The position numbers and the translations under genes were made by a program. Below, one piece after another: positions 1 to 64,000 of a DNA stretch of 64,000 nucleotides. Below the pieces are notes generated by a model. It did no database searches and was not told the origin of the DNA. It saw only the letters and a list, made by a program, of their open reading frames with translations. Origin of the DNA: a virus. Lineage: Duplodnaviria; Heunggongvirae; Uroviricota; Caudoviricetes. Within the stretch, counting starts at the first letter, position 1. Each line of letters starts with the position of its first letter. The stretch lies in the IMG/VR virus record IMGVR_UViG_3300009703_000007, positions 30,121 to 94,120 of that record. One strand, written 5' to 3'.

Positions 1-71
1 GGGCAGAGTTTGGTGTTGGCAGAGGACCAGGGTATTAAGGGTATTTACCCTATTCTACTATAGAGGAAGAC

Positions 72-488
72 ATGGCTACAGGAATTGTACATTGGTATAC
101 CGCGTCGATGACAGGCGTCACCGCGGCCGGAGAGAGTACCCCAGTGGTGTTTAGCCCAGCAGCCGCTGGTGCCAACACACTTATTGCGTTCAATGGTATG
201 TTGGGAGACCGCATAACCGGACTTCGAATCAAGCGGGTCACAGATGTCACTGCCACCAACTACGATGTGCACGTGTATAAAGACGTGGGAGGGACACTAC
301 ACGCGTATTCAGTGTACGCTATCGCGTTCGACGCTGACCTCAAGTGGGATTTTGCTATCGATGATCTGAACACAGACGCCAAGGCTGCAGTAGATCGGTT
401 GTACGTAACCGCGCAGGTCAACTCTGGAGCGGACCCGATCGACATAGACGTAGAGCTTACGGTAGCTCCGGCGATTGGTGGCAACTAG
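72..488 (+). CDS. hypothetical phage protein
   Basis: 138-aa ORF with AGAGGA upstream of the ATG; first of a run of closely spaced + strand genes. Confidence 0.65.
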   Translation: MATGIVHWYTASMTGVTAAGESTPVVFSPAAAGANTLIAFNGMLGDRITGLRIKRVTDVTATNYDVHVYKDVGGTLHAYSVYAIAFDADLKWDFAIDDLNTDAKAAVDRLYVTAQVNSGADPIDIDVELTVAPAIGGN

Positions 489-502
489 CCCTACGTGACA
501 TC

Positions 503-1342
503 ATGGCCTACCCACAGCCCAGCCCTCAAGGAGGAACAGCTACAGCTTCTTATGAGGATGTGCCTTTAGGCGAGCGCGGTGGGCGTGTGCCCATAACAGT
601 TTTAGGGCCCCTGGATCCCCTACCCAGCGTAAGATCGGACGTCTCTACCCTTGACAGTCATGTCATACCTACTCCTCGTAGGCCTTTAGCCATGGAGGTC
701 GCGTCGACTTCAGACGACGATCGTGTCGATGGGGAGGGCGTCCATTGCGTAGAAATACACGGTTTGGTTGTTGACTCGAAGGGCAATTGGCGTGAGGCGC
801 AGGAGGAAGTTGTGCTCTCAGGTACTGAACCGAAGAGACTTGAACACCGTTATATACGTATCAACAGCTTCCACACACACAAAACCAAGTATCCAGGGAA
901 TGCACCTCATGGTGACGTGGAAATCCGAGGTCGTCGCAACCAAAACGTGTACGCACGCATGGTACGAGGCGCCAACGAAGCGGGACAAGCAATGTACACG
1001 GTTCCAGATGGCTTCAACGGCTATCTATTCGAGTGGTCTGCCGGGTCGACACAAGCAGCGGTGGTAGTGTTGCTCCTGTCCACGTGTGACTGGAAAGACC
1101 GCCTTCTCAGGGAGGGTGTGTTCATGCTGGACGATTGTGTGATTGCTACTGCGCACGTAGTAAGGAGCTTTGGGTCCCCTCTACGCATGCCCCCCAGGAC
1201 CGACATAAAATTAGCTACGGAGCTTGGAAAGTCGGGAAGGCCTGTGGTGCCCAAGCGTGGCGACAGAGAAAGATCGACTAAACTTAAGAGTACCCCTGGA
1301 AAGACCGTGGGTAGCTTTTCCTTATACTTGGAGCCTATATAA
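503..1342 (+). CDS. hypothetical phage protein (beta-rich, possibly virion-associated)
   Basis: 279-aa ORF packed between neighbours (14 and 3 nt gaps); no catalytic motif recognised. Confidence 0.6.
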   Translation: MAYPQPSPQGGTATASYEDVPLGERGGRVPITVLGPLDPLPSVRSDVSTLDSHVIPTPRRPLAMEVASTSDDDRVDGEGVHCVEIHGLVVDSKGNWREAQEEVVLSGTEPKRLEHRYIRINSFHTHKTKYPGNAPHGDVEIRGRRNQNVYARMVRGANEAGQAMYTVPDGFNGYLFEWSAGSTQAAVVVLLLSTCDWKDRLLREGVFMLDDCVIATAHVVRSFGSPLRMPPRTDIKLATELGKSGRPVVPKRGDRERSTKLKSTPGKTVGSFSLYLEPI

Positions 1343-1345
1343 CTC

Positions 1346-1789
1346 ATGGCTTTTACCCAGCCTATAACCGGCGAGACCTCCGCAGCGAAAGTTGCAGCCG
1401 AAGACGCGGCTGCAGCTACGTCAGCTTCTGTAGCTGTTACGTTGGGACTGTCTATAGACCGTACCTTCCCCGCAGCTGCTACGGACACCATCAAGGAGAG
1501 GATTTCCTTCCCTTATGGCCTTTCACAAGTATCAGGTATAGCTGTGTGCTCTATCGGGGTGAGAGGTACAGGCACAATAAAAGTGAGTAACGGAATAGCG
1601 GGAAGTGGTAACTCCATGTTGAACAGCGACTTCGACGTCAGCACGCTAGCGGCAGACGATGCAATTGAAGGCCTTACGCTGACATCTACAGAAGCTGATC
1701 TACAGGGGACATCTCTACAAGGCCTGACACTAGAGTTTGTCAATTGCACTGTGCCTCATCTGATCAAGATCAAGTTCCAGGAGCAGTAG
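1346..1789 (+). CDS. hypothetical phage protein
   Basis: 147-aa ORF, 3-nt gaps to both neighbours. Confidence 0.6.
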   Translation: MAFTQPITGETSAAKVAAEDAAAATSASVAVTLGLSIDRTFPAAATDTIKERISFPYGLSQVSGIAVCSIGVRGTGTIKVSNGIAGSGNSMLNSDFDVSTLAADDAIEGLTLTSTEADLQGTSLQGLTLEFVNCTVPHLIKIKFQEQ

Positions 1790-1792
1790 AAC

Positions 1793-2590
1793 GTGGCCAC
1801 CTACGAAACCATAGCTGAGTGGCAGGCTGCACAAGGGGGAGGAGGATCTCCTTGGAAGAACATCTGGGAGATAGATTTCTCGACACTAGGGTCGGATACC
1901 TGGGCAGATGGTACGCAAGCCATCACTGCCACCGCGGGGGATAACCTTGTCTCGGTTAACTGGACAGTAGGGAATCAAGGCAATTCCACCACGTTCGGTC
2001 CTGACGGTGCCAACGGTGTTGTGATAGACCCGACTAGTTCACCCTCTACGTTGTGGTGGTCGTCTAGCGACACAGCGCCATATATAGAGGCAGACCTAGC
2101 TGATCTACTAGGCGAAGCTATGTCCCGCGATGATGTGTACTCATTCCAGATGGAGTGGAGTGGCGATGTTATCGGTGCCAACTACGAAGCGGTAGGACTC
2201 GGTGTCGTGGACTCAACCACCAAGGGACCGACTAATCGAGTACGTTACGCCAATGGGGAGAAGTGGACCCCGGGAAGATTCAACTCTTCAACGTCACATT
2301 CGTTTACGGACGTAGCCCTTATAGGTGTGACCGGTACCCAGATTGTAATCTTCGGCGGAGGCGTAGGATATCGTTGTGGGAGGTCTACAACAGGCATCGG
2401 CGCGGTAGGTGACATGATGGATCAATCCAACGCCGCCAAGGACTTCGGCACGATGATTTCCAACACGCCGGGCAACACAGCGCAGCACATGGACGTGGAC
2501 AGCCTTAAGGTGAAGCTCTTCGTTGAAAAGCAGGGAGGAGCTGCAGCGTATTCACAGACTCTCTCGAAGTTCTCTCTTTGGAAGAAGTAA
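1793..2590 (+). CDS. hypothetical beta-sandwich/lectin-like virion protein
   Basis: 265-aa GTG-start ORF, Gly/Ser/Thr/Trp-rich and beta-strand-like; fold is inferred. Confidence 0.55.
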   Translation: MATYETIAEWQAAQGGGGSPWKNIWEIDFSTLGSDTWADGTQAITATAGDNLVSVNWTVGNQGNSTTFGPDGANGVVIDPTSSPSTLWWSSSDTAPYIEADLADLLGEAMSRDDVYSFQMEWSGDVIGANYEAVGLGVVDSTTKGPTNRVRYANGEKWTPGRFNSSTSHSFTDVALIGVTGTQIVIFGGGVGYRCGRSTTGIGAVGDMMDQSNAAKDFGTMISNTPGNTAQHMDVDSLKVKLFVEKQGGAAAYSQTLSKFSLWKK

Positions 2591-2720
2591 AAGGCACAAG
2601 GCCACAGGTACTATATTGACACACTAAAACTTTGCTTAGCACCTACCTGGAACTAAGCTTTATCAGCTGGACACGGTGTGACGAATCACACCCGAGTGAG
2701 CAGCTTGTACACAAGGCCAC

Positions 2721-3527
2721 ATGGCCTACAATAGAGAAGAAATTAGGAGCTTTTACAATATGTACACTAAGTTAGCATTTGTACAGGGAGTTCAGCACAG
2801 CCTCGTAGAGGCCGGGTTCTTAGCTTACACTGGCGCCGATGAGGCGACTGAACATGCGCAGAAGCTAGCTGGCTGTCTCACTGTTGACCCCGCAGAGGTC
2901 GAGTTTGGACCATCTGAAGTAGCTGAAATCGCAGACACCCTTATGGGCCTCAAGATGGCCGGGGTAGCGCAGCCCGCTGAAGACACCGAAGCTCTGACGC
3001 GACTGGAAACTGCAGTAACCAATATCAAGCGTGCCATGCAGGAAGGCGGAGACCTCGCCGATCCAGGTGCCGCAGGAGCCGACGTAGATACCAACGCCAA
3101 GGCAGATTATGATGTGTCCGGAAACGGAGACACCTCCACTCCAATCGGAGCGGGATCTACCACGGGTGATGAATCCGACCGGTCTCCGGCCGACTCTGTG
3201 CCCGACAGAAAGGCGCCCGAGGGTGCTGACGGTGCGGGAGCCGATACCAACGCCAAGGCCAAGTACCAGGTCCCCGGAAACGGCGACTCTGCTATTGCTG
3301 AGCGACAGACCACCGGCGATGAGCTGAAGGTAGCTGCTCAGTGGGGAGCGCAGCTGGTCGAAGGTGTGGAAAACGCCGTCAAGGTAGCAACAGTCCGTGA
3401 GCTTGTCAAGCTTCAGACGGACACGGAGCGACAGGGGCTGGTTGATTATGTCAACCATAACTTCTCTGCTAAGTCCGCAGCCACTGATGACGATATTCTC
3501 GCGGCTATAGCATCAGCGGCTAACTAG
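2721..3527 (+). CDS. putative head-associated protein with K-x-A motifs and an internal duplication
   Basis: 268 aa; TKLAF, QKLAG, LKMAG, LKVAA, VKVAT, AKSAA; internal 52-aa-spaced repeat. Confidence 0.65.
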   Translation: MAYNREEIRSFYNMYTKLAFVQGVQHSLVEAGFLAYTGADEATEHAQKLAGCLTVDPAEVEFGPSEVAEIADTLMGLKMAGVAQPAEDTEALTRLETAVTNIKRAMQEGGDLADPGAAGADVDTNAKADYDVSGNGDTSTPIGAGSTTGDESDRSPADSVPDRKAPEGADGAGADTNAKAKYQVPGNGDSAIAERQTTGDELKVAAQWGAQLVEGVENAVKVATVRELVKLQTDTERQGLVDYVNHNFSAKSAATDDDILAAIASAAN

Positions 3528-3550
3528 CCACCCTGGGTATACACTGACTG

Positions 3551-3582
3551 GGCTGCGCTCGCTTAGCGAGTCGTAGCCTTTT
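3551..3582 (+). terminator. intrinsic terminator-like hairpin
   Basis: GGCTGCGCTCGC-TTA-GCGAGTCGTAGCC followed by TTTT, just after the 2721-3527 stop. Confidence 0.55.
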
Positions 3583-3595
3583 CGTTTATAGGCTT

Positions 3596-3904
3596 ATGAC
3601 GTTAACAGACTACGTAAAATTAGCGGGGGGTGCTATATTCGCGCCGCCACAAGCTATGGTGCCTAGGTCTCCATCGCCCGCTACGGGTGTAACAGCACCC
3701 ACCCCTCCGGGGTTAGGTGCGTCTCCAGGGGTAAAGCTGCCTGCCGCGTCCGCAGCTCCGTCGCCCGCAGTGGCTAAAGTGCCTAAGCCCCCTAAGCCAC
3801 CCAAGCCAAAGGCGCCGCTTAAGTTACCAAAGCTGAAGCCCAAGCTGGGAACAGACTTTGCGTCTCACGTTAGGCATACGTCGTTAGTGACCTTTCCGGC
3901 CTGA
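3596..3904 (+). CDS. Pro/Lys-rich hypothetical protein
   Basis: 102 aa; starts MTLTDYVKLAGG (K-x-A) and has PKPPKPPKPK low complexity. Confidence 0.45.
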   Translation: MTLTDYVKLAGGAIFAPPQAMVPRSPSPATGVTAPTPPGLGASPGVKLPAASAAPSPAVAKVPKPPKPPKPKAPLKLPKLKPKLGTDFASHVRHTSLVTFPA

Positions 3905-3939
3905 GCTATATACTCTATCCTTAAGCAGTGAGTGAATAG

Positions 3940-4515
3940 ATGCAGATAGCTTTCATTACAGGTGTTCAGAGCGCCCTGTTAGACGCAGGATTACTGAAGT
4001 ACGCCAGCTTTGATCTACAGTTAGCCCACGCCCACGCAGCCGCTAAGATCGCGATGGAGGCGGAAGGTCTTGACGCGTATTCAGAAGAGGACATACAGGA
4101 CTTGATCAGTGTGTTGCTCCAACTGGAAGATCAGGCAAGTGGTCCTCCTGAAGGAGAGCTTGGAGTTCCCGAGGGTATCACGGCACCTCAAGTCCCTTTG
4201 TCGGAGTCTCCTGAGAGCATGTCTTCGGACGAGAATAAGCCGGACCAGGCCATGGAACACGGCGAGGAAGTGCTCCAGTACCAGGACAAAGTCGCTATAG
4301 TAGGTGGATTGATACGAAAGGGCGTTTCCAACGTGGCTCGAGAGGTGGGCGACAGACTCAAGCCTAAGACCATGCTGGGAAAAGGGCTTGCAGCAGGCTC
4401 TACACTACTTACAGCGGCAGGTACAGGCGCGTACGTAAACAAAAAGCAGCAGCAAGCACAGGCGCCTATCTCAACCGAGATAAGTAGAGCCGAGCGCAAG
4501 CTGAGAGGTTACTAA
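3940..4515 (+). CDS. putative head-associated protein
   Basis: 191 aa; LKYAS, AKIAM, DKVAI; Gly/Ala-rich hydrophobic segment near the C-terminus. Confidence 0.6.
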   Translation: MQIAFITGVQSALLDAGLLKYASFDLQLAHAHAAAKIAMEAEGLDAYSEEDIQDLISVLLQLEDQASGPPEGELGVPEGITAPQVPLSESPESMSSDENKPDQAMEHGEEVLQYQDKVAIVGGLIRKGVSNVAREVGDRLKPKTMLGKGLAAGSTLLTAAGTGAYVNKKQQQAQAPISTEISRAERKLRGY

Positions 4516-4517
4516 CT

Positions 4518-6599
4518 ATGCCAATGATCCCGTACACGGGTCAGTATGCCCAGACAGATACCGAGCAGGTATTTTCCCAGGCGTTCTCTGAGCAGGCTTA
4601 CAGCCTTCTCGGCTCCCGTTTTCCTAACTTGTTAGAACACATCGCTACCTTCAAGGTAGTAGAGGCTGATCTGAATTCGGGTAAAGCTGTAGGCACCTTC
4701 ATCCTAATACTGGGGGAAGAGGTTATTTACATCCCTGTAGTTCTGGGGGAGGGGGAAGTTCGCCCCCTCATGATGATGTACCACAAGCGTACGGACATGT
4801 TCACCCCACTGAACAACTCTTGGATCGAGAGAACATTATCTGATTCGCAGAGGTCTATTGGTGATCCTGCTCTTCAGCCCGCCACGCTCAACCACGATAT
4901 AAGTCTCCGTAACCTAGTCCGCCCGCCCAACCTCGTAGGTCGGTTCGCGTACGCGTCAGACCAGTCGTACGCTCTGAAGGCGCTGGATGAGAGCCCTTCT
5001 CAGGTGAAGGAAGCCTTTGCTGAGGTGCTAAAGGGCCATCACGATGTATTAGAGCACGTACTGAATGTGTACGATTTTGAGCAGGTCAAGGACGCGCTAC
5101 GAAAGGAAGCTACCAAGGTGGCTGTTTCCCCCCTCCCCGAGGAGGTAGTAGTGTTCGAGGGAGACCCCAAGGAAGTCAACGCTACACAGTTCAAAGAGAT
5201 GTTCGGAAAGCAGTCCCCACGAGCATTCGAGGCGCTGGTTACGCGCGGGGTAGCAGTGTCGGATAGTCGCCCCGAGGGATCGCATAACAGCCTTGCTCGC
5301 TTAGACGTGAGCGGTAATTTCGAAGAGATCAAAGATCCCGGCGTATATGAGGTTCTCTTTGCTGACGGAGAGTCCAAAGTCTGCTTCGCTTTCCGGGGCC
5401 ACGAAGATGTGCGAAGTTCTGACCCACCCGTAGGTGAGCTGGAGTCCCCTGGTGAGCGGGGCGGAAGTTCCCACCGACACCCCGGCGTTCTGATAGTTAC
5501 AGGAGACGCTACGCTTCACCGCGTTCGTAATGCGCTGGGCCGTCCCTTGCAGCCAGAAGCTTTGAAGGGTAGTAAGATCTACGACGTTTTGTACGGCGGA
5601 AAGAAGTCCAAGCCCAGCCCTACTCATAAGGGGTTCTTTGTACACTGCAAGGATAACGGACGTTGGGCTATAACACCTCAGGTTACTATCAGGTCAGTAC
5701 GCAACGAAGGTAAGGTCGTACATTATCGCGGTTACATGCCGGGAGCTCCGCACGCACACCTTGTGGTGGATCCCTCAGTGCCCGTTCAAGTGCCTAAGTA
5801 CCTAGCTAGACGGTCCATGACGTATCTTCCTCCCAACGCTCAGTTTCTGCGCGTGGATGAGGTCAAGTACCTGGAAGACGCAGTCATCGAAGCTCCAGAC
5901 ATGTTGGCTATGATACTGGCGTCTAGAGTAAGAAGTAGAGGTGCGCGAGACCTTAAGATACAGTCAGTCGGTGAGAAGTCTTACTCCTTGGACGGCCGTC
6001 CTACGATGACCAAGGGTGCTGCCGTCAAGATGTTGATGGTTGACTACGGCCTAGGAGAGTCCGCCACATTCTCTGCTCTCAAGGAAGCGGACGAGCACAA
6101 GATTGTTCGGGCATTTGTGATACCTTCTGGTCTTGACACCAAGACTGCAGCGTTCGGGCAGCCAGAGCAAGGTCAAGACCCTTATGCTCAGCAGATGCAA
6201 GGTCAAGACCCTTATGCTCAGCAGATGCAGCAGCAGCCGGAAGTTCCTATGAGCATGGGAGACGATGTCACCATCGACCCGGAACTGATGCAGCAGGTAG
6301 CGCAGGCGCAGATGATGGATCCAGCGGTGCTGGACGCTGCTGTGATCGTGTCTCTGGCAAGAGTACCGGAGCTCCGAGAGTTGATCCTCGGCTACCTCCC
6401 CAACCTAAAGCAGGGTTTGGATAACTTCGGCAGGATACTCTTAGCGGTCTGGATACACCAAGACTCGGTGCGGGAGCAGGTTGGTGACAGCGCCTTCTCT
6501 AGTCTGGAAGATACTCTTATAACTACGTTTAAGTCCGTAGGTGACACAATTCTGCGCCTTAGCGACGGCACAGACATATTCGACGATACCAAGGAATAG
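4518..6599 (+). CDS. large putative head morphogenesis protein
   Basis: 693-aa ORF with 2-nt gaps to neighbours; K-x-A motifs (TKVAV, TKTAA); Gln-rich linker. Confidence 0.65.
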   Translation: MPMIPYTGQYAQTDTEQVFSQAFSEQAYSLLGSRFPNLLEHIATFKVVEADLNSGKAVGTFILILGEEVIYIPVVLGEGEVRPLMMMYHKRTDMFTPLNNSWIERTLSDSQRSIGDPALQPATLNHDISLRNLVRPPNLVGRFAYASDQSYALKALDESPSQVKEAFAEVLKGHHDVLEHVLNVYDFEQVKDALRKEATKVAVSPLPEEVVVFEGDPKEVNATQFKEMFGKQSPRAFEALVTRGVAVSDSRPEGSHNSLARLDVSGNFEEIKDPGVYEVLFADGESKVCFAFRGHEDVRSSDPPVGELESPGERGGSSHRHPGVLIVTGDATLHRVRNALGRPLQPEALKGSKIYDVLYGGKKSKPSPTHKGFFVHCKDNGRWAITPQVTIRSVRNEGKVVHYRGYMPGAPHAHLVVDPSVPVQVPKYLARRSMTYLPPNAQFLRVDEVKYLEDAVIEAPDMLAMILASRVRSRGARDLKIQSVGEKSYSLDGRPTMTKGAAVKMLMVDYGLGESATFSALKEADEHKIVRAFVIPSGLDTKTAAFGQPEQGQDPYAQQMQGQDPYAQQMQQQPEVPMSMGDDVTIDPELMQQVAQAQMMDPAVLDAAVIVSLARVPELRELILGYLPNLKQGLDNFGRILLAVWIHQDSVREQVGDSAFSSLEDTLITTFKSVGDTILRLSDGTDIFDDTKE
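6168..6227 (+). repeat. perfect 30-nt tandem duplication (QGQDPYAQQM x2)
   Basis: CAAGGTCAAGACCCTTATGCTCAGCAGATG at 6168-6197 and 6198-6227. Confidence 0.95.
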
Positions 6600-6601
6600 T
6601 C

Positions 6602-7285
6602 ATGGGATCCCCTAGCCACGTAGTAGACCGCGCAATGGCGTCGTTAAGAGAGGGTACGCCCTCGGACGATGTAATGGTGCGTACCCTTGTGCGTGCCCTG
6701 GAATCTCTGGATAACACGTCTGATGAGCTCAAAGCGGCTCTGTCTATCTGGCAGGATCTAGCTAAGAAGTGCTACGTAGAAGCCTACCTACTTGTCACGG
6801 ACGTAACATCCGTAGCAGTTGCTCTGGATATGCCAACGGGTGTAGTTCAGACCTACCAGGAATTCTTCTTTGACACGGATGTCTTTGCGGACAAGCTACA
6901 AAAGTACTCTTACGCCCATGGGCTGTCGGATGGTCCCGGCAAGGAGCTAAAACTACTAGCACTCACTATGGGCAGGGAGTTCATCGACTGGAGACTAGGC
7001 AACACGCTGAGTATTCGTCCAGACGAGGTCCTTAGTCGCCTGTTGACCGATAGCTACGCTATGGCTAAAATAGGTATGCAGTCGGGGATGGTGACCTCTA
7101 AGTCTGCTAAGGAAGCATACCGCTGGGCCACTCTAGCCGCCAAGCTGGCGGATACCTTGAGTAGAAGAGAAGCTGCCGAGGAGACGGATGATATCTTCGA
7201 GGGATTACAGGTGGTACCTGTATTCGACGAAGTAGACATAAGCGACGCTTTGGACCTAGATCCCGCGTTGATCATACGAGGATAA
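6602..7285 (+). CDS. hypothetical phage protein
   Basis: 227-aa ORF in the coupled head-gene run. Confidence 0.65.
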   Translation: MGSPSHVVDRAMASLREGTPSDDVMVRTLVRALESLDNTSDELKAALSIWQDLAKKCYVEAYLLVTDVTSVAVALDMPTGVVQTYQEFFFDTDVFADKLQKYSYAHGLSDGPGKELKLLALTMGREFIDWRLGNTLSIRPDEVLSRLLTDSYAMAKIGMQSGMVTSKSAKEAYRWATLAAKLADTLSRREAAEETDDIFEGLQVVPVFDEVDISDALDLDPALIIRG

Positions 7286-7289
7286 TTAC

Positions 7290-8138
7290 ATGAAAGTCAC
7301 GAGACAGCGCTTTGAGAAGATCGCTGACCGCATAGTTACTTCTGCGTACGGGTCAGAGGACCTTAGCGAAGCAGTAGCCAAGACAGCGACTGAAATGTCT
7401 CTGTCACCGGAGGCTATCAAAACGCTACTCCAGATGGTCAACACTATTGCTTCACTAAAGCATCTAGACGAATCTCCAGATCGGTCCGAAGCTTTCCCGC
7501 TTGCGGAGCCTTCTAAGGTTCTACGTATAGTGTTCAACTTGGGGGACGAGGAAGCAGGAGATGTGCCGGAGGCGCCTGAGCTGGAGCCAGAACCTAGCGC
7601 TGATTTTAGTCAGCCACCTAGTGAAGACATTAGACCTAGTGCTGACGAAGACCCGGTTCCGGAAGTGGTACCTGAAGAGGAAGAGGCGGAGGAAACTCCA
7701 GAGGGAGAAGTCAAGGAAGCTTCGCTAGCACCTCAGGTGTTCCTAACCAAGAGTGCCTCTTTCAACTCTGCTGCACGTAGGCGCGGGCAGGTAGCAGTAT
7801 TCCGAACAAAGCTGGCACTAGTGGAGCAGGAGTACGTAGACCACCTGGACTATCTAGCTTCAGATTTCATAAGGTTGGGCGGCCCAGAGATTGAGCCTTT
7901 TGAGAAGGACGCTCTGTACGTTTACGGCGACGAGGCTAAGGAGCCTCTAGCAGCGGTGCGCAGTGCAATGCACTATCCCGACATGGACGAAGACGCCCTA
8001 GAAAAGTGCGCAGGCGTAAAAATAGTAGACACGTCAACAGCTTCCATGCGAAAGTTGGCTAGAATGTTAGAGCTGAACAAGATGCACAAAGCTCTTGGAG
8101 AAGCTATAGAGACCCTAGCAGCGGATTTAGTGACTTAA
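7290..8138 (+). CDS. putative head-associated protein (acidic linker, K-x-A motifs)
   Basis: 282 aa; EKIAD, AKTAT, VKEAS, TKSAS, TKLAL, EKCAG, RKLAR. Confidence 0.65.
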   Translation: MKVTRQRFEKIADRIVTSAYGSEDLSEAVAKTATEMSLSPEAIKTLLQMVNTIASLKHLDESPDRSEAFPLAEPSKVLRIVFNLGDEEAGDVPEAPELEPEPSADFSQPPSEDIRPSADEDPVPEVVPEEEEAEETPEGEVKEASLAPQVFLTKSASFNSAARRRGQVAVFRTKLALVEQEYVDHLDYLASDFIRLGGPEIEPFEKDALYVYGDEAKEPLAAVRSAMHYPDMDEDALEKCAGVKIVDTSTASMRKLARMLELNKMHKALGEAIETLAADLVT

Positions 8139-8148
8139 AGGTGGTAGT

Positions 8149-9282
8149 GTGGGTGTCATTAAAAACCTAGGCAAAGAGGTTGTTGATCGTCAGGGGCGAG
8201 ATATAGCTGCGCGTGGGTTGAAAGGAGCTCCGGTAGGCCGCGACTTGGCAGAGAACTTCTTCGGAAGAACAGTGGGCGTGCCTCTTATGGGCGCGGCTGA
8301 GACAGTTGGAAAGGGTATCGTAGGTGCAGGAAAGCGGTTAGCACGGGGCACCTCGAACTTACTAGGCGGTGTCGCTCGCAAGACAACACCTCTGAGAGTG
8401 CAGGATAGCTTGGGTAGGGCTGGTGTCATAGACCCCATCCAGCTAGATCTCTCCAACGCACGTCACGCGATTCACGCACGACGGGCTAGTGGCATGGAGA
8501 TCCCAGAGGAGCTAGCGCGCAAAGCTAAAAATAAGTGGCTTGGCCCCGCTTGGCTGGGTGCCACCGTAGGCGTACCCTCCCTAGCTTTGGCAGCCCACGG
8601 TAACCGGGGTGTCTACAAGGACCTTAGTAACGCAGCTGAGACAGGAGTAAGAGAAGTGACAGCTAACGATAATTCTACAAAAGAGTCGCTCAAGGCGTTC
8701 CTAAAAGCAGCGCAGGAAAAGTCTGCAGCGCGAGGCGGAGGCGGAGGCGTCTTCGGAGAGGGCACTGGCAGCAATCCATGGGAGAAGCCGGGTGAGACCG
8801 TAGCTAGAGGTGCTATGGACACTGTGACTGAGTTTTTCAAGCCCACAGCGCAGTCAGCAGGTTACGACCTACAGAAGTCAATATTCGGCCTAGGTGACCG
8901 AGTCAAGGCTCCTGATGCTATTGCAGAATCGGCTGCTAAGGAGTTCGGCAAGCAGACAGGCAGCTACGCCGGTACGCTTCTCCAAGGTATGGTGGACGGC
9001 GGCATTAATATGGGCCGCGAACAGGCTTCATGGGGACCTCAGCGTAAGCGTATCTTTGACCAGCTCATGATGTCCGATCCTGTTATTAGTCGCGCTGACC
9101 CTGAGATGGTGCTGCAGGCCTACCACTCCATGAAGCGATTTGCTCCGTTGTTGTCTACCGACCAGCACGCAGCACAGGCCTTCCTGCGAGAAGCTGTACT
9201 TCACGAAGGAGCGATGAACTACAACACTATGGGTGCGTTGTCCAAGGCTGAGTCTGAAGCCCGCCGTGCACTAGGAATGTAA
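8149..9282 (+). CDS. putative internal head/ejection protein
   Basis: 377 aa, Gly/Ala-rich with hydrophobic stretch WLGATVGVPSLALAA; LKAAQ and EKSAA. Confidence 0.55.
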   Translation: MGVIKNLGKEVVDRQGRDIAARGLKGAPVGRDLAENFFGRTVGVPLMGAAETVGKGIVGAGKRLARGTSNLLGGVARKTTPLRVQDSLGRAGVIDPIQLDLSNARHAIHARRASGMEIPEELARKAKNKWLGPAWLGATVGVPSLALAAHGNRGVYKDLSNAAETGVREVTANDNSTKESLKAFLKAAQEKSAARGGGGGVFGEGTGSNPWEKPGETVARGAMDTVTEFFKPTAQSAGYDLQKSIFGLGDRVKAPDAIAESAAKEFGKQTGSYAGTLLQGMVDGGINMGREQASWGPQRKRIFDQLMMSDPVISRADPEMVLQAYHSMKRFAPLLSTDQHAAQAFLREAVLHEGAMNYNTMGALSKAESEARRALGM

Positions 9283-9501
9283 ATGGTTTTGCGTCCAGAA
9301 AAACTCGCTCTTGTATCTCAGTACGGGCTGGATGAACTCGTTCCTAGAATCGAGAAAGCAGCTGCGGACGAGAACGGACGCGTTACACTGCACTCCGCAG
9401 TTAAATCCCTAACCCTAGACTTGCTTGTAAAGCACGCAGAGCACAACAGCACAATGCTCGGGTTAGCCCTTCTCAAGGAGCTGGCAACTACCGATGAGTA
9501 A
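9283..9501 (+). CDS. small head-associated protein
   Basis: 72 aa, abuts the upstream stop; EKLAL, EKAAA. Confidence 0.55.
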   Translation: MVLRPEKLALVSQYGLDELVPRIEKAAADENGRVTLHSAVKSLTLDLLVKHAEHNSTMLGLALLKELATTDE

Positions 9502-10018
9502 CGACTTTTACAACTTCATGTATGACGTGCACAGCTGTGTTACTGAGGTTCGCACTCTCCGCAAGGTGGCTCAGGCAGAGGTGCTGGACATAGAGTTGCG
9601 TACTAGGGCAGAAAGCAAGTTGGCTGCTGCTGAGAAAGAGATGCTGACACGTCTGGCGCCCTACGCCAAGGCGATGGGTATGGGCGCTGCCGCAGCGACC
9701 CCTGCTTTGGCAGGAGGTGCGGCGTTAGCTAGCAAAGCTAAGAGAGACGCTGAGGACTTCAGGAATAAGTCCTTAATGGGTGCTGCTGCTGTAGGCACGG
9801 GCTTAGTAGCAATGAATCATGCTAGTAAGAAGTCCCTACGGGAACCGCAGGAAAAGGTAGCAGAGGACCACGCTGAAATAGCCACCAAGCTAGCAGCGGT
9901 TTTCTACCTTGACCACCTTCTTTCTGAACTTCCGGAGTCCTTCTCTGGGTTTGACGTCGAGAGTGTTAGAGCAGAGAATGCCAAGCACGCCGCGGACCTT
10001 ATTTTAGCCCTGGTATAG
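9494..10018 (+). CDS. putative head-associated protein
   Basis: 174 aa; RKVAQ, SKLAA, EKVAE, TKLAA; Gly/Ala hydrophobic segments. Confidence 0.6.
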   Translation: MSNDFYNFMYDVHSCVTEVRTLRKVAQAEVLDIELRTRAESKLAAAEKEMLTRLAPYAKAMGMGAAAATPALAGGAALASKAKRDAEDFRNKSLMGAAAVGTGLVAMNHASKKSLREPQEKVAEDHAEIATKLAAVFYLDHLLSELPESFSGFDVESVRAENAKHAADLILALV

Positions 10019-10022
10019 TTTC

Positions 10023-11816
10023 TTGTATAAGCACATCCAACTGGACGCGGTCGACCCTGTGACGCTGGAGCCTAGAGCTAGTGTCATTGACTCGTCGTAC
10101 CTTGGGTCTGTGAAAACCGCGGCGCCGATACGCGAGTTTATACTCGAGCTGACTCCTCAACCCGGAAAAACTCTTCTACACGTAATCGCTCTAGGGTCGT
10201 ACGAGTACTACGGGCCCAATCGCAATAAAGATGCGTTTGCTGAGCACCACCACGGGCCTGAGGCAGAGCTCAACCTGCCCGCCTGTGCGGTGGACCCTTC
10301 CTACGGGGGCCTGCTAGATCAATTCAAGGGTATGAAGATATACGAAGACCAGAAAGTCTTCGAGACCTTCCGTGACGCTCACGCCTTCCAACACCACAAG
10401 AACAAGGACCCTAACAAGAGGATTGGAGATGTCCTAGAGGCGTTTTACAACCCAGAGATGCACCGAGTCGAGTTGGTCATCAGCCTGGACCACGACAGGT
10501 GTCCTCCCAAATATATCAACCGTATCGACGACGGGTCCATGCTGGCGTTCTCTATGGGCTGTCACATAAAGTTCGATGTGTGTTCGGTTTGTGGGAATAA
10601 AGCACCTACCAGAGCTGACTACTGCAACCACGCCAAGAGGATGCACCAGCCTGGACATGAGTTCGATGAGACAGGTCGACCTGTCTGCGTGTTCAACCCA
10701 AACGCCAGGTTCTTCGATATATCCATAGTGTTCCGCCCTGCCGACCGCATCGGCTACATGCTTAAGAAAATAGCGTCCGAAGACGTGTCCTCAGCGGAAG
10801 CAGGTGAAGACATCCTCAGCTACAACTACAAGCGTGCCCTAGCGGATAAGCTGGGTGACATGGATAAGCGCATTGCAGGACACGTAGAAGGTGTTGAAGA
10901 GCTGCCTGCCCACATGGAAGTAGCACTAAAAGCTATACCTCCTATGCCTGAGCATGACATTGACTTGGATGCTCTTTCCTCACACTCCTTTGCTGACGTA
11001 GTTAAGACGTCTTCCAACCTCGGAGTTATGTTCAGCTCCTCGGAGATCGCTGTCCTTTTAGCCCACAAGTGGCACGGAGGCTTCGAATCCGGGGACGTAA
11101 AGTTAGCGTCTAAGTACGCCGCTACCGCGCTGGCTGCACTACGTGATAGCCCCGATGCTGTGGACGAGATCATAGACTCTGGACTATTCGACGGTAGACA
11201 CCAGCATAAGATAGCCGAGGAACTTTCTGCATTGAAGGAGCTACGAGGGTGTGCTAGAGAGGATTTGCTCAAGCAGGCCTTCCTAGGTGGCCACAAATCA
11301 TTACTGGGCACGGAAGATCTTGGCTGGAGAAAGAATGCCCCTGCTAGTACTGACCGCATCGAAGTTCGCGGCCCCAACGGTGAGATGAAAGTCACAAACC
11401 GAAGCGCTATAACCTCCGCCCAAAATGACCAAAGACTCAAGTCAATGGCGAAAGCGTTGGCGGCAGGTTTACTTGTTGGTGGGTCGTATCGTATGCTAGC
11501 GGGTACTGGAGGCTTAGGAGCGGGAGCTCTTGGTGCGGGAGGGTCTGCGGCGTTGGATTGGGCTGGTAGTAATCGAGTACTGCCGTTCGGTGACCATGAG
11601 AGGTCCAGTGACGGCACTGTCTCCAAAGAGACCTTGTTGTTCAAACAAGGTGAGGAACTTAAAGTGATTAAGACGAGTATGCTGGAGCATATGCACGGTG
11701 GATCAGTGGAATCTGTGGATCTAGACGTGGCCGACGGCAGCTTTAACAAACTTTCTGAAGTTTTGAGCAGTTACGTGTTGAGGGACCTCCTTGACGACGT
11801 TGACAAGATGCGCTAA
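10023..11816 (+). CDS. putative prohead (maturation) serine protease with Zn-finger and long C-terminal extension
   Basis: N-terminal ~250 aa has His (AFQHHKNKD) and Ser (FSMGC) in the spacing of caudoviral prohead proteases, then C-x2-C-x10-C-x-H; lies upstream of scaffold-like and capsid genes. Confidence 0.65.
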   Translation: MYKHIQLDAVDPVTLEPRASVIDSSYLGSVKTAAPIREFILELTPQPGKTLLHVIALGSYEYYGPNRNKDAFAEHHHGPEAELNLPACAVDPSYGGLLDQFKGMKIYEDQKVFETFRDAHAFQHHKNKDPNKRIGDVLEAFYNPEMHRVELVISLDHDRCPPKYINRIDDGSMLAFSMGCHIKFDVCSVCGNKAPTRADYCNHAKRMHQPGHEFDETGRPVCVFNPNARFFDISIVFRPADRIGYMLKKIASEDVSSAEAGEDILSYNYKRALADKLGDMDKRIAGHVEGVEELPAHMEVALKAIPPMPEHDIDLDALSSHSFADVVKTSSNLGVMFSSSEIAVLLAHKWHGGFESGDVKLASKYAATALAALRDSPDAVDEIIDSGLFDGRHQHKIAEELSALKELRGCAREDLLKQAFLGGHKSLLGTEDLGWRKNAPASTDRIEVRGPNGEMKVTNRSAITSAQNDQRLKSMAKALAAGLLVGGSYRMLAGTGGLGAGALGAGGSAALDWAGSNRVLPFGDHERSSDGTVSKETLLFKQGEELKVIKTSMLEHMHGGSVESVDLDVADGSFNKLSEVLSSYVLRDLLDDVDKMR

Positions 11817-11858
11817 CCTATAAAAGACTGTAGATTCCACGCGAGGATTAAAAGTATT

Positions 11859-12536
11859 ATGAGAGGTCTCAAGTTAGAGGATGTACTAACTCAGATCGAT
11901 GATGCAGTAGGTAGCACTAAGCAGGCCGCTGTTAACGACGATGAGTTAAGCACAGAAAAGTTGGCGGAGAAGGAAGAGGAGGATGCTCCTTCTGAGGACG
12001 TTCCCGCAGCCCTGGCTGATGACAAGGACGACAGCGATGAGGACGAGGATGAGGGCGAGGATGAGGACGACGGCGAAAAGGCCGCGTCTGACGCCAGTAT
12101 CCTAGCCGCTATCGAAGCTGCTGTGCAGGAGACGGATAAGACTGCCTCTGTACAGGAAGCCGAGCCAGTTAGCGACTTGATGAAGCTTGCTCAAGACCTT
12201 AACGAACAGCAGTTCGACGGTCTCTTGAAGAAGGCGGACGTTTTGGCGCAGGCGATTGCCGATGGCGTGGTATCTCGGTTGCAGGCCTATGAGAAGGCTG
12301 CGTCCGATTTGCAGACTGAGAAGATGCACGAAGCTTTCAATGCTGCTCCAAGTAACATCAAGGAAGCGGCAGCGCAGGGTTACAACGACGCCCACGCGCA
12401 GATGACTAAGCTGGCAGAGGATCAGTTCGTTAGTGGTTATACCAAGACGGCCCAGCTGCTCACCCACAAAGCTCTGTTCACAAAAGCGGCCAGCATGACT
12501 GATGAGCTGGTAGCTGCTATAAAGAACCAGGAGTAA
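11859..12536 (+). CDS. scaffold-like acidic helical head protein
   Basis: 225 aa, acidic tract DDKDDSDEDEDEGEDEDD; 11 of 18 lysines are in K-x-A. Confidence 0.6.
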   Translation: MRGLKLEDVLTQIDDAVGSTKQAAVNDDELSTEKLAEKEEEDAPSEDVPAALADDKDDSDEDEDEGEDEDDGEKAASDASILAAIEAAVQETDKTASVQEAEPVSDLMKLAQDLNEQQFDGLLKKADVLAQAIADGVVSRLQAYEKAASDLQTEKMHEAFNAAPSNIKEAAAQGYNDAHAQMTKLAEDQFVSGYTKTAQLLTHKALFTKAASMTDELVAAIKNQE

Positions 12537-12539
12537 ACC

Positions 12540-13070
12540 GTGTCTTCGGCAACCTATCAGCAGCTGCTGGATGAGGTATTGCCATCCGCAGCGTTGGCAG
12601 TCGAGCGTAGCTTTAAGCTAGCGAGCAAAGCCGACGTTGCTAAGGACGTGTTTACTGCTCCGGGAAAGATGACCAGGTTCTTCGATATGTTTACTGGGAA
12701 CACGTCGAAGGAACTGGTCGACCAGCTTAACCATATGCACAAAGCAAAAGGCGAAGCTGTTGGAGCTTTAGGTAAAGCGCAAGACACCATACAAGATCTA
12801 CGCCGAGGCTCACAGCGCAGAGCTACCACCGACTGGCTGAACACCACAGGAGGCAAAGCTCTTGCGGGCATGGGTGCAACGGGTGCCATAGCTGCGCCAG
12901 TAGCTTACGGCGTTGGCCACTTACAAGGAGCCAAGAACAAGAAGCGTGACCGTAACATGGCCTTCGGCTCTGGAATGGCTACGGGACTTGCTGCTCCAGG
13001 GATGGTCAACGCGGGTATGTCCCGACTTCAGCAGGCACACGCCGGCGGGATGCAACCTGCGGGGTACTAG
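12540..13070 (+). CDS. putative internal head/ejection protein
   Basis: 176 aa; FKLAS; Gly-rich hydrophobic helices GMGATGAIAAPVAYGVG and GSGMATGLAAPG. Confidence 0.55.
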   Translation: MSSATYQQLLDEVLPSAALAVERSFKLASKADVAKDVFTAPGKMTRFFDMFTGNTSKELVDQLNHMHKAKGEAVGALGKAQDTIQDLRRGSQRRATTDWLNTTGGKALAGMGATGAIAAPVAYGVGHLQGAKNKKRDRNMAFGSGMATGLAAPGMVNAGMSRLQQAHAGGMQPAGY

Positions 13071-13072
13071 TA

Positions 13073-13264
13073 ATGAGTCTTTTTGCTAAGTTAGGCGAAG
13101 TTCGCAGAGAGCATCTCCCGGGCACAGTCAAGGAATCGGCCGCGCAAGAGCCCCCTGAGGCAGGCCACACAGTCTCTAGGGCACTCTTCAAGATGGCCCA
13201 GAGTTTGCGAGCTGTACAGCCCTGCCCTAGAATTACCTATGAAGACCTTGAGCTGATAAAGTAA
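13073..13264 (+). CDS. small hypothetical head-region protein
   Basis: 63 aa; stop overlaps the next ATG (TAATG). Confidence 0.5.
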   Translation: MSLFAKLGEVRREHLPGTVKESAAQEPPEAGHTVSRALFKMAQSLRAVQPCPRITYEDLELIK

Positions 13265-13389
13265 TGGGAATTAATGAACAATTGGCTAAGTTAGCCGCGG
13301 CGCTAAGGCGTCTCGGCGAAGCTAAGCGCAAGAACGGGGCCACTAAGGTTGTTTTTGCCGCTAAAGCGCTATCTCACTTGAGAAGGTAA
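13264..13389 (+). CDS. 41-aa basic protein (below the ORF-track cutoff)
   Basis: Manual translation MGINEQLAKLAAALRRLGEAKRKNGATKVVFAAKALSHLRR*; TAATG coupling; fills the gap to 13394. Confidence 0.55.
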   Translation: MGINEQLAKLAAALRRLGEAKRKNGATKVVFAAKALSHLRR

Positions 13390-13393
13390 GATC

Positions 13394-13789
13394 ATGCAGA
13401 AGTTAGCAAACGCAATCGAAGAAATTGGCCGGTACGTGGAAGCCTTAGAGAAGCAGGCGCAAAAAGCGGCTGCACCTCCATACAAGCCTTCTGTAGTAGA
13501 ACCCGCAATCGACAGCAATCCGCAGCGTGACTACGGTGAGCTACTCCCAAAGCTGGCCGCCAGGCTGGACAAAGAGGAAGATGCGGTGAAGGCGGAACTG
13601 GATAAACTCGACGGTTCTGTTTTAGGTGAGCTTGCAAAGCTTGCCGACGATGATGGAAGTGCTTCTAGTGTTTCACTTGGCAGTGCTTCCGATTATGTAG
13701 ACCATTCCACCAAGTCGCGACGTAAGGAAGCCAATACGTCACGAGGAGCGTGGGATAACTTCACCAAGTATCTTTTGGATAAACCCTAA
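13394..13789 (+). CDS. putative scaffold/head assembly protein
   Basis: 131-aa helical protein just upstream of the decoration and capsid genes; QKLAN, QKAAA, PKLAA, AKLAD. Confidence 0.55.
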   Translation: MQKLANAIEEIGRYVEALEKQAQKAAAPPYKPSVVEPAIDSNPQRDYGELLPKLAARLDKEEDAVKAELDKLDGSVLGELAKLADDDGSASSVSLGSASDYVDHSTKSRRKEANTSRGAWDNFTKYLLDKP

Positions 13790-13805
13790 GAGGAGTTAAC
13801 TAACC

Positions 13806-14327
13806 ATGGCATTTAATGTAGACCGCGGTTGGCCTGATAGTCGAGGTTCTGCTATTGACGAGACGTACGTCCCGGCAGCAGGTCAGAACTTAGAGGAAGG
13901 CCACATCGTAACACTGGGCGGAGCAGTTGGAGCACCAACTATTTCTCTGGTGACATTGGTCGACCTGACGCCTGCGTCCAACTCTGCTGCAGATATTGCG
14001 GATGCGCTTACGCTAGTAGACGCCACCCCGTGTTTTGTAGTTGTTGAAGGTAACGTAGCTGCAACAGGTAACCTTTCAGGAAGCTGGCTAGGTAAGGCTG
14101 TATGTCTTATCGGTGGCGGAATGAAGTTCACCGTGCCCACAGCTAAGTATGACCTAAACGGTGGCGCTGCCGCTACCGTGTTCGCTCCAGGATCTGCCGT
14201 AACGGTAGCTGCTGGACTCATCTCTGCACGGAACGCTGGTACAGCGGACCGGTCCAACTTCCAGCTATTCGGTTGGGTCGAGGACTACAACGCAGCAACC
14301 GGTGCCCTTACGGTCATCCGTAAGTAA
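13806..14327 (+). CDS. capsid decoration/cement-like protein
   Basis: 173-aa Gly/Ala/Val-rich beta protein with strong AGGAG RBS directly before the major capsid gene, the usual position for this protein. Confidence 0.6.
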   Translation: MAFNVDRGWPDSRGSAIDETYVPAAGQNLEEGHIVTLGGAVGAPTISLVTLVDLTPASNSAADIADALTLVDATPCFVVVEGNVAATGNLSGSWLGKAVCLIGGGMKFTVPTAKYDLNGGAAATVFAPGSAVTVAAGLISARNAGTADRSNFQLFGWVEDYNAATGALTVIRK

Positions 14328-14337
14328 GGAGTAGACA

Positions 14338-15255
14338 ATGAAGACCGAACTTTACAACGTCGACTCACAGGCCATCAACCGTGCGTTCGTACAGAAGATT
14401 GAGTCTGGACGAGTCAAGGAGGCGGCTGATGAGTTCAGCCTCTTCGTCCGCGCGAAGATGCGAGAAGAGGAGATCGTTCAGTCGATCCTCTCACCGATGC
14501 TCGTCACTGAGGATCAGCTCGATCGGGACGTAAACACGGATGAGCCCAAGGTCATCGTCGAGAAGGAAATCGACTCGGTAGCGACCTACGTACCCTTCAA
14601 GGGTTCCGGGCGTAACCGATGGTACACGGGCGACCGCTTCGAAGTGTTCTTCGGAAAGGTCGAGTCGGAGCGATTCAGCAAGTCTAAGTTCCAGCTTATG
14701 ACTTACCGCCACGACATCCGTAAGCTCCTGGCTGACAACAGCGTGTTTGATATTGGCGATCAGGTCGACACTAAGTTCTTCGGACTTTGTGGCGATATCA
14801 TGACCGCTAACCCGACGCAGGATCTTAGCCCCACCGGTGGATTCACACCTACAAACATCAAGTTGATGATGCAGAACATGCTCAATCGCAAGATTCCGAT
14901 GGGATGCTTCGTGATGACCAAGTCACTCTACGCGGAGACGCTAGACTGGCCGGCCACCACGATCTCTGACGAGATTGCGAAGGAGAAGTTCCGCAACGGT
15001 ATCGACGACAGCCTTTCGCTGTTCGGCGTACCTGTGAAGACTACGATCAAGAACGATATCGTTCCTACAAACGAAGCCTGGCTATTCGGCCCAGCGGGAC
15101 AGGGCGATTCTCGTAACTACCTTGGTCACTACTTCTACCTGCAGGAGCCCACGCTCTTCATCAAGCAGGAAGCGGACATCATCACGTTCTGGACGTACAG
15201 CGCGCCCGGTATCGGACTTTCGGGTACGAGTGCCGTAACGCGAGCCACGTTCTAA
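14338..15255 (+). CDS. major capsid protein (HK97-like fold)
   Basis: 305 aa, AAGGAG RBS, strongly biased C/G-ending codons suggesting high expression; position between scaffold/decoration and neck genes. Confidence 0.72.
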   Translation: MKTELYNVDSQAINRAFVQKIESGRVKEAADEFSLFVRAKMREEEIVQSILSPMLVTEDQLDRDVNTDEPKVIVEKEIDSVATYVPFKGSGRNRWYTGDRFEVFFGKVESERFSKSKFQLMTYRHDIRKLLADNSVFDIGDQVDTKFFGLCGDIMTANPTQDLSPTGGFTPTNIKLMMQNMLNRKIPMGCFVMTKSLYAETLDWPATTISDEIAKEKFRNGIDDSLSLFGVPVKTTIKNDIVPTNEAWLFGPAGQGDSRNYLGHYFYLQEPTLFIKQEADIITFWTYSAPGIGLSGTSAVTRATF

Positions 15256-15274
15256 TCAATACTGGTTGTGAGGG

Positions 15275-15775
15275 TTGGGCGGTACCCATCTCTCACAAAT
15301 CGTGCGAATGACTAAACGGTATATAGTTACAAAGGCTACAGAGCTCCTCGGCATCCAGCATAACGCGGGTGCTAGCCGATCTCTTAGCTCTAAGCAACTT
15401 AGCCATCCGCAGGTTTCTGAGGCGCTTCGTAGAGGCATCATAGAGGAAGAGGTTCTAGAAAAGCCTGCTCCTCCAGTTCAGCCACCTGCAGAAGCTGTCG
15501 AGCCCACACCTGCACCGGAACCGGAGCCAGAACCCGAGTCGGAACCTGAGCCAGCACCCGCTGAACCAGAACCCGAGTCGGAGCCAGAACCCGAACCCGA
15601 ACCCGAACCCGAACCTGAGTCAGAAGTTGAAGCCCCCGTTGCAGCGGAGGCAGTCCCTACAGAGGACGATCTGATGGCGATGGAAATCGCAGACCTAAAA
15701 AGTTTAGCTACAGGTCTGGGAATAAAGGGTTCACGCAGATCAACGCTTGTCAAGCGCATCCTAGCGCACGCATAA
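15275..15775 (+). CDS. PE-repeat linker protein with C-terminal HeH/Rho-N-like domain
   Basis: (PE)n tract, then EDDLMAMEIADLKSLATGLGIKGSRRSTLVKRILAH; real start may be the ATG at 15307. Confidence 0.6.
   Translation: MGGTHLSQIVRMTKRYIVTKATELLGIQHNAGASRSLSSKQLSHPQVSEALRRGIIEEEVLEKPAPPVQPPAEAVEPTPAPEPEPEPESEPEPAPAEPEPESEPEPEPEPEPEPESEVEAPVAAEAVPTEDDLMAMEIADLKSLATGLGIKGSRRSTLVKRILAHA
15506..15622 (+). repeat. coding Pro-Glu microsatellite, including (GAACCC)4 at 15587-15610
   Basis: Direct reading; encodes PEPEPEPES...PEPEPEPEPEPES. Confidence 0.9.
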
Positions 15776-15791
15776 CTAAGGGAGAAAAGAA

Positions 15792-16283
15792 ATGCCAAAT
15801 CTACCCCACGAGTTGCCTGAGGGAATCCAGTTTGGTTACCAGGGCGCTACAGCTGGGTTAAACCACGACGCTACCCGCGGAGTGTACGCTTTTGATGTGC
15901 CTAACGGCACGGTGTACCTGGGTGAAGCAGTCTCGGCTAGTCGCAGTGTAGCGCTAGTTGCGGGTGCTGAAGCCGCTAACGTCATTCCAGTAGTTGCGAC
16001 AGTCCAGGCCCCTGGGTCCACTGTTACCGTAGCTGCCGTACAGAGATTGCTGTGCGAACTGGTGGATGATAGTGGTGCAACAGCAGCAGTAGCTGTGTTC
16101 AACGCGTCTGCAGGAGGAACTGATGTTTCTACGGTAGGCGGAGCACGGCTGATCGTCGATACCGCAGCAGCGGGTACTATCACACTCAACGTCCTAGACG
16201 TTGGTGTCGAAACAGTGCACTTGCTGGTTAGACCGCTCAACGCTGCGGGAGAACAGGCCCACGCTGCATTAGCCTTCGCGTAA
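15792..16283 (+). CDS. hypothetical virion protein (Ig-like/beta-rich)
   Basis: 163 aa, AAGGGAG RBS, last gene before a terminator hairpin. Confidence 0.6.
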   Translation: MPNLPHELPEGIQFGYQGATAGLNHDATRGVYAFDVPNGTVYLGEAVSASRSVALVAGAEAANVIPVVATVQAPGSTVTVAAVQRLLCELVDDSGATAAVAVFNASAGGTDVSTVGGARLIVDTAAAGTITLNVLDVGVETVHLLVRPLNAAGEQAHAALAFA

Positions 16284-16311
16284 GCCTAACTAGAAACAGG
16301 TTATCAAGTCA

Positions 16312-16354
16312 ACAGAGGATGGCAGCTTCAGGGTTGCTGTCCTTCTGTACTTTT
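16312..16354 (+). terminator. terminator-like hairpin ending the capsid operon
   Basis: ACAGAGGATGGCAGC-TTCAGG-GTTGCTGTCCTTCTGT (G-U pairs, one bulge), then ACTTTT. Confidence 0.55.
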
Positions 16355-16379
16355 GACTTAATATTGTCTAGGAGATGTT

Positions 16380-16862
16380 ATGGCTACTGCGATTACTGAA
16401 GCTGAAGTAAGACTGTTTCTGAGAGACTACGCCAACGCAGCAGCCTCCGGCCTGACCTACGTATTCAACGAACTTCTTGACCATGTAGCGTTTACTACGG
16501 CTGAGATAACCCTGGCCATGGACCTTGCTGTTGCTAGGTTCAACGCAACAGGACACTCCACGGCCTATACGTCTTCAACTTTCCCCAACCGGTTCGTCCT
16601 GATGATAGGGACTTGCTCCAACCTGATGTTCAGTGACGCTGTTCTTCAGGCGCGTAACCAACTGGACTACAACGATGGTGGGGAACACCACGGTTACTCT
16701 GACAAGTATCAGGCCTATTTGCACATAAAGGATGCCCTTAACGCACAGTGGACTGAGATAGTACCTATGTACAAGGCATCGTTGAACCTGGAAAGTGGCT
16801 ACGGTTCCCTGCCGAGTGCCTACGCTGGATTCGGATACCCATCACTGGTGGCTAACCTGTAA
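16380..16862 (+). CDS. putative head-tail adaptor
   Basis: 160-aa helical protein, AGGAG RBS, first gene between the capsid and tail blocks; assignment is positional. Confidence 0.5.
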   Translation: MATAITEAEVRLFLRDYANAAASGLTYVFNELLDHVAFTTAEITLAMDLAVARFNATGHSTAYTSSTFPNRFVLMIGTCSNLMFSDAVLQARNQLDYNDGGEHHGYSDKYQAYLHIKDALNAQWTEIVPMYKASLNLESGYGSLPSAYAGFGYPSLVANL

Positions 16863-17642
16863 ATGGCCTTTGCTATAAGCATAATAAAGGTAGCTCCTAT
16901 TTACGCTTCTGGCGTCGTGGTGCAGTGGTCTGTAGTAGACCCCCCTGACGCAGGGTCCTACACGTATGACCTAGAGCGCTCAGGGTCCCCTCAGGGACCT
17001 TGGACTGCTGTAATCACCCTGACAGACGCGTACATCCACACGGACACAGGAGCGAGCCTCCACGGGCTTACTAGAGACGTATACTACAGGGTTACTGTTA
17101 ACCCCCCTGTAGCTGCCTCCTTGACCTCGGCCGTACACAACATACAAGGGGAGCTTCCGTTGGCTACGGTGGGCAGACACTTCCTGCGTGCCCGTAAGAT
17201 GCGGTCCGACCTGCTCCGCACATTCCAGAAGTTTTCTGGTAAAGAATACTACATTCTAAAGCGCAAGCACTGGGGTGCTAGGTGCACCACATGCTGGGAC
17301 ACGCTTACCAAGACGGTTGTAGACGAAGCGTGCACTGTCTGTTTTGGAGTAGGCTTTCTGAACGGGTATTACGATCCGTATCGAATATGGGGTAGAATAG
17401 GCAACACTACGATATCCGCCCCCTTGATGATTGAGGGCAAAGCCGACCAACGCATGCTGAAATTTACATGCTTGGACGTTCCCTTCTTGATGCCCGACGA
17501 CGTGATTGTAGGCGTGCTTGACGATCGTAGGTACATAGTGCACACACAAGTGCCCACAGAGATGCGCCAAGTAACGGTTCACCAGGACGTGTCCATAGCA
17601 GAGCTGCCTCGAGATAACCCTGTGTACGCGGTGTCAGTCTAA
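16863..17642 (+). CDS. putative head closure/neck protein with FN3-like N-terminus and Zn ribbon
   Basis: 259 aa; CTTC-x12-CTVC; positional. Confidence 0.5.
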   Translation: MAFAISIIKVAPIYASGVVVQWSVVDPPDAGSYTYDLERSGSPQGPWTAVITLTDAYIHTDTGASLHGLTRDVYYRVTVNPPVAASLTSAVHNIQGELPLATVGRHFLRARKMRSDLLRTFQKFSGKEYYILKRKHWGARCTTCWDTLTKTVVDEACTVCFGVGFLNGYYDPYRIWGRIGNTTISAPLMIEGKADQRMLKFTCLDVPFLMPDDVIVGVLDDRRYIVHTQVPTEMRQVTVHQDVSIAELPRDNPVYAVSV

Positions 17643-18322
17643 TGCCTCTTATAACCAAGAAGACGTTTAACGAAGAACCCAACAACACCCCCACACAGCT
17701 TCCTCGAATAGCCGTACGAAGCAACCTTTCCCTTTTGGGAGCGTTCCTTCACATTGTTCGAGAGCGGTTTTCTACAGACGCAGACGCCAACTTTCCATGG
17801 TCCTGGGTGGAGGAGCCTGCTAAGTCTGGGGTGACTATTGAGCTGGCCTACAGTGAGGACTCGGAACAGCGCTCCATACTGCCGGGCATCTTGATAGGAA
17901 AAGCGCCTACGCACTGGTCTCCTGTCACAATTGGTGATCGAGCAGGTGCCAACATGCCCCGAGCGGAAGAGACCAAAATCATGCATGGCGCTACGACCAT
18001 AGTCGCCAACGTAATTTCGAGGAACGCTGGAGAGTGTTTTGTCCTCGGTGACATCGTTTCCCACGCCTTCCTCAACGCGTCGGACTATCTAAGATCCGGA
18101 CATAACTTAAGAGACGTATTCAACGTTGTTGAAGGCACCATAACACCGTACCCTAAAGAGAAGACCTGGTGGCAACTCCCTGTGAGTGTCACCATTGAAT
18201 TTACAGAGCGGTGGACCCAACAGGAAAACCCGACACTACTAACTGGAATCAATGTCCTTTTACCCACGGGTGTTGCAGATCCGGAGTACTATACGCAATT
18301 AGCACTCAGGTCGTTGACCTAG
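17642..18322 (+). CDS. putative tail terminator/completion protein
   Basis: 226 aa, TAATG coupling, immediately before the sheath gene. Confidence 0.5.
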   Translation: MPLITKKTFNEEPNNTPTQLPRIAVRSNLSLLGAFLHIVRERFSTDADANFPWSWVEEPAKSGVTIELAYSEDSEQRSILPGILIGKAPTHWSPVTIGDRAGANMPRAEETKIMHGATTIVANVISRNAGECFVLGDIVSHAFLNASDYLRSGHNLRDVFNVVEGTITPYPKEKTWWQLPVSVTIEFTERWTQQENPTLLTGINVLLPTGVADPEYYTQLALRSLT

Positions 18323-18393
18323 GTTAATTGTTGAATTTATCGTTGGATACTACTATTTAGGTAGTGTCTTACGTAACACGGTAGGAGAATAGT

Positions 18394-20337
18394 ATGCCTC
18401 GCCCTATGGTTCAGGTGATTCAGCAGCTCTCAACGGCGACAGTTACACCTGCGTCGCCAGAGCTGAACACAGTCTTGGTAGGCCCGTGCTACAACGTGCT
18501 AACCTACGCTGATGACAAAACGACAATAGCCCACACGGCAGCCTATGGAGAGGACGACGTCACTGCGATGACGGCCCCTTATAGCGCTCCTGGAACCGTG
18601 GCTATACTGGACGCGGCCCGTCCAGGGCACATCACAGGTGCTATACTCGACGACGTGTCCACCAACATTTACTTCGATGATTGCTACGTCGAGATGGATA
18701 ATGACTCCACGTCCGGCACAGGAACAATAGCAGCAGGAACTCCTGAGAAAATAACTGTTACAGGCCTCGCCACGGATGCGGCTGGTGATTACTTGATCGC
18801 AGTGGGTGACAGAGTGGTTGTCACCGACTCTACGGGTGCCCCTGACGACAACGTTCGAACTGTCCACAAAATCCTCAGCGCCACTGAGTTCTCAGTGACC
18901 GTTCCCTTCGACGCTGTAATGCATACGACTGGACTCAACTGGTATGTGGAGCACAAACTCTCCGACGTACTCGCTACGTTCAACCCTGCTGTGGACATCA
19001 GTGGCATAGACACGATCACGATACCCAACGCACAGGCGGTAACGTACCGCGGCGGGTCTCGCACCGTAACTACGGCGTCTATCTACAGTGAGTACCGGGA
19101 ACTCCGCCAGGACCTTGGTGCCGACGTAACCGAATACACAAGTTCAACGCTTGCTACCGCAGGCCTAGGCAAGTCGGTTCTTGAAAACCCCTTAGGGCTC
19201 GCTGCCTCACTCTACTTCGCCAATACCACGGCACCTCTCAGGGTACTAGCGGTAGACTCCGACGACACCACAGGCCATAACGCCGCTATCAACGTCCTGG
19301 CCGCTAGGTCGGACATCTACTACATAGGCGTATTGTCCAGTACAGCTGCTATCTTAGCGTCGTATTCAACACATGCTACGCAGATGTCTCAGCCCTCCGT
19401 TGGGAAATTCCGTATAGCTGCGGGAGGTGGTACGTTAGTCACAGTCAAGGCTGTAGGAAATGGCGTACCTACTACGGTAACTGCGGATCTGATGGATGAG
19501 GCTACAGCCACGTTCATTACGGACGGTGTTGCGGTAGGCGACGATGTGGTAGTAGCGGGCTCAACGGGTAACGACGGTGCGTACACAGTAGAGAGCATCG
19601 ATAGTGAGACCCGGCTTAAGCTGGATCCCAACTGGCCGTCCCCGGGTTCCGCTGACGGTACGTACACCATCACTAGAACACTGACGCTGCAGGCACAGAA
19701 CGACGAGTTGGAGCTCATACCTCCAAGCTACGACAACAAGCGTATGCTGCTCATATGGCCTGACTCCATTACAGTTGGCGGAGTTGCGGTTGACGGGTTC
19801 TACCTGGCTGCTGTGCTTGGGGCACAGGTTACCGGATTGCCGAGTCACCAGGGCTTCACCAACATCGGTGTGGCAGGGATCGACTCTCTGTCCAACTCTA
19901 ACTTCTACTTCACCGCTTCGCAGATCGACGATCTTTCGGATGCAGGCTGGTACGTGTTCATACAAGAGTCTCTCAACGGACTTCCGTTCTCAGTACACCA
20001 GGTAACGTCTGCCCAGAGCGGACTTGTGGACGAAGTAGAGCTGAATGTTGTTAAGAACTTCGACTATATCTCAATACAACTTCAGACCACTCTAGACGGG
20101 TTCATCGGCAACTGGAACATCAACCAGACCACGATGGCAGTCATCCGGTCCTCGATAGAAGGTACCTTGGCCAACTTGAAGGCAGTTACTTTCCCGCGTA
20201 TTGGCGCCAGACTGGTCGATGGTAACGTGGACTCTATCAGCATCAACGCTAACGACAGTACCATGTTGGACTGTTACGTCAACTTGACGCTACCGAAGCC
20301 GCTTAACACACTAGTGCTGCACCTGGTCAGCCAGTAA
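18394..20337 (+). CDS. tail sheath protein
   Basis: 647 aa, AGGAG RBS; sheath-type C-terminus (ELNVVKNFDY...FIGNWNI...LTLPKPLNTLVLHL); followed by the tube-sized gene. Confidence 0.8.
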   Translation: MPRPMVQVIQQLSTATVTPASPELNTVLVGPCYNVLTYADDKTTIAHTAAYGEDDVTAMTAPYSAPGTVAILDAARPGHITGAILDDVSTNIYFDDCYVEMDNDSTSGTGTIAAGTPEKITVTGLATDAAGDYLIAVGDRVVVTDSTGAPDDNVRTVHKILSATEFSVTVPFDAVMHTTGLNWYVEHKLSDVLATFNPAVDISGIDTITIPNAQAVTYRGGSRTVTTASIYSEYRELRQDLGADVTEYTSSTLATAGLGKSVLENPLGLAASLYFANTTAPLRVLAVDSDDTTGHNAAINVLAARSDIYYIGVLSSTAAILASYSTHATQMSQPSVGKFRIAAGGGTLVTVKAVGNGVPTTVTADLMDEATATFITDGVAVGDDVVVAGSTGNDGAYTVESIDSETRLKLDPNWPSPGSADGTYTITRTLTLQAQNDELELIPPSYDNKRMLLIWPDSITVGGVAVDGFYLAAVLGAQVTGLPSHQGFTNIGVAGIDSLSNSNFYFTASQIDDLSDAGWYVFIQESLNGLPFSVHQVTSAQSGLVDEVELNVVKNFDYISIQLQTTLDGFIGNWNINQTTMAVIRSSIEGTLANLKAVTFPRIGARLVDGNVDSISINANDSTMLDCYVNLTLPKPLNTLVLHLVSQ

Positions 20338-20347
20338 AGGATCTTAA

Positions 20348-21076
20348 ATGGCACATCCCGTAACTAATTCCATCACTGACTGGAAGCCCCAGAACCAGCA
20401 CGTAGAAAGGTTCCTGGATAACGCGGCGTACACTGCTGCTCACCCAGACGATACTCTCTTACTTGCCGGTCCTGCTCGCTTAGCAGATGTGGATTGGTCG
20501 GCTGGCACAGACCAGTTTGGCTCGCTATTGCCATTAGGCATGACTCAGCAGTTCCAGATCTCTCAGAACGTTCCGGTGGCGCCCATGCCGTCCATCGGGA
20601 CCGGCCGCGTGTTTTTCACACGCTCCAAGAGCCAGATCGGCTGGAACATGGGTCGACTGTGGTGTAACGGACGTAACCTCCTACGCGCGCTGTACCACAA
20701 CGCTCGGACAGGTTTGCCTAATGACACAGACCTGCTCAACCTTCCTGAGCCTGTTATGTCTGGAGCCAACTCCAACGTGTTCTTCAACCTCGAGTCAGAG
20801 CTATTCGCTGCGCCCATGGGCATGGCGGTCCTCTTTAGAGACAAGTCCCGGTCCCCTATCGGCGCTTTCTACATTGAGTGTATGATGATCAGTTCTTGGA
20901 GCCTGGGCGTCGCCGCGGGGTCCAACATGATCATGTCCAATGTGTCTGGGCTAGCGGATCGTATTCTTCCGCTAGATCACGCCGCGCACCTGGTGCCTCT
21001 GCGAGATACTCTGGACAACGTCAACGCCTTCATTGATGAGTCTAGTGCTGGAGACGCAGCAGTAGTAACTTCATAA
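20348..21076 (+). CDS. tail tube protein
   Basis: 242 aa directly after the sheath, followed by a terminator. Confidence 0.65.
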   Translation: MAHPVTNSITDWKPQNQHVERFLDNAAYTAAHPDDTLLLAGPARLADVDWSAGTDQFGSLLPLGMTQQFQISQNVPVAPMPSIGTGRVFFTRSKSQIGWNMGRLWCNGRNLLRALYHNARTGLPNDTDLLNLPEPVMSGANSNVFFNLESELFAAPMGMAVLFRDKSRSPIGAFYIECMMISSWSLGVAAGSNMIMSNVSGLADRILPLDHAAHLVPLRDTLDNVNAFIDESSAGDAAVVTS

Positions 21077-21101
21077 AAATTATCAAGCCACACTAGTGAC
21101 T

Positions 21102-21130
21102 AGGCTCAGGATTAACTTCCTGGGCCTTTT
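21102..21130 (+). terminator. intrinsic terminator
   Basis: 10-bp stem AGGCTCAGGA / TCCTGGGCCT (one G-U), 6-nt loop, then a T run. Confidence 0.7.
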
Positions 21131-21137
21131 CTAGTTT

Positions 21138-21146
21138 TGCTATAAT
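21138..21146 (+). promoter_or_regulatory. extended -10 promoter element TGCTATAAT
   Basis: Perfect TGn-TATAAT ending 9 nt before the spike-gene ATG. Confidence 0.5.
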
Positions 21147-21155
21147 GGTTTTAGC

Positions 21156-22652
21156 ATGCTAGGAATCAGACGACCTTTAACAGCAAAACACGGAGTAGTC
21201 CGCAGCCCGTCCAAGACAGGGCAGGGCGGCTTCGTTGGCGAGCAGAGAAATACCCCAGGGTCTATCGAGCACGCTCAGATCCTCGAAGTGTTCCCCGACA
21301 CTCTCACAGCTCTGGTATCGTATCAAGGGGGGATAGCCCCAGCTACTTTACCCCTCGGTGCAGCATCAAGTCCAGAGTCTCCATCGGGCGGTGTTGCCCT
21401 GCCTTACCGCGGTAGTGAAGTCCTGGTCACTAAGGTTAATGGACAGTTTCACATTGTTCGGTACGTAGCCCCTAAGGACCAGCTGGTGCTCTCCACGGAC
21501 GATGACGCTCGCAGATTCGAGTTCGCGTATGACCCCGCAGGTAGCGAAGAAGGTCACTACAAGAACAAAGGATACACAAGACAGTCAGGCCTCAACCTCA
21601 AAAGCCTCCTCCCGGGCGATTCTGTGCAGATGGGTAGGCTTGGCAACTTCTTAGCGGTTCTAGATGGGGGGATCAACATATTGCGCTCCCACGACTCCGC
21701 GCAGATACTGACGTTCATGCGTGAACAGATGGTCAAGATTGTAGCGAGCCAGTACAAGCTGTTCACAGACTTCGGTAAGGTAGAGCACATTACAGATGAT
21801 CTAGGTGCTACGTTGAGCGTACGTGGGGCTGGGGGAGCTGCTGCAGAGGCTAGTAACGAAGCCTGGACTATACGTGGAGACCTCGGGGCTAGAGGGGACC
21901 TGGTCAACTTACGTGTAACGGATTACACTGGTTTCGACCTCGCCAGAGTTTGGGTCAATAGGATGGGTAATGTGTACAGCCTGACCCAGGACCACGTCTC
22001 GGACGTCATGGGGTCTGCTAGGGCCAACATACGTGGAGCGTTGTCCAACGTATACCATAAATCCGCAGTACACCGCTACAAAGACTACGTACAGGTGATA
22101 GGCGAAAAGTTGTTTGAGGAATCCTTCGATAGTTTCAAAAAAACTGTCGCCAACAACTCTATGGTTGCTGTGATGGGAGAGTCTACAAACATCGTTGGAG
22201 GCAAGAGGACTGACATAGCCGTTGAAGGCTGGGATATAGACGTTACAAAGGAAGGCGTCGTTCTCAACGTTGGCCATGATGCTGACGCTGGATCCGACAC
22301 AGACGTAAGTATATCCATCAAGAAGGGTGACTTCAACGTAGAGACCGACCAGACTGGCGACATGACGTTGAGTACAGGACAGGGCACTATTACGATCAAG
22401 ACCAACGCAGGCCAGGTTGTACTAGACACAGGAGGACAGGCAGGGTCTGTTCTGCTGGGCTCCTCCACGGCAGCGTCCTCAGTAGTTCTTTATGACCAGT
22501 TCAAGTCGGTGTTGGGCGCTATGGCTGCAGCTATAGATTCCCACGTCCACACAGGGTCTACCGGGCCGACTGCTACGCCAGGACAGCTGGCTGCCCTAGT
22601 CAACTCGCTGGGACCACAAGCCAAGTCTTCGGTGGTAAAGGCAGCGTCATAA
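21156..22652 (+). CDS. baseplate central spike (gp5/gpV/VgrG-like)
   Basis: 498 aa; OB-fold-like N-terminal region, beta-helix-like repeats, C-terminal SHVH (HxH) tip motif. Confidence 0.65.
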   Translation: MLGIRRPLTAKHGVVRSPSKTGQGGFVGEQRNTPGSIEHAQILEVFPDTLTALVSYQGGIAPATLPLGAASSPESPSGGVALPYRGSEVLVTKVNGQFHIVRYVAPKDQLVLSTDDDARRFEFAYDPAGSEEGHYKNKGYTRQSGLNLKSLLPGDSVQMGRLGNFLAVLDGGINILRSHDSAQILTFMREQMVKIVASQYKLFTDFGKVEHITDDLGATLSVRGAGGAAAEASNEAWTIRGDLGARGDLVNLRVTDYTGFDLARVWVNRMGNVYSLTQDHVSDVMGSARANIRGALSNVYHKSAVHRYKDYVQVIGEKLFEESFDSFKKTVANNSMVAVMGESTNIVGGKRTDIAVEGWDIDVTKEGVVLNVGHDADAGSDTDVSISIKKGDFNVETDQTGDMTLSTGQGTITIKTNAGQVVLDTGGQAGSVLLGSSTAASSVVLYDQFKSVLGAMAAAIDSHVHTGSTGPTATPGQLAALVNSLGPQAKSSVVKAAS

Positions 22653-22822
22653 TGGCTGAAGACCTAGTACCTAAGAAAACTTTACTAACACAACTAAATA
22701 CTATTTGTGTGCTGTCCCTGCGTATGCTGGCTTTAACCCAGAAGTACAATGAGCTGCGACGCAAACAAAGGTTGGAGAGCATAAGAAATGCCAGCGACAG
22801 GTTGGGCAAAGCTAGAAAGTAA
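22652..22822 (+). CDS. 56-aa basic helical protein (below the ORF-track cutoff)
   Basis: Manual translation MAEDLVPKKTLLTQLNTICVLSLRMLALTQKYNELRRKQRLESIRNASDRLGKARK*; TAATG coupling to the spike gene. Confidence 0.5.
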   Translation: MAEDLVPKKTLLTQLNTICVLSLRMLALTQKYNELRRKQRLESIRNASDRLGKARK

Positions 22823-24326
22823 CGTATTTGACGCTACTATCCTAACGTCAGCGATCGAGGGCATCAGCACAACGATCGGCTTGGCTAAGGATGTTCTAGA
22901 GGTAGCCAAGGTCACCACGCAGACTGGTGTGGGTTCCCTGGTAGTGAACCCTATAGACACCGCGATCAATGTGGTTGGAGAAGCCTTGGAGACAGCCACC
23001 CAGGCATTCAACTTGGAGGGTGGGGTCCACGTATTGTTCGTGCCAGCTGCAGACGTGTCTACAGGGGACTTGCTGGAGTCCATATCCAAGACCCTCAATA
23101 ACGTATCGGACCTAAACCGGCCCGATTTCGCTGCGGGAGAGTACGCTGCCGGCGGTATGTTTTTAGGAACTGCCAATGAGTACGCTGCTATAGTACAGTC
23201 TGCTGAGCGTTTGGCCAAGATGTCCAGGAACCCTAACCGCGCAGTCACTCCCATACGCATGGCACTGGACGGGGCTCCAGAGTACTGTCTCAGGTCTCCG
23301 CAGAACGTTACCGCTGCACCCTTCGTAAAGTCCAAGTCCCCTGCTGTTAGGGTACTGTGGGATCCAGAACGTAATCTGGGAACTACAGCTCGTCAGGTAG
23401 ATGCTCCTAAGGAAAAGTTCAAGATCAGTAAGTCTTACATAGTCAGGACTACTGCACCTCTTATCAACTCAGCTTACGATCCTGGAACGTTCCCTGAGGG
23501 ATATGTTATAACAGAGCAGGCATTCCCGGGCTACGAAAAACCCAACACGTTCGTAGACACTGATGTGGAGTCGGGCACCGATTACTACTACGGCGTAGCC
23601 TATTCATATTCCGATGAGAACGACGTTGAAGTAGGGCCGTATAGTGTCAGTAATCTAGCTTGGGTTCAGCCCTCACAAACGCCTAAGCACCCACTAACGT
23701 TTCAGGCACCGTACTGGATTTCAGTAGACGGGGGACTTAACGCGCTGTACCCTGACCTGACGGATGTGACGGAGTACATAAACCGATTTATACAAGGATA
23801 TTTAGACGTAGCCTCCAGCAGAGTATCGGGTGCTGATGACGCTGTAGGAGACTTCATCGACAGTGAGATAACAAGACTGTCCGGCTATGAAGGAGAGCTC
23901 AATGCTATGTCTTCCAAGCTAGAAGCGGTAGCGGCCCCGTGGCCTGCCGGAAGCCTAGGTGCCTTTGCCTTTCACACCGGGGGGTCTCACCAAGAGATCC
24001 TGGCAGAGATATCGGGTAAGCTGTATGATACAGCAGACCCTAACACACCTGACGTGACAAGAGGGTACTCAATGGCCCTCATACTCCTAGCCAGCAGTGC
24101 TACGGCTGCTGCTGCAGAAACTGCATACGGGCTTATCAGCCTTTTGATGGCTGGAAACGTTCCCGAGCCGGATCCAGGGCTGGACGCGTCCATAGCCAGT
24201 ATAGGCACCGGCATAGAGTCTCTAGTGGAACAGATAATGACTCAGTTCGGCCCAGACATGGCCGACACTGGCGCTACGATTGAGGAAGCAGCCGCCAGTC
24301 CACCTAACCTCCTCGAATTACCCTAG
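22788..24326 (+). CDS. putative baseplate/tail protein with FN3-like domain
   Basis: 512 aa; FVDTDVESGTDYYYGV is FN3-like; tail-region position. Confidence 0.55.
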   Translation: MPATGWAKLESNVFDATILTSAIEGISTTIGLAKDVLEVAKVTTQTGVGSLVVNPIDTAINVVGEALETATQAFNLEGGVHVLFVPAADVSTGDLLESISKTLNNVSDLNRPDFAAGEYAAGGMFLGTANEYAAIVQSAERLAKMSRNPNRAVTPIRMALDGAPEYCLRSPQNVTAAPFVKSKSPAVRVLWDPERNLGTTARQVDAPKEKFKISKSYIVRTTAPLINSAYDPGTFPEGYVITEQAFPGYEKPNTFVDTDVESGTDYYYGVAYSYSDENDVEVGPYSVSNLAWVQPSQTPKHPLTFQAPYWISVDGGLNALYPDLTDVTEYINRFIQGYLDVASSRVSGADDAVGDFIDSEITRLSGYEGELNAMSSKLEAVAAPWPAGSLGAFAFHTGGSHQEILAEISGKLYDTADPNTPDVTRGYSMALILLASSATAAAAETAYGLISLLMAGNVPEPDPGLDASIASIGTGIESLVEQIMTQFGPDMADTGATIEEAAASPPNLLELP

Positions 24327-24334
24327 GTAGATAA

Positions 24335-24535
24335 ATGGAAAAACACGGCGTAGTATCAGGCGATGAAGAAGCCTCCGATGAGCTTCTAGAGAAGATTGCC
24401 TCTATCACTAACCCGCTGGATAGAATGCCTCGTAAGGCGACGCATCCTTGTGCAGACACGTTACAGAACCTTCGGGATGAACACCGATCTCGTAAACCTT
24501 CCACCCCTCAGGGAACCGATCAGTCGCCTGTCTGA
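24335..24535 (+). CDS. small hypothetical protein
   Basis: 66 aa, AGGTAG upstream, contains EKIAS; 3' part overlaps an antisense ORF. Confidence 0.45.
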   Translation: MEKHGVVSGDEEASDELLEKIASITNPLDRMPRKATHPCADTLQNLRDEHRSRKPSTPQGTDQSPV

Positions 24536-24710
24536 CAGCTTCCTCACTCGCATCCAGCAGTGGCCCTATAACTCTTATGTTATCTAGGAAAGCGTCGTTG
24601 GAGTCTGTATATGGGGGGTCTGGGCCTATCACTACATTCAGTACGTAGTCGTTACTAGGAGAGCCGACTAGCTTGCGGGTCCTGGCGAGCACTTTGTTCT
24701 TCTCTAGCAT
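24408..24710 (-). CDS. hypothetical protein, sole antisense gene in the tail operon
   Basis: ATG at 24710 with GAGG 5 nt upstream (MLEKNKVLARTRKLVG...); ORF track extends it to 24752. Confidence 0.5.
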   Translation of the reverse strand: MLEKNKVLARTRKLVGSPSNDYVLNVVIGPDPPYTDSNDAFLDNIRVIGPLLDASEEAVRQATDRFPEGWKVYEIGVHPEGSVTCLHKDASPYEAFYPAG

Positions 24711-24755
24711 TAGGACCTCGCAGTAAACAAAGCTAGTATTAGACAACCACAACAG

Positions 24756-25322
24756 GTGTGTAAAAATAATATGTCATTAGCAATAGACAAGGCCAAGGTC
24801 AGCACTGCTGCTTTGGAAATCACTCAAGATACCTCAGAAGCTGATCCAATCGGGCCTGACGCTACTGAAGATGCGGAAGTTGCGCTTACAGAAGAAGATA
24901 TAGTCAACAGGTCTCTAGAAGAGCTCAACATGACCAAGGAGGACGCTTTTGCTATTGTAGAGGCTGTCTTTACTGAGGGCGTGTACCAGGAAACTGTCCA
25001 GATACGTAAGGGCTTGAGTGTAACGTTCCGTACTCGGTCTGCATCGGAGGAGATGCGGCTGAAAGAGGAGCTCATTATGGCAGGGGACATGGCCGTATGG
25101 GAGCGTAATTATCTGGTGCAGGTTCACAACTTAGCTACGTCCCTGGTTTCCATCGGAGATCGGGAGCTGGAAGCAGGTGTTGGTGAGGACGAATACAGGT
25201 CAAGGAAAGAAATGGTAATGTCACTTCCCAACGTGTTGGTGGACGTGTTGGTTAGGAAATTATCCAAATTCGATATGAAGGTCATGGTGGCCTGTCAGGA
25301 TCCGCTCCTACGGGATTTTTAA
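24756..25322 (+). CDS. tail assembly chaperone (gpG-like)
   Basis: Acidic 188-aa ORF two genes upstream of the tape measure; likely start ATG 24771; ends CGG GAT TTT TAA. Confidence 0.65.
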   Translation: MCKNNMSLAIDKAKVSTAALEITQDTSEADPIGPDATEDAEVALTEEDIVNRSLEELNMTKEDAFAIVEAVFTEGVYQETVQIRKGLSVTFRTRSASEEMRLKEELIMAGDMAVWERNYLVQVHNLATSLVSIGDRELEAGVGEDEYRSRKEMVMSLPNVLVDVLVRKLSKFDMKVMVACQDPLLRDF

Positions 25323-25336
25323 ATTCCCCTTTGGGG
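25313..25336 (+). other. programmed -1 ribosomal frameshift site (G GAT TTT TAA) with downstream CCCC-TTT-GGGG hairpin
   Basis: The -1 frame reads TTT TTA AAT TCC CCT TTG GGG and continues without a stop into ORF 25331-25654. Confidence 0.65.
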
Positions 25337-25654
25337 TACGCTAGGACGCAGCTGACAATACGGAACGTCCCAGTGGCTCCGAAGGGGTCTGTCAGAGATA
25401 AGCTTATGTTAGCAGCGTTACTACGGGAGCAACAGACCAAGGCCGAGACCACCAAGGCTCTGCTGTTGGGCTTATCAGCGGCTATCACCTTTCAAGATAG
25501 AGAGAAACTGTTGACTACTCTGGATAGTCTGGCTGAGGGCATAGACGCCATGTACGTTCCGCTGGGAGAGCAAGCCAAGGCGGATAAGAGCCAAGCGCGA
25601 CAGAGACAGGAGCAGATGGACATCGAGCTTCTTGAACGTGTCAGCGCATTTTAG
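25319..25654 (+). CDS. tail assembly chaperone T-frame (C-terminal part of the gpGT-like fusion)
   Basis: The ORF-track start is a TTG with no RBS; the frame is -1 relative to the upstream ORF and open across the slippery site. Confidence 0.6.
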   Translation, partial: LNSPLGYARTQLTIRNVPVAPKGSVRDKLMLAALLREQQTKAETTKALLLGLSAAITFQDREKLLTTLDSLAEGIDAMYVPLGEQAKADKSQARQRQEQMDIELLERVSAF

Positions 25655-25663
25655 GAAAAACTG

Positions 25664-28600
25664 ATGGCAGCGGAGCTTAGTAACTTTATATCTGATGTCA
25701 GCGCAGGGTTCCAAGGAACCAGCGCAGCATTTAGTCAGACAGGTCAACAACAGCACCTGACTCCAGGCGTGCTGCCCTTGGTTCATACGCCTATGGGGAC
25801 TGCTGCCAGTGTTACTCTCCCTACAGGTAACCCTGTGCTGGGGGTAAGCCCTGCTGTGGCACACCAACAGCAGTTTGCTATGGCTACTCCAGCGCCCATG
25901 TCACCGATGCTAGGAGCGCATCCAGGAGCGTCTCAGTTCCAACCACATATGGCCAACTTCATGGCAGGTGGTGACGCTATGGGCTTGCCTAGCGCTAGTT
26001 ACATGACCGCTCCTTCTATGGGTGTTTACAGACATACACCCACCCCGGGACACCACGGAGGAGGTATCTCACCTACTGCACGGACAGGCATGTTCGGTGA
26101 TATAATGAGTATGGGAGGACCTTATATGGGTCTAGGGTCGGGTATGCGTACACGGCCACTAGGGTACGACCCGATCTCCACACAAGCTGCGCACGCCACT
26201 AGCGTCACTAACCGTGCTATGGCTGCTACCGCTACTGCAGCGTCGTTTGGCATGTCCTTCGGTGGGGCTATGGCAGGAGACCTCGTTGGCACCGGCGTAG
26301 GCACAACAATAGGCGCAGCTATGGGTATGCCTCTTGGCGGCGCAGGGATGGCCGCAGGTGGATTCCTGGGTGGCATGGTCGGAGGGGTGCTGGGAGAAAA
26401 TCTCGGTATGCTGGGAGGTTACGCTATGAACCCGATGGCACCTATGATCAACCGTAGACGAGATATGCTACGGATGCAGGGTTCGACTAGAGGGATCGTG
26501 ACCACAGGGGGCTCTCTGGACGTCTCAGGGTCTGGCCTGGGTTACGGTGCGTCCACTTCAATGGCGCAGGGCATGTACGACATGGCTGCGGACAGTTCTC
26601 TCTTCAATAGAGAAGACTACATGAAGATATCTAGCCTAGCAATGCAGAACGGCATGGTTAATATGGCTAATTCCCCTGAGCAGATCCTTAAGACAGTCAA
26701 GGATGTGTCTAAGACCCTCAGTGTGTTCATGAGTGTTGCTGGGGACCCCGACGTCCAGAGTGCTATGGCGCGCATGGGGGATCTGTATCAAATGGGTGTG
26801 GCCATACCTAAGCTGACAGAGGCCCAGTCCAACATACGTCAGTTTGCTCGCATGGCAGGCGTATCCGTGGACGAGGCCATGTCTACATACGGCGCCCAAG
26901 GTGGGTTCATGTACAAGCAGGCAGGGCTTACTCAAGGCGGCGGTGTTCAGATGGGTATTGCGGGTGCGGGTATATCCAACGCGCTGATACAGAGCGGGGC
27001 GCTATCTCAGGCAGATGTTAATCGTCTTGGCGGAGTGTCTGGCATGGGCCAGAGCTTAGCTGGATCTGCTGCTGGATTCTTGGGTGGAGGAAGTGCTATG
27101 ATGCTACACGGCCTTCTGAGCAGTGGACCCGGGGGCAACCCAGGCATAGACCAGGCTAAGGTGCAGGCTTACCTATCTGGTAAGACATCCATGAATGACC
27201 TAATAGGTGACACCAGCATCTACGGTGGACGCAACGGTATCAGTAACGTTCAGTACGTTATGAACAACCAGGAGCGCCTCCAGACGCAGTTATCGGATAC
27301 TCTTGGGCCGCAGGGCACGATGGCGTTTATGCTCCGTGCTATGCAGGACCTACAGAGCACTATGCCCGGCGCAGATACGCAGACGGTTGCCAACATGATA
27401 ACAGGTAACAAAGATACTGCGCTAATACTATCCGAGCTGGCTGGTAACCCTACGGCTATGCGGTCTATGATTCAGGAGGGTCAAAGAGAGCAAAGACGCG
27501 CGGGGATGGCCGGGCACTCACGGTGGTTGGAAGAGAACTCCGCCTGGCAGAGTAACATCGCCAGGCCGCTGCGCCAGTTCGGAGCAGGACTTGGCGAGCG
27601 GTACTTTGGTGGCTTGTCACGAGGATTAGCTTCGTGGGAAGAGTCCAGCCGAGCAGAAGCTGCAGGACTTCACTTACGCTCAAATGCAGGTGCTGGGTTT
27701 GGGCTGTCTTCCACGTCGGGCCTACCGAACTTGGGCGGAGGAGCTCCCTTCAATGAGAAGGCTCACTGGTACTCTCTCAACCGACCTGCCAACAGCATAC
27801 TGTACCGAGCGATGGGCAATGAAGGTATAACTGGAGCGCTACGCAGTGTGGGAGACATGTTCGGCTGGGGGGGTATGTCGGATGAAAATATCGCAGCGGC
27901 TAGCAGGTCACTTATAGGTGCAGGGGACCTCTTAGCGGAGGAACTTACGTCAAGTCAGTTGTCGTCTATGACAGGAGGGTTGAACCAGTCTCAAGGTGCT
28001 GATGTCACAGAAAAGCTCCTGGCCACATTCCGAACTGAGGCTAGTAAACGAGGAAAGGATAACGCAGCCTTCACACCCGAGATGCTACAGATGGCGTATA
28101 AGAAACGTGACGGAAAGGCGCTTCCTTTATCTGAGGTAAGACGCGCTTGGCAGATAGGTGCAGCGGTGTACGGAAGTGACAGACATATCAAAACGTCTTT
28201 GGACAACGTACGACAGACCAGCTCTCAGCTTAGAGGCTTAGGGTCGGAAGGCATGACTGACCGCCAGGTAAGAGGGATATTACAGTCAGGAGTTGAAGAC
28301 GCTACTGGTATAAAACTTAGTGGACGTAGAACGTTGGATGCTTTAGGGGAAGTGAACAAGTTTGCTTTTGGTCAGGGACTGTTCGGAGAGAAGGGAGGCA
28401 TGGATCTTATATCCCTTCTGGGAGAAGCTTCTATGGTTGGGGCAGCAGGCGCTGATGAAGCCCAAATCAAGCTGCTCGGAACAGAGCGAGGCTCAGAGCT
28501 ACTTAAGATGATGCGCAGTGACGAGGGCCTAAACAAGAGTATACAGGAGTTGTATACTGGCTCTATACTGCACCGAGGGGACAAAGGTATTGGTGCGCTG

Positions 28601-28996
28601 GTGGGTGGCTCTAGAGGTGCCAGCTCTGCACTGGCTATGCGTACGTTGGCTGATACGCTTCAGAATCAAGGAGTCAACGTAGATGAGTTCCGAAAGGACT
28701 ACAGTCTCAAGTCTCTTCGTGGCTTGGAAGGTCTGCAGGGTAGACTAACAGGTAAGTCCGATGACTACGTGCGCAACTGGATAGGGGGTGTCATAGGAGG
28801 AGCAAGTGCCACAGAGCACGTCGGAGGAGCTATGGGCCCCGACGGTATGCGTGTCAGCACAGATCTCGCTTTGTCGTCTTTCGCAGCGTCTGCTGACACG
28901 TCGTCTAAGAGTATGGGAGAGCATGTGAAAACTTTGGGCCAGCACGTAGAAGAATTCGGTGTTGCTGTGCAAGAGATGCGGAGTAAGGGAGAATGA
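25664..28996 (+). CDS. tape measure protein
   Basis: 1110 aa, Gly/Ala/Met-rich and helical with hydrophobic Gly-rich segments; follows the G/GT chaperone pair. Confidence 0.75.
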   Translation: MAAELSNFISDVSAGFQGTSAAFSQTGQQQHLTPGVLPLVHTPMGTAASVTLPTGNPVLGVSPAVAHQQQFAMATPAPMSPMLGAHPGASQFQPHMANFMAGGDAMGLPSASYMTAPSMGVYRHTPTPGHHGGGISPTARTGMFGDIMSMGGPYMGLGSGMRTRPLGYDPISTQAAHATSVTNRAMAATATAASFGMSFGGAMAGDLVGTGVGTTIGAAMGMPLGGAGMAAGGFLGGMVGGVLGENLGMLGGYAMNPMAPMINRRRDMLRMQGSTRGIVTTGGSLDVSGSGLGYGASTSMAQGMYDMAADSSLFNREDYMKISSLAMQNGMVNMANSPEQILKTVKDVSKTLSVFMSVAGDPDVQSAMARMGDLYQMGVAIPKLTEAQSNIRQFARMAGVSVDEAMSTYGAQGGFMYKQAGLTQGGGVQMGIAGAGISNALIQSGALSQADVNRLGGVSGMGQSLAGSAAGFLGGGSAMMLHGLLSSGPGGNPGIDQAKVQAYLSGKTSMNDLIGDTSIYGGRNGISNVQYVMNNQERLQTQLSDTLGPQGTMAFMLRAMQDLQSTMPGADTQTVANMITGNKDTALILSELAGNPTAMRSMIQEGQREQRRAGMAGHSRWLEENSAWQSNIARPLRQFGAGLGERYFGGLSRGLASWEESSRAEAAGLHLRSNAGAGFGLSSTSGLPNLGGGAPFNEKAHWYSLNRPANSILYRAMGNEGITGALRSVGDMFGWGGMSDENIAAASRSLIGAGDLLAEELTSSQLSSMTGGLNQSQGADVTEKLLATFRTEASKRGKDNAAFTPEMLQMAYKKRDGKALPLSEVRRAWQIGAAVYGSDRHIKTSLDNVRQTSSQLRGLGSEGMTDRQVRGILQSGVEDATGIKLSGRRTLDALGEVNKFAFGQGLFGEKGGMDLISLLGEASMVGAAGADEAQIKLLGTERGSELLKMMRSDEGLNKSIQELYTGSILHRGDKGIGALVGGSRGASSALAMRTLADTLQNQGVNVDEFRKDYSLKSLRGLEGLQGRLTGKSDDYVRNWIGGVIGGASATEHVGGAMGPDGMRVSTDLALSSFAASADTSSKSMGEHVKTLGQHVEEFGVAVQEMRSKGE

Positions 28997-29235
28997 CTAG
29001 AATAGTCTACAAAAGGCCGGAGTATATCGTTCGTGAGCAGCTGCGTAACGTTATCTTAAACTTTGGAAAAGGTCGAGACTCTGGAGATATCACCAGTATA
29101 AACTTGGCAATGGTTGAGAGCGTAAACTTCGTTTCCCGGACCAATCAAAGGCCACTTTTCGCCACGCTGGATATGCCGTCACGAGATGACCCTAATCACA
29201 TGCCAGCACTAGTAACAGACACCACGAGCGCGTAA
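28993..29235 (+). CDS. small hypothetical tail-region protein
   Basis: 80 aa, ATGA overlap with the tape measure stop. Confidence 0.55.
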   Translation: MTRIVYKRPEYIVREQLRNVILNFGKGRDSGDITSINLAMVESVNFVSRTNQRPLFATLDMPSRDDPNHMPALVTDTTSA

Positions 29236-29239
29236 CGAC

Positions 29240-30034
29240 ATGGCTACTACCAATCCACTGATACTAAAGAACGGTGAAACCGGGTCGGTATTTACAAACG
29301 CCCCCGTTATGACGCCGAAGTACCAGTTGCCTGGCACAGGAGGCAAGCGTTATGAGACAATGGCACGTTTGGGTGTCACGTCTATCCCTACCTTTGGAGC
29401 ATTCAAAGGAGACTTCGATAGGTACCGTGCAGCCCTAGAGGGAAATGGATACATAGACTTCATCCTGCAGTCTGCCGTTGAGAACTTCAACGAGCTTATA
29501 CAGGTAGACGAGCTGTTAGGTGACACGTACGTTCCATGGTTCTACGGACAGTCAGCTCCTACGTTTGCCTACTCCGGTATGCTACTGAACACACGACAAG
29601 ATCAGTGGCGCACGGCTATGCACTACTTATACAATGACGTGTTTCGGGGTTCACAGCTAGGCAAAAGAGGTATGTTGGTTCGTCTCCAGTATGACTCCGT
29701 ACTGGTGGAGGGCGCTATGACCTCCTTCGTACAGAGTATGAACGCCAACGATGAAACCGCGGTGCACTTCAACTTTCAGGTGCTGGTGAAGAGATTTATC
29801 GACCTAGACCCCCCAGCTGTAGACAATCTTCCTGTATCCGTGTCTAGGCCTTTCGAGGCCATCTTGTTCGAGCCTGCTCAAGAGTCAGCTAGACAGGAAG
29901 CTATGGTTAGCACGTCCATGTCCTCTGCTTCGGGAATAGTCAGTGCAGAAGACGTCGCTCCTGCCAACAGCACTCCCCCCACATCGTTGGGTGTACTCAA
30001 CGGTGGGTTTATCTCCGAGGATGTGTTCAACTAA
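29240..30034 (+). CDS. putative tail tube initiator/baseplate hub component
   Basis: 264 aa with a tube-like beta pattern (YGQSAPTFAYSGMLLN...VEGAMTSF...FNFQVLV); post-TMP position. Confidence 0.5.
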   Translation: MATTNPLILKNGETGSVFTNAPVMTPKYQLPGTGGKRYETMARLGVTSIPTFGAFKGDFDRYRAALEGNGYIDFILQSAVENFNELIQVDELLGDTYVPWFYGQSAPTFAYSGMLLNTRQDQWRTAMHYLYNDVFRGSQLGKRGMLVRLQYDSVLVEGAMTSFVQSMNANDETAVHFNFQVLVKRFIDLDPPAVDNLPVSVSRPFEAILFEPAQESARQEAMVSTSMSSASGIVSAEDVAPANSTPPTSLGVLNGGFISEDVFN

Positions 30035-30870
30035 TGCCAACGCTTAATACGTCTCTTCTAGCAGGGGCCTATTCCAGGTCTGCTACTACAGCTGTGGTTA
30101 GTCGCATGGTACCCCTTAACGACACCAAAGGTGTGGCGTTACCTGTAGAGATGGAGGTAGACGTAATAGGTATACCAGATACTGCGGACACCGAAATCCT
30201 TTTCTACGATGACGACCTTGGTACTCTAGTGGCGTACACAGGCGGAGCATTTACAGGTAGTGTAACTGGCGGATCCGTGGTACTAGCCGGTGGCGTCTAC
30301 ACGTTTAAGTTTACTCCAGCTGCGCAGCTACCATACCGTTCCACGGCTTTACTGGGCTGTTACGATATAGGTGCTGAGATAGGATTTTCTGAGTTCTTCA
30401 CGCAAGTAGACCCGGAGGTCACTGCAGGGTGGGCGGACACGCAGCCCATTGAAGCACACTTAGGTACCGCTCTGACGTTGTATCCTAACATGGAGAACTT
30501 CAGAGTAGCTGTGGTAGCTGCTTGTACTACAGACCCTACGAGGACAGATATAGCCAACAAAAGAATGGCTACGCTGCTACACCTAACAGAGCTCGGGGAT
30601 TTCTTGGCTTCTCGTAATACCCAAGTCATACCCCAGATGACTAAAGATTTCACAGCTACCTCTGCTTCCGTTAGTCAGATACTAGCTGTGGCAGCTAGTA
30701 ACGAAAGGTACTTCTGGAACGGTCTAGTTGAGTTGGAGCAAGCCGGGCTGAGCGTCAAATGGACTCAGCTCATAAAGGACCACTACAACGGGCCGTCAAT
30801 ACCCCATAAAGCCAGCGCTGTGTCCTTAGCGGTACACTTAGCAGTTATCTTGGAAAACAGCTTACTGTAA
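30034..30870 (+). CDS. hypothetical tail/baseplate protein
   Basis: 278 aa, TAATG coupling on both sides. Confidence 0.55.
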   Translation: MPTLNTSLLAGAYSRSATTAVVSRMVPLNDTKGVALPVEMEVDVIGIPDTADTEILFYDDDLGTLVAYTGGAFTGSVTGGSVVLAGGVYTFKFTPAAQLPYRSTALLGCYDIGAEIGFSEFFTQVDPEVTAGWADTQPIEAHLGTALTLYPNMENFRVAVVAACTTDPTRTDIANKRMATLLHLTELGDFLASRNTQVIPQMTKDFTATSASVSQILAVAASNERYFWNGLVELEQAGLSVKWTQLIKDHYNGPSIPHKASAVSLAVHLAVILENSLL

Positions 30871-33350
30871 TGCCTACACTTTTCGATAATCCAGACAGTC
30901 CTCAGGAAGCACAATTTGCTGTGTATTTCTCAGGAGTTCACGTACCCGCTACCAGTGTCACGATATCCAACGCGGCGTGGGAAATGCCACAAGCGTCTAT
31001 ACAGGTCCCGTCATCCTTCTTATTGCACAGGTTTGGCCACGACGACAGAGTGCAGGTTGCGATCTTCTACAAGGATAATTTCTATACAGCAACTTCTGAT
31101 AAAGACCCGACGTTTCGGCTGATATTCGATGGAGAGATAACTTCCTACAGCAGGTCATGGTCTGCGCAGGGTGCCAACGTACAGTTCTCTGCTGTTTCTC
31201 ATGTCCAGATCTTTTCAGAGATGTTCATCAACTTTATCACGAACGTGAACGAATTAGCGGGATCTCACTTGGATACGGGCAGTGGCAGTGGCGTGCTTAT
31301 GCACGGATCGCAGTTCCCTACCTTATTCTTCAAGAAAGGCCTGGACACACGATCCCCACTGATTCAGCGACCGTACGATTTCATACGTAACATGTTGAGC
31401 GTGTTCACTAACAATGGCGCGGAGGGATCTGATGGGTCCCCAGCATTTGTGCGCTCAGTGCCTGTGCAGAAGTTCTTCGATAAACACCGAAAACTAGTAA
31501 AGATGGCCAAACGTTTTGTGGCATGCCCTGTAGTTGAAGACCGGTTGAGTGAGACCGGAACCTCTTTTATGTTTCCTATCATAGAAGCCGTGGGCAGTGA
31601 TTCCATCCTACGTGCGCTTATGAATCGAACCATGATGTTCTCTAACAGATCATCATTATGGCAATCGCTGTACATGACGTTCCAGATCATGTTCTACGAC
31701 ATACTGTTCTTGAATGCCCCGCCCTTTGTCCTTAGTGACCACACAGGAACGATCCTTGGTAAGGGTGATGTTTCAATGGATCGTGTCTCAGACGACCATT
31801 TGCTTAGGCACGCTGCTGCAGGAGAGACCGGTCAGACCGTTAAGATAGGCGGAAACGAAGTAACGCTGTATATGGATCAGGCCTATGTAGATAAGGCAAC
31901 GTCCAGTTCGTCTACCAGCAGCGCAGTTCCTACCTGGGACGGATCAAACCATGCGCTTTCATTTCCTCAGCTAGGTCAGTACATCACCAAGCCACAGAAC
32001 CAGTTCGGCATTCCTCCTAAGTGCAACACCATATTTCCCTCCATGGTTAAGAGCATGGTGTACAACGAAAACTTCGCTACGCAGCCTACCCGTTTGCACG
32101 TGGGAGACATAGAGTGGATACCTATGGCGGGAGTAGGTGCTACGACGCAGATGGACGTTGCGGGTAATGCTTTGAGGACAGGCTACCCAGAAGAAATCAA
32201 CCTACGCATGCAGGCGCTAAAGACAGGTCACCACAAGCAAAGTGTGTACGATGTGTTGTTGTGGCCTGACGAGTACTTCCACGGCGTAATCATGAGTGAG
32301 GAGCAGGGCCCGAGCTGGTTACGTTTTCTAGCTAACGACTTGAACGTTGTCAACGAATCAATAAATCCCGAGGACTCGGACAGGGACGACACACCCAGCG
32401 CTCCCGATCAGCCTGATGATGGTAAGTTCAATTCGGACGGGAGCTATAACGACAGGGTCACCAGGCTGTACTCTGCCTACGCTAAGTACAGATTTTATCA
32501 GGAGAAGTATTCCCGACGACAAGGTAGCATCAACATGTCCTTCAACCCTTATGTTGTACCAGGACTACCGATGCTGTACGTGGATACGTCGCATACTCAA
32601 GAGCATTTGCTGGCGTACGTAACCAACGTGTCGTGGAACATGAGTGTCGGCAATATGTCCACGTCGGTGTCTTATTCGTTTGGGAGAAGCGTCTACGAAA
32701 ATGAAGTTCTTCTACGTGATAAATTTCTGTTCATAGACGAATCCTTAGGCAGTGGTTACGCTAGTCTGACGCAGCCTGATGATCCTGTCCATACTCTTGT
32801 ACCAGCGCTAAATCAGTACGCTGGAGCCAATGAAATGTACCGTCGAATGTTCTACCAAGGAGGTCAAGGTGACGACGACACGGATAACTACACGGGAGCT
32901 TACCAGTCTTTTATGGAACGAGACGTCATTGGAGGAGACAACGTCCCCCTGACCACTGACGGTACAACGGTACCCACATCTAAATTCCAGCTGAGTTTGC
33001 GGCCGGAGTATCAACTATACTCCGATAGCTATGAAGATGCTATGCGGTTCGTAGCTAGGCCCATCTGCACTATTGATGAGTACATTCACTTTATCAACGG
33101 AGTGTCGGAGGAGGAAAAGGTGGAGCTGGGAGAGGTGGGAGAAGGTAGATACATGTACTTACGTCACTACATCCCCTTGGACCCAAACGCTATACTAGAC
33201 GGTGCCGAAGAAGCCATGCATACAACGGGTAAGGTGAAGATAGATATCTGCACTGATGTGGGCGAGTTGGCAGAAGTAAGAGCGGATTATGAGGAAATAC
33301 TGGATAAGCTCCATGATCAAATCTATGAACAACAGCATCCAAACGCGTAA
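30870..33350 (+). CDS. baseplate hub protein (gp27/gpD-like)
   Basis: 826 aa; N-terminal hub-like strands (FSGVHVPATSVTI...RVQVAIF...FDGEIT) and C-terminal FNPYVVPGLP...YVTNVSWNMS. Confidence 0.55.
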   Translation: MPTLFDNPDSPQEAQFAVYFSGVHVPATSVTISNAAWEMPQASIQVPSSFLLHRFGHDDRVQVAIFYKDNFYTATSDKDPTFRLIFDGEITSYSRSWSAQGANVQFSAVSHVQIFSEMFINFITNVNELAGSHLDTGSGSGVLMHGSQFPTLFFKKGLDTRSPLIQRPYDFIRNMLSVFTNNGAEGSDGSPAFVRSVPVQKFFDKHRKLVKMAKRFVACPVVEDRLSETGTSFMFPIIEAVGSDSILRALMNRTMMFSNRSSLWQSLYMTFQIMFYDILFLNAPPFVLSDHTGTILGKGDVSMDRVSDDHLLRHAAAGETGQTVKIGGNEVTLYMDQAYVDKATSSSSTSSAVPTWDGSNHALSFPQLGQYITKPQNQFGIPPKCNTIFPSMVKSMVYNENFATQPTRLHVGDIEWIPMAGVGATTQMDVAGNALRTGYPEEINLRMQALKTGHHKQSVYDVLLWPDEYFHGVIMSEEQGPSWLRFLANDLNVVNESINPEDSDRDDTPSAPDQPDDGKFNSDGSYNDRVTRLYSAYAKYRFYQEKYSRRQGSINMSFNPYVVPGLPMLYVDTSHTQEHLLAYVTNVSWNMSVGNMSTSVSYSFGRSVYENEVLLRDKFLFIDESLGSGYASLTQPDDPVHTLVPALNQYAGANEMYRRMFYQGGQGDDDTDNYTGAYQSFMERDVIGGDNVPLTTDGTTVPTSKFQLSLRPEYQLYSDSYEDAMRFVARPICTIDEYIHFINGVSEEEKVELGEVGEGRYMYLRHYIPLDPNAILDGAEEAMHTTGKVKIDICTDVGELAEVRADYEEILDKLHDQIYEQQHPNA

Positions 33351-33352
33351 TA

Positions 33353-34096
33353 ATGTTAGACCTTAAGTTTCTTGGCTTGGGTGGAGATTCTGCTCAACAC
33401 AACGACTTCCCGGCTCAGTTCTTAGTCGGAGACACAGAGGAGGACTCCCCCGGGGTACTGGTGGGCTACAGCGCACATACTGAGTCCGCTCTCAGGATAT
33501 TCGAAATTGACCCCAACTCTATCCGCAGGATCTTTGTATTGAATCTCCTGGACACTCAGGTAGGTGGACTCGAGAACCTCGCGCTCAGTACCTTTTACGG
33601 TACCGTTCCAAAGAAAACTTTGTATGTACCTGAGGCTCTGGTGGAGGACCTGTGGGAAAAGCTTCGTAGGCCGCTTGAGGCAGTGGCTGGCGCACGTCAT
33701 AAACGTGTCACCATGGATGTGTATTTCAACGTTGTAAGTCTCAGTGAAGAGAACTCCGTTATGTACGAGGGAGATCTTGAAATCAGGCCCTTCCGACTTC
33801 CTTGTGTTCCTGGGATACATTGCTTTGGTCTGTTCGTCACCAACACTGTCGGTCCCAACCTAGCTATAATGCCTTACGGTACACTGAGCGCTGATCACCT
33901 AAAGAGTGTTGAGAAGCTACTTGGTCCTAGCGGATCGATGGTTGTGGGCATTAGTGATGTTATACCTGTAAGGTCTGAGCTTACGTCTCTAGCCTCTCTG
34001 AAACCAGGATCGTTAGGTAGAACCATCCTCTGCGGTGCCGAACACACAACTACAATAACCAAAGAAGTCAAGCGGGGAGAGAGAGTATTGTTATGA
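33353..34096 (+). CDS. MBL-fold protein lacking metal ligands (probably inactive)
   Basis: LKFLGLGG start and IRRIFVLNLLDTQVGGL where MBL hydrolases have I-x-H-x-H-x-D-H-x-GGL. Confidence 0.55.
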   Translation: MLDLKFLGLGGDSAQHNDFPAQFLVGDTEEDSPGVLVGYSAHTESALRIFEIDPNSIRRIFVLNLLDTQVGGLENLALSTFYGTVPKKTLYVPEALVEDLWEKLRRPLEAVAGARHKRVTMDVYFNVVSLSEENSVMYEGDLEIRPFRLPCVPGIHCFGLFVTNTVGPNLAIMPYGTLSADHLKSVEKLLGPSGSMVVGISDVIPVRSELTSLASLKPGSLGRTILCGAEHTTTITKEVKRGERVLL

Positions 34097-34401
34097 ACCC
34101 AATACAACAGGCTGCAGAGCATTGTAGGGTAGTAGGGTCCAGCGCGGTTGCTGCCTACCACCGTCTAGAAGGCGCAAAAATGGGAGAGGACTACCATAAC
34201 TTTCTATCAGAAGCCCTCGATATAACGCTGGCGTTCAACCATAGGTTCATATCCCTTGGTGGTCCTAAGGTCTTGATAGCGTTTGGAGGGGTTGACGAAG
34301 TCAAGAACGATCCTTTCGAAGCAGTGTACTGTTCAGACGCTGTGCCAGATTCAGATAGAAGAACGTTGGAGGGCTGGGCTTCCCCCCGGTGTGAGGACTA
34401 A
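34093..34401 (+). CDS. hypothetical protein
   Basis: 102 aa, ATGA overlap with the upstream stop. Confidence 0.5.
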   Translation: MNPIQQAAEHCRVVGSSAVAAYHRLEGAKMGEDYHNFLSEALDITLAFNHRFISLGGPKVLIAFGGVDEVKNDPFEAVYCSDAVPDSDRRTLEGWASPRCED

Positions 34402-34405
34402 GACT

Positions 34406-35110
34406 GTGTCTGAATACCGATCCCGGGACATGGAGTTGTTCCGTACATGGAAAGCTAACCCAACACCGCATACGCTAGGTCCACTCCTCAATCAGCTGGA
34501 CCCTCTTATTATGTCCCAGGTCAGGAACTGGTCGGGAACCATATCCGACCAACGTTTACGCATACGTGCTAGGTCACTGGCCAAGAGTGCCCTTGAAACG
34601 TACGACCCCGCCAAAGGTGCTATCAGCACGCACCTAACTACTCGTCTTCAAAAACTGTCTAGAGAAGTCTACCCCTACCAGAACGCTGCTCGTTTACCCG
34701 AGCATCAACAGATCAAGTACAGATCTTATTCGTCGGCTATGTCAAAGCTGGAAGATGAGCTCGGAAGAAAGCCATCCAATGATGAGTTGGCAGATGAGCT
34801 GAGTTGGAACCCCAGCGCAGTAGTCAGCTATGGTCAGCAGTTACGAGGGGACTACGTAGCATCTGAGGGGGTACACACAGAGTTCTACCAGGACGGCCTA
34901 GAAGATACGCTTTTGTTGGACTACGTGTACCACGACCTGACACCTAAAGAAAAAGATCTGTTTGAACGTGTGACAGGGTATAGAGGCGCGAGGGTTCACA
35001 GTAATACAGAGCTTATGAGTGAGCTCAACCTTACACAAGGTCAGCTGTCGTACATGAAGCGAAAGCTCATAGATAAAATATCCAACTATAAGAAAAGGTT
35101 TGGAACCTAA
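34406..35110 (+). CDS. RNA polymerase sigma-70 family factor (regions 2-4)
   Basis: ALETYDPAKG-AISTH (region 2), KLEDELGRKPSNDELADEL (region 3), LTPKEK...TELMSELNLTQGQLS (region 4 HTH); likely GTG start at 34406 with GAGG RBS (ORF track starts at 34283). Confidence 0.85.
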   Translation: MSEYRSRDMELFRTWKANPTPHTLGPLLNQLDPLIMSQVRNWSGTISDQRLRIRARSLAKSALETYDPAKGAISTHLTTRLQKLSREVYPYQNAARLPEHQQIKYRSYSSAMSKLEDELGRKPSNDELADELSWNPSAVVSYGQQLRGDYVASEGVHTEFYQDGLEDTLLLDYVYHDLTPKEKDLFERVTGYRGARVHSNTELMSELNLTQGQLSYMKRKLIDKISNYKKRFGT

Positions 35111-35152
35111 AGAAAAGGAGACGCGCATGACGTGCTCCTCCTTTTCTTTTTT
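35109..35152. terminator. bidirectional terminator between convergent sigma and spoVR genes
   Basis: Perfect 12-bp arms AAAGAAAAGGAG (35109-35120) and CTCCTTTTCTTT (35138-35149). Confidence 0.75.
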
Positions 35153-36681
35153 CAGTCGACTAGGTGCATAGCAGCTTCGATGAAGTCCACCAATTCATCT
35201 TGGTGGACGGGCGAAGCTTCTTCTGACCACGTTGCTGTTCTCACGAGCACCTTACGCCCCCACATCTGAGCTAGTGCGCTGATTACGTCAACGGCACTAG
35301 AACGGTGTACCTCGGAATCTCCCAGATCCATCGCTTGCTCTATCAGTAGTTCTCGTCGGTTATCATGATTGCCATCGATTACTCGAAGTACAGGCTGTCC
35401 ACGGAAGGTGATACTGCTCACCAACGCATCCCGTATATCACGCCAGTCGTTCGTTTCTAGAACGATCTCGCCGTCAGATCTACGTTCGCTGTAAATGAAC
35501 ATGAGATGTTCCTCGACGAATTCTCTGTCGATGAACTCCTGGAGAAACTGAGCGTCGTTGTGTGTTCTACGCACTTCGAAGATCTTCTCCATCCCCTTCA
35601 TAGCTCCCGTGTCCCATTCCTTTCTCTTGACACGGTCCGTACACTCTTCCCACTCCTTGCCAAATCGCCCCTTGTCCCAACGCATCTTGATGTGCTGGAA
35701 CAACTTCCAGCCCAGCGCGTAGACGTTGAGACTGCTTTGCGGCCAATGCACCACTCCCGAATGATGACTGGCGTATGCTACGGCTTCGTTGCCTTCAGCG
35801 TATTCATCCATCAACGTAGTGTGCCAAGTCACTGCCCACCCCTCGTTCATGATCTTAGTCATGCCCTGAGGGTAGAAGTAGTAGGACTCCTCTCGGATCA
35901 TCGCAAGGATGTGGCGTTGCCAGTCCTTCATTTGGCCGTGTGCGATCAAGAATCCCAGGATGTCCCTTTCAGGTTCTGGAGGAAACTTAGTCTCCTTCCT
36001 GATCGCCGCGACGTACGCTTCCCGCTGTTCACAGATGTACGACGAGGGGTTCATGTAGGCCTGAAGATCTGGGTCGTCATCGTGGAATCGATGTGGGTCG
36101 AACTCCGTTGTACGGATGTCTGGGAGACTTCCTGTGTTGTCCTCTACGGCCAGCCTATCCTCGAATCCTGCTCTGTATGGCGCGTACGGGTCGATAAAGT
36201 TTTGGACACAGAGACACAGGTCGATCCATTTTTCTACGGCTTCTTCACCTACTCGATCAATGATTCGAGACACTCGTACCGCGTGATCCGCCATCATCTT
36301 AACAGACTTACGGTTGGTGTGCTGGAACCACTGGTTGTTCTTGAAGAAGTCGACGTGCCCGTAAACGTGTGCCATCACCAATTTCTGATCAATGTCCAGG
36401 TTGCCTTCCATTAGGTAAGCGTAACTGGGATCTGAGTTGATGACCATCTCGTAGATACGAGATCTGCCCCAACGGTAACGTTGCTGTACGGATTCGTACT
36501 CCTGTCCGAACGAGTAGTGCGGGTACCTTTGGGGGAACCCTCCGAATGCGGCTAGTGCCGACATCTCCTCTGAGGAGACCAGAATGAACTCTACAGGGTA
36601 GAAGTCCAATCCAGCGTCCTCAGCCAGCTCCGCTATCTTACGAACATGCGGCGCCAGCTTTGCTTCGATGATTTCACTCAT
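35152..36681 (-). CDS. spoVR: SpoVR/YcgB family protein
   Basis: GFPQRYPHYSFG, IYEMVINSDPSYAYL, MAHVYGHVDFFKNN, TKIMNEGWA. Confidence 0.9.
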   Translation of the reverse strand: MSEIIEAKLAPHVRKIAELAEDAGLDFYPVEFILVSSEEMSALAAFGGFPQRYPHYSFGQEYESVQQRYRWGRSRIYEMVINSDPSYAYLMEGNLDIDQKLVMAHVYGHVDFFKNNQWFQHTNRKSVKMMADHAVRVSRIIDRVGEEAVEKWIDLCLCVQNFIDPYAPYRAGFEDRLAVEDNTGSLPDIRTTEFDPHRFHDDDPDLQAYMNPSSYICEQREAYVAAIRKETKFPPEPERDILGFLIAHGQMKDWQRHILAMIREESYYFYPQGMTKIMNEGWAVTWHTTLMDEYAEGNEAVAYASHHSGVVHWPQSSLNVYALGWKLFQHIKMRWDKGRFGKEWEECTDRVKRKEWDTGAMKGMEKIFEVRRTHNDAQFLQEFIDREFVEEHLMFIYSERRSDGEIVLETNDWRDIRDALVSSITFRGQPVLRVIDGNHDNRRELLIEQAMDLGDSEVHRSSAVDVISALAQMWGRKVLVRTATWSEEASPVHQDELVDFIEAAMHLVD

Positions 36682-37847
36682 GAAAGAAGGGTCCTTATTG
36701 CTTCAGGTAGTTGATCGAAGTCAGTCATCAGCGCTACACGGATGTAATCAGCAATTTCGACTGCAGCGTTGGGTTGTTCTCTCCATTGGCTGAGCAGGTG
36801 GTGAAAATCCCTCCCATTCGACTCACACACCTGTGTATACCCGTAGAGAGCGAGTGAAGGGATGAGGTCTATCAGCGTGCTGAGATAGGATGGGAGGTCA
36901 GAAGAGAAGCAGTCACCATCTCCGTAATGGAAGATGTAGATGTTCCACTCCTTAGGGTCATAACGCTCCTTTATGATCTTCTGGGTCAGCTGCAGCGCCG
37001 ACGTCATCAACGTTCCTCCGCCCGCTGTTGTTCTCAGAAACTCGTCTCTAGTAGCTTCCCAGGCTTGGTGATCGTGTAGTACGTAAACGGACTCTTGTTT
37101 CCCGGCGTAGCAGTGTTCGATCCACAACTCCAACCAGTAGGATGCGGCATGGGCTAGGGCCGCTCTGTTTCCCCACGACATAGACGCTGAGACGTCACGT
37201 AGAAAGAAAACCACCGCCTTGGACGTGGGCCTAAGGATAGGCTTGATCGTTCGGTAGCGGAAATCATCGGGAAGAGGCAGAATGACGGGATCTTCTTCGT
37301 CATACACGCCTTCCGCGATGCTGCGGATGAGTGCCTGTATGATGGTATCCTTAGGGATAATCATTACGTCTGGGCCGACGTGCGTTTTACCGCTATACTT
37401 ATGGCCTACTACTTCCATCTCTCCACTGTGCTTTCGCACCATGTTGGGAAGCTCGAACTTTTCACCTAGAAGCTTTGCCAGCTCATCTCGGGTAAGCTCG
37501 AAGTCCGTAAGTCCATGTTCGCCGGGCTGGTCACCTGCCCCGGTGCCTCCCCTACCTCCTGGAGATCCAGGACGAAGGATATCTCCAGGCTGGCCACTGA
37601 CTCCGTTTCCAAAACCGTACCCCTTACCGTCTCCGCTGCTATTATTCGGTCCGAAACGGATACGCGGCAGGTTGATGCGCGGAATAGGCACCCGAACCTT
37701 TTTCTTTCCCTGGTGACCCACGAACGAATCGTCGGTCATGTACTTCTCGAGGTCCTTGCGAACCTTTCGCTTCCCTATATCCCGGAAGCGTTTGTGATTT
37801 CTTTTGTTGATGCCCTCTACGTCAGGCCGGACTCTGGAATCAGACAT
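36678..37847 (-). CDS. yeaH: YeaH/YhbH family vWA-domain protein (DUF444)
   Basis: KVRVPIPRINLPRIRFG, GAGDQPGEH, MIDAS-like RDVSASM, GGGTLMTSAL, WNIYIFHYGDGD; overlaps spoVR by 4 nt. Confidence 0.88.
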   Translation of the reverse strand: MSDSRVRPDVEGINKRNHKRFRDIGKRKVRKDLEKYMTDDSFVGHQGKKKVRVPIPRINLPRIRFGPNNSSGDGKGYGFGNGVSGQPGDILRPGSPGGRGGTGAGDQPGEHGLTDFELTRDELAKLLGEKFELPNMVRKHSGEMEVVGHKYSGKTHVGPDVMIIPKDTIIQALIRSIAEGVYDEEDPVILPLPDDFRYRTIKPILRPTSKAVVFFLRDVSASMSWGNRAALAHAASYWLELWIEHCYAGKQESVYVLHDHQAWEATRDEFLRTTAGGGTLMTSALQLTQKIIKERYDPKEWNIYIFHYGDGDCFSSDLPSYLSTLIDLIPSLALYGYTQVCESNGRDFHHLLSQWREQPNAAVEIADYIRVALMTDFDQLPEAIRTLLS

Positions 37848-37915
37848 TGCTTCCTAATAGTAGTGTCCTCCCCCGCCGCTAAGTGCGGAGGAGGAGACCA
37901 CTATTGGTTATGGGG

Positions 37916-39982
37916 TTACTTGCTCTCACCTCGAGCGAACACGGATGCCACGTACGCCAGGGCGTCCTTGGCGCAAACCTTGCAGTACCCGTGATCAGAG
38001 ACCAGACGCGCCTTTACGACGTCGATCTTCTCCTGTGTATCTTCGGACACGGCACCAGGGGTGACGAGCGAAGACAAGTGGACGACGTCCTTCTGCTTGT
38101 CGAACAGATATCGCTCCACCGCACGACGCATGTTGTCGTTCGTGGTGTAGTCGATGACCTTTCCCTTACGTTGCTGAATACCGATCCAGGACATCAGCTG
38201 CCCGCGATGGTCGGACTTGTTGGAGGTGTGAACCTCCGCCATGGCCTCGATCGCCGACATGAACTTCTCGTCCGGCTCTTCATCCTTCCCTGTGGTTGGG
38301 TTGCGGATCTTCTCCTTCGAGATGTACGCCGAGATGGAATCGATGTATCGTTCGAACACCTGCTGAGCCTGAGCCGGATCCGCGGCGATTGCTCGCTGCA
38401 CATCCGTCTGAGCCTTCTCCTTGTACTCACCCTCTACCTGCTCCAGCAGGGTCATGAATTGCTCTCGCTCGTCAGCGCTGGCGAGAGGGAGTCGTGAAAG
38501 AACGCGCTTTGTATCCTGGAAGAAGTTCCAAGGGTTGACGCACCCCTTCACCGTGTTTCGAGTGATGACGTTGTCGAAGACGTCCTGGAGGGTGCGCGGA
38601 GAAATGCCTCTGTCCATGCCCTCTCGCTTGCCGGCCTTTCGCATCTCCTTTACGGTTTCGTCCGTGAAGCCGTCGACGTGCTGTCCGTCGTAGAGCTTGA
38701 CCTTCTGCATGACGGTGACGACTCCACCCTTCGGCTCGTCCAATCGAGATGCCACAGCGAACATAGCCGCCATGTCGTAGGTGTGGGGGGCGATGTGCAC
38801 CCCACGGTCCTTGATATCTCGTTCGTAGATGCGGGCTTCCTGCGACATCTTCGTCACGTATGGGATCTCCATCGCTACCGTTCGGTTGCGCAGAGCCTCC
38901 ATGTATTCATCCGACTCCAACTTCTTGAGCTCTGGCTCGTTGTTGTGGCCGAGGATGACTGTGTCTACCGAGCACTGGGCGAACTTCTTCGGCTTGATCA
39001 TACCTTCTTCCGAAGCCGTGAGCAGGTCGTAGAGGAACGCTGTGTCCAGCTTCAACAATTCGACGAATTCGATGATGCCTCGGTTGGCCACCTGGAATTC
39101 TCCGTCGAAGTTGAAGGCACGTGGATCCGAATCGGAACCGTACACCGCGATCTTCCGGTAATTGAGGGAACCTGTCAGCTCAGTGGCATCCTGGTTCTTC
39201 TCGTCCTTCGGCTGGAAGGTACCGATGCCGGACCGGTTCGACTCGCTCAGGAACATCCGTGTGACCACGACGTGGTCGGCCAGCTTGGACCAGTCGCCCT
39301 TGAGCGCCGTCATCAACTTGGTGTAGACCAGGTTGGACAGAGGGTCCAGATCTCCCTTGAACGTCACCCGGCCCTTGCCGCCGGCCTTGACCGCTTCGAC
39401 GAAGGCCTGGCGGTTGTCTGGGTCGATGACGTAAATAGGGTCGTGGCTCATGGGAGCCTTGATCTCACGTACACCCTTTCCGAAGATCTCGTCGTAGTCG
39501 GCCTCTGCGAGGTGCTTGGTACGCACCCACTTGAACGTGTAGAGACGGCCTTCTCGAGTACGGCTGTACGCAGCTAGGCCCTTCTTGAATAGGCGGGCGA
39601 TCGTGGACTTCGCCGAGCCCACAGGACCATGGAGAAGCAGGATGCGCTTCGCCGTAGCGCCACCGTTGGCTGCCGACTGCAGCTTGGTCATGAGGCGCTC
39701 GATGTGGATCTCCGCACCGTACAGCGCGTCCGCTCCGTCGAAGGGGTCTCGGAAGAAGAGGAACTCCGTGTGCTTCCTCCCGAACTCGGTGAACACCTCG
39801 GTACCGTGCGACATGATCATGTCGAACAGTCGAGCATGCGCTCTTCGGCTGAGCGTAGGCTCTGCGTAAACTGCGTTGAGGTACTCCGGTAGGGTAAGGG
39901 TTTCCTCCAGAGCGGAGGTTTCCATTCCAGCTCGTCCACCCTGAATCATCGCCAGAGCGTCGAATACTGTCTTTTTAGCCAT
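37916..39982 (-). CDS. prkA: PrkA/YeaG family AAA+ ATPase (annotated serine kinase family)
   Basis: Walker A LLHGPVGSAKST, DPRAFNFDGEFQVANRGIIEFVELLK, GISPR; first gene of the canonical triad. Confidence 0.92.
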   Translation of the reverse strand: MAKKTVFDALAMIQGGRAGMETSALEETLTLPEYLNAVYAEPTLSRRAHARLFDMIMSHGTEVFTEFGRKHTEFLFFRDPFDGADALYGAEIHIERLMTKLQSAANGGATAKRILLLHGPVGSAKSTIARLFKKGLAAYSRTREGRLYTFKWVRTKHLAEADYDEIFGKGVREIKAPMSHDPIYVIDPDNRQAFVEAVKAGGKGRVTFKGDLDPLSNLVYTKLMTALKGDWSKLADHVVVTRMFLSESNRSGIGTFQPKDEKNQDATELTGSLNYRKIAVYGSDSDPRAFNFDGEFQVANRGIIEFVELLKLDTAFLYDLLTASEEGMIKPKKFAQCSVDTVILGHNNEPELKKLESDEYMEALRNRTVAMEIPYVTKMSQEARIYERDIKDRGVHIAPHTYDMAAMFAVASRLDEPKGGVVTVMQKVKLYDGQHVDGFTDETVKEMRKAGKREGMDRGISPRTLQDVFDNVITRNTVKGCVNPWNFFQDTKRVLSRLPLASADEREQFMTLLEQVEGEYKEKAQTDVQRAIAADPAQAQQVFERYIDSISAYISKEKIRNPTTGKDEEPDEKFMSAIEAMAEVHTSNKSDHRGQLMSWIGIQQRKGKVIDYTTNDNMRRAVERYLFDKQKDVVHLSSLVTPGAVSEDTQEKIDVVKARLVSDHGYCKVCAKDALAYVASVFARGESK

Positions 39983-40075
39983 TGAGATTCTCTCCTGGTT
40001 GTACGTCCTGGCTTGGACGCGCCTGTATAAGCATGTACTTATACCAATAAAAGGTATTAATTACGCTGGAGTGGT

Positions 40076-41407
40076 ATGCTATACTACAGCAGTATGGCTA
40101 CCTACGGAGATCGTGAGCTCGAGCTCAACATGACGGGCGACGATGTACAAGAATTACAAATAAAATTGGGTGGATGGTTTGGGGCCTATCCTGCTGAGAA
40201 GCCTAGGTGGGACGGTGTTTTTGACACAGCCACTGAGAACGCTGTGATAAGGTTTCAGCTAGCACATAACTTACCCGACACCGGCGTAGTAGACCACTGG
40301 ACGTTCACCCGGCTGGATCAGGAAGCTGCTGATCACTTCTTTTCTCTGGCACAGTATATGTGTCCAACCAAGACCAACGGCTGCAAAGGGTTTGGGACAA
40401 ACCGCAACTCGTTTACTCACGTGAGCGACTCCGGGTCTACGAGCACCATACTCATCCCCGGAGGAGAGGCTGCAGGTGTGAGTAAGGTACTTATATGGAT
40501 GCTACGCGGCCTCTTGGCACGTGCTGAGAGTTCTTACTACAACGTTCCAGGAGGCGGCTACAGATGCGCCTACGACAACGAAGCTAAGAACAGAACCACT
40601 ACCAACCACATTGGTAATGCTATTGACGTAAAGCCGTTCAAAGACGACTGGTCTGAGGCCCCTTTATACGAGGAACAGACGGTCATGGGGGAAACTATAT
40701 CCGTCAAGTATACAGACGCCACTCGAAATTTTCGGCTCGTATGTAACGCCGCAGGCATCCCTTCAGATATAAGAGCATCGGATGTTGTCTACATGGAGAG
40801 GGATGTACCTCTTACCCCTGCCGGATACTACTCGTCTACGTGGGTGCACCTGGACGTTAGAACAGCCTTGGATGGTATAGGTGGCCACCCTGCGGATTGG
40901 TACGCTACCACATACACTGAGCTCAACGCACCGCTTTACCAGGGTCAGCTCTTGATCTTTGCGTCAGCGGAGCCGCCTCCAGCACCACCAGCACCGCCAC
41001 TGTACGGTAGTCAGGCAGAAGAATTCGTGGCTGCTGCTGCGGCCAGCACCTTGGAAGAGTGGAATGTTTATATGGCGTCTGAGGCATCTAGGTTGGAAGC
41101 GTCCACCAGCTCCTTGGCGGGAGATATCGACCCTGCCATAGTGGCTGCAGCAGGCCTGCCGGAAGAGTTGGTCAACCTGGCGCACGAGGTAGGTATCAAT
41201 GGAGTCCTGGCTATAGCCTACGACCGAGCAGACGTCATAGAGGCAGCTAGGCGTTCATACATTCTTTCACAACATACTAGAGACGATTACAGGTCTTTCA
41301 GCAGACTAACGAACGATAAACTAGTGTCGGCTCTAGACGCTAGTAACGCGCTGTTCCGCAGACGCTTCGAGAACTATAGCTTGCCAGCAGAGGACTGCAA
41401 TGCCTAG
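40076..41407 (+). CDS. peptidoglycan-binding domain + M15-type Zn peptidase (virion-associated hydrolase candidate)
   Basis: GDDVQELQIKL...DGVFDTATENAVIRFQLAHNLPDTGVVD (PG_binding_1); NHIGNAID (H-x6-D) and WVHLDVR; likely start 40094. Confidence 0.75.
   Translation: MLYYSSMATYGDRELELNMTGDDVQELQIKLGGWFGAYPAEKPRWDGVFDTATENAVIRFQLAHNLPDTGVVDHWTFTRLDQEAADHFFSLAQYMCPTKTNGCKGFGTNRNSFTHVSDSGSTSTILIPGGEAAGVSKVLIWMLRGLLARAESSYYNVPGGGYRCAYDNEAKNRTTTNHIGNAIDVKPFKDDWSEAPLYEEQTVMGETISVKYTDATRNFRLVCNAAGIPSDIRASDVVYMERDVPLTPAGYYSSTWVHLDVRTALDGIGGHPADWYATTYTELNAPLYQGQLLIFASAEPPPAPPAPPLYGSQAEEFVAAAAASTLEEWNVYMASEASRLEASTSSLAGDIDPAIVAAAGLPEELVNLAHEVGINGVLAIAYDRADVIEAARRSYILSQHTRDDYRSFSRLTNDKLVSALDASNALFRRRFENYSLPAEDCNA
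40077..40085 (+). promoter_or_regulatory. extended -10 promoter element TGCTATACT
   Basis: TGn-TATACT ending 8 nt before the likely ATG at 40094. Confidence 0.45.
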
Positions 41408-41825
41408 AGATCTTCACTTATCTGGAATTGACGGCGGCTCTGGACTGTACTGGGCAGGCTACGTCAACGAATTCGCAAGCGGCTTCCAGGCTACTATCAA
41501 CCATTTCATGAAAGTGTTGTTGACTGTGAAAGGATCCAACCCGTTTGCTCCCTCGGAGGGCACAGCCTTCGCGGAGCTGCCTGGGTCCAATATGGGCAAC
41601 CGGATGGATCTGGTGCGGTCTATAATTGTTGAGGCTGTAAAAGACGCTGAAACTTCTGTCAAAAGGAATCAGGCCAAGGAGCCTCTACTAGCTACGGAAC
41701 GTCTTCGCTCTGCGTCTATAGAATCCCTTACTGCAGTGGGACAAGACGGCTTTACTGTACACGTAAAATTAGAGAATCAAGCAGGTCAAAGGCTCCTGAC
41801 ACTGCTACCACACGTGAGTTTGTAG
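41400..41825 (+). CDS. baseplate wedge protein gp25-like
   Basis: 141 aa; LLTVKGSNPFAPSEGT...ERLRSASI; precedes the J-like gene. Confidence 0.7.
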   Translation: MPRDLHLSGIDGGSGLYWAGYVNEFASGFQATINHFMKVLLTVKGSNPFAPSEGTAFAELPGSNMGNRMDLVRSIIVEAVKDAETSVKRNQAKEPLLATERLRSASIESLTAVGQDGFTVHVKLENQAGQRLLTLLPHVSL

Positions 41826-41826
41826 A

Positions 41827-43419
41827 ATGGCGAATAATATTTCCCCGAGCGTAGTAACTGCAGCAGAGTCACTGCTGGTTCAGGTTATGCGTGACAAGTA
41901 TCCCAGCGAAAACTGGTCCCCCAACTCAGCCCTACGTGATTTGGTGGTGCGTACACTGGCATACGGCCTAGCTTACTTGGACACTACCAAAGACTATGTA
42001 TTGGAGCGAAGTAACGTAGCCAACCTGTCCAACCTGGAAGATGCTGCTGCCATCGCTGCTGCTGATGCCTTGCTGTCTAACTTTTTTATAACAAGAAATA
42101 CCGGCGATGCTTCAAGTGGTGTAATAACGGTATACCTGAGTAAGAAGGTAGATGTTCTAGTCAAGTCGTCTACTAGATTTTTCAAGACATCCAGCGACCC
42201 ATTTCACATCACAACACAAGTAGATACTGTTTTTCCTGCTACGCAGCTACACACGGTAACAGACGGCGACGGTAATGAACTGGAGTACTGGTTCAACCTT
42301 CCCGTAACCTCAGATGAGGATGATGCTCCTGCTACCATACCTGCGGGTATATGGGAGTCGTGGACACCTTTCAACGCCTACGTCTCACGTGTTGAGAACC
42401 TTGTGGACTTCTCAAACGGTGTGGGAGTTGAAACCAATGAAGCGTTCATAGCCCGTGCTAAGGACGCGCTTACAGTGCGTAACCTGGTAAGCGATCGGTC
42501 CGTAAACACGATTCTGTTGGACGAATTCTCCTCTGTTACACGTACTATCTCTGTCGGTGCAGGAGAGGCAGAGCAGATGCGGGACAAAGTAGTAGTGACG
42601 TCCTGGGGCTTGGATCTGCACACAGGAGGGTTCGTCGACACTTGGTTGTGGCTCCCCATCGTGGAGGATCAGGTTCATAGTGAGCTTGTGGGTGTGTCAC
42701 AGGAACTCGACATAGGGTCTGTGACGGATGTGGTCTACAGGGTCAAGAGGGCCTACTGGGTCAACGGATCAGGTGATGAAGTAGACCTCACGTACACCAA
42801 CGAGCTCACAGCAGATCCTGGAGAATTCAGGCTGATCTACGATACTGATTCCAGTCTGTCGTTTTCCATGAGTAACGTACCCAAGGTGATTGTTGGGTCA
42901 GACGTAGTGGGCGAGACCGTGTTTCTTGTCTATGATACCGTTTCCGGCCTGCCCAGCGTTGATACTTTTGTTACCAACCGTACCAATCGTGTACTCTGCT
43001 CCAACCATTTACCGAAGGCTGCCATACCTGTTTACGTCACAGCTAATATACAATATGTAGTCAAAGAAGACGCCACCGAAGTACTCAATGAGGCCACTGT
43101 AGCTGCAGGAGTAGCGTCCTACATAAACACTATAGGAAGTGACTTATACGTGTCCAACGTGATTGCGTATATCTTGGACAATTGGGGGCACATCATAGAA
43201 AACGTGCGAACGCCCCTCAACGTAAACTATGTGCTGTGGTCTACAGAAGGGAAGCGTATCGCTTATACTACGACCAACAAAGTAGAGCTGAGAGAAGATC
43301 TACTAGCGGACGTGATACCAGATCCGTACCCTGATCCTGCAGCGTTCTCCATGTCATCCCGGCTCATGCGTTTCGTAGCTTCAGCGTCTGGGATCACCGT
43401 CACCCTCGACGCGAGCTAA
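41827..43419 (+). CDS. baseplate J-like (gp6-like) wedge protein
   Basis: 530 aa; PNSALRDLV, NGVGVETNEAFIARAKDAL; follows gp25. Confidence 0.75.
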   Translation: MANNISPSVVTAAESLLVQVMRDKYPSENWSPNSALRDLVVRTLAYGLAYLDTTKDYVLERSNVANLSNLEDAAAIAAADALLSNFFITRNTGDASSGVITVYLSKKVDVLVKSSTRFFKTSSDPFHITTQVDTVFPATQLHTVTDGDGNELEYWFNLPVTSDEDDAPATIPAGIWESWTPFNAYVSRVENLVDFSNGVGVETNEAFIARAKDALTVRNLVSDRSVNTILLDEFSSVTRTISVGAGEAEQMRDKVVVTSWGLDLHTGGFVDTWLWLPIVEDQVHSELVGVSQELDIGSVTDVVYRVKRAYWVNGSGDEVDLTYTNELTADPGEFRLIYDTDSSLSFSMSNVPKVIVGSDVVGETVFLVYDTVSGLPSVDTFVTNRTNRVLCSNHLPKAAIPVYVTANIQYVVKEDATEVLNEATVAAGVASYINTIGSDLYVSNVIAYILDNWGHIIENVRTPLNVNYVLWSTEGKRIAYTTTNKVELREDLLADVIPDPYPDPAAFSMSSRLMRFVASASGITVTLDAS

Positions 43420-43422
43420 ACT

Positions 43423-45798
43423 ATGGCGATCATAGGTTCCAATACCGCAGAGACTCTACTTCGTGGGGTGGGTAGCTTTTGGACACAACACTTCAAGGGA
43501 CAAGACGTACTAGAGACGCTACTGCAAGGTGTTGAGACCAACATAGCACAGTCCTACCTGGATATTGTTACTGTACTGGCCCAGCATAGTATCGATAGCG
43601 ACGTGTTGTTGGAGAACGATCTATGGCTTTTGCTGGACCTGAATCCAGATGAATTCTACGCCGACCCATCTGCTCCAGGATCCTTCAGGGTACCTCACAA
43701 TAGCGACTTGGTAAACGTTAGGTTCCTACAAGACCGGATCATGTACCCTACCGTTTCTTACGAGATGGGTTACGACTTTACCGTCGACGGTACTGAGCTG
43801 GTCTTCACGTCCAACATACACTCGCCAATAGCCAACGGAATACCATTCTACATTGACGCCAATGGGGACACGCGGATACTGCTCTGGGCGCAGGACGCTA
43901 AGGTAGAGACGTACGCTCTGTACGAGAAGTTCGGACGTTTCCTGGATATCCCTAAGGACCTTTCGACAGAAGATTACCGTCTACTTATACGGGGAATAAT
44001 GGCGCTGTACGTAAACGGGCCCACGTTGGCAATGATGGAATCCGCGTTGAACGTAATAGCAGCGTTGCCCATCAATACGCAGCCAGATGGAGTGGTAACA
44101 GCCGTAGACCCTGCGTGGGCGGGAGGTACGTTGATCACTGTAACCAGTGCTGCTGCAGATACGCTGAATCCCCCTGTAGTTCAATACGTGTTGCCCTTCG
44201 GTGTACCGTTGGACCCTGTGATAGTCCCAACATACGTACTAGCAGAGAGTGAGTCGTTTTCTTCGGTGTTCACCGTGACGGACTATGTAGAGACGCCTTT
44301 GTGGTGGGAGGAGAACTACATACCCAACGTGTTGGCGCCTACTATGGCGCTTAATCTACGCAGGTCTAGAGCAGGGTTATACGCTCTTTACTATGCGGAC
44401 GTCCATGAAGAGATCAAAGGGTGGACCGACATCGATACTACAACAGGACTCCCTGCTACAGACTTTGTTGCACTAGGTGTGGTTCCTGGTGACATACTGT
44501 GGGTAGGAGAAGTGGGGTTTGAGGAGCCTTTTACTATAACCGCAGTAGGCCCAGACACGCATGTAATGCAGTTCACACCCAGCCTAGATGAGGACTACGT
44601 CTCTGACGGAAGGTTCTCTATCGGCACAATGGTGGATCCTGTAGCCAAGAAGGCTATAGCTACCAACGGACGTACTCTTAGATTTGGAGGTATCTATTAT
44701 GGTATGCCTGAACCAGAGGGAGTCTACGGAGGGCTATGGACGCACAACCTAGCGTGGTTCCTGTGGAATCACTTACTCAAGTATCACGTGTTCATGGTAC
44801 TGTTCGACGACGATGTGGTTACTAGTGACAACATCAAATTCATAGCAGACACCGTATACAACGGTAAACCGTCTCACACACTGCCTGTGATCATACCTTG
44901 GTCGGCATTCAGCGACACCGTCAACCCAGACGACGCTCTGGATATCACAGTTACGTTGACCCTCAGTGAGACCATGGCTGGTCCGGACAATACCTTGGTA
45001 TATGGTTCAGATGAGCTGTACAACGAGCCCTTAGTATACTACGGGATGATGGATCGTGACTACAGTGTCGGAGCTGCTGCGGGTCCTCCGGCTACGTCAC
45101 CAGCCACAGCAGAGGCGGCATACAGCGGTACTGTCGTAGCTACGTACACAGATGCAATGCCTTTTGATCATGACTACACCTACCCCACTTCGGACGGAGT
45201 GATAAGTGAAGCTGACGCAGTATTCGACGGGTGGGACTACACCAACAACGGAGAGCTTACAAGCCTTAAGGATTTTACAACCGGCACTGACCGTGTTGAA
45301 ATTGTCATGGCCGCTTCAGTCAACGATTTCAATGGCACCACTCGAACGTCAGCGTACCTGACAGAGCTCATAGACAACCCCTTGTCGATCGAGATGAAGT
45401 TCGACGCTACCTCTGCTGGGGCAGGTTCAGGAATTGGTCTGTTGTTCCTGGACCCCAACGACAACGACAACTGGTCGGGTATATTCGGGTTCGAGAACGC
45501 AGGAGATATAGACTTTGAGGCTAGAGATACCCGGGCTGGCACGACGGATGTAGAAGCTTCAGCGTCACTTACTACCCCAACTACGTGGTGGATGAAAGTA
45601 GAAAGAACTTTCGCTGATCACGACACCTTCGACGTATACTACAAAGAAGACGATGTAGATTCGTGGATCAGCCTAAATAGTGAAGTTAACGGATTAATCT
45701 CCAACGATACGCAAATATGCTTAGTGGCGTACAACCCATCCGGCAACGCGGGAACCATAGACATTCTCGAACTTGAAATGACAGTTCGGGTTAGCTAG
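43423..45798 (+). CDS. baseplate wedge protein (gpI/gp7-like) with C-terminal beta-sandwich domain
   Basis: 791 aa after the J-like gene; EDYRLLIRGIMALYVNGPT. Confidence 0.55.
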   Translation: MAIIGSNTAETLLRGVGSFWTQHFKGQDVLETLLQGVETNIAQSYLDIVTVLAQHSIDSDVLLENDLWLLLDLNPDEFYADPSAPGSFRVPHNSDLVNVRFLQDRIMYPTVSYEMGYDFTVDGTELVFTSNIHSPIANGIPFYIDANGDTRILLWAQDAKVETYALYEKFGRFLDIPKDLSTEDYRLLIRGIMALYVNGPTLAMMESALNVIAALPINTQPDGVVTAVDPAWAGGTLITVTSAAADTLNPPVVQYVLPFGVPLDPVIVPTYVLAESESFSSVFTVTDYVETPLWWEENYIPNVLAPTMALNLRRSRAGLYALYYADVHEEIKGWTDIDTTTGLPATDFVALGVVPGDILWVGEVGFEEPFTITAVGPDTHVMQFTPSLDEDYVSDGRFSIGTMVDPVAKKAIATNGRTLRFGGIYYGMPEPEGVYGGLWTHNLAWFLWNHLLKYHVFMVLFDDDVVTSDNIKFIADTVYNGKPSHTLPVIIPWSAFSDTVNPDDALDITVTLTLSETMAGPDNTLVYGSDELYNEPLVYYGMMDRDYSVGAAAGPPATSPATAEAAYSGTVVATYTDAMPFDHDYTYPTSDGVISEADAVFDGWDYTNNGELTSLKDFTTGTDRVEIVMAASVNDFNGTTRTSAYLTELIDNPLSIEMKFDATSAGAGSGIGLLFLDPNDNDNWSGIFGFENAGDIDFEARDTRAGTTDVEASASLTTPTTWWMKVERTFADHDTFDVYYKEDDVDSWISLNSEVNGLISNDTQICLVAYNPSGNAGTIDILELEMTVRVS

Positions 45799-45812
45799 AA
45801 TCAGGTAGTTTA

Positions 45813-46436
45813 ATGTTCATAAAGAAACTAGTAAGCTTACTACGAAAGCATAAGACGCAGAGCCGAAAACTCCAGGAGGCTCCTCTGCTTCAGGGTGTAG
45901 TGTCGATTCACGCATGGGATGTCAATACGGGCAAGACCGTGGCATCCATGAAGAACCATAACCTACTCACGTACAACGAAAGAGATATCCTGATCGAGCT
46001 ACTTGGCAACATACAGCTGGGCCTGACTACGTACGCTCAAGACAACGGCGGTCTGTCTCCGGACGGTAACCGACGTTGGCTCAAGTGGTTCGCTGTTGGT
46101 GACGGTAACACGGCAGCTGCTCGTACAGACCTGGCATTGGACAACGAACTCCTTAAAATGGAGATCACGTCGTACGGTACGGCTACCAAGGTGGCCAACG
46201 CTCTTCAGATAGATATCAGCATACCAGCTACTGACAGTGGAGGTGACGTAGACACGCTCCTCAACGGTAACACGCTAGAAGAGGTGGGGCTGTTTACCAT
46301 AGCCTTGGACGAGAACGCTCCCGGTGTGCCTGGACCAACAGGGAACGAAGTTATGTTCTCGAGACAGGTGCACCCCGGCATTCCCAAGACATCTTCAATT
46401 CAAGTAGACTACACCTACTCCATTTTCTTCACCTAA
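45813..46436 (+). CDS. tail fibre attachment/baseplate protein
   Basis: 207 aa; NLLTYNER...FAVGDGNTAAARTDLALDNEL...LEEVGLF pattern typical of fibre-proximal proteins. Confidence 0.55.
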   Translation: MFIKKLVSLLRKHKTQSRKLQEAPLLQGVVSIHAWDVNTGKTVASMKNHNLLTYNERDILIELLGNIQLGLTTYAQDNGGLSPDGNRRWLKWFAVGDGNTAAARTDLALDNELLKMEITSYGTATKVANALQIDISIPATDSGGDVDTLLNGNTLEEVGLFTIALDENAPGVPGPTGNEVMFSRQVHPGIPKTSSIQVDYTYSIFFT

Positions 46437-46448
46437 GAGATATAAGAC

Positions 46449-48260
46449 ATGCCACTTACTTTTGCCGATGGCGGCAACATCCAGAATGTCACCAACACGG
46501 AGCCGGTCAACGCTACAGTAGCAAACCGCCCTCATGATATTCTCAAGACGAGAACGGAGGAGATTGAAACCTTTGTAGAAGAGTCTGAGTCTCTGGAGAT
46601 CATGGCCAGGGGACTTGCTCCTCATTGCGACGAGGTTATATCCTGGGGTGGTCCACTAGACGGTACTGGCGACGGCCTACTAGTGATAGGCAACAATGCC
46701 TCTGGGGAGCTTAGGTTTTCAGAGCCGGGTAACGCCGACGCGGTGTACAAGATACCCTATAACGAACTAGCGGGGTACTTTGCCGCGGATCCTGTAAGCA
46801 ACCCTCTCAACGAAGGTGAAGTACTCTACTTCGACCTAACTGATTTTGCAGGACGCTCAAGCGCTACTTTCCCACTTACAATACTAACTGCGTCGATAGG
46901 TAAGGGGACTTCAGTAGGTAAGTATCAGCTTCCAATTGGAAAGGTGTACGATGACGACTTCATCTTCGCATGGTCAGGAGACCTGCTAGCTCAAGGAGCT
47001 TCCGGGTACCTAGGTTCTTACGGTGCCACGTCGTCCTGGGCTTACGGTGATGACTACACTTTGGTAGGTGAGCTGAGATTTACGGAGAACGCTGGAGGAG
47101 TTGAAGTAACACCTACAACCATCGACACCGACATCAATTTCTCCAATAAGTACTCAATAGCACACAATCGTATCGCGTTTGGATCAGTAGCTGTAACCCT
47201 GGCACAGGATGAACTTGCCTACGTTGACCTCGACTTGGGCTCTGATGGCGCGTTGCTTACCGTGTCCAAGGCGGCGTACGGCAGCTACACTCCAGACCCC
47301 CTTAGAATTCCTTTGTGGGCTCGCGGAAATGCTGCTACGGAAACTGAGGTAGGTGCCAAGACGATACACGTATTTGGCACAGGTGATACAGTTATACTAC
47401 CCACGGGTGTAGGTCTAACAACAGGTTACGCTTATGGGCTAGGTCCGACCAACGTAAAGATCGGGTCTTCCGTACTCGACGACAAGGGCGCGCTTATATT
47501 CGAACAGAATGTAGGCGGAGCAGGTGCAGGTATCATTCACGACGGTGAGTGGGATGTCAAGGGACCCAACGCTACGATTACGCACACAGATGCGTCGGGT
47601 AAGGTCACCCACAGCTACGACGTACTGGGCGTGGAGTTGGAGCTGCCTGATACAGGAACGCTTAAGGTCATACAAGCAGGTGGAGGTACTGGCGTCAACG
47701 TTGAAATGGCCGGTACAGCTACTGCAGGACTAGGGTTTGTCGCGACAGCAGGCGGGCTTCAGCTGGGTAGCACTTCAGGAAAGTTGGAGTACACGTCCGC
47801 CAGAGGCTCAATGGTCTCTACTCTTGCAGCCTGTGGGTTCAAACACAACCCGAACCACAGCCCCTCTATAGCAGACGGCGCCTACTGGGCTATAGACGGT
47901 AATGTAGACCCTACGTGTACGTTCTACATAGATCCACGACCGTACTTTGTTGCAGGGGGAACAATCACCGACATCTACTTATTCGGTTCTAGCGATGACA
48001 TAGCATCCAACCTTGAGTTCTATCTGTACAGTAAGACAGGTTCGGCTGCTTCGTGGACTACAGAATCAACGGATAACGGAACAACAGGTTCTGGAGTCTT
48101 GACCACAATCGACACGGTACCTGAAACGGGCTTGTCTATAACCGCGGCTACCAACAAGTTCTGGGGTATCAAGGTCGTAGTGACGACAGCGGTCAACCAG
48201 CTGTCAAGATTCTACGGAATGGAGATCGACTACAAATTCACGGAGTTCCTCCCAGGATAG
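46449..48260 (+). CDS. tail fibre/receptor-binding protein
   Basis: 603 aa; EPVNATVANRPHDILKTRT N-terminus, Gly/Thr-rich body, beta-sandwich-like C-terminus. Confidence 0.6.
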   Translation: MPLTFADGGNIQNVTNTEPVNATVANRPHDILKTRTEEIETFVEESESLEIMARGLAPHCDEVISWGGPLDGTGDGLLVIGNNASGELRFSEPGNADAVYKIPYNELAGYFAADPVSNPLNEGEVLYFDLTDFAGRSSATFPLTILTASIGKGTSVGKYQLPIGKVYDDDFIFAWSGDLLAQGASGYLGSYGATSSWAYGDDYTLVGELRFTENAGGVEVTPTTIDTDINFSNKYSIAHNRIAFGSVAVTLAQDELAYVDLDLGSDGALLTVSKAAYGSYTPDPLRIPLWARGNAATETEVGAKTIHVFGTGDTVILPTGVGLTTGYAYGLGPTNVKIGSSVLDDKGALIFEQNVGGAGAGIIHDGEWDVKGPNATITHTDASGKVTHSYDVLGVELELPDTGTLKVIQAGGGTGVNVEMAGTATAGLGFVATAGGLQLGSTSGKLEYTSARGSMVSTLAACGFKHNPNHSPSIADGAYWAIDGNVDPTCTFYIDPRPYFVAGGTITDIYLFGSSDDIASNLEFYLYSKTGSAASWTTESTDNGTTGSGVLTTIDTVPETGLSITAATNKFWGIKVVVTTAVNQLSRFYGMEIDYKFTEFLPG

Positions 48261-48265
48261 CAGTT

Positions 48266-48550
48266 ATGAACTTTTTATTTCAAAACGGCAAGGGCAAGTC
48301 GTCTAAAACAGCCACTGTGTACATCATCACGATGCTATTCGTGTGGTTTAAATTCGTACTGTCCGACACATCGTTTACTGTGATGGAACACAGCTTTGTG
48401 ATAGGAGCTCTTGATCCCATGTTGGTAGGCGCCATGGTGGGTGCTGCTGGCGCGGTCTACGGGTGGCGCAGACAGCAGGATTCCAAGGAACGTATGTCAG
48501 GGGATCCTGAGGCGCTCCTAGGAGAGCTTGAGAGGCTCTCAGAGGGGTAG
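48266..48550 (+). CDS. holin-like membrane protein
   Basis: 94 aa, two hydrophobic segments (VYIITMLFVWFKFVL; PMLVGAMVGAAGAVYGW), charged C-tail, after the fibre gene. Confidence 0.55.
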   Translation: MNFLFQNGKGKSSKTATVYIITMLFVWFKFVLSDTSFTVMEHSFVIGALDPMLVGAMVGAAGAVYGWRRQQDSKERMSGDPEALLGELERLSEG

Positions 48551-48552
48551 AC

Positions 48553-48966
48553 ATGCCCAACGATGTAGAAGCCCTTGTAGGGCGTGCTGTGGCCTCCTAC
48601 GAGGTCCTGAAGGATAAGCCCTGGTATAGGCGGTGGTGGTTCATCTTGTTAGCTGTGCTGGCTGCGTTGGCAGCCGCTTCGGCTATCGCCAAGGGAGTGC
48701 AAGCAGTACACCTCAAGAAGAAGACTGTGCGTACACAGAAGGCCGCGGTGCTTAAGAGCACGCAGATTATACGCCAGGAGAAGGACGCTAAGCGAAGGCA
48801 AGAGCTTGCCAAGAACGCTCTAGTGCTCAAGGCCAACCTGGATAAGCTGGACAAGGAACTGGACAAGGACCTTGAAGGGCTTACCAAAGCACAGGAAAAG
48901 ATCGCCAATGCTAAAAAATGGAAAGAGCTTTCTAGCGCTATGTCTGTCGATTCTGGTTCTTCTTAG
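48553..48966 (+). CDS. N-anchored coiled-coil membrane protein (i-spanin-like)
   Basis: WWFILLAVLAALAAASAIA transmembrane segment followed by a Lys-rich coiled coil. Confidence 0.5.
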   Translation: MPNDVEALVGRAVASYEVLKDKPWYRRWWFILLAVLAALAAASAIAKGVQAVHLKKKTVRTQKAAVLKSTQIIRQEKDAKRRQELAKNALVLKANLDKLDKELDKDLEGLTKAQEKIANAKKWKELSSAMSVDSGSS

Positions 48967-49414
48967 CCCGGTACCTGGGTTTGGACAGGAGCAGCCTACA
49001 GACCTTGCTGACGAAATGTCTTTCGACATGCTCGTCCTACCTGAGTTTGAGGTTCACTTAGAACTCAACAAAGTCTGCTACGACTTCGCAGGAGCACAGG
49101 AACTCGCAGCTAAAGACAGGGAGTTCCACAAAGTTATAATCCGTGAAGCAGATTGTTCTAAGAGAGCCAAGCTGCTAGGTGATGAGGTTGTTACCTTGCA
49201 GAGGGCGACGCTGTCTCTTCAGGCAGACCTCGATGAAGCCGAAGATAACCTGGTAGTTGCGTTTGGGCTGCTGCATTCGGCCGAAGAACAAAACCTGAAG
49301 CTTATGAACAGACCTCACCCTGCTGTGGTGGTACTAGCCATCGCGGGAGCCTTCCTAGGCGGAGCGGGCATTGGTATGGGTGTAGGTATCGGTGTAGGAC
49401 TAGGTTCTAACTAA
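48872..49414 (+). CDS. signal-peptide coiled-coil protein with C-terminal TM (spanin-like candidate)
   Basis: Likely start ATG 48908 (MLKNGKSFLALCLSILVLLSPVPGFG), heptad region, C-terminal VVVLAIAGAFLGGAGIGMGVGIGVGL. Confidence 0.5.
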   Translation: MKGLPKHRKRSPMLKNGKSFLALCLSILVLLSPVPGFGQEQPTDLADEMSFDMLVLPEFEVHLELNKVCYDFAGAQELAAKDREFHKVIIREADCSKRAKLLGDEVVTLQRATLSLQADLDEAEDNLVVAFGLLHSAEEQNLKLMNRPHPAVVVLAIAGAFLGGAGIGMGVGIGVGLGSN

Positions 49415-49753
49415 GTCCTTACATTCTGTACAGCTAGTGTATAGCAGTTGTACAGTAGTTGTACAGCAGATTCCTAAGTAGAAACATAGAGTTACAGAAC
49501 TCTATACCTAAAATAGGTAAAATACAGAAAAAGACATACATATACAGAGATACTCTCTTTGTTGTGTATGTCTTTTCTTATCCTTCTCTTATATATATAT
49601 TATATTTCTTTGAAAGAGATAATGTATATAAGAGAAGGATAAGTGCGTGGTATCGTTGAGAAAACTTACTGTACAGCTACTATACACTAAAATACAAACC
49701 GTAGTGATTACAGGTACTTAGTCCTTACATTTACTGTACACTGCGCTTACATT
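49414..49753. repeat. AT-rich non-coding element with nested inverted repeats and flanking direct repeats (origin or ncRNA candidate)
   Basis: 23-nt outer IR 49435-49457/49667-49689; inner hairpins 49486-49505, 49505-49519, 49529-49576 and a perfect 19-bp IR 49577-49595/49625-49643; AGTCCTTACATT at 49414 and 49720. Confidence 0.85.
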
Positions 49754-49757
49754 TAAC

Positions 49758-50285
49758 CTAAACGACCTTACCTGGAGACACCTTTCGGCCTACCAGCAGG
49801 TATCCGTCAGCTCGATTCCACGTCAGGATCTGTCCACACTTAGCGTCTGGCCTCCACGGTGCCCCTAGACTAATGTGTATCCAGGTTGGCTTGTTTGCAG
49901 CCCAGCCTTCGAGTATGAGCTGTCCAAACATGACGTCACTCTCATAAGCAATCCACTTCCAAACCTTTCGAAGATCTACTCGGTTGACGTGAAAGTCAGC
50001 TGCCTCAGCCTTCATGTGTTGAGAAGTCTTAGACCCACCGATAGCTTTGTTGAGGTCAGGGCCCCTATACCCGGAAGTGACGATGACTGGCCTCCGAAAC
50101 CGCGCTCGTACTGGCTCGAGTAAATCTGTGGCTACGCTCTTCAACTTGTCGTAGTGCTCCAGTCCGTCCTTTATGTTACTGTTCTGAAATCTTCGATGGC
50201 TCGTCTTAGTCATCTCTCTAAAAGAGAAGTGCTTAGAAAGTTTGGAGTCGATCCGAGTTAAGTCTTCAGGGCTGTAAATAGTCAT
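49758..50285 (-). CDS. peptidase M15A family endolysin-like protein
   Basis: VIVTSGYRGPDLNKAIGGSKTSQHMKAEAADF and WIHIS motifs. Confidence 0.88.
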   Translation of the reverse strand: MTIYSPEDLTRIDSKLSKHFSFREMTKTSHRRFQNSNIKDGLEHYDKLKSVATDLLEPVRARFRRPVIVTSGYRGPDLNKAIGGSKTSQHMKAEAADFHVNRVDLRKVWKWIAYESDVMFGQLILEGWAANKPTWIHISLGAPWRPDAKCGQILTWNRADGYLLVGRKVSPGKVV

Positions 50286-50301
50286 AGTAAATTGTTAGCT
50301 A

Positions 50302-50340
50302 AAACAAAGGGGCCGGCAACGAATGCCAGCCCTTTTCTTT
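50302..50340. terminator. terminator-like hairpin flanked by A and T tracts
   Basis: AAAGGGGCCGGCA-ACGAA-TGCCAGCCCTTTT. Confidence 0.6.
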
Positions 50341-50360
50341 TGTCCGTATTGTTGTAAGCT

Positions 50361-50714
50361 TTACCTTACGTAATACGTGCACGTACCTCGGTTGGCGCTG
50401 TCCCTTAGGAGAGCAAAGTTGAGTTCATTGTAGAAGGCACGGGCTGAGTCCGCGTCCAACACCTCTATCTCCACCTTGCCTTTAGGCATGGTGTACACAC
50501 GCATTACAGGAACTCCTGCTATGTGGACCTGTCTAGTGCTTAGGGCGTGATTTCCGGTAGGAGCCTGTATCTTGGGTTGGCCACAGCTGGCGCATCCCTT
50601 GATTCCTCGCTGCGTCATAGTCCACAGCTTTTCGTGAGTAAACTCACAGAAAGGGCAGGTGTCCGCTAGGGACACCTCTACTTCAAGCGGCTGTGGGTGG
50701 CGTGGGTTCATCAT
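50361..50714 (-). CDS. small Zn-ribbon protein
   Basis: 117 aa; CPFC and CASC pairs. Confidence 0.55.
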   Translation of the reverse strand: MMNPRHPQPLEVEVSLADTCPFCEFTHEKLWTMTQRGIKGCASCGQPKIQAPTGNHALSTRQVHIAGVPVMRVYTMPKGKVEIEVLDADSARAFYNELNFALLRDSANRGTCTYYVR

Positions 50715-51318
50715 CAGTCTCTACTCCTTGCGCCTCTTCTGTTTCCATATAGCGCAAATTAATTGTGTTAACCAACAAGTACGCATAACTCAACGGTGAA
50801 GTCGGGTCAAAATAATCAGCGGAAGTATTTGCGTAGTCGTATAGAAACACGTCGTAGGGCTCCACCTTGTTTACTACGCTGATTAGGTCCCTCACAGGAC
50901 CAGAACAATACTTATCAAGGTACTGCTCATACAGAAACTGTAGTATAGCCCAACGTGCTTGCACAAAGTTAATTGTGCGTCCGTTGAACAGGAACTCTTC
51001 TTTGGACCTGTCCAGGCCCGTTACTACTCCGTCTTTGTTTCTGAGTATCTTGATACCTACCCCGCCGTACGTCTTTGCCGGGTTAGCGAATACTTTCTCA
51101 GTATACCCTCCTTTGCGAGACTTCTTGCAGTAGTTGAACCCAGACCATACTGTAGTAACCTCTACGCGGGACTTACCTGTGCCCGGTACCGTTAGTCCTG
51201 GGCAAGGCGAGAACGGCGAGAGCACGCCAAATCCAGTATTGTCGTTCTTAGGTATCTTAATATACGTATGCTTGGTCTCACCTGTCGGAACTTCCGAGGG
51301 GTGGCAGTACTTAAGCAC
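50683..51318 (-). CDS. hypothetical protein
   Basis: 211-aa ORF in the coupled minus-strand run. Confidence 0.55.
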   Translation of the reverse strand: MLKYCHPSEVPTGETKHTYIKIPKNDNTGFGVLSPFSPCPGLTVPGTGKSRVEVTTVWSGFNYCKKSRKGGYTEKVFANPAKTYGGVGIKILRNKDGVVTGLDRSKEEFLFNGRTINFVQARWAILQFLYEQYLDKYCSGPVRDLISVVNKVEPYDVFLYDYANTSADYFDPTSPLSYAYLLVNTINLRYMETEEAQGVETDDEPTPPTAA

Positions 51319-51326
51319 ATGCCTTC

Positions 51327-52028
51327 CTAAGTAAGGGGTGTAGTAGCAGAGCCAGGCAGCGATTCTATAGACGCGTCGTCCATGGGTGCAGTAGCTAGAG
51401 GCCCTAGCGCAGATTTCCAGTTTCTGTCTGACTTGGGTATGCTGTACCTGGACAAGTTAGTCTTAGTCAGCTCTCGTGTGGCTATGATCAGAGGTCCTAT
51501 CATAGTGAACTCCCCTGCCTCAATCGCGTACTCGGCCGCGAACAAGTCCGCTGACTTTATGTGTAGACCAAAATGCTCCGACTGTAGTATGAGGTTCTTG
51601 TGTCGTAGATCTGGGTGGCCCTCACCTAGCTCATGTGCCTCAGTGGACAGCGCGGAAGGAACATACTTCTTGATGTCTCCGGGCTGAAACAGTAGCGTCC
51701 CTAAAGTCAGCAGCTTGGCGGGGCATTCGACACTCAATATGTTCAGGCTACCCTCGACAATGCCGAACCCGCCTGACACTATACCTACAATCTTGACTCT
51801 CGGTTTACGCCCTCTAGTGCTCTCCAGCACACGTAGATAGAGCAGGTTATCGTCATCGATGAATCTACTCATAGCTGCTACGTATCTGAGGTATTCTCCC
51901 ATTTCCAACTTTTGCTGGTCTGTCCAGGACAGAGGGTCAGGATACTCTTTAGCCAGCGCGTCCACAGTAGCGATAGCCGCGGCAGCATCCGGCAACTCTG
52001 CAGGATAGTCGTGTTCTAATTCGTCCAT
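51327..52028 (-). CDS. hypothetical protein
   Basis: 233-aa ORF in the coupled minus-strand run. Confidence 0.6.
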   Translation of the reverse strand: MDELEHDYPAELPDAAAAIATVDALAKEYPDPLSWTDQQKLEMGEYLRYVAAMSRFIDDDNLLYLRVLESTRGRKPRVKIVGIVSGGFGIVEGSLNILSVECPAKLLTLGTLLFQPGDIKKYVPSALSTEAHELGEGHPDLRHKNLILQSEHFGLHIKSADLFAAEYAIEAGEFTMIGPLIIATRELTKTNLSRYSIPKSDRNWKSALGPLATAPMDDASIESLPGSATTPLT

Positions 52029-52029
52029 A

Positions 52030-52593
52030 TCACAGTCCTAATTTTGAAATGTCTTCAAGTATACGCTTGACTCGGTCTTCTACGCTACCGCGGAGCACAA
52101 CGTAGTTGCTGACGTGTGAGGCACAGAACTCTCGCAGCATTACCCCTACCGCGTTACGTTCATCAGGCTTGAGTGCGCGTACGCTGTCCATATTTTTTAG
52201 AGTGTACTCTACCTCGGAGCAGGGCAGTAGGTAGCAGAGGTCGTAGTCATTAGCGTGTCTTACAGCTAGTTTTCTAAACTCTTCCCTGAACTCCACTGCT
52301 TTCTTACCTGTCTTACTTTGGTAAAAGTGAGTTCCATACAGCGCGTAAACAGGTAGTGGAGAGTCTATTATGACGTAGGGATACAGGTCTCCTATAGACC
52401 GCTCTATCTGCGCCATCTTTTCCAGCATGTACATCTGCTCAACGATATGCTCTGGAGGTCCGTACTTTTCGATGTACTCTCTAGCGTATTCTGGTAATCC
52501 AAAAGACCTAGGTAGAGCTTCGGCTAGTGCCGACGTCAGCTCAGTCTTCCCTGTGAAGGGAGCTCCAAGCAGTGCTATTTTAATCCGGGCCAT
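52030..52593 (-). CDS. AAA_28/NadR-like P-loop nucleotide kinase
   Basis: IALLGAPFTGKTELTSALAEAL...PEYAREYIE...IIDSPL. Confidence 0.75.
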   Translation of the reverse strand: MARIKIALLGAPFTGKTELTSALAEALPRSFGLPEYAREYIEKYGPPEHIVEQMYMLEKMAQIERSIGDLYPYVIIDSPLPVYALYGTHFYQSKTGKKAVEFREEFRKLAVRHANDYDLCYLLPCSEVEYTLKNMDSVRALKPDERNAVGVMLREFCASHVSNYVVLRGSVEDRVKRILEDISKLGL

Positions 52594-53342
52594 TTACTCA
52601 CAAACTCCACACAAGCGTTGTTGCGTTCGCACAGCGCTACTACACGATCGATAATACGTAGCGCCGTGGCAAACTCCGTGTCCTCTTCCTTGATAGTTAT
52701 CGCCGTAGTCATAGTGGTCCCTGCCTGACTGACCTCACTCCCCAGGACATACTCATTATTTGCGTACGTACTCATGCAGGCGTCTGCTACGTAGTTGTAC
52801 GCTTCTCTGACTGCTTCCTTTTGCTTTGCAGCCCTTGTTGCCATGTGGTCACTATCTTCGTCTCTGGTTAAAAGTACTATGTCCTCACTGGAGTCTTCCC
52901 TTTTGAGAACTACAGTAACGTCGAAGAACGTGTTATCGTTCAACTTTCTTAACACGTCACCTTCGCACCGGACTACGGATCCTTCCCTGTTGAGTGTCTG
53001 ATAGACAAACGTAGACAGCGGTCCCCTGTCCGATACCACAGCAAAGCCCTCCTTAAGTGCAGGGCTTATGACTGTTCTGTGGTGGATGAGCCTGTCCGCG
53101 CAGAACAGCAGTTTCTCTTCGTCAGGTGTCAGGTCCGTCTGGGCCAACACAGTTCTTATCAAGCAACATGCTGTAGAAGTTGGAGAGCCTGGCTCCCTGG
53201 TACTGATCGCGTCTATGTCTACAAACTCTAGTATGGTGACGATCTCATCAGCCAGCGTTGTCTTTCCAACACCGTCCGCTCCTTCGAGAACAATCAAAGG
53301 AGCTTGGTTGGTGTACTTGTGGTCGTAAAGTATTCTTCCCAT
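52575..53342 (-). CDS. tmk: thymidylate kinase
   Basis: IVLEGADGVGKTT, TREPG, LLFCADR, PALKEGFAVVSDRGPLSTFVYQ. Confidence 0.85.
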   Translation of the reverse strand: MGRILYDHKYTNQAPLIVLEGADGVGKTTLADEIVTILEFVDIDAISTREPGSPTSTACCLIRTVLAQTDLTPDEEKLLFCADRLIHHRTVISPALKEGFAVVSDRGPLSTFVYQTLNREGSVVRCEGDVLRKLNDNTFFDVTVVLKREDSSEDIVLLTRDEDSDHMATRAAKQKEAVREAYNYVADACMSTYANNEYVLGSEVSQAGTTMTTAITIKEEDTEFATALRIIDRVVALCERNNACVEFVSKWPGLK

Positions 53343-56300
53343 TTATCCACATCCCGTGGTTTCTCCACAGCTCTGGCAGGTGTAGCACGATCCTGCACGG
53401 ATGGCTATACCGCCACAATTATGGCACGGTTGGTTGTCTCCGAAGTCAGTTCTGACGTCAGAAAAGTTTACCTCGTCGTATTGCACTAATTCCTGTGTGA
53501 GACCTCTTACGGTTACCTCTCCAGAGGACAGCTGATCCAAGTATCGGGCCACATAGTCTACTATGGACGACGCAAAGCGAATATTCTCATTCTGCGTTAT
53601 GCCTTGTGGGGCGAAGTTAGCTCCACGTAGTTTGGTAGTGATAGCGTCTAGTGGCACGCCGTGTTGTAGGCCTATAGACATCATTACCGCTACGGCGTCT
53701 AGAAGGCCGCTAATGGTAGACCCTTCCTTAGAGCAGTTTATGAACACCTCTCCCACACCACCAGAAGGATAGAAGCCTGTGGTCACGTACCCCTCGAAGC
53801 CCCCTATAGTAAACTTGTGGACCTGTCCTGGACGTGTATCCGGCAGCCTTTTTCTAGGAGATCCTACAGGAGCCGCAGTTCTACCAGCGTTCTCATCGTA
53901 GGACTTGCCTGTACGTAAAGGCTGAGCGTCCTTACTACCATCCCGGTAGACTGCTACACACTTGAGTCCCTTAGTCCACGCAGTTTCGTAGATGTCTAAG
54001 ATGTCTTCGACTGTGGCGCTACTGGGCAGGTTGACTGTCTTGCTAATCGATCCGGATATAAACGGCTGGATGGCTTCCAACATGTCTATGTGTGCGGACC
54101 ATGGCAGTGCCACATCAAAGTCAGCGTCACTGCTCTCGAAGGAGCACTGGAAGATACGCTGCTCATCTGCAGAAAGCTTGTTGCATCCTTGTAGTGTGCC
54201 ATACGCTAGCACGTATGCTTCGATGGCTTCGATGTCTTCCTCAGACTTATGTAGGCGTCTGCGACAGGCGTCTATTACCGTTGGATTTGCCAACTGCATG
54301 ACGCCACCACCCACCAGCGTCTTGAACTTACGAAGGGCAAGCTCCGGTTCGCAGCCTGTAGTGTCACAACCCATAGCGAATGATATAGTTCCAGTAGGAG
54401 CTATGACTGATATCTGCGCGTTTCTAGGTGCTACATCGCTGGTAACAACTGTACTCCATGCGTCACTTGCAGCGAGTGCTAGCAGGTTAAGTGTGGTGAT
54501 GACACCTGGGGAGCTGATAGCCTGCACAGTTTTTTCCAAATCTGAATGGGCGTTCTCGTGCAACCTCAGCACTTCGCGCATGTTACCAGGATCTACTCCC
54601 TTAGCAGTACCTACGTCCCAAGTTAGGCTAATGCTCTTTTTGTACCCTGTAGCAGTCAGCAAGCTGGCTAAGCTAGCAGCTACCGCCCTCCCCTCAACTG
54701 AGTTGTACGGTACGCCCATACTCATGAGCAGCGCACCCAAGTTGGTATACCCTAAGCCCAGCGTTCGGTACAGTATGGAGTTCTCAGCTATCTTAGCTGT
54801 AGGGTAGTCAGCGCCACCCACGATTATGTCCATAGACAGTACTGCGTACTCTACGTCTTGCACAAACCGGCTTATGTCGAATGTGTTGTCTTCTATGTTG
54901 TAGTACTTCAGTAAGTTGAAGGACCCTAGATTGCACGCAGTGTCGTCTAGAAAGAGGTACTCTGAATTAGCTACCACTACGGAGTGGGTGCCTGTATCCG
55001 TAAAAGATGAAACCCCGAAGTTGTGCGTTCCTTCTACAGTAATGTCGTAGACAGGTACGGCTTCCTCTAGTGTTATGTGCTCTACGGAAGCAACGCGGTC
55101 GTTAGTCAGGTCTCGTCTTGACGAGATCCAGTCTGAGAACTTGTCCCAAGCCATGCCGCGAATTTTGCCGCCACGCGGTGAGCTAGCTGCTAGAGGTACA
55201 ATCCCCTTAAGTCCTTCATCGTGGATATGCTTGTTCCACCTGCCAGGGGTGACAGCAGACTCTACAGAGGTGTGCGTACCTCGAGGCTTGGATTCTATGT
55301 CCTCCCAGGTACTAACCAGTAGCTCCTCTGGTACATCGATGTACCTTGGATTCTTTTCTCCAGCACTGTGACTGCGGACGTGCTCGACGTGCTCCTCCAG
55401 CGTCAAGTTGCTGAGAAAGTCATTGGTAGCCTTTCCGTCTACGTGGTGTACGTGCATACCTTCGGGTATGTCTCCGTGGACTTGTGTCCACATCCAGCGT
55501 GCTAACACCTGTGTGCCAGACTTTATCTTGTCTGTTGGTCGCTGATTTATGTACCCTCTATCACTGCGCAGTGCGTTTCGCCATTTGCCTATCTTACGAA
55601 GCCGGGCTCCTTCCTCGAGGTCCTGTGCTTCCACGTAAGTGTCTACGCCGTGCGTACGAACTAAAAACTTGTGCTCTGGGGTGCAAGTCAATACAATGCC
55701 TTTATCTGTGGTAACCTTAACTAGCTTGTTAGTATGCCCAGATACCCAGGCAGCTTGTATTTTTTTAAGGACAGGTAGCCGACTTTCAATATCGTAGCTG
55801 TACGCGTACGGTAGACCCTCATTAGCGTCGAATTTTCTAGACAGCTCTTGTATTTCTACACGGCCTTCAGATGTGTCTACCCGTGTTTCTCCTACAAAGC
55901 AACACGGGTTTGACGCCCTGATTCTATCCACATGGCCACTAGTATGCCACTTCTGGATAGTGTCATCATACTGCAAACCGGGGTCTCCACACGCATACGC
56001 AGCCTCAGCAACCTCTTTGAGTAACGCCGCTGCGTTGACCTTCTTGGCTACGCCTCCGTCTGTACGTCGAGTTAAGTTCCAGTTAGGGGTGACGTCATCA
56101 GTAACAGCCAGGGACATGAATCCGTCTGTGACTCTAACGGAGTGATTTGCATTCTGGTGGAACACCGACGCGTAGGCTTCTCCGTTAAGCCCGGGCGTGT
56201 AACCAGCAGCAATCAGCTTCTTAGCCTTCTCGTCCTCCGTGACCTTGCAGGTGATGAACTCCTGTATGTCAGGATGATCCACATCCAAGATCATCATGCG

Positions 56301-56960
56301 AGCAGCTCTTCGTGTAGCTCCCCCACTCTTGATAGCGCCTGCCCAGGCGTCTAGCCCTCTCATGAAGGAGAGAGGTCCGGTAGAAGTTCCTCCTGTACTC
56401 AGGGGCTCTCCTTGCGCTCGAAGCTTAGACATGTTGGAACCGGTCCCTGAGCCTCCCTTGAACAGGATCCCCTCCGTCATACCCAGCGCTAGGATGGACT
56501 CCATGTTGTCTTCTACGGAGTTGATGAAGCAAGCACTAGCCTGCTGTGATCTGCCTTCGGCTCCAAGGTTGAACCACACTGGAGAGTTCCAAAAGAACCT
56601 CTGCGACAGCACCATGTCCATAAGCCGCGTATAGCAGTCACGTGATCCTTGGAGGTCAAAGTATCCATCCCTAACTCCCCAATCACAGATGCGAGAGCAC
56701 ACTCTGTGTGCAAGGTTGAAGATACTAGTCTCTCGACGTTCTGTACCCTGTTGTCCTCTAAAATATTTGTTAGCTACAATTTGAACTGACTGGTTTGTCC
56801 AGCTCTCAGGACACTCAACAGCCTCTTGCTCAAAAATCACGTCACCGTTCGCGTCCTCTATTCTAACATCTACGTACTTCCAGGTGACGTTAGCGTACGC
56901 GTCTTTGATAGCGTTTATAGCTACCGATTCAGTCTCTCTTAAATTGTTATGAGACAGCAT
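53343..56960 (-). CDS. nrdJ: class II (B12-dependent) ribonucleotide reductase with intein and C-terminal Zn ribbon
   Basis: WNSPVWFN, QASACFI, SNPC|SEY, ACNLGS, VIAPTGTISFAMG, ISGSISKTVN, KCVAVYRDGSK, C-terminal CHNC...CQSC. Confidence 0.93.
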   Translation of the reverse strand: MLSHNNLRETESVAINAIKDAYANVTWKYVDVRIEDANGDVIFEQEAVECPESWTNQSVQIVANKYFRGQQGTERRETSIFNLAHRVCSRICDWGVRDGYFDLQGSRDCYTRLMDMVLSQRFFWNSPVWFNLGAEGRSQQASACFINSVEDNMESILALGMTEGILFKGGSGTGSNMSKLRAQGEPLSTGGTSTGPLSFMRGLDAWAGAIKSGGATRRAARMMILDVDHPDIQEFITCKVTEDEKAKKLIAAGYTPGLNGEAYASVFHQNANHSVRVTDGFMSLAVTDDVTPNWNLTRRTDGGVAKKVNAAALLKEVAEAAYACGDPGLQYDDTIQKWHTSGHVDRIRASNPCCFVGETRVDTSEGRVEIQELSRKFDANEGLPYAYSYDIESRLPVLKKIQAAWVSGHTNKLVKVTTDKGIVLTCTPEHKFLVRTHGVDTYVEAQDLEEGARLRKIGKWRNALRSDRGYINQRPTDKIKSGTQVLARWMWTQVHGDIPEGMHVHHVDGKATNDFLSNLTLEEHVEHVRSHSAGEKNPRYIDVPEELLVSTWEDIESKPRGTHTSVESAVTPGRWNKHIHDEGLKGIVPLAASSPRGGKIRGMAWDKFSDWISSRRDLTNDRVASVEHITLEEAVPVYDITVEGTHNFGVSSFTDTGTHSVVVANSEYLFLDDTACNLGSFNLLKYYNIEDNTFDISRFVQDVEYAVLSMDIIVGGADYPTAKIAENSILYRTLGLGYTNLGALLMSMGVPYNSVEGRAVAASLASLLTATGYKKSISLTWDVGTAKGVDPGNMREVLRLHENAHSDLEKTVQAISSPGVITTLNLLALAASDAWSTVVTSDVAPRNAQISVIAPTGTISFAMGCDTTGCEPELALRKFKTLVGGGVMQLANPTVIDACRRRLHKSEEDIEAIEAYVLAYGTLQGCNKLSADEQRIFQCSFESSDADFDVALPWSAHIDMLEAIQPFISGSISKTVNLPSSATVEDILDIYETAWTKGLKCVAVYRDGSKDAQPLRTGKSYDENAGRTAAPVGSPRKRLPDTRPGQVHKFTIGGFEGYVTTGFYPSGGVGEVFINCSKEGSTISGLLDAVAVMMSIGLQHGVPLDAITTKLRGANFAPQGITQNENIRFASSIVDYVARYLDQLSSGEVTVRGLTQELVQYDEVNFSDVRTDFGDNQPCHNCGGIAIRAGSCYTCQSCGETTGCG
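54966..55901 (-). mobile_element. 312-aa intein with HNH homing endonuclease
   Basis: Starts CFVGETRV after NPC, ends VVVAN before Ser+1 (SEY); block F PVYDITVEGTHNF; HNH motif HVHHVDGKATNDFLSNL. Confidence 0.9.
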
Positions 56961-57537
56961 TAATTCTCCGCCGTAGGGCAGCCTTTAGCCCTTTGTGTTC
57001 TTTACTTCTTATTAGCTTAATGCAGGTCTCTAGACTTTGCCTTGTGACAGGCAGTTCTAGGGAAAGCTTACAGAGTCTGTTCGCCACCTGAAGTCCCACC
57101 AAAGCAAGCCCTGCAGCGTCTGTAACGTCTGTATCTTGTGGAAGAGCGTTGCGTAGTATCTGGTTGACACAGTCTGCAACATCTTCCTTGGAGGCCGATC
57201 CGCTGCCCACAACTGCGAGCTTCATCGACTTTGGAGGTATTGTTAGTAAGGGAATGCCTTTACGGATAGCGGCTAGGCGTAGCACTCCTGCTACTTGTCC
57301 CAGCGTGTGCTGCCTACTGGCAGACCCGTGAGAAGGGCCCTCTATGGCGCAGAGCAGCGGGCTCTTTCCGATCAGTATATCTTCAGTAGAGCTAAAAATA
57401 CGTTCTAGTTTTGCGTTGACGTCGCCACCTGATGGCAGCGCGATTTTCTTGTGGGTTGCCACGAGGTCAGATGACACCAGGACTAGCCCAGTACCGTTTA
57501 GTGAAGGATCCACACCTAATACTGTATAGAGAGGCAT
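56947..57537 (-). CDS. ruvC: RuvC-like Holliday junction resolvase
   Basis: LGVDPSLNGTG, AIEGP, PKSMKLAVVGSGSASKEDV, DVTDAAGLA. Confidence 0.85.
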   Translation of the reverse strand: MPLYTVLGVDPSLNGTGLVLVSSDLVATHKKIALPSGGDVNAKLERIFSSTEDILIGKSPLLCAIEGPSHGSASRQHTLGQVAGVLRLAAIRKGIPLLTIPPKSMKLAVVGSGSASKEDVADCVNQILRNALPQDTDVTDAAGLALVGLQVANRLCKLSLELPVTRQSLETCIKLIRSKEHKGLKAALRRRINAVS

Positions 57538-57614
57538 GGGTATATTTTAGCTTACTAAGACATTGGCCACGTGGCCGAAATCTTACTATTATACCTTAGT
57601 AAGGAGCTCAATTA

Positions 57615-58556
57615 ATGGCTACAGCAGACCTCAATCAGGATCGACTCAGCTACGTCGACGCGACAGGAAAGACTCAGTTTCAGATATACTCACTGGTACT
57701 GAACGCCATCAGCATCACGGATGGCCTTTTCCTGTTTAAGATAAATGACGTGTTGGTGCCTGCGGGAGACACGTACGAGCGTGTCTGCAACATAGGTGAC
57801 CTGTCGGACTTCCTTCAGGATCGTGCCGCAGCCGTAACCGCGGGGGACTCTTACTACAGATCATCTGCTCTTACTGTCGACTACGACGACATCGAGACTG
57901 CGATAGCTGCGGCAACAGTCATTAAAGAACGTGTCAGCGCTCTTATAGAGTTGTACACGCAGTATCTCGCTGACTTCTTTGGTAACGACACTACACCGGT
58001 ACCCACAGGTGACACCACTCTTTTCGATGCTTTAGTAGCTACTGCTGAGGCCCAGCACGTAGTATATACCGCAGCACAAGCTACAGCTGCTGCTGCTATG
58101 GTGACAAAGAATGCTGCGGATGTCGCACATGCGACACTAGACCTGATCAACAATAAAGTCATACCCATTGAAGCAGATGTTACTGCCCTAGAAGCAGTTG
58201 CGGTAACATCAAATGCTGTAGCTACTTCGATACACACAGCGGCTTTAGCTACAGGGCTGGATGCTGATCCAACCTACGTATCAGTGTGGTCCACGCTGAA
58301 CGGGTTCTCTTCGGGAACCGGGACTACATCCGTAAACCAAATACAGATCGACTTGACTGCCAGATTGGCAGATATCACTGCCCTGGGCGTGTCTACAAGT
58401 ACGCTGCTGTCCAACGCCGCCTTCGAGGTGACAACGACGTCCAATGCCCTAGTTGTGGCAGATGCTGATGAAGCAGCTCAACTGGCATTGCGGACTCAAT
58501 ATGCAGCGGATGTGCTGGCTATTGACCCCACTTACCAGTTCAGCTGGATGCCCTAA
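57615..58556 (+). CDS. Ala-rich helical hypothetical protein
   Basis: 313 aa, AAGGAG RBS, own AT-rich upstream region; lone + strand gene in a minus block. Confidence 0.65.
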   Translation: MATADLNQDRLSYVDATGKTQFQIYSLVLNAISITDGLFLFKINDVLVPAGDTYERVCNIGDLSDFLQDRAAAVTAGDSYYRSSALTVDYDDIETAIAAATVIKERVSALIELYTQYLADFFGNDTTPVPTGDTTLFDALVATAEAQHVVYTAAQATAAAAMVTKNAADVAHATLDLINNKVIPIEADVTALEAVAVTSNAVATSIHTAALATGLDADPTYVSVWSTLNGFSSGTGTTSVNQIQIDLTARLADITALGVSTSTLLSNAAFEVTTTSNALVVADADEAAQLALRTQYAADVLAIDPTYQFSWMP

Positions 58557-59020
58557 AGTGTAACAGTACCGGACTTACGGAACTCCTTAAGTAGCTTCGT
58601 CTCATACTTAGGGCCGTTTTTCTGTATCAGGCCCGTGACGTGTTCCGCCTCTTCAGCAGAGACCAGCTCCTTAGTTATTGGATGTCGTTTTCTCCGTCGC
58701 TGTTTCGACTCTGTTTCGCCCGCACTTTTGGGCGTTGACTTGCCCCTGCGACGTGGTGGCGGCGCAGGAGTCGTAATCAGTGGCTCGGTCTCACCCCGTT
58801 CCGCCATCTTGGCGAAGAATTTTCTCGGGTTGACGGGTAATGAGAACATGGTTAGGGACCTTCCGTCTGCGTCGACAGTAGCTCCCTCTACGTGTATGAA
58901 GTCTTCCGAAGTCAAATCCATGTTGTGTACTTGGAAGACGCCGGTGGATAGAATCTCAGCAAGTTCTTTGTGTGTAAACTGCAGTGGTCCACCTCGGCTT
59001 GGTGACTTTTTGTGTGCCAT
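58553..59020 (-). CDS. basic hypothetical protein (possible nucleic-acid binder)
   Basis: Likely ATG at 59020 (MAHKKSPSRGG) with GAGG RBS; PPPRRRGK and KQRRRKRH tracts. Confidence 0.55.
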   Translation of the reverse strand: MAHKKSPSRGGPLQFTHKELAEILSTGVFQVHNMDLTSEDFIHVEGATVDADGRSLTMFSLPVNPRKFFAKMAERGETEPLITTPAPPPRRRGKSTPKSAGETESKQRRRKRHPITKELVSAEEAEHVTGLIQKNGPKYETKLLKEFRKSGTVTL

Positions 59021-59058
59021 TCGAAACCTCGGACGCAGCAAGTTAAAGACGAATCAGT

Positions 59059-59122
59059 CTATGCTTGTTACTTTGTGTTCTGTGGTTAGCCTATGAGAAT
59101 TACTTTGTACTCTGTGTCAGTG
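59059..59122. repeat. degenerate 32-nt tandem dimer downstream of the RT
   Basis: CTATGCTTGTTACTTTGTGTTCTGTGGTTAGC vs CTATGAGAATTACTTTGTACTCTGTGTCAGTG; core 17-mers match 15/17. Confidence 0.6.
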
Positions 59123-59135
59123 CTGTTTTGTACTA

Positions 59136-59255
59136 CTAGCTTAGCGCTAGTATTTCGTCAAGCCCTGTAACTAAGACGGGCAAGATAGCCAACACACATT
59201 GCCCGAACAACTTAGTGAACGGGGAAAATATGAGTCGGTGTAGAGCACGTAACAT
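59136..59255 (-). CDS. 39-aa hydrophobic micro-ORF (below the ORF-track cutoff)
   Basis: AAGGAG 9 nt before the ATG; MLRALHRLIFSPFTKLFGQCVLAILPVLVTGLDEILALS*. Confidence 0.4.
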   Translation of the reverse strand: MLRALHRLIFSPFTKLFGQCVLAILPVLVTGLDEILALS

Positions 59256-59275
59256 ATACTCTCACTCCTTTGTGA

Positions 59276-60424
59276 TTACTCAAGTTGAGCTGCGTGTAAT
59301 TCCTTAGCTTCGTTAAGCACTGGAAGAAGTTTATCGCGTTTGGCCGGATTGACCTGGCCCATGTAATTTACCATGCCAACCAAGTGCTGGTGTAGTTGGA
59401 GACCCGAGTCGAATCCTGCTCTACCAGCTTGCGCGTCAAACCCTGTCTTCAGACAGTTGTGAACCAACGCTCTGTACTTCAAGTACTTGGTTCTCGGGAC
59501 GTTAGCATGGGCGTTTACCACCATGCCTAGTACGATCTGACGTCCACCAGATCTTTCTACTTTTGTTTTGTTGTGGTTGACTCTGAACCTGCAACCTCTC
59601 ACTATGTTGTACAGCTTTTGCAGCATCCAGTCAACTACTACACGAGGTATGGCGTGGGACGATGAGATGTCAAGATCATCGCTGTACCTCGTGTATGTAA
59701 GTTTTAGGTCTTTGGGAAATACATACTCTACCCACTCAACATCCCCACGACTTGTCACCATAACTTTGGACCAGTCGTAGTCGTAATTGCTTTGCCAGAC
59801 ACCGTCCTTAGGGAAAACCTGTCGCTTGCCTGGTAGTGTGTCTAGAAAGCTCCGTATTCTGGGATCCAGAGATTGCATAGCCGCTAGATTGCAAACATCT
59901 CCACTTGTAGGAGCCCCCTGTGGAACAGTGCCATCCTTGGTACATATATCAGCCACTACGCGCGACGCCGTGTGACTCATGCCCAGCGTTCTCAGAGCCG
60001 ATGAAACCATAAAGTATGTCGTGGTATCGAAGAACGACTCCAAGTCCATGGATATGATTAGTTTGGATCCGGTGTGCTGGTCAGCTGTGTGCCTACACGA
60101 CCTCCCACTAACGTAGGCCCCCACGTGATCCGGTTTAGGTATTCTGTGTAGTACACGCTTAGTCAGCCTCTTCTGAGCGAACTTCAGTGGACGCGAGGGA
60201 TTCCATACCTGTCGGTACTTCCCGCCCTTCTTAGGGATGCGTATGCTGGTGTACATACCATTCTTAGCCTTACTCAAGTACCATAGAAACTTGGGCGAGA
60301 CGCCCATTGCATTTGCAATAGCGCCTAGGTCGGCGGGTATAGTCGTCAGGTTAACATTGACTGCTGTTACAGCAGCCTCCAAACCTGGAGTATCATTAGA
60401 ATTCGATAATCCTGCTATTTTCAT
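59276..60424 (-). CDS. retron-type reverse transcriptase
   Basis: IPKKGGKYRQVWNP, LKFAQK, AYVSGRS..TADQH (NAxxH-like), MDLESFF, VPQGAPTS, YTRYSDD, VNHNKT, QIVLGMVVN (VTG-like), GMVNYMGQVNP. Confidence 0.9.
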   Translation of the reverse strand: MKIAGLSNSNDTPGLEAAVTAVNVNLTTIPADLGAIANAMGVSPKFLWYLSKAKNGMYTSIRIPKKGGKYRQVWNPSRPLKFAQKRLTKRVLHRIPKPDHVGAYVSGRSCRHTADQHTGSKLIISMDLESFFDTTTYFMVSSALRTLGMSHTASRVVADICTKDGTVPQGAPTSGDVCNLAAMQSLDPRIRSFLDTLPGKRQVFPKDGVWQSNYDYDWSKVMVTSRGDVEWVEYVFPKDLKLTYTRYSDDLDISSSHAIPRVVVDWMLQKLYNIVRGCRFRVNHNKTKVERSGGRQIVLGMVVNAHANVPRTKYLKYRALVHNCLKTGFDAQAGRAGFDSGLQLHQHLVGMVNYMGQVNPAKRDKLLPVLNEAKELHAAQLE

Positions 60425-60983
60425 CCTTGTTATTCTGTAGTGTTACTGCCCAATGGGACAGGCATGTCTGATCTAAAAATTCGCACCCATACTTTCCTAT
60501 ACCCCTAAAAAGAATATGTGAGCACCTGTGGCACAGCGACCCTCTATCGTTGCTGAAGTCAGTCGGTTTGCATGCTATAACCAGTGTGTAAGAGGCTCCA
60601 GCAATTTTGGTGGATAGAACGCTTTTCAGTTTACTTTTGGGCCACTCCACGTAGTGTAATTTGTCCTCTTGCTTGGACTTGCTATAGAATTCACGCACGG
60701 GTAATATGATAAACCTACTGAGGCTGAGCATCTGCAGGAATTCTGTAGATACATCCTGCAGCCCAAGCTCTTGTACCACAAGAGTCATGTCACTTTGATC
60801 CACCCCTATGACTATGCTGTTTCTTAGGTAGGTCACAGCTTTCATCTTACTGTCGGCCAGGTACAGCCGCCCGTGGAAGCCTCGTCTAGAGGGCCTCCTA
60901 GAGCTGACTGTCCTGTAACGTACGGATAAAATGCCACTGGCAGTTACATCGAACTGCACTTCTCCGTCTTTAGTTTGTATCAC
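60396..60983 (-). CDS. hypothetical protein with C-terminal Cys cluster, coupled to the RT
   Basis: 195 aa; GTGA overlap with the upstream stop, 29-nt overlap with the RT start; C-x2-C-x12-C-x6-C. Confidence 0.6.
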   Translation of the reverse strand: MIQTKDGEVQFDVTASGILSVRYRTVSSRRPSRRGFHGRLYLADSKMKAVTYLRNSIVIGVDQSDMTLVVQELGLQDVSTEFLQMLSLSRFIILPVREFYSKSKQEDKLHYVEWPKSKLKSVLSTKIAGASYTLVIACKPTDFSNDRGSLCHRCSHILFRGIGKYGCEFLDQTCLSHWAVTLQNNKDENSRIIEF

Positions 60984-62476
60984 TCGAGGCCCTTCAGTGT
61001 CACGACGGTACCCACGGAGCTGAGATTATACGCGTCTCCGGATCCGTGTTTGGAGATCATCCAAATGAACGGGCACTGCGGCATTATTTCTTTGGCGGGG
61101 CACGGTGCGTACCCGTCAGTGTAGTAGAACGCCAAGTCCGGCTCCAATTCACAGCAACGAATGATGGCGGGGTCGAAGGTAGTTCCTCCTCTACCGTCAA
61201 CATCCACCCACGTTTCATCCGCGGTCACAGTCCACTCTTTAGTTATCCGCGTGTCTGCCTGGATAGCTGTAAGTGTCATTCCTTCCTCCTGCATGAAGAA
61301 CTCTTTAAGCAGTGCGAATGCTTCCTTGAGCTCCTCATTGCTGACCGAGGCTGACGTGTCCATCATGAACACGGCGTGGAACGTCTTGTCCTTGATCTTG
61401 CCGGGAAGGAAGAACGAGGGGTCCATGGACCTGCGCTTGGGGCGCTGTACGGAACGCTGCATCGTCAAGGCGATCTTGGTTCGGATGATGTTCAGCAGGA
61501 ACGCCTGCCACGGCACCCTGTACTTCTGCCTCATCTCTTTAAGACGCTGTTGCAAGTGAGCGGGGATAGTTCCTCGCGACTTCTGGACTGCCTCGGCCGC
61601 AGACTGGATTATCTGATCGGTTTCATCTTCCAGTGCTTGGGCCAACTCGCTCATGTCTTGCGACGCCGTGTTCTGGCCGTCATCCTCTTGAACGTCGCCC
61701 TCTTTGTTTCTAGAGTTATTCTTGCCCCACTCGTTGTGGTTTTCACCCCAAGCAGCGCTAGAGAGTCCATCGCCTTTATCGTTCCCTTCTTCGTCGCCTT
61801 CACCCTCGTCGGGGGTAGGAGGTGGAGGTACAGCTAGAAGCTTGAGGACCTCGAGATATGACTCGAAGTCCGAAGCAGGCATGTTGTCTATGCCATCCTG
61901 CTCTGGCAGAAGCGGTGTGAATTCCGACTCATTGAGCATGTGCTGCACGTAGCCAGACCGTCCGTTTATTTTGCGCATTTGACCGTTAACTGCAAAGTCG
62001 GTGGCCTTGAGACACTGGTCTTTGAGTTCCTTGGGAACGTCGTCCAACTTTTGCACGCCCTCTTCTGCGTACTTCATCATCGTACGTGGGACGTGTTTGT
62101 TCTCCAAGTGCACCATCTCATGGTGCAGAGAGTAGATGAACTCACGTGGGGACAGCTTCTTGATTCCCTCAGGGTTGTAAAGTAGTTCGTAGCTGCCTTC
62201 TGTAACCGTGAGGCCCATAGTAGCAACACTCTTGGAGGCTCTGCGCGGCAGGCATGTGGCCATTGTCGCGTAGAAATCTTTGCCCTCTCGGTCCACAAGT
62301 ACCGCTAGAGCTTCGTCGAATTCGATGTCCACAGTATGACTCGCTTTTTGTAGTATTTTACCTATCCTATACTTCGTAGAGAAGTAGGAGATAGCTATGG
62401 ATATTATCCGTGATGGAAACCTGAGTCGGTTGTACAGCATGCTCCGGGGTAATCCCGAGGCGACTGAATTTGTCAA
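60980..62476 (-). CDS. HExxH metallopeptidase-like + vWA domain protein (DUF2201-like)
   Basis: LHHEMVH (HExxH), acidic linker, DTSAS MIDAS, GRGGTTF, YTDG; true start probably the GTG at 62332. Confidence 0.82.
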   Translation of the reverse strand: MTNSVASGLPRSMLYNRLRFPSRIISIAISYFSTKYRIGKILQKASHTVDIEFDEALAVLVDREGKDFYATMATCLPRRASKSVATMGLTVTEGSYELLYNPEGIKKLSPREFIYSLHHEMVHLENKHVPRTMMKYAEEGVQKLDDVPKELKDQCLKATDFAVNGQMRKINGRSGYVQHMLNESEFTPLLPEQDGIDNMPASDFESYLEVLKLLAVPPPPTPDEGEGDEEGNDKGDGLSSAAWGENHNEWGKNNSRNKEGDVQEDDGQNTASQDMSELAQALEDETDQIIQSAAEAVQKSRGTIPAHLQQRLKEMRQKYRVPWQAFLLNIIRTKIALTMQRSVQRPKRRSMDPSFFLPGKIKDKTFHAVFMMDTSASVSNEELKEAFALLKEFFMQEEGMTLTAIQADTRITKEWTVTADETWVDVDGRGGTTFDPAIIRCCELEPDLAFYYTDGYAPCPAKEIMPQCPFIWMISKHGSGDAYNLSSVGTVVTLKGLE

Positions 62477-63377
62477 GACCGCTGATGTTCTTGGTGATAA
62501 CGACTGGCTTGCTCAGCCAGATACTGCATTTGCAGACTCTCGTAAGAGAGAGTTCCCCATTTTGGATCCCCAGCATACTGCTATCTCCATAATGTACGCG
62601 TCCAAATATGGTGCCTCGAACGAAGTGTGGGAAAGCCTACGTGTGGCAGCAGACGTGTACAACGTTGATGAGAGCTTGTTCACGGTCGTGTCTGAGAAGA
62701 CTGCTTCAGTGAGGTCTGAGCCTGTAGCGTATCTTCTGGAAGACCTTAAGAGGTACCCGATCTATGGGGAGCTCTCCATCAAGCAGGCGGAAGAGTACTT
62801 GTATGAGTACGGTGCCAGCATGCATGACAACGCTAGAGAAGAATTCGGGGACAACCTTGTCAAGGTTGCTGAAGACCTGGGTGTAGAGTTGCGCCCGAAT
62901 ACGCTACGTAGAGCGGGGCGTACTGTTACGGATGTTAAGCTAGCCCGTGATATGATGTTTACCCGGTGCTACTACGCAGCCTCAGGAGAAGCCAGGGATG
63001 CATTTATGAAGATTGCTTCTGTGCTCGAAGGCGAGGAAGAAATAGCGGACTCTCGTACACAGACTGAACTGGTAGACCTTCTTAGAACTCTCGATAAGAG
63101 AGCAGGTCTAAGCTACAGCTCTAAGCTTCCTACTCCTGAGCAAACAGTGTACAACACAACTAAAGTAGCTCGAAGAGGGTGGGCTATGGGACCTTATCAG
63201 CTGACCCCCGAGAAGCTGGCCCGCATAGACACCGATATCCTTGGGGATATAATAGGTGACGACATGGTAGATGCCATGTGTGACCGCGGTGAGTTCAACA
63301 TCCGAGAGGCTTCTGCCCTGCTGGGAACTCTACCGAGAGACATCCAGGACGCAGTTGCTCGAACGTTTAGGCTCTAA
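62397..63377 (+). CDS. putative head-associated protein with K-x-A motifs
   Basis: 326 aa, AGGAG RBS; VKTAD, EKTAS, VKVAE, MKIAS, TKVAR, EKLAR. Confidence 0.6.
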   Translation: MDIIRDGNLSRLYSMLRGNPEATEFVKTADVLGDNDWLAQPDTAFADSRKREFPILDPQHTAISIMYASKYGASNEVWESLRVAADVYNVDESLFTVVSEKTASVRSEPVAYLLEDLKRYPIYGELSIKQAEEYLYEYGASMHDNAREEFGDNLVKVAEDLGVELRPNTLRRAGRTVTDVKLARDMMFTRCYYAASGEARDAFMKIASVLEGEEEIADSRTQTELVDLLRTLDKRAGLSYSSKLPTPEQTVYNTTKVARRGWAMGPYQLTPEKLARIDTDILGDIIGDDMVDAMCDRGEFNIREASALLGTLPRDIQDAVARTFRL

Positions 63378-63994
63378 TGGAGTTGGCCCGCAAACAAGAC
63401 ACGGCGCCGGCATACGAATTGCTGGCTGCCTTGTCCGCGGATATACCTGGTTACGTCGATTGGGAGCCTGAGGCCCTGTTCGAAGAACTAGATGATGGTG
63501 GTGTGTCCACGACTGCGCTGCTGCAAGACAAGCTGATGGCTGCTATTGCAGTGAAGCATACAGATGAATTTTACCTGTCCCCGCAGGTGTTTGAGAATAC
63601 CTGCACTGCCTTTGGTAATGCTGTGGTACTTGTGGACGTAGTACAGGAGCCAGAAGTACGCCACATGGCCTGGGCTATGTACGAAGTCAACAAGTTACGC
63701 GAGGATACAGACAAGTCTCTCAAAGAGCCTACGGAAGAGATAGCCAAGTTTGTAGCAGTTGTACTACATAGAGCTGGACTCGTCGTGGCTCCTGACCTTC
63801 TCAAGTTTGCTCAAGAACATCTGGACGACTTGAACCACAATGCAGCGCTCGCTACCGCAGTACGAAAACAGTGGTCCAAGGTGCAGATGTCCAAATTATC
63901 TTCAGCTTCAGTTGAAGAAGACCCTGTTGGTGTGCAGATATCCAGACTTCTAGAAGTAGCTCTGTATATCAAAGCTAGAAAGACTCCTAGATAA
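63377..63994 (+). CDS. hypothetical phage protein
   Basis: 205 aa, TAATG-coupled to the previous gene. Confidence 0.6.
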   Translation: MELARKQDTAPAYELLAALSADIPGYVDWEPEALFEELDDGGVSTTALLQDKLMAAIAVKHTDEFYLSPQVFENTCTAFGNAVVLVDVVQEPEVRHMAWAMYEVNKLREDTDKSLKEPTEEIAKFVAVVLHRAGLVVAPDLLKFAQEHLDDLNHNAALATAVRKQWSKVQMSKLSSASVEEDPVGVQISRLLEVALYIKARKTPR

Positions 63995-64000
63995 GCGCGA

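Follow-up and report, generated by a model that had tools for sequence, protein, structure and literature searches.

The DNA analysed here (the window) is a 64-kb stretch, G000:C1:30121-94120 of a 158-kb IMG/VR phage record, G000 being this phage genome. It contains a 343-nt non-coding element, E1 (49415-49757), that constitutes the entire gap separating two convergent genes. Is E1 a replication origin, as an earlier note on this DNA had favoured, or the detached RNA of a retron, as the same note had offered in the alternative? We find that E1 is a DNA module rather than a gene. Rather than a retron RNA, it is probably an origin of replication or an organiser of the genome, because the module is conserved, is present in two copies in this genome and recurs at regular intervals across a wider phage family.

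E1 is an AT-rich module between convergent genes

To the left of E1 lie baseplate and tail genes on the + strand, and to its right, on the - strand, genes for an M15 endolysin, thymidylate kinase, an intein-bearing ribonucleotide reductase, RuvC and others. The upstream flanking gene (48872-49414, + strand) is an ORF whose length is at most 180 aa and is given as 168 aa by the ENA record. It encodes a product with a glycine-zipper at its C terminus; family searches with this product gave no match, and its sequence and neighbours indicate that it is probably a membrane or lysis protein. The downstream flanking gene (49758-50285, - strand) encodes a Peptidase_M15 endolysin (Pfam PF08291, 1.5e-18; PHROG 894 endolysin, 3e-34). 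E1 sits within a split lysis cassette. An ORF inside the gap (49459-49659, 66 aa) was considered as a gene and rejected, given that it covers the poorly conserved left and core part, which exhibits 41-59% identity to the relative L025 together with indels.

Nowhere in the 158-kb record is the GC content lower than in E1 (0.23 over 120 nt). The GC content measured over 49501-49640 is 0.25, the value previously reported, and that of the whole gap is 0.32, compared with 0.52 for the 64-kb window. The gap had been described as the only long non-coding stretch; it is the longest in the window but is not unique in the genome, as a second module, E2, lies outside the window. Short words are strongly concentrated in E1. 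TGTACA occurs at five sites in 343 nt against 0.15 expected (Poisson P = 5e-7), every CTTACATT site in the window (n=3) falls within E1, and the two occurrences of GTCCTTACA in the 158-kb record are both at E1 (the second at 49721). These counts reproduce those of the earlier note, and inspection of the sequence together with a repeat search placed all the repeats that it listed at the positions given there, far above chance. When folded and compared with shuffles, E1 yields z-scores of -11.7 (+ strand) and -7.8 (- strand).

The element is organized as two arms around a core. A 16-nt direct repeat encloses most of E1: its left copy, ACTAAGTCCTTACATT (49410-49425, + strand), contains the B-box CCTTACAT and overlaps the stop codon of the upstream gene, and its right copy, ACTTAGTCCTTACATT, was located by repeat search at 49716-49731. 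The same search identified an outer inverted repeat of 23 nt with 91% complementarity (49435-49457 / 49667-49689). On the left, four tandem 11-nt A-box units, TGTAYAGYAGT (49427-49470, + strand), are phased by one helical turn; on the right, inverted A-boxes (49667-49689, - strand) form the right arm of the outer inverted repeat. Beyond them lies a conserved right block (49690-49756, + strand) of TACA-cored boxes, namely AATACAA, GATTACAGG, CCTTACATT, CTGTACAC and GCTTACATT; the TACA boxes, 10-17 nt apart, span 49683-49751.

Between the arms are several structured segments. Two short, lineage-specific hairpins occupy 49486-49519: ATAGAGTT-ACAG-AACTCTAT, a perfect 8-bp stem at 49486-49505, and TACCTA-AAA-TAGGTA (49505-49519), which forms in the minimum-free-energy fold. 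Three A-tracts with 9-nt spacing (starts at 49510, 49519 and 49528; 49510-49532, + strand) suggest that the DNA is bent here. They are followed by a perfect 12-bp stem (arms 49529-49540 / 49565-49576) found by repeat search and in the folds, with an inner 5-bp stem and flanking A5 and T4 runs (49529-49576). A bidirectional terminator has this layout, but the stem contains few G-C pairs (3), and an intrinsic terminator scan made no call within E1, this stem included. The core is a palindrome, CCTTCTC-TTATATATA ... TATATAA-GAGAAGG (49577-49643), with 32-nt arms (49577-49608 / 49612-49643) that are 84% complementary. The perfect 19-bp stem described earlier is present but is not the whole structure; it forms the base of this larger palindrome, which is presumed, from its sequence, to be an unwinding or cruciform site. 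Telomere-resolution sites, DnaA boxes and sigma-70 promoters were also sought in the E1 sequence, and none was convincing or conserved. An Rfam 15 cmscan of E1 returned nothing but sub-threshold chance matches of the hairpin type.

The plan of E1 is conserved in metagenomic relatives

Endolysin relatives with synteny were recovered at 69% (L025, L026 and L030), 56% (L031) and 54% identity (L032, L033 and L041). At the same site, every one of them has a 330-420-nt gap, built on a common plan: an array of short boxes on the left followed by an A-rich stretch; a CTCTC-type pyrimidine run, a (TA)n run and a purine run, AGAGGG, in the centre; and, on the right, the boxes of the left array in inverted orientation. 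Between relatives, the box type switches on both arms jointly, being TGTACAG in this phage and L032, and GTCCTTACAT with ATGTAAGGAC in L031. L025 and L032 have arrays equivalent to 49427-49470; L031 has arrays of B-boxes.

The right block is 85-92% identical across three relatives, compared with 57-65% for the flanking genes. Relative to L025, 49690-49756 exhibits 90% identity (92% over 49704-49741), against 65% and 57% for the DNA of the two flanking genes. With the exception of the core, the inner hairpins are mostly not conserved; where E1 has the hairpins of 49486-49519, L025 has a GC-rich, terminator-like hairpin followed by T4. That one conserved motif is repeated in tandem and in phase points to protein binding; RNA stems would keep their pairing and would not require the motif sequence itself.

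Further searches covered wider collections. Close relatives were not found when the 603-aa and 530-aa tail proteins were used as queries for related loci, and blastn of E1 against 50,697 phage records gave no match. In IMG/VR pattern scans, TGTAYAGYAGTTGTACAG had a single chance match, in a coding region of an unrelated 3.6-kb contig, and neither AGGTACTTAGTCCTTACA nor a 30-mer from the E2 flank had any; a single metagenome scan recovered only the L025 contig again.

A second, diverged copy is present in the same genome

A Logan contig (19,273 nt, equal depth) was found to match 49691-49741 with five differences. The region concerned, E2, is absent from the IMG/VR record and was reached through exact protein look-ups, which led to a 177-kb ENA contig of the same genome. 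The final 141 nt of this contig (177,388 nt in total) duplicate its initial 141 nt, a terminal repeat which implies that the genome map is circular, at ~177.2 kb. E2 (ENA 380-830) lies between co-directional genes. Its core has a GC content of 0.18 and a (TA)n run, its right block matches that of E1 over 51 nt at 90%, and its left arm is an inverted copy of the right block (63 nt, 84%). Beyond the 51-nt block, E1 and E2 share motifs only, the copies having diverged.

Motif clusters in the 177-kb circle are confined to E1 and E2 (15 and 19 matches per 500 nt), the next best region having 3. The same two loci are the only ones with (TA)5 and contain the two 120-nt windows of lowest GC in the genome (0.23 in E1, 0.18 in E2). 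On the 177.2-kb circle, the distances between them are 80.1 and 97.1 kb (even-spacing P = 0.10, weak alone). An AT-rich gap at G000 124.8 kb was evaluated as a third copy and rejected by a motif scan of the rebuilt circle. E2 could not be traced into relatives, since a homologue search with a 258-aa protein encoded close to it recovered nothing but that protein. Among the neighbours of the two modules (the endolysin and small membrane proteins at E1; small unknown ORFs at E2), no replication family or initiator was found.

Modules recur at regular intervals across a wider phage family

A search of 50,697 phage records with the baseplate wedge protein of this phage matched Salmonella phage Arash and three Vibrio phages only, at 24% identity; the alignments of this protein with Arash gp13 and with D181 cover 86-89% of the length. 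These shared structural genes place the phage in an Arash-type family. Arash has five modules of ~215 nt each, 86-96% alike, with a 14-nt terminal inverted repeat, repeated GGTTACAA boxes and an AT-rich core; the cores contain 20 of the 21 TATATA words of that genome. The Arash modules lie at 26.7, 66.5, 100.2, 138.6 and 173.3 kb, and successive ones are 39.7, 33.8, 38.3, 34.8 and 34.2 kb apart (minimum-gap P = 2e-5). In D181, the modules number three, are quasi-palindromic and ~400 nt long, and are separated by 57.6, 61.1 and 68.7 kb (P = 0.006).

As a forward test, five further genomes of 172-183 kb (G001-G005) were recovered through protein alignment, and each has five modules. Three of the five have exactly five occurrences of TATATATA, spaced by ~35 kb, and the remaining two have five dispersed repeats each. 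The minimum-gap probability in the relatives ranges from 2e-5 to 6e-3 per genome, and the five-copy genomes are not independent events, as they are probably related. Module copies are 77-96% alike within a genome and unalignable between genomes, and each lineage has its own arm motif, used on both arms. Mirror-image arm arrays around an AT-rich palindromic core are present, as in E1, in E2, L025, L031, L032, Arash, D181, G001 and G005, and a core of the form CTCTC-TATATA ... TATA-GAGGG is common to E1, L025, L031, L032, Arash, D181, G001 and G005. Genomes of this family thus seem to be marked at equal distances by similar modules, of which there are two, three or five per chromosome. Assembly contigs frequently end at or near modules.

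The gene context of the modules varies. Four of ten modules are at convergent junctions, and only one is at a divergent junction. All Arash modules keep a single orientation across -/-, +/- and +/+ gene contexts, which indicates that the module is not a promoter or terminator of neighbouring genes; in G001, one module copy is inverted. The convergent Arash junction that is syntenic with E1 has no module, and gp17 and gp18c overlap there.

Full-text literature searches on evenly spaced phage repeats and on D181 retrieved no published description of such modules, and the paper describing Arash, a phage that encodes and packages RNAP beta, beta' and sigma, makes no mention of repeats, termini or origins (PMC10585845). 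New here are the diverged E2, the synteny of E1 in three relatives and a lineage with two copies in this family of ~180-kb phages, which has been little studied. Because Arash can be propagated on Salmonella Typhimurium and D181 is a Vibrio phage isolate, the modules are accessible to work at the bench.

The modules may be protein-bound replication origins

Our tentative reading is that E1 and E2 are origin-like, cis-acting DNA modules to which a protein would bind. A phage protein would recognize both mirror-image arms through boxes of 7-11 nt (TGTACAG / CCTTACAT) that are phased by about one helical turn. Once bound to the arms, it would load onto the DNA or bend it around the core, which, as a CTCTC-TATATA palindrome with a GC content of 0.23, is predicted to be the most easily melted and most cruciform-prone DNA of the genome. 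Lytic DNA replication would then initiate at several equally spaced origins, and the modules could double as enhancers or insulators, as baculovirus homologous regions might. Multiple origins may account for more features of the modules than any rival does, an explanation that we put forward with reserve. If it holds, the family would clearly exemplify bacteriophage replication from multiple origins at regular spacing, and the co-evolution of iterons with their initiator would be readable directly from metagenomes.

Several observations bear on this proposal. As in iteron origins, E1 has tandem, helically phased repeats that are unique to the locus and an adjacent AT-rich region; a cognate initiator gene near E1 or E2, also a property of such origins, was not found. 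The use of one lineage-specific motif on both arms would resemble, by analogy, iterons that co-evolve with an initiator. The earlier note had the anatomy of an origin right, and conservation, duplication and even spacing have since strengthened its case, but the GC-skew check that it proposed did not. The cumulative skew reaches its maximum at E1, where an origin is expected to show a minimum (the minimum lies near G000 12 kb), and this maximum is attributable to the convergent orientation of the genes. A regression that set the effect of gene strand apart from that of a bidirectional-origin model gave coefficients of inconsistent sign in three genomes (+0.012, 0 and -0.012). Because neither the skew nor the strand-corrected regression lends support, origin activity is a function that we infer. 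Two further points count against an origin: the excess of convergent over divergent junctions (four against one among ten modules) is the reverse of the usual origin context, and even spacing would suit a structural or topological function just as well.

Alternative functions of the modules

A transcriptional role is an alternative that we consider unlikely. The modules would be hubs for the phage's own RNA polymerase, acting as an insulator or terminator or as a promoter-plus-terminator unit that makes a short ncRNA, and the arm boxes would be regulator sites. The family encodes RNAP beta, beta' and sigma, which are packaged in Arash (PMC10585845), and modules lie at the ends of transcription units, with four of ten junctions convergent compared with ~11% expected (P ~0.02). 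The A5/T4-flanked hairpin of E1 (49529-49576), the GC-rich hairpin with T4 at the matching place in L025 and a TATATA-rich core that could serve as a -10-like element fit this role as well. However, the boxes are found nowhere else in 177 kb and so are not general promoters, the orientation of the Arash modules is constant through all three gene arrangements, the terminator scan of E1 was empty, no Rfam family was matched and conservation of the inner hairpins does not extend beyond the core; a transcriptional hub also leaves the even spacing unexplained. That spacing, seen in all genomes examined, is what a set of genome-organising sites would explain, in which evenly spaced anchors for a structural, topoisomerase, partition or packaging protein would divide the chromosome into equal domains. 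The central strong gyrase site of Mu and the dispersed centromeres of N15 are comparable. Both arms are dense arrays of binding-type boxes, modules are placed outside promoter regions and contigs often break at or near them. Nevertheless, an anchor needs no extreme AT-rich palindromic core, yet the core is conserved family-wide; the contig breaks can be explained trivially, by the repeats of the five-copy genomes and by poor coverage where the DNA is AT-rich; and a partner protein was not found. We regard such anchoring as improbable. It is likewise rather improbable that the modules are not origins but a new kind of phage chromosome organiser, a series of docking stations that delimit two to five equal domains. 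Candidate roles for such stations are loop anchors, topological barriers and entry or insulation points for virion-delivered phage RNA polymerase, and the arm boxes would co-evolve with a reader protein specific to each lineage. Should they have no origin function, the modules would point to a system of genome organisation that has not been described before.

Two other explanations fare worse. That the modules are selfish miniature mobile elements, MITE-like or homing, which spread within these genomes, would agree with their terminal inverted repeats, with the 16-nt direct repeat that brackets most of E1 and with the several similar copies per genome, including the inverted one in G001. This is very unlikely, as the E1 site is fixed by synteny in lineages down to 54% endolysin identity, random insertion would not give spacing anywhere near as regular, E1 and E2 have diverged and are old, and the right direct repeat lies 27 nt past the right arm of the inverted repeat and is therefore not a target-site duplication. 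Least credible of all, and in our judgement almost certainly incorrect, is the second proposal of the earlier note, that E1 is a detached, retron-like msr-msd RNA reverse-transcribed in trans by the RT encoded at 59276-60424 (- strand). This RT does match retron RT profiles (PADLOC, 1e-57; NCBIfam retron families) and has no non-coding DNA upstream, the outer inverted repeat of E1 does enclose hairpins, and E1 and the RT co-occur in the relative L041. Yet about nine genes (9.5 kb) separate E1 from the RT, and the RNA envisaged would be read from the other strand (+). Each arm is a tandem array of an 11-nt motif whose sequence itself is conserved, and the covariation that had been suggested as a check was not seen in relatives. 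Most inner hairpins are not conserved, Rfam gives no match and a second copy of E1 lies 80/97 kb away. The co-occurrence check suggested alongside it also counts against it: the complete genomes of Arash (five modules) and D181 (three) have modules but no match to RVT_1, whereas PF00078 hits G000 at 1.6e-14. The earlier note had named such an outcome as refuting, and the retron reading therefore fails this test.

Comparison with known systems

The modules of this phage are closest to those of Arash and its relatives, with which they share an AT-rich core that is the GC minimum of the genome, mirror-image arrays of phage-specific motifs, the CTCTC-TATATA core and the presence of several copies at regular intervals (Arash, D181 and G001-G005). 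They differ in that this lineage has just two, diverged copies, whereas the five of Arash are 86-96% identical, and in that two box types (TGTACAG and CCTTACAT) are mixed here.

Among proven origins, oriL and oriS of HSV consist of an AT-rich palindrome between inverted UL9 boxes. The modules resemble them in having an AT-rich palindromic centre, inverted boxes predicted to bind an initiator and several copies per genome; however, HSV is a eukaryotic virus, the UL9 boxes are unrelated, and origin activity is proven there and proposed for E1. Iteron origins such as ori-lambda and SPP1 oriL/oriR have tandem, helically phased repeats beside an AT-rich region, and in SPP1 two distant copies are bound by one organiser protein and the AT-rich region is bent. 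E1 likewise has tandem repeats adjoining an AT-rich, putatively bent region. The SPP1 and lambda origins differ in lying in or beside the initiator gene, where no initiator is recognizable near E1 or E2, and they are neither evenly spaced nor built on a single large palindrome. The origins of T4 (oriA, E, F and G), each a promoter plus an unwinding element, provide a precedent for several origins in one large lytic phage genome but, unlike the modules, are mutually dissimilar and unevenly spaced.

Baculovirus hrs are thought to be both origins and enhancers and consist of tandem arrays of a ~70-bp unit bound by IE-1. Like the modules, they are dispersed, AT-rich imperfect palindromes that are alike within a genome and diverge between genomes; the tandem ~70-bp units, the binding of IE-1 and the unrelated virus realm set them apart. 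REPs are ~35 bp, GC-rich and present in hundreds of copies, and the Mu gyrase site is central in its genome. REP/BIME elements and the Mu strong gyrase site share with the modules the character of extragenic palindromes at gene ends and, in the case of Mu, a specific position, but they have no AT-rich core between repeat arrays.

The likeness to a retron msr-msd is confined to an outer inverted repeat around stem-loops and a retron-type RT in the genome; E1 differs in being remote from the RT, duplicated and present in RT-less relatives, with arms made of motif arrays. For annotation, this removes a tempting but wrong link between E1 and the RT. In L041, where it co-occurs with E1, the RT is no more than a syntenic gene of the lineage. 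Alignment of the gap downstream of the RT with that of L041 revealed no structured RNA and a small ORF preceded by an RBS.

A tandem repeat tract at the GC-skew minimum

A tandem repeat tract of approximately 470 nt, with copies that are 80–91% alike, lies at G000:C1:11799-12265 of the 158-kb IMG/VR record, outside the window and about 18 kb ahead of its start. The tract coincides with the cumulative GC-skew minimum, and the main divergent switch in gene orientation is located there as well; it is an alternative candidate for an origin or early control region. The IMG/VR and ENA assemblies differ by about 249 nt somewhere within positions 1-80,405 of the record, a difference that we would guess sits in this tract.

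Assembly breaks near the modules

A 19.3-kb stretch past the end of the IMG/VR record is absent from it (L039:1-20589 region of the ENA contig), and Logan assembles it on its own, in a contig whose depth is equal. The ends of the ENA contig overlap by 141 nt, which closes the circle. Near E2, the diverged second copy of the AT-rich repeat module E1, three assemblies have a break, at a distance of roughly 240–430 nt, and a second break, at ENA ~19.3 kb, is shared by two (IMG/VR and Logan). Strain variation, low coverage and real ends are all candidate causes of these breaks.

Independent assemblies often terminate within or next to a module. The metagenomic relative contigs L032 and L033 end in the left array of their own E1, the L029 contig ends at the left B-box, a short motif in the module arms, and two of the further five-module genomes, G002 and G004, start 150–240 nt from a module. 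The repeats, together with low coverage of AT-rich sequence, may explain these contig ends, which could alternatively be physical ends.

Surroundings of E1 and E2

E1 appears to divide the lysis genes into two parts (window 48266-50285). On the + strand side, small ORFs of 94, 137 and up to 180 aa converge on an M15 endolysin gene on the − strand; the longest of them ends in a glycine zipper, and a weak PHROG match to superinfection exclusion was obtained for the 137-aa ORF. Directly after E2, about 700 nt (L039:830-1515) carry no called gene, and within them is an 80-aa GTG ORF with hydrophobic segments. A comparable empty stretch of about 700 nt adjoins copy 5 of the module in Salmonella phage Arash.

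Reverse transcriptase and other genes in the window

The phage encodes a retron-type reverse transcriptase (RT; window 59276-60424, − strand) that matches PADLOC RT families (1e-57) and the NCBIfam retron St85, Ec67 and TIR-RT profiles, every NCBIfam score being under the profile cut-off. The gene is kept at the equivalent position (L041:1462-2661) in a relative whose endolysin is 54% identical. Alignment with L041 of the 234-nt gap downstream of the RT revealed a 37–39-aa ORF preceded by an RBS, and no structured RNA was seen there.

On the − strand at window 53343-56960 lies a class II ribonucleotide reductase gene (1205 aa) with an intein carrying an HNH endonuclease; its 929-aa L041 orthologue gave no intein or HNH matches. 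A complete PrkA/DUF444 (YeaH-like)/SpoVR triad (window 35152-39982, − strand) forms an antisense insertion amid the tail genes.
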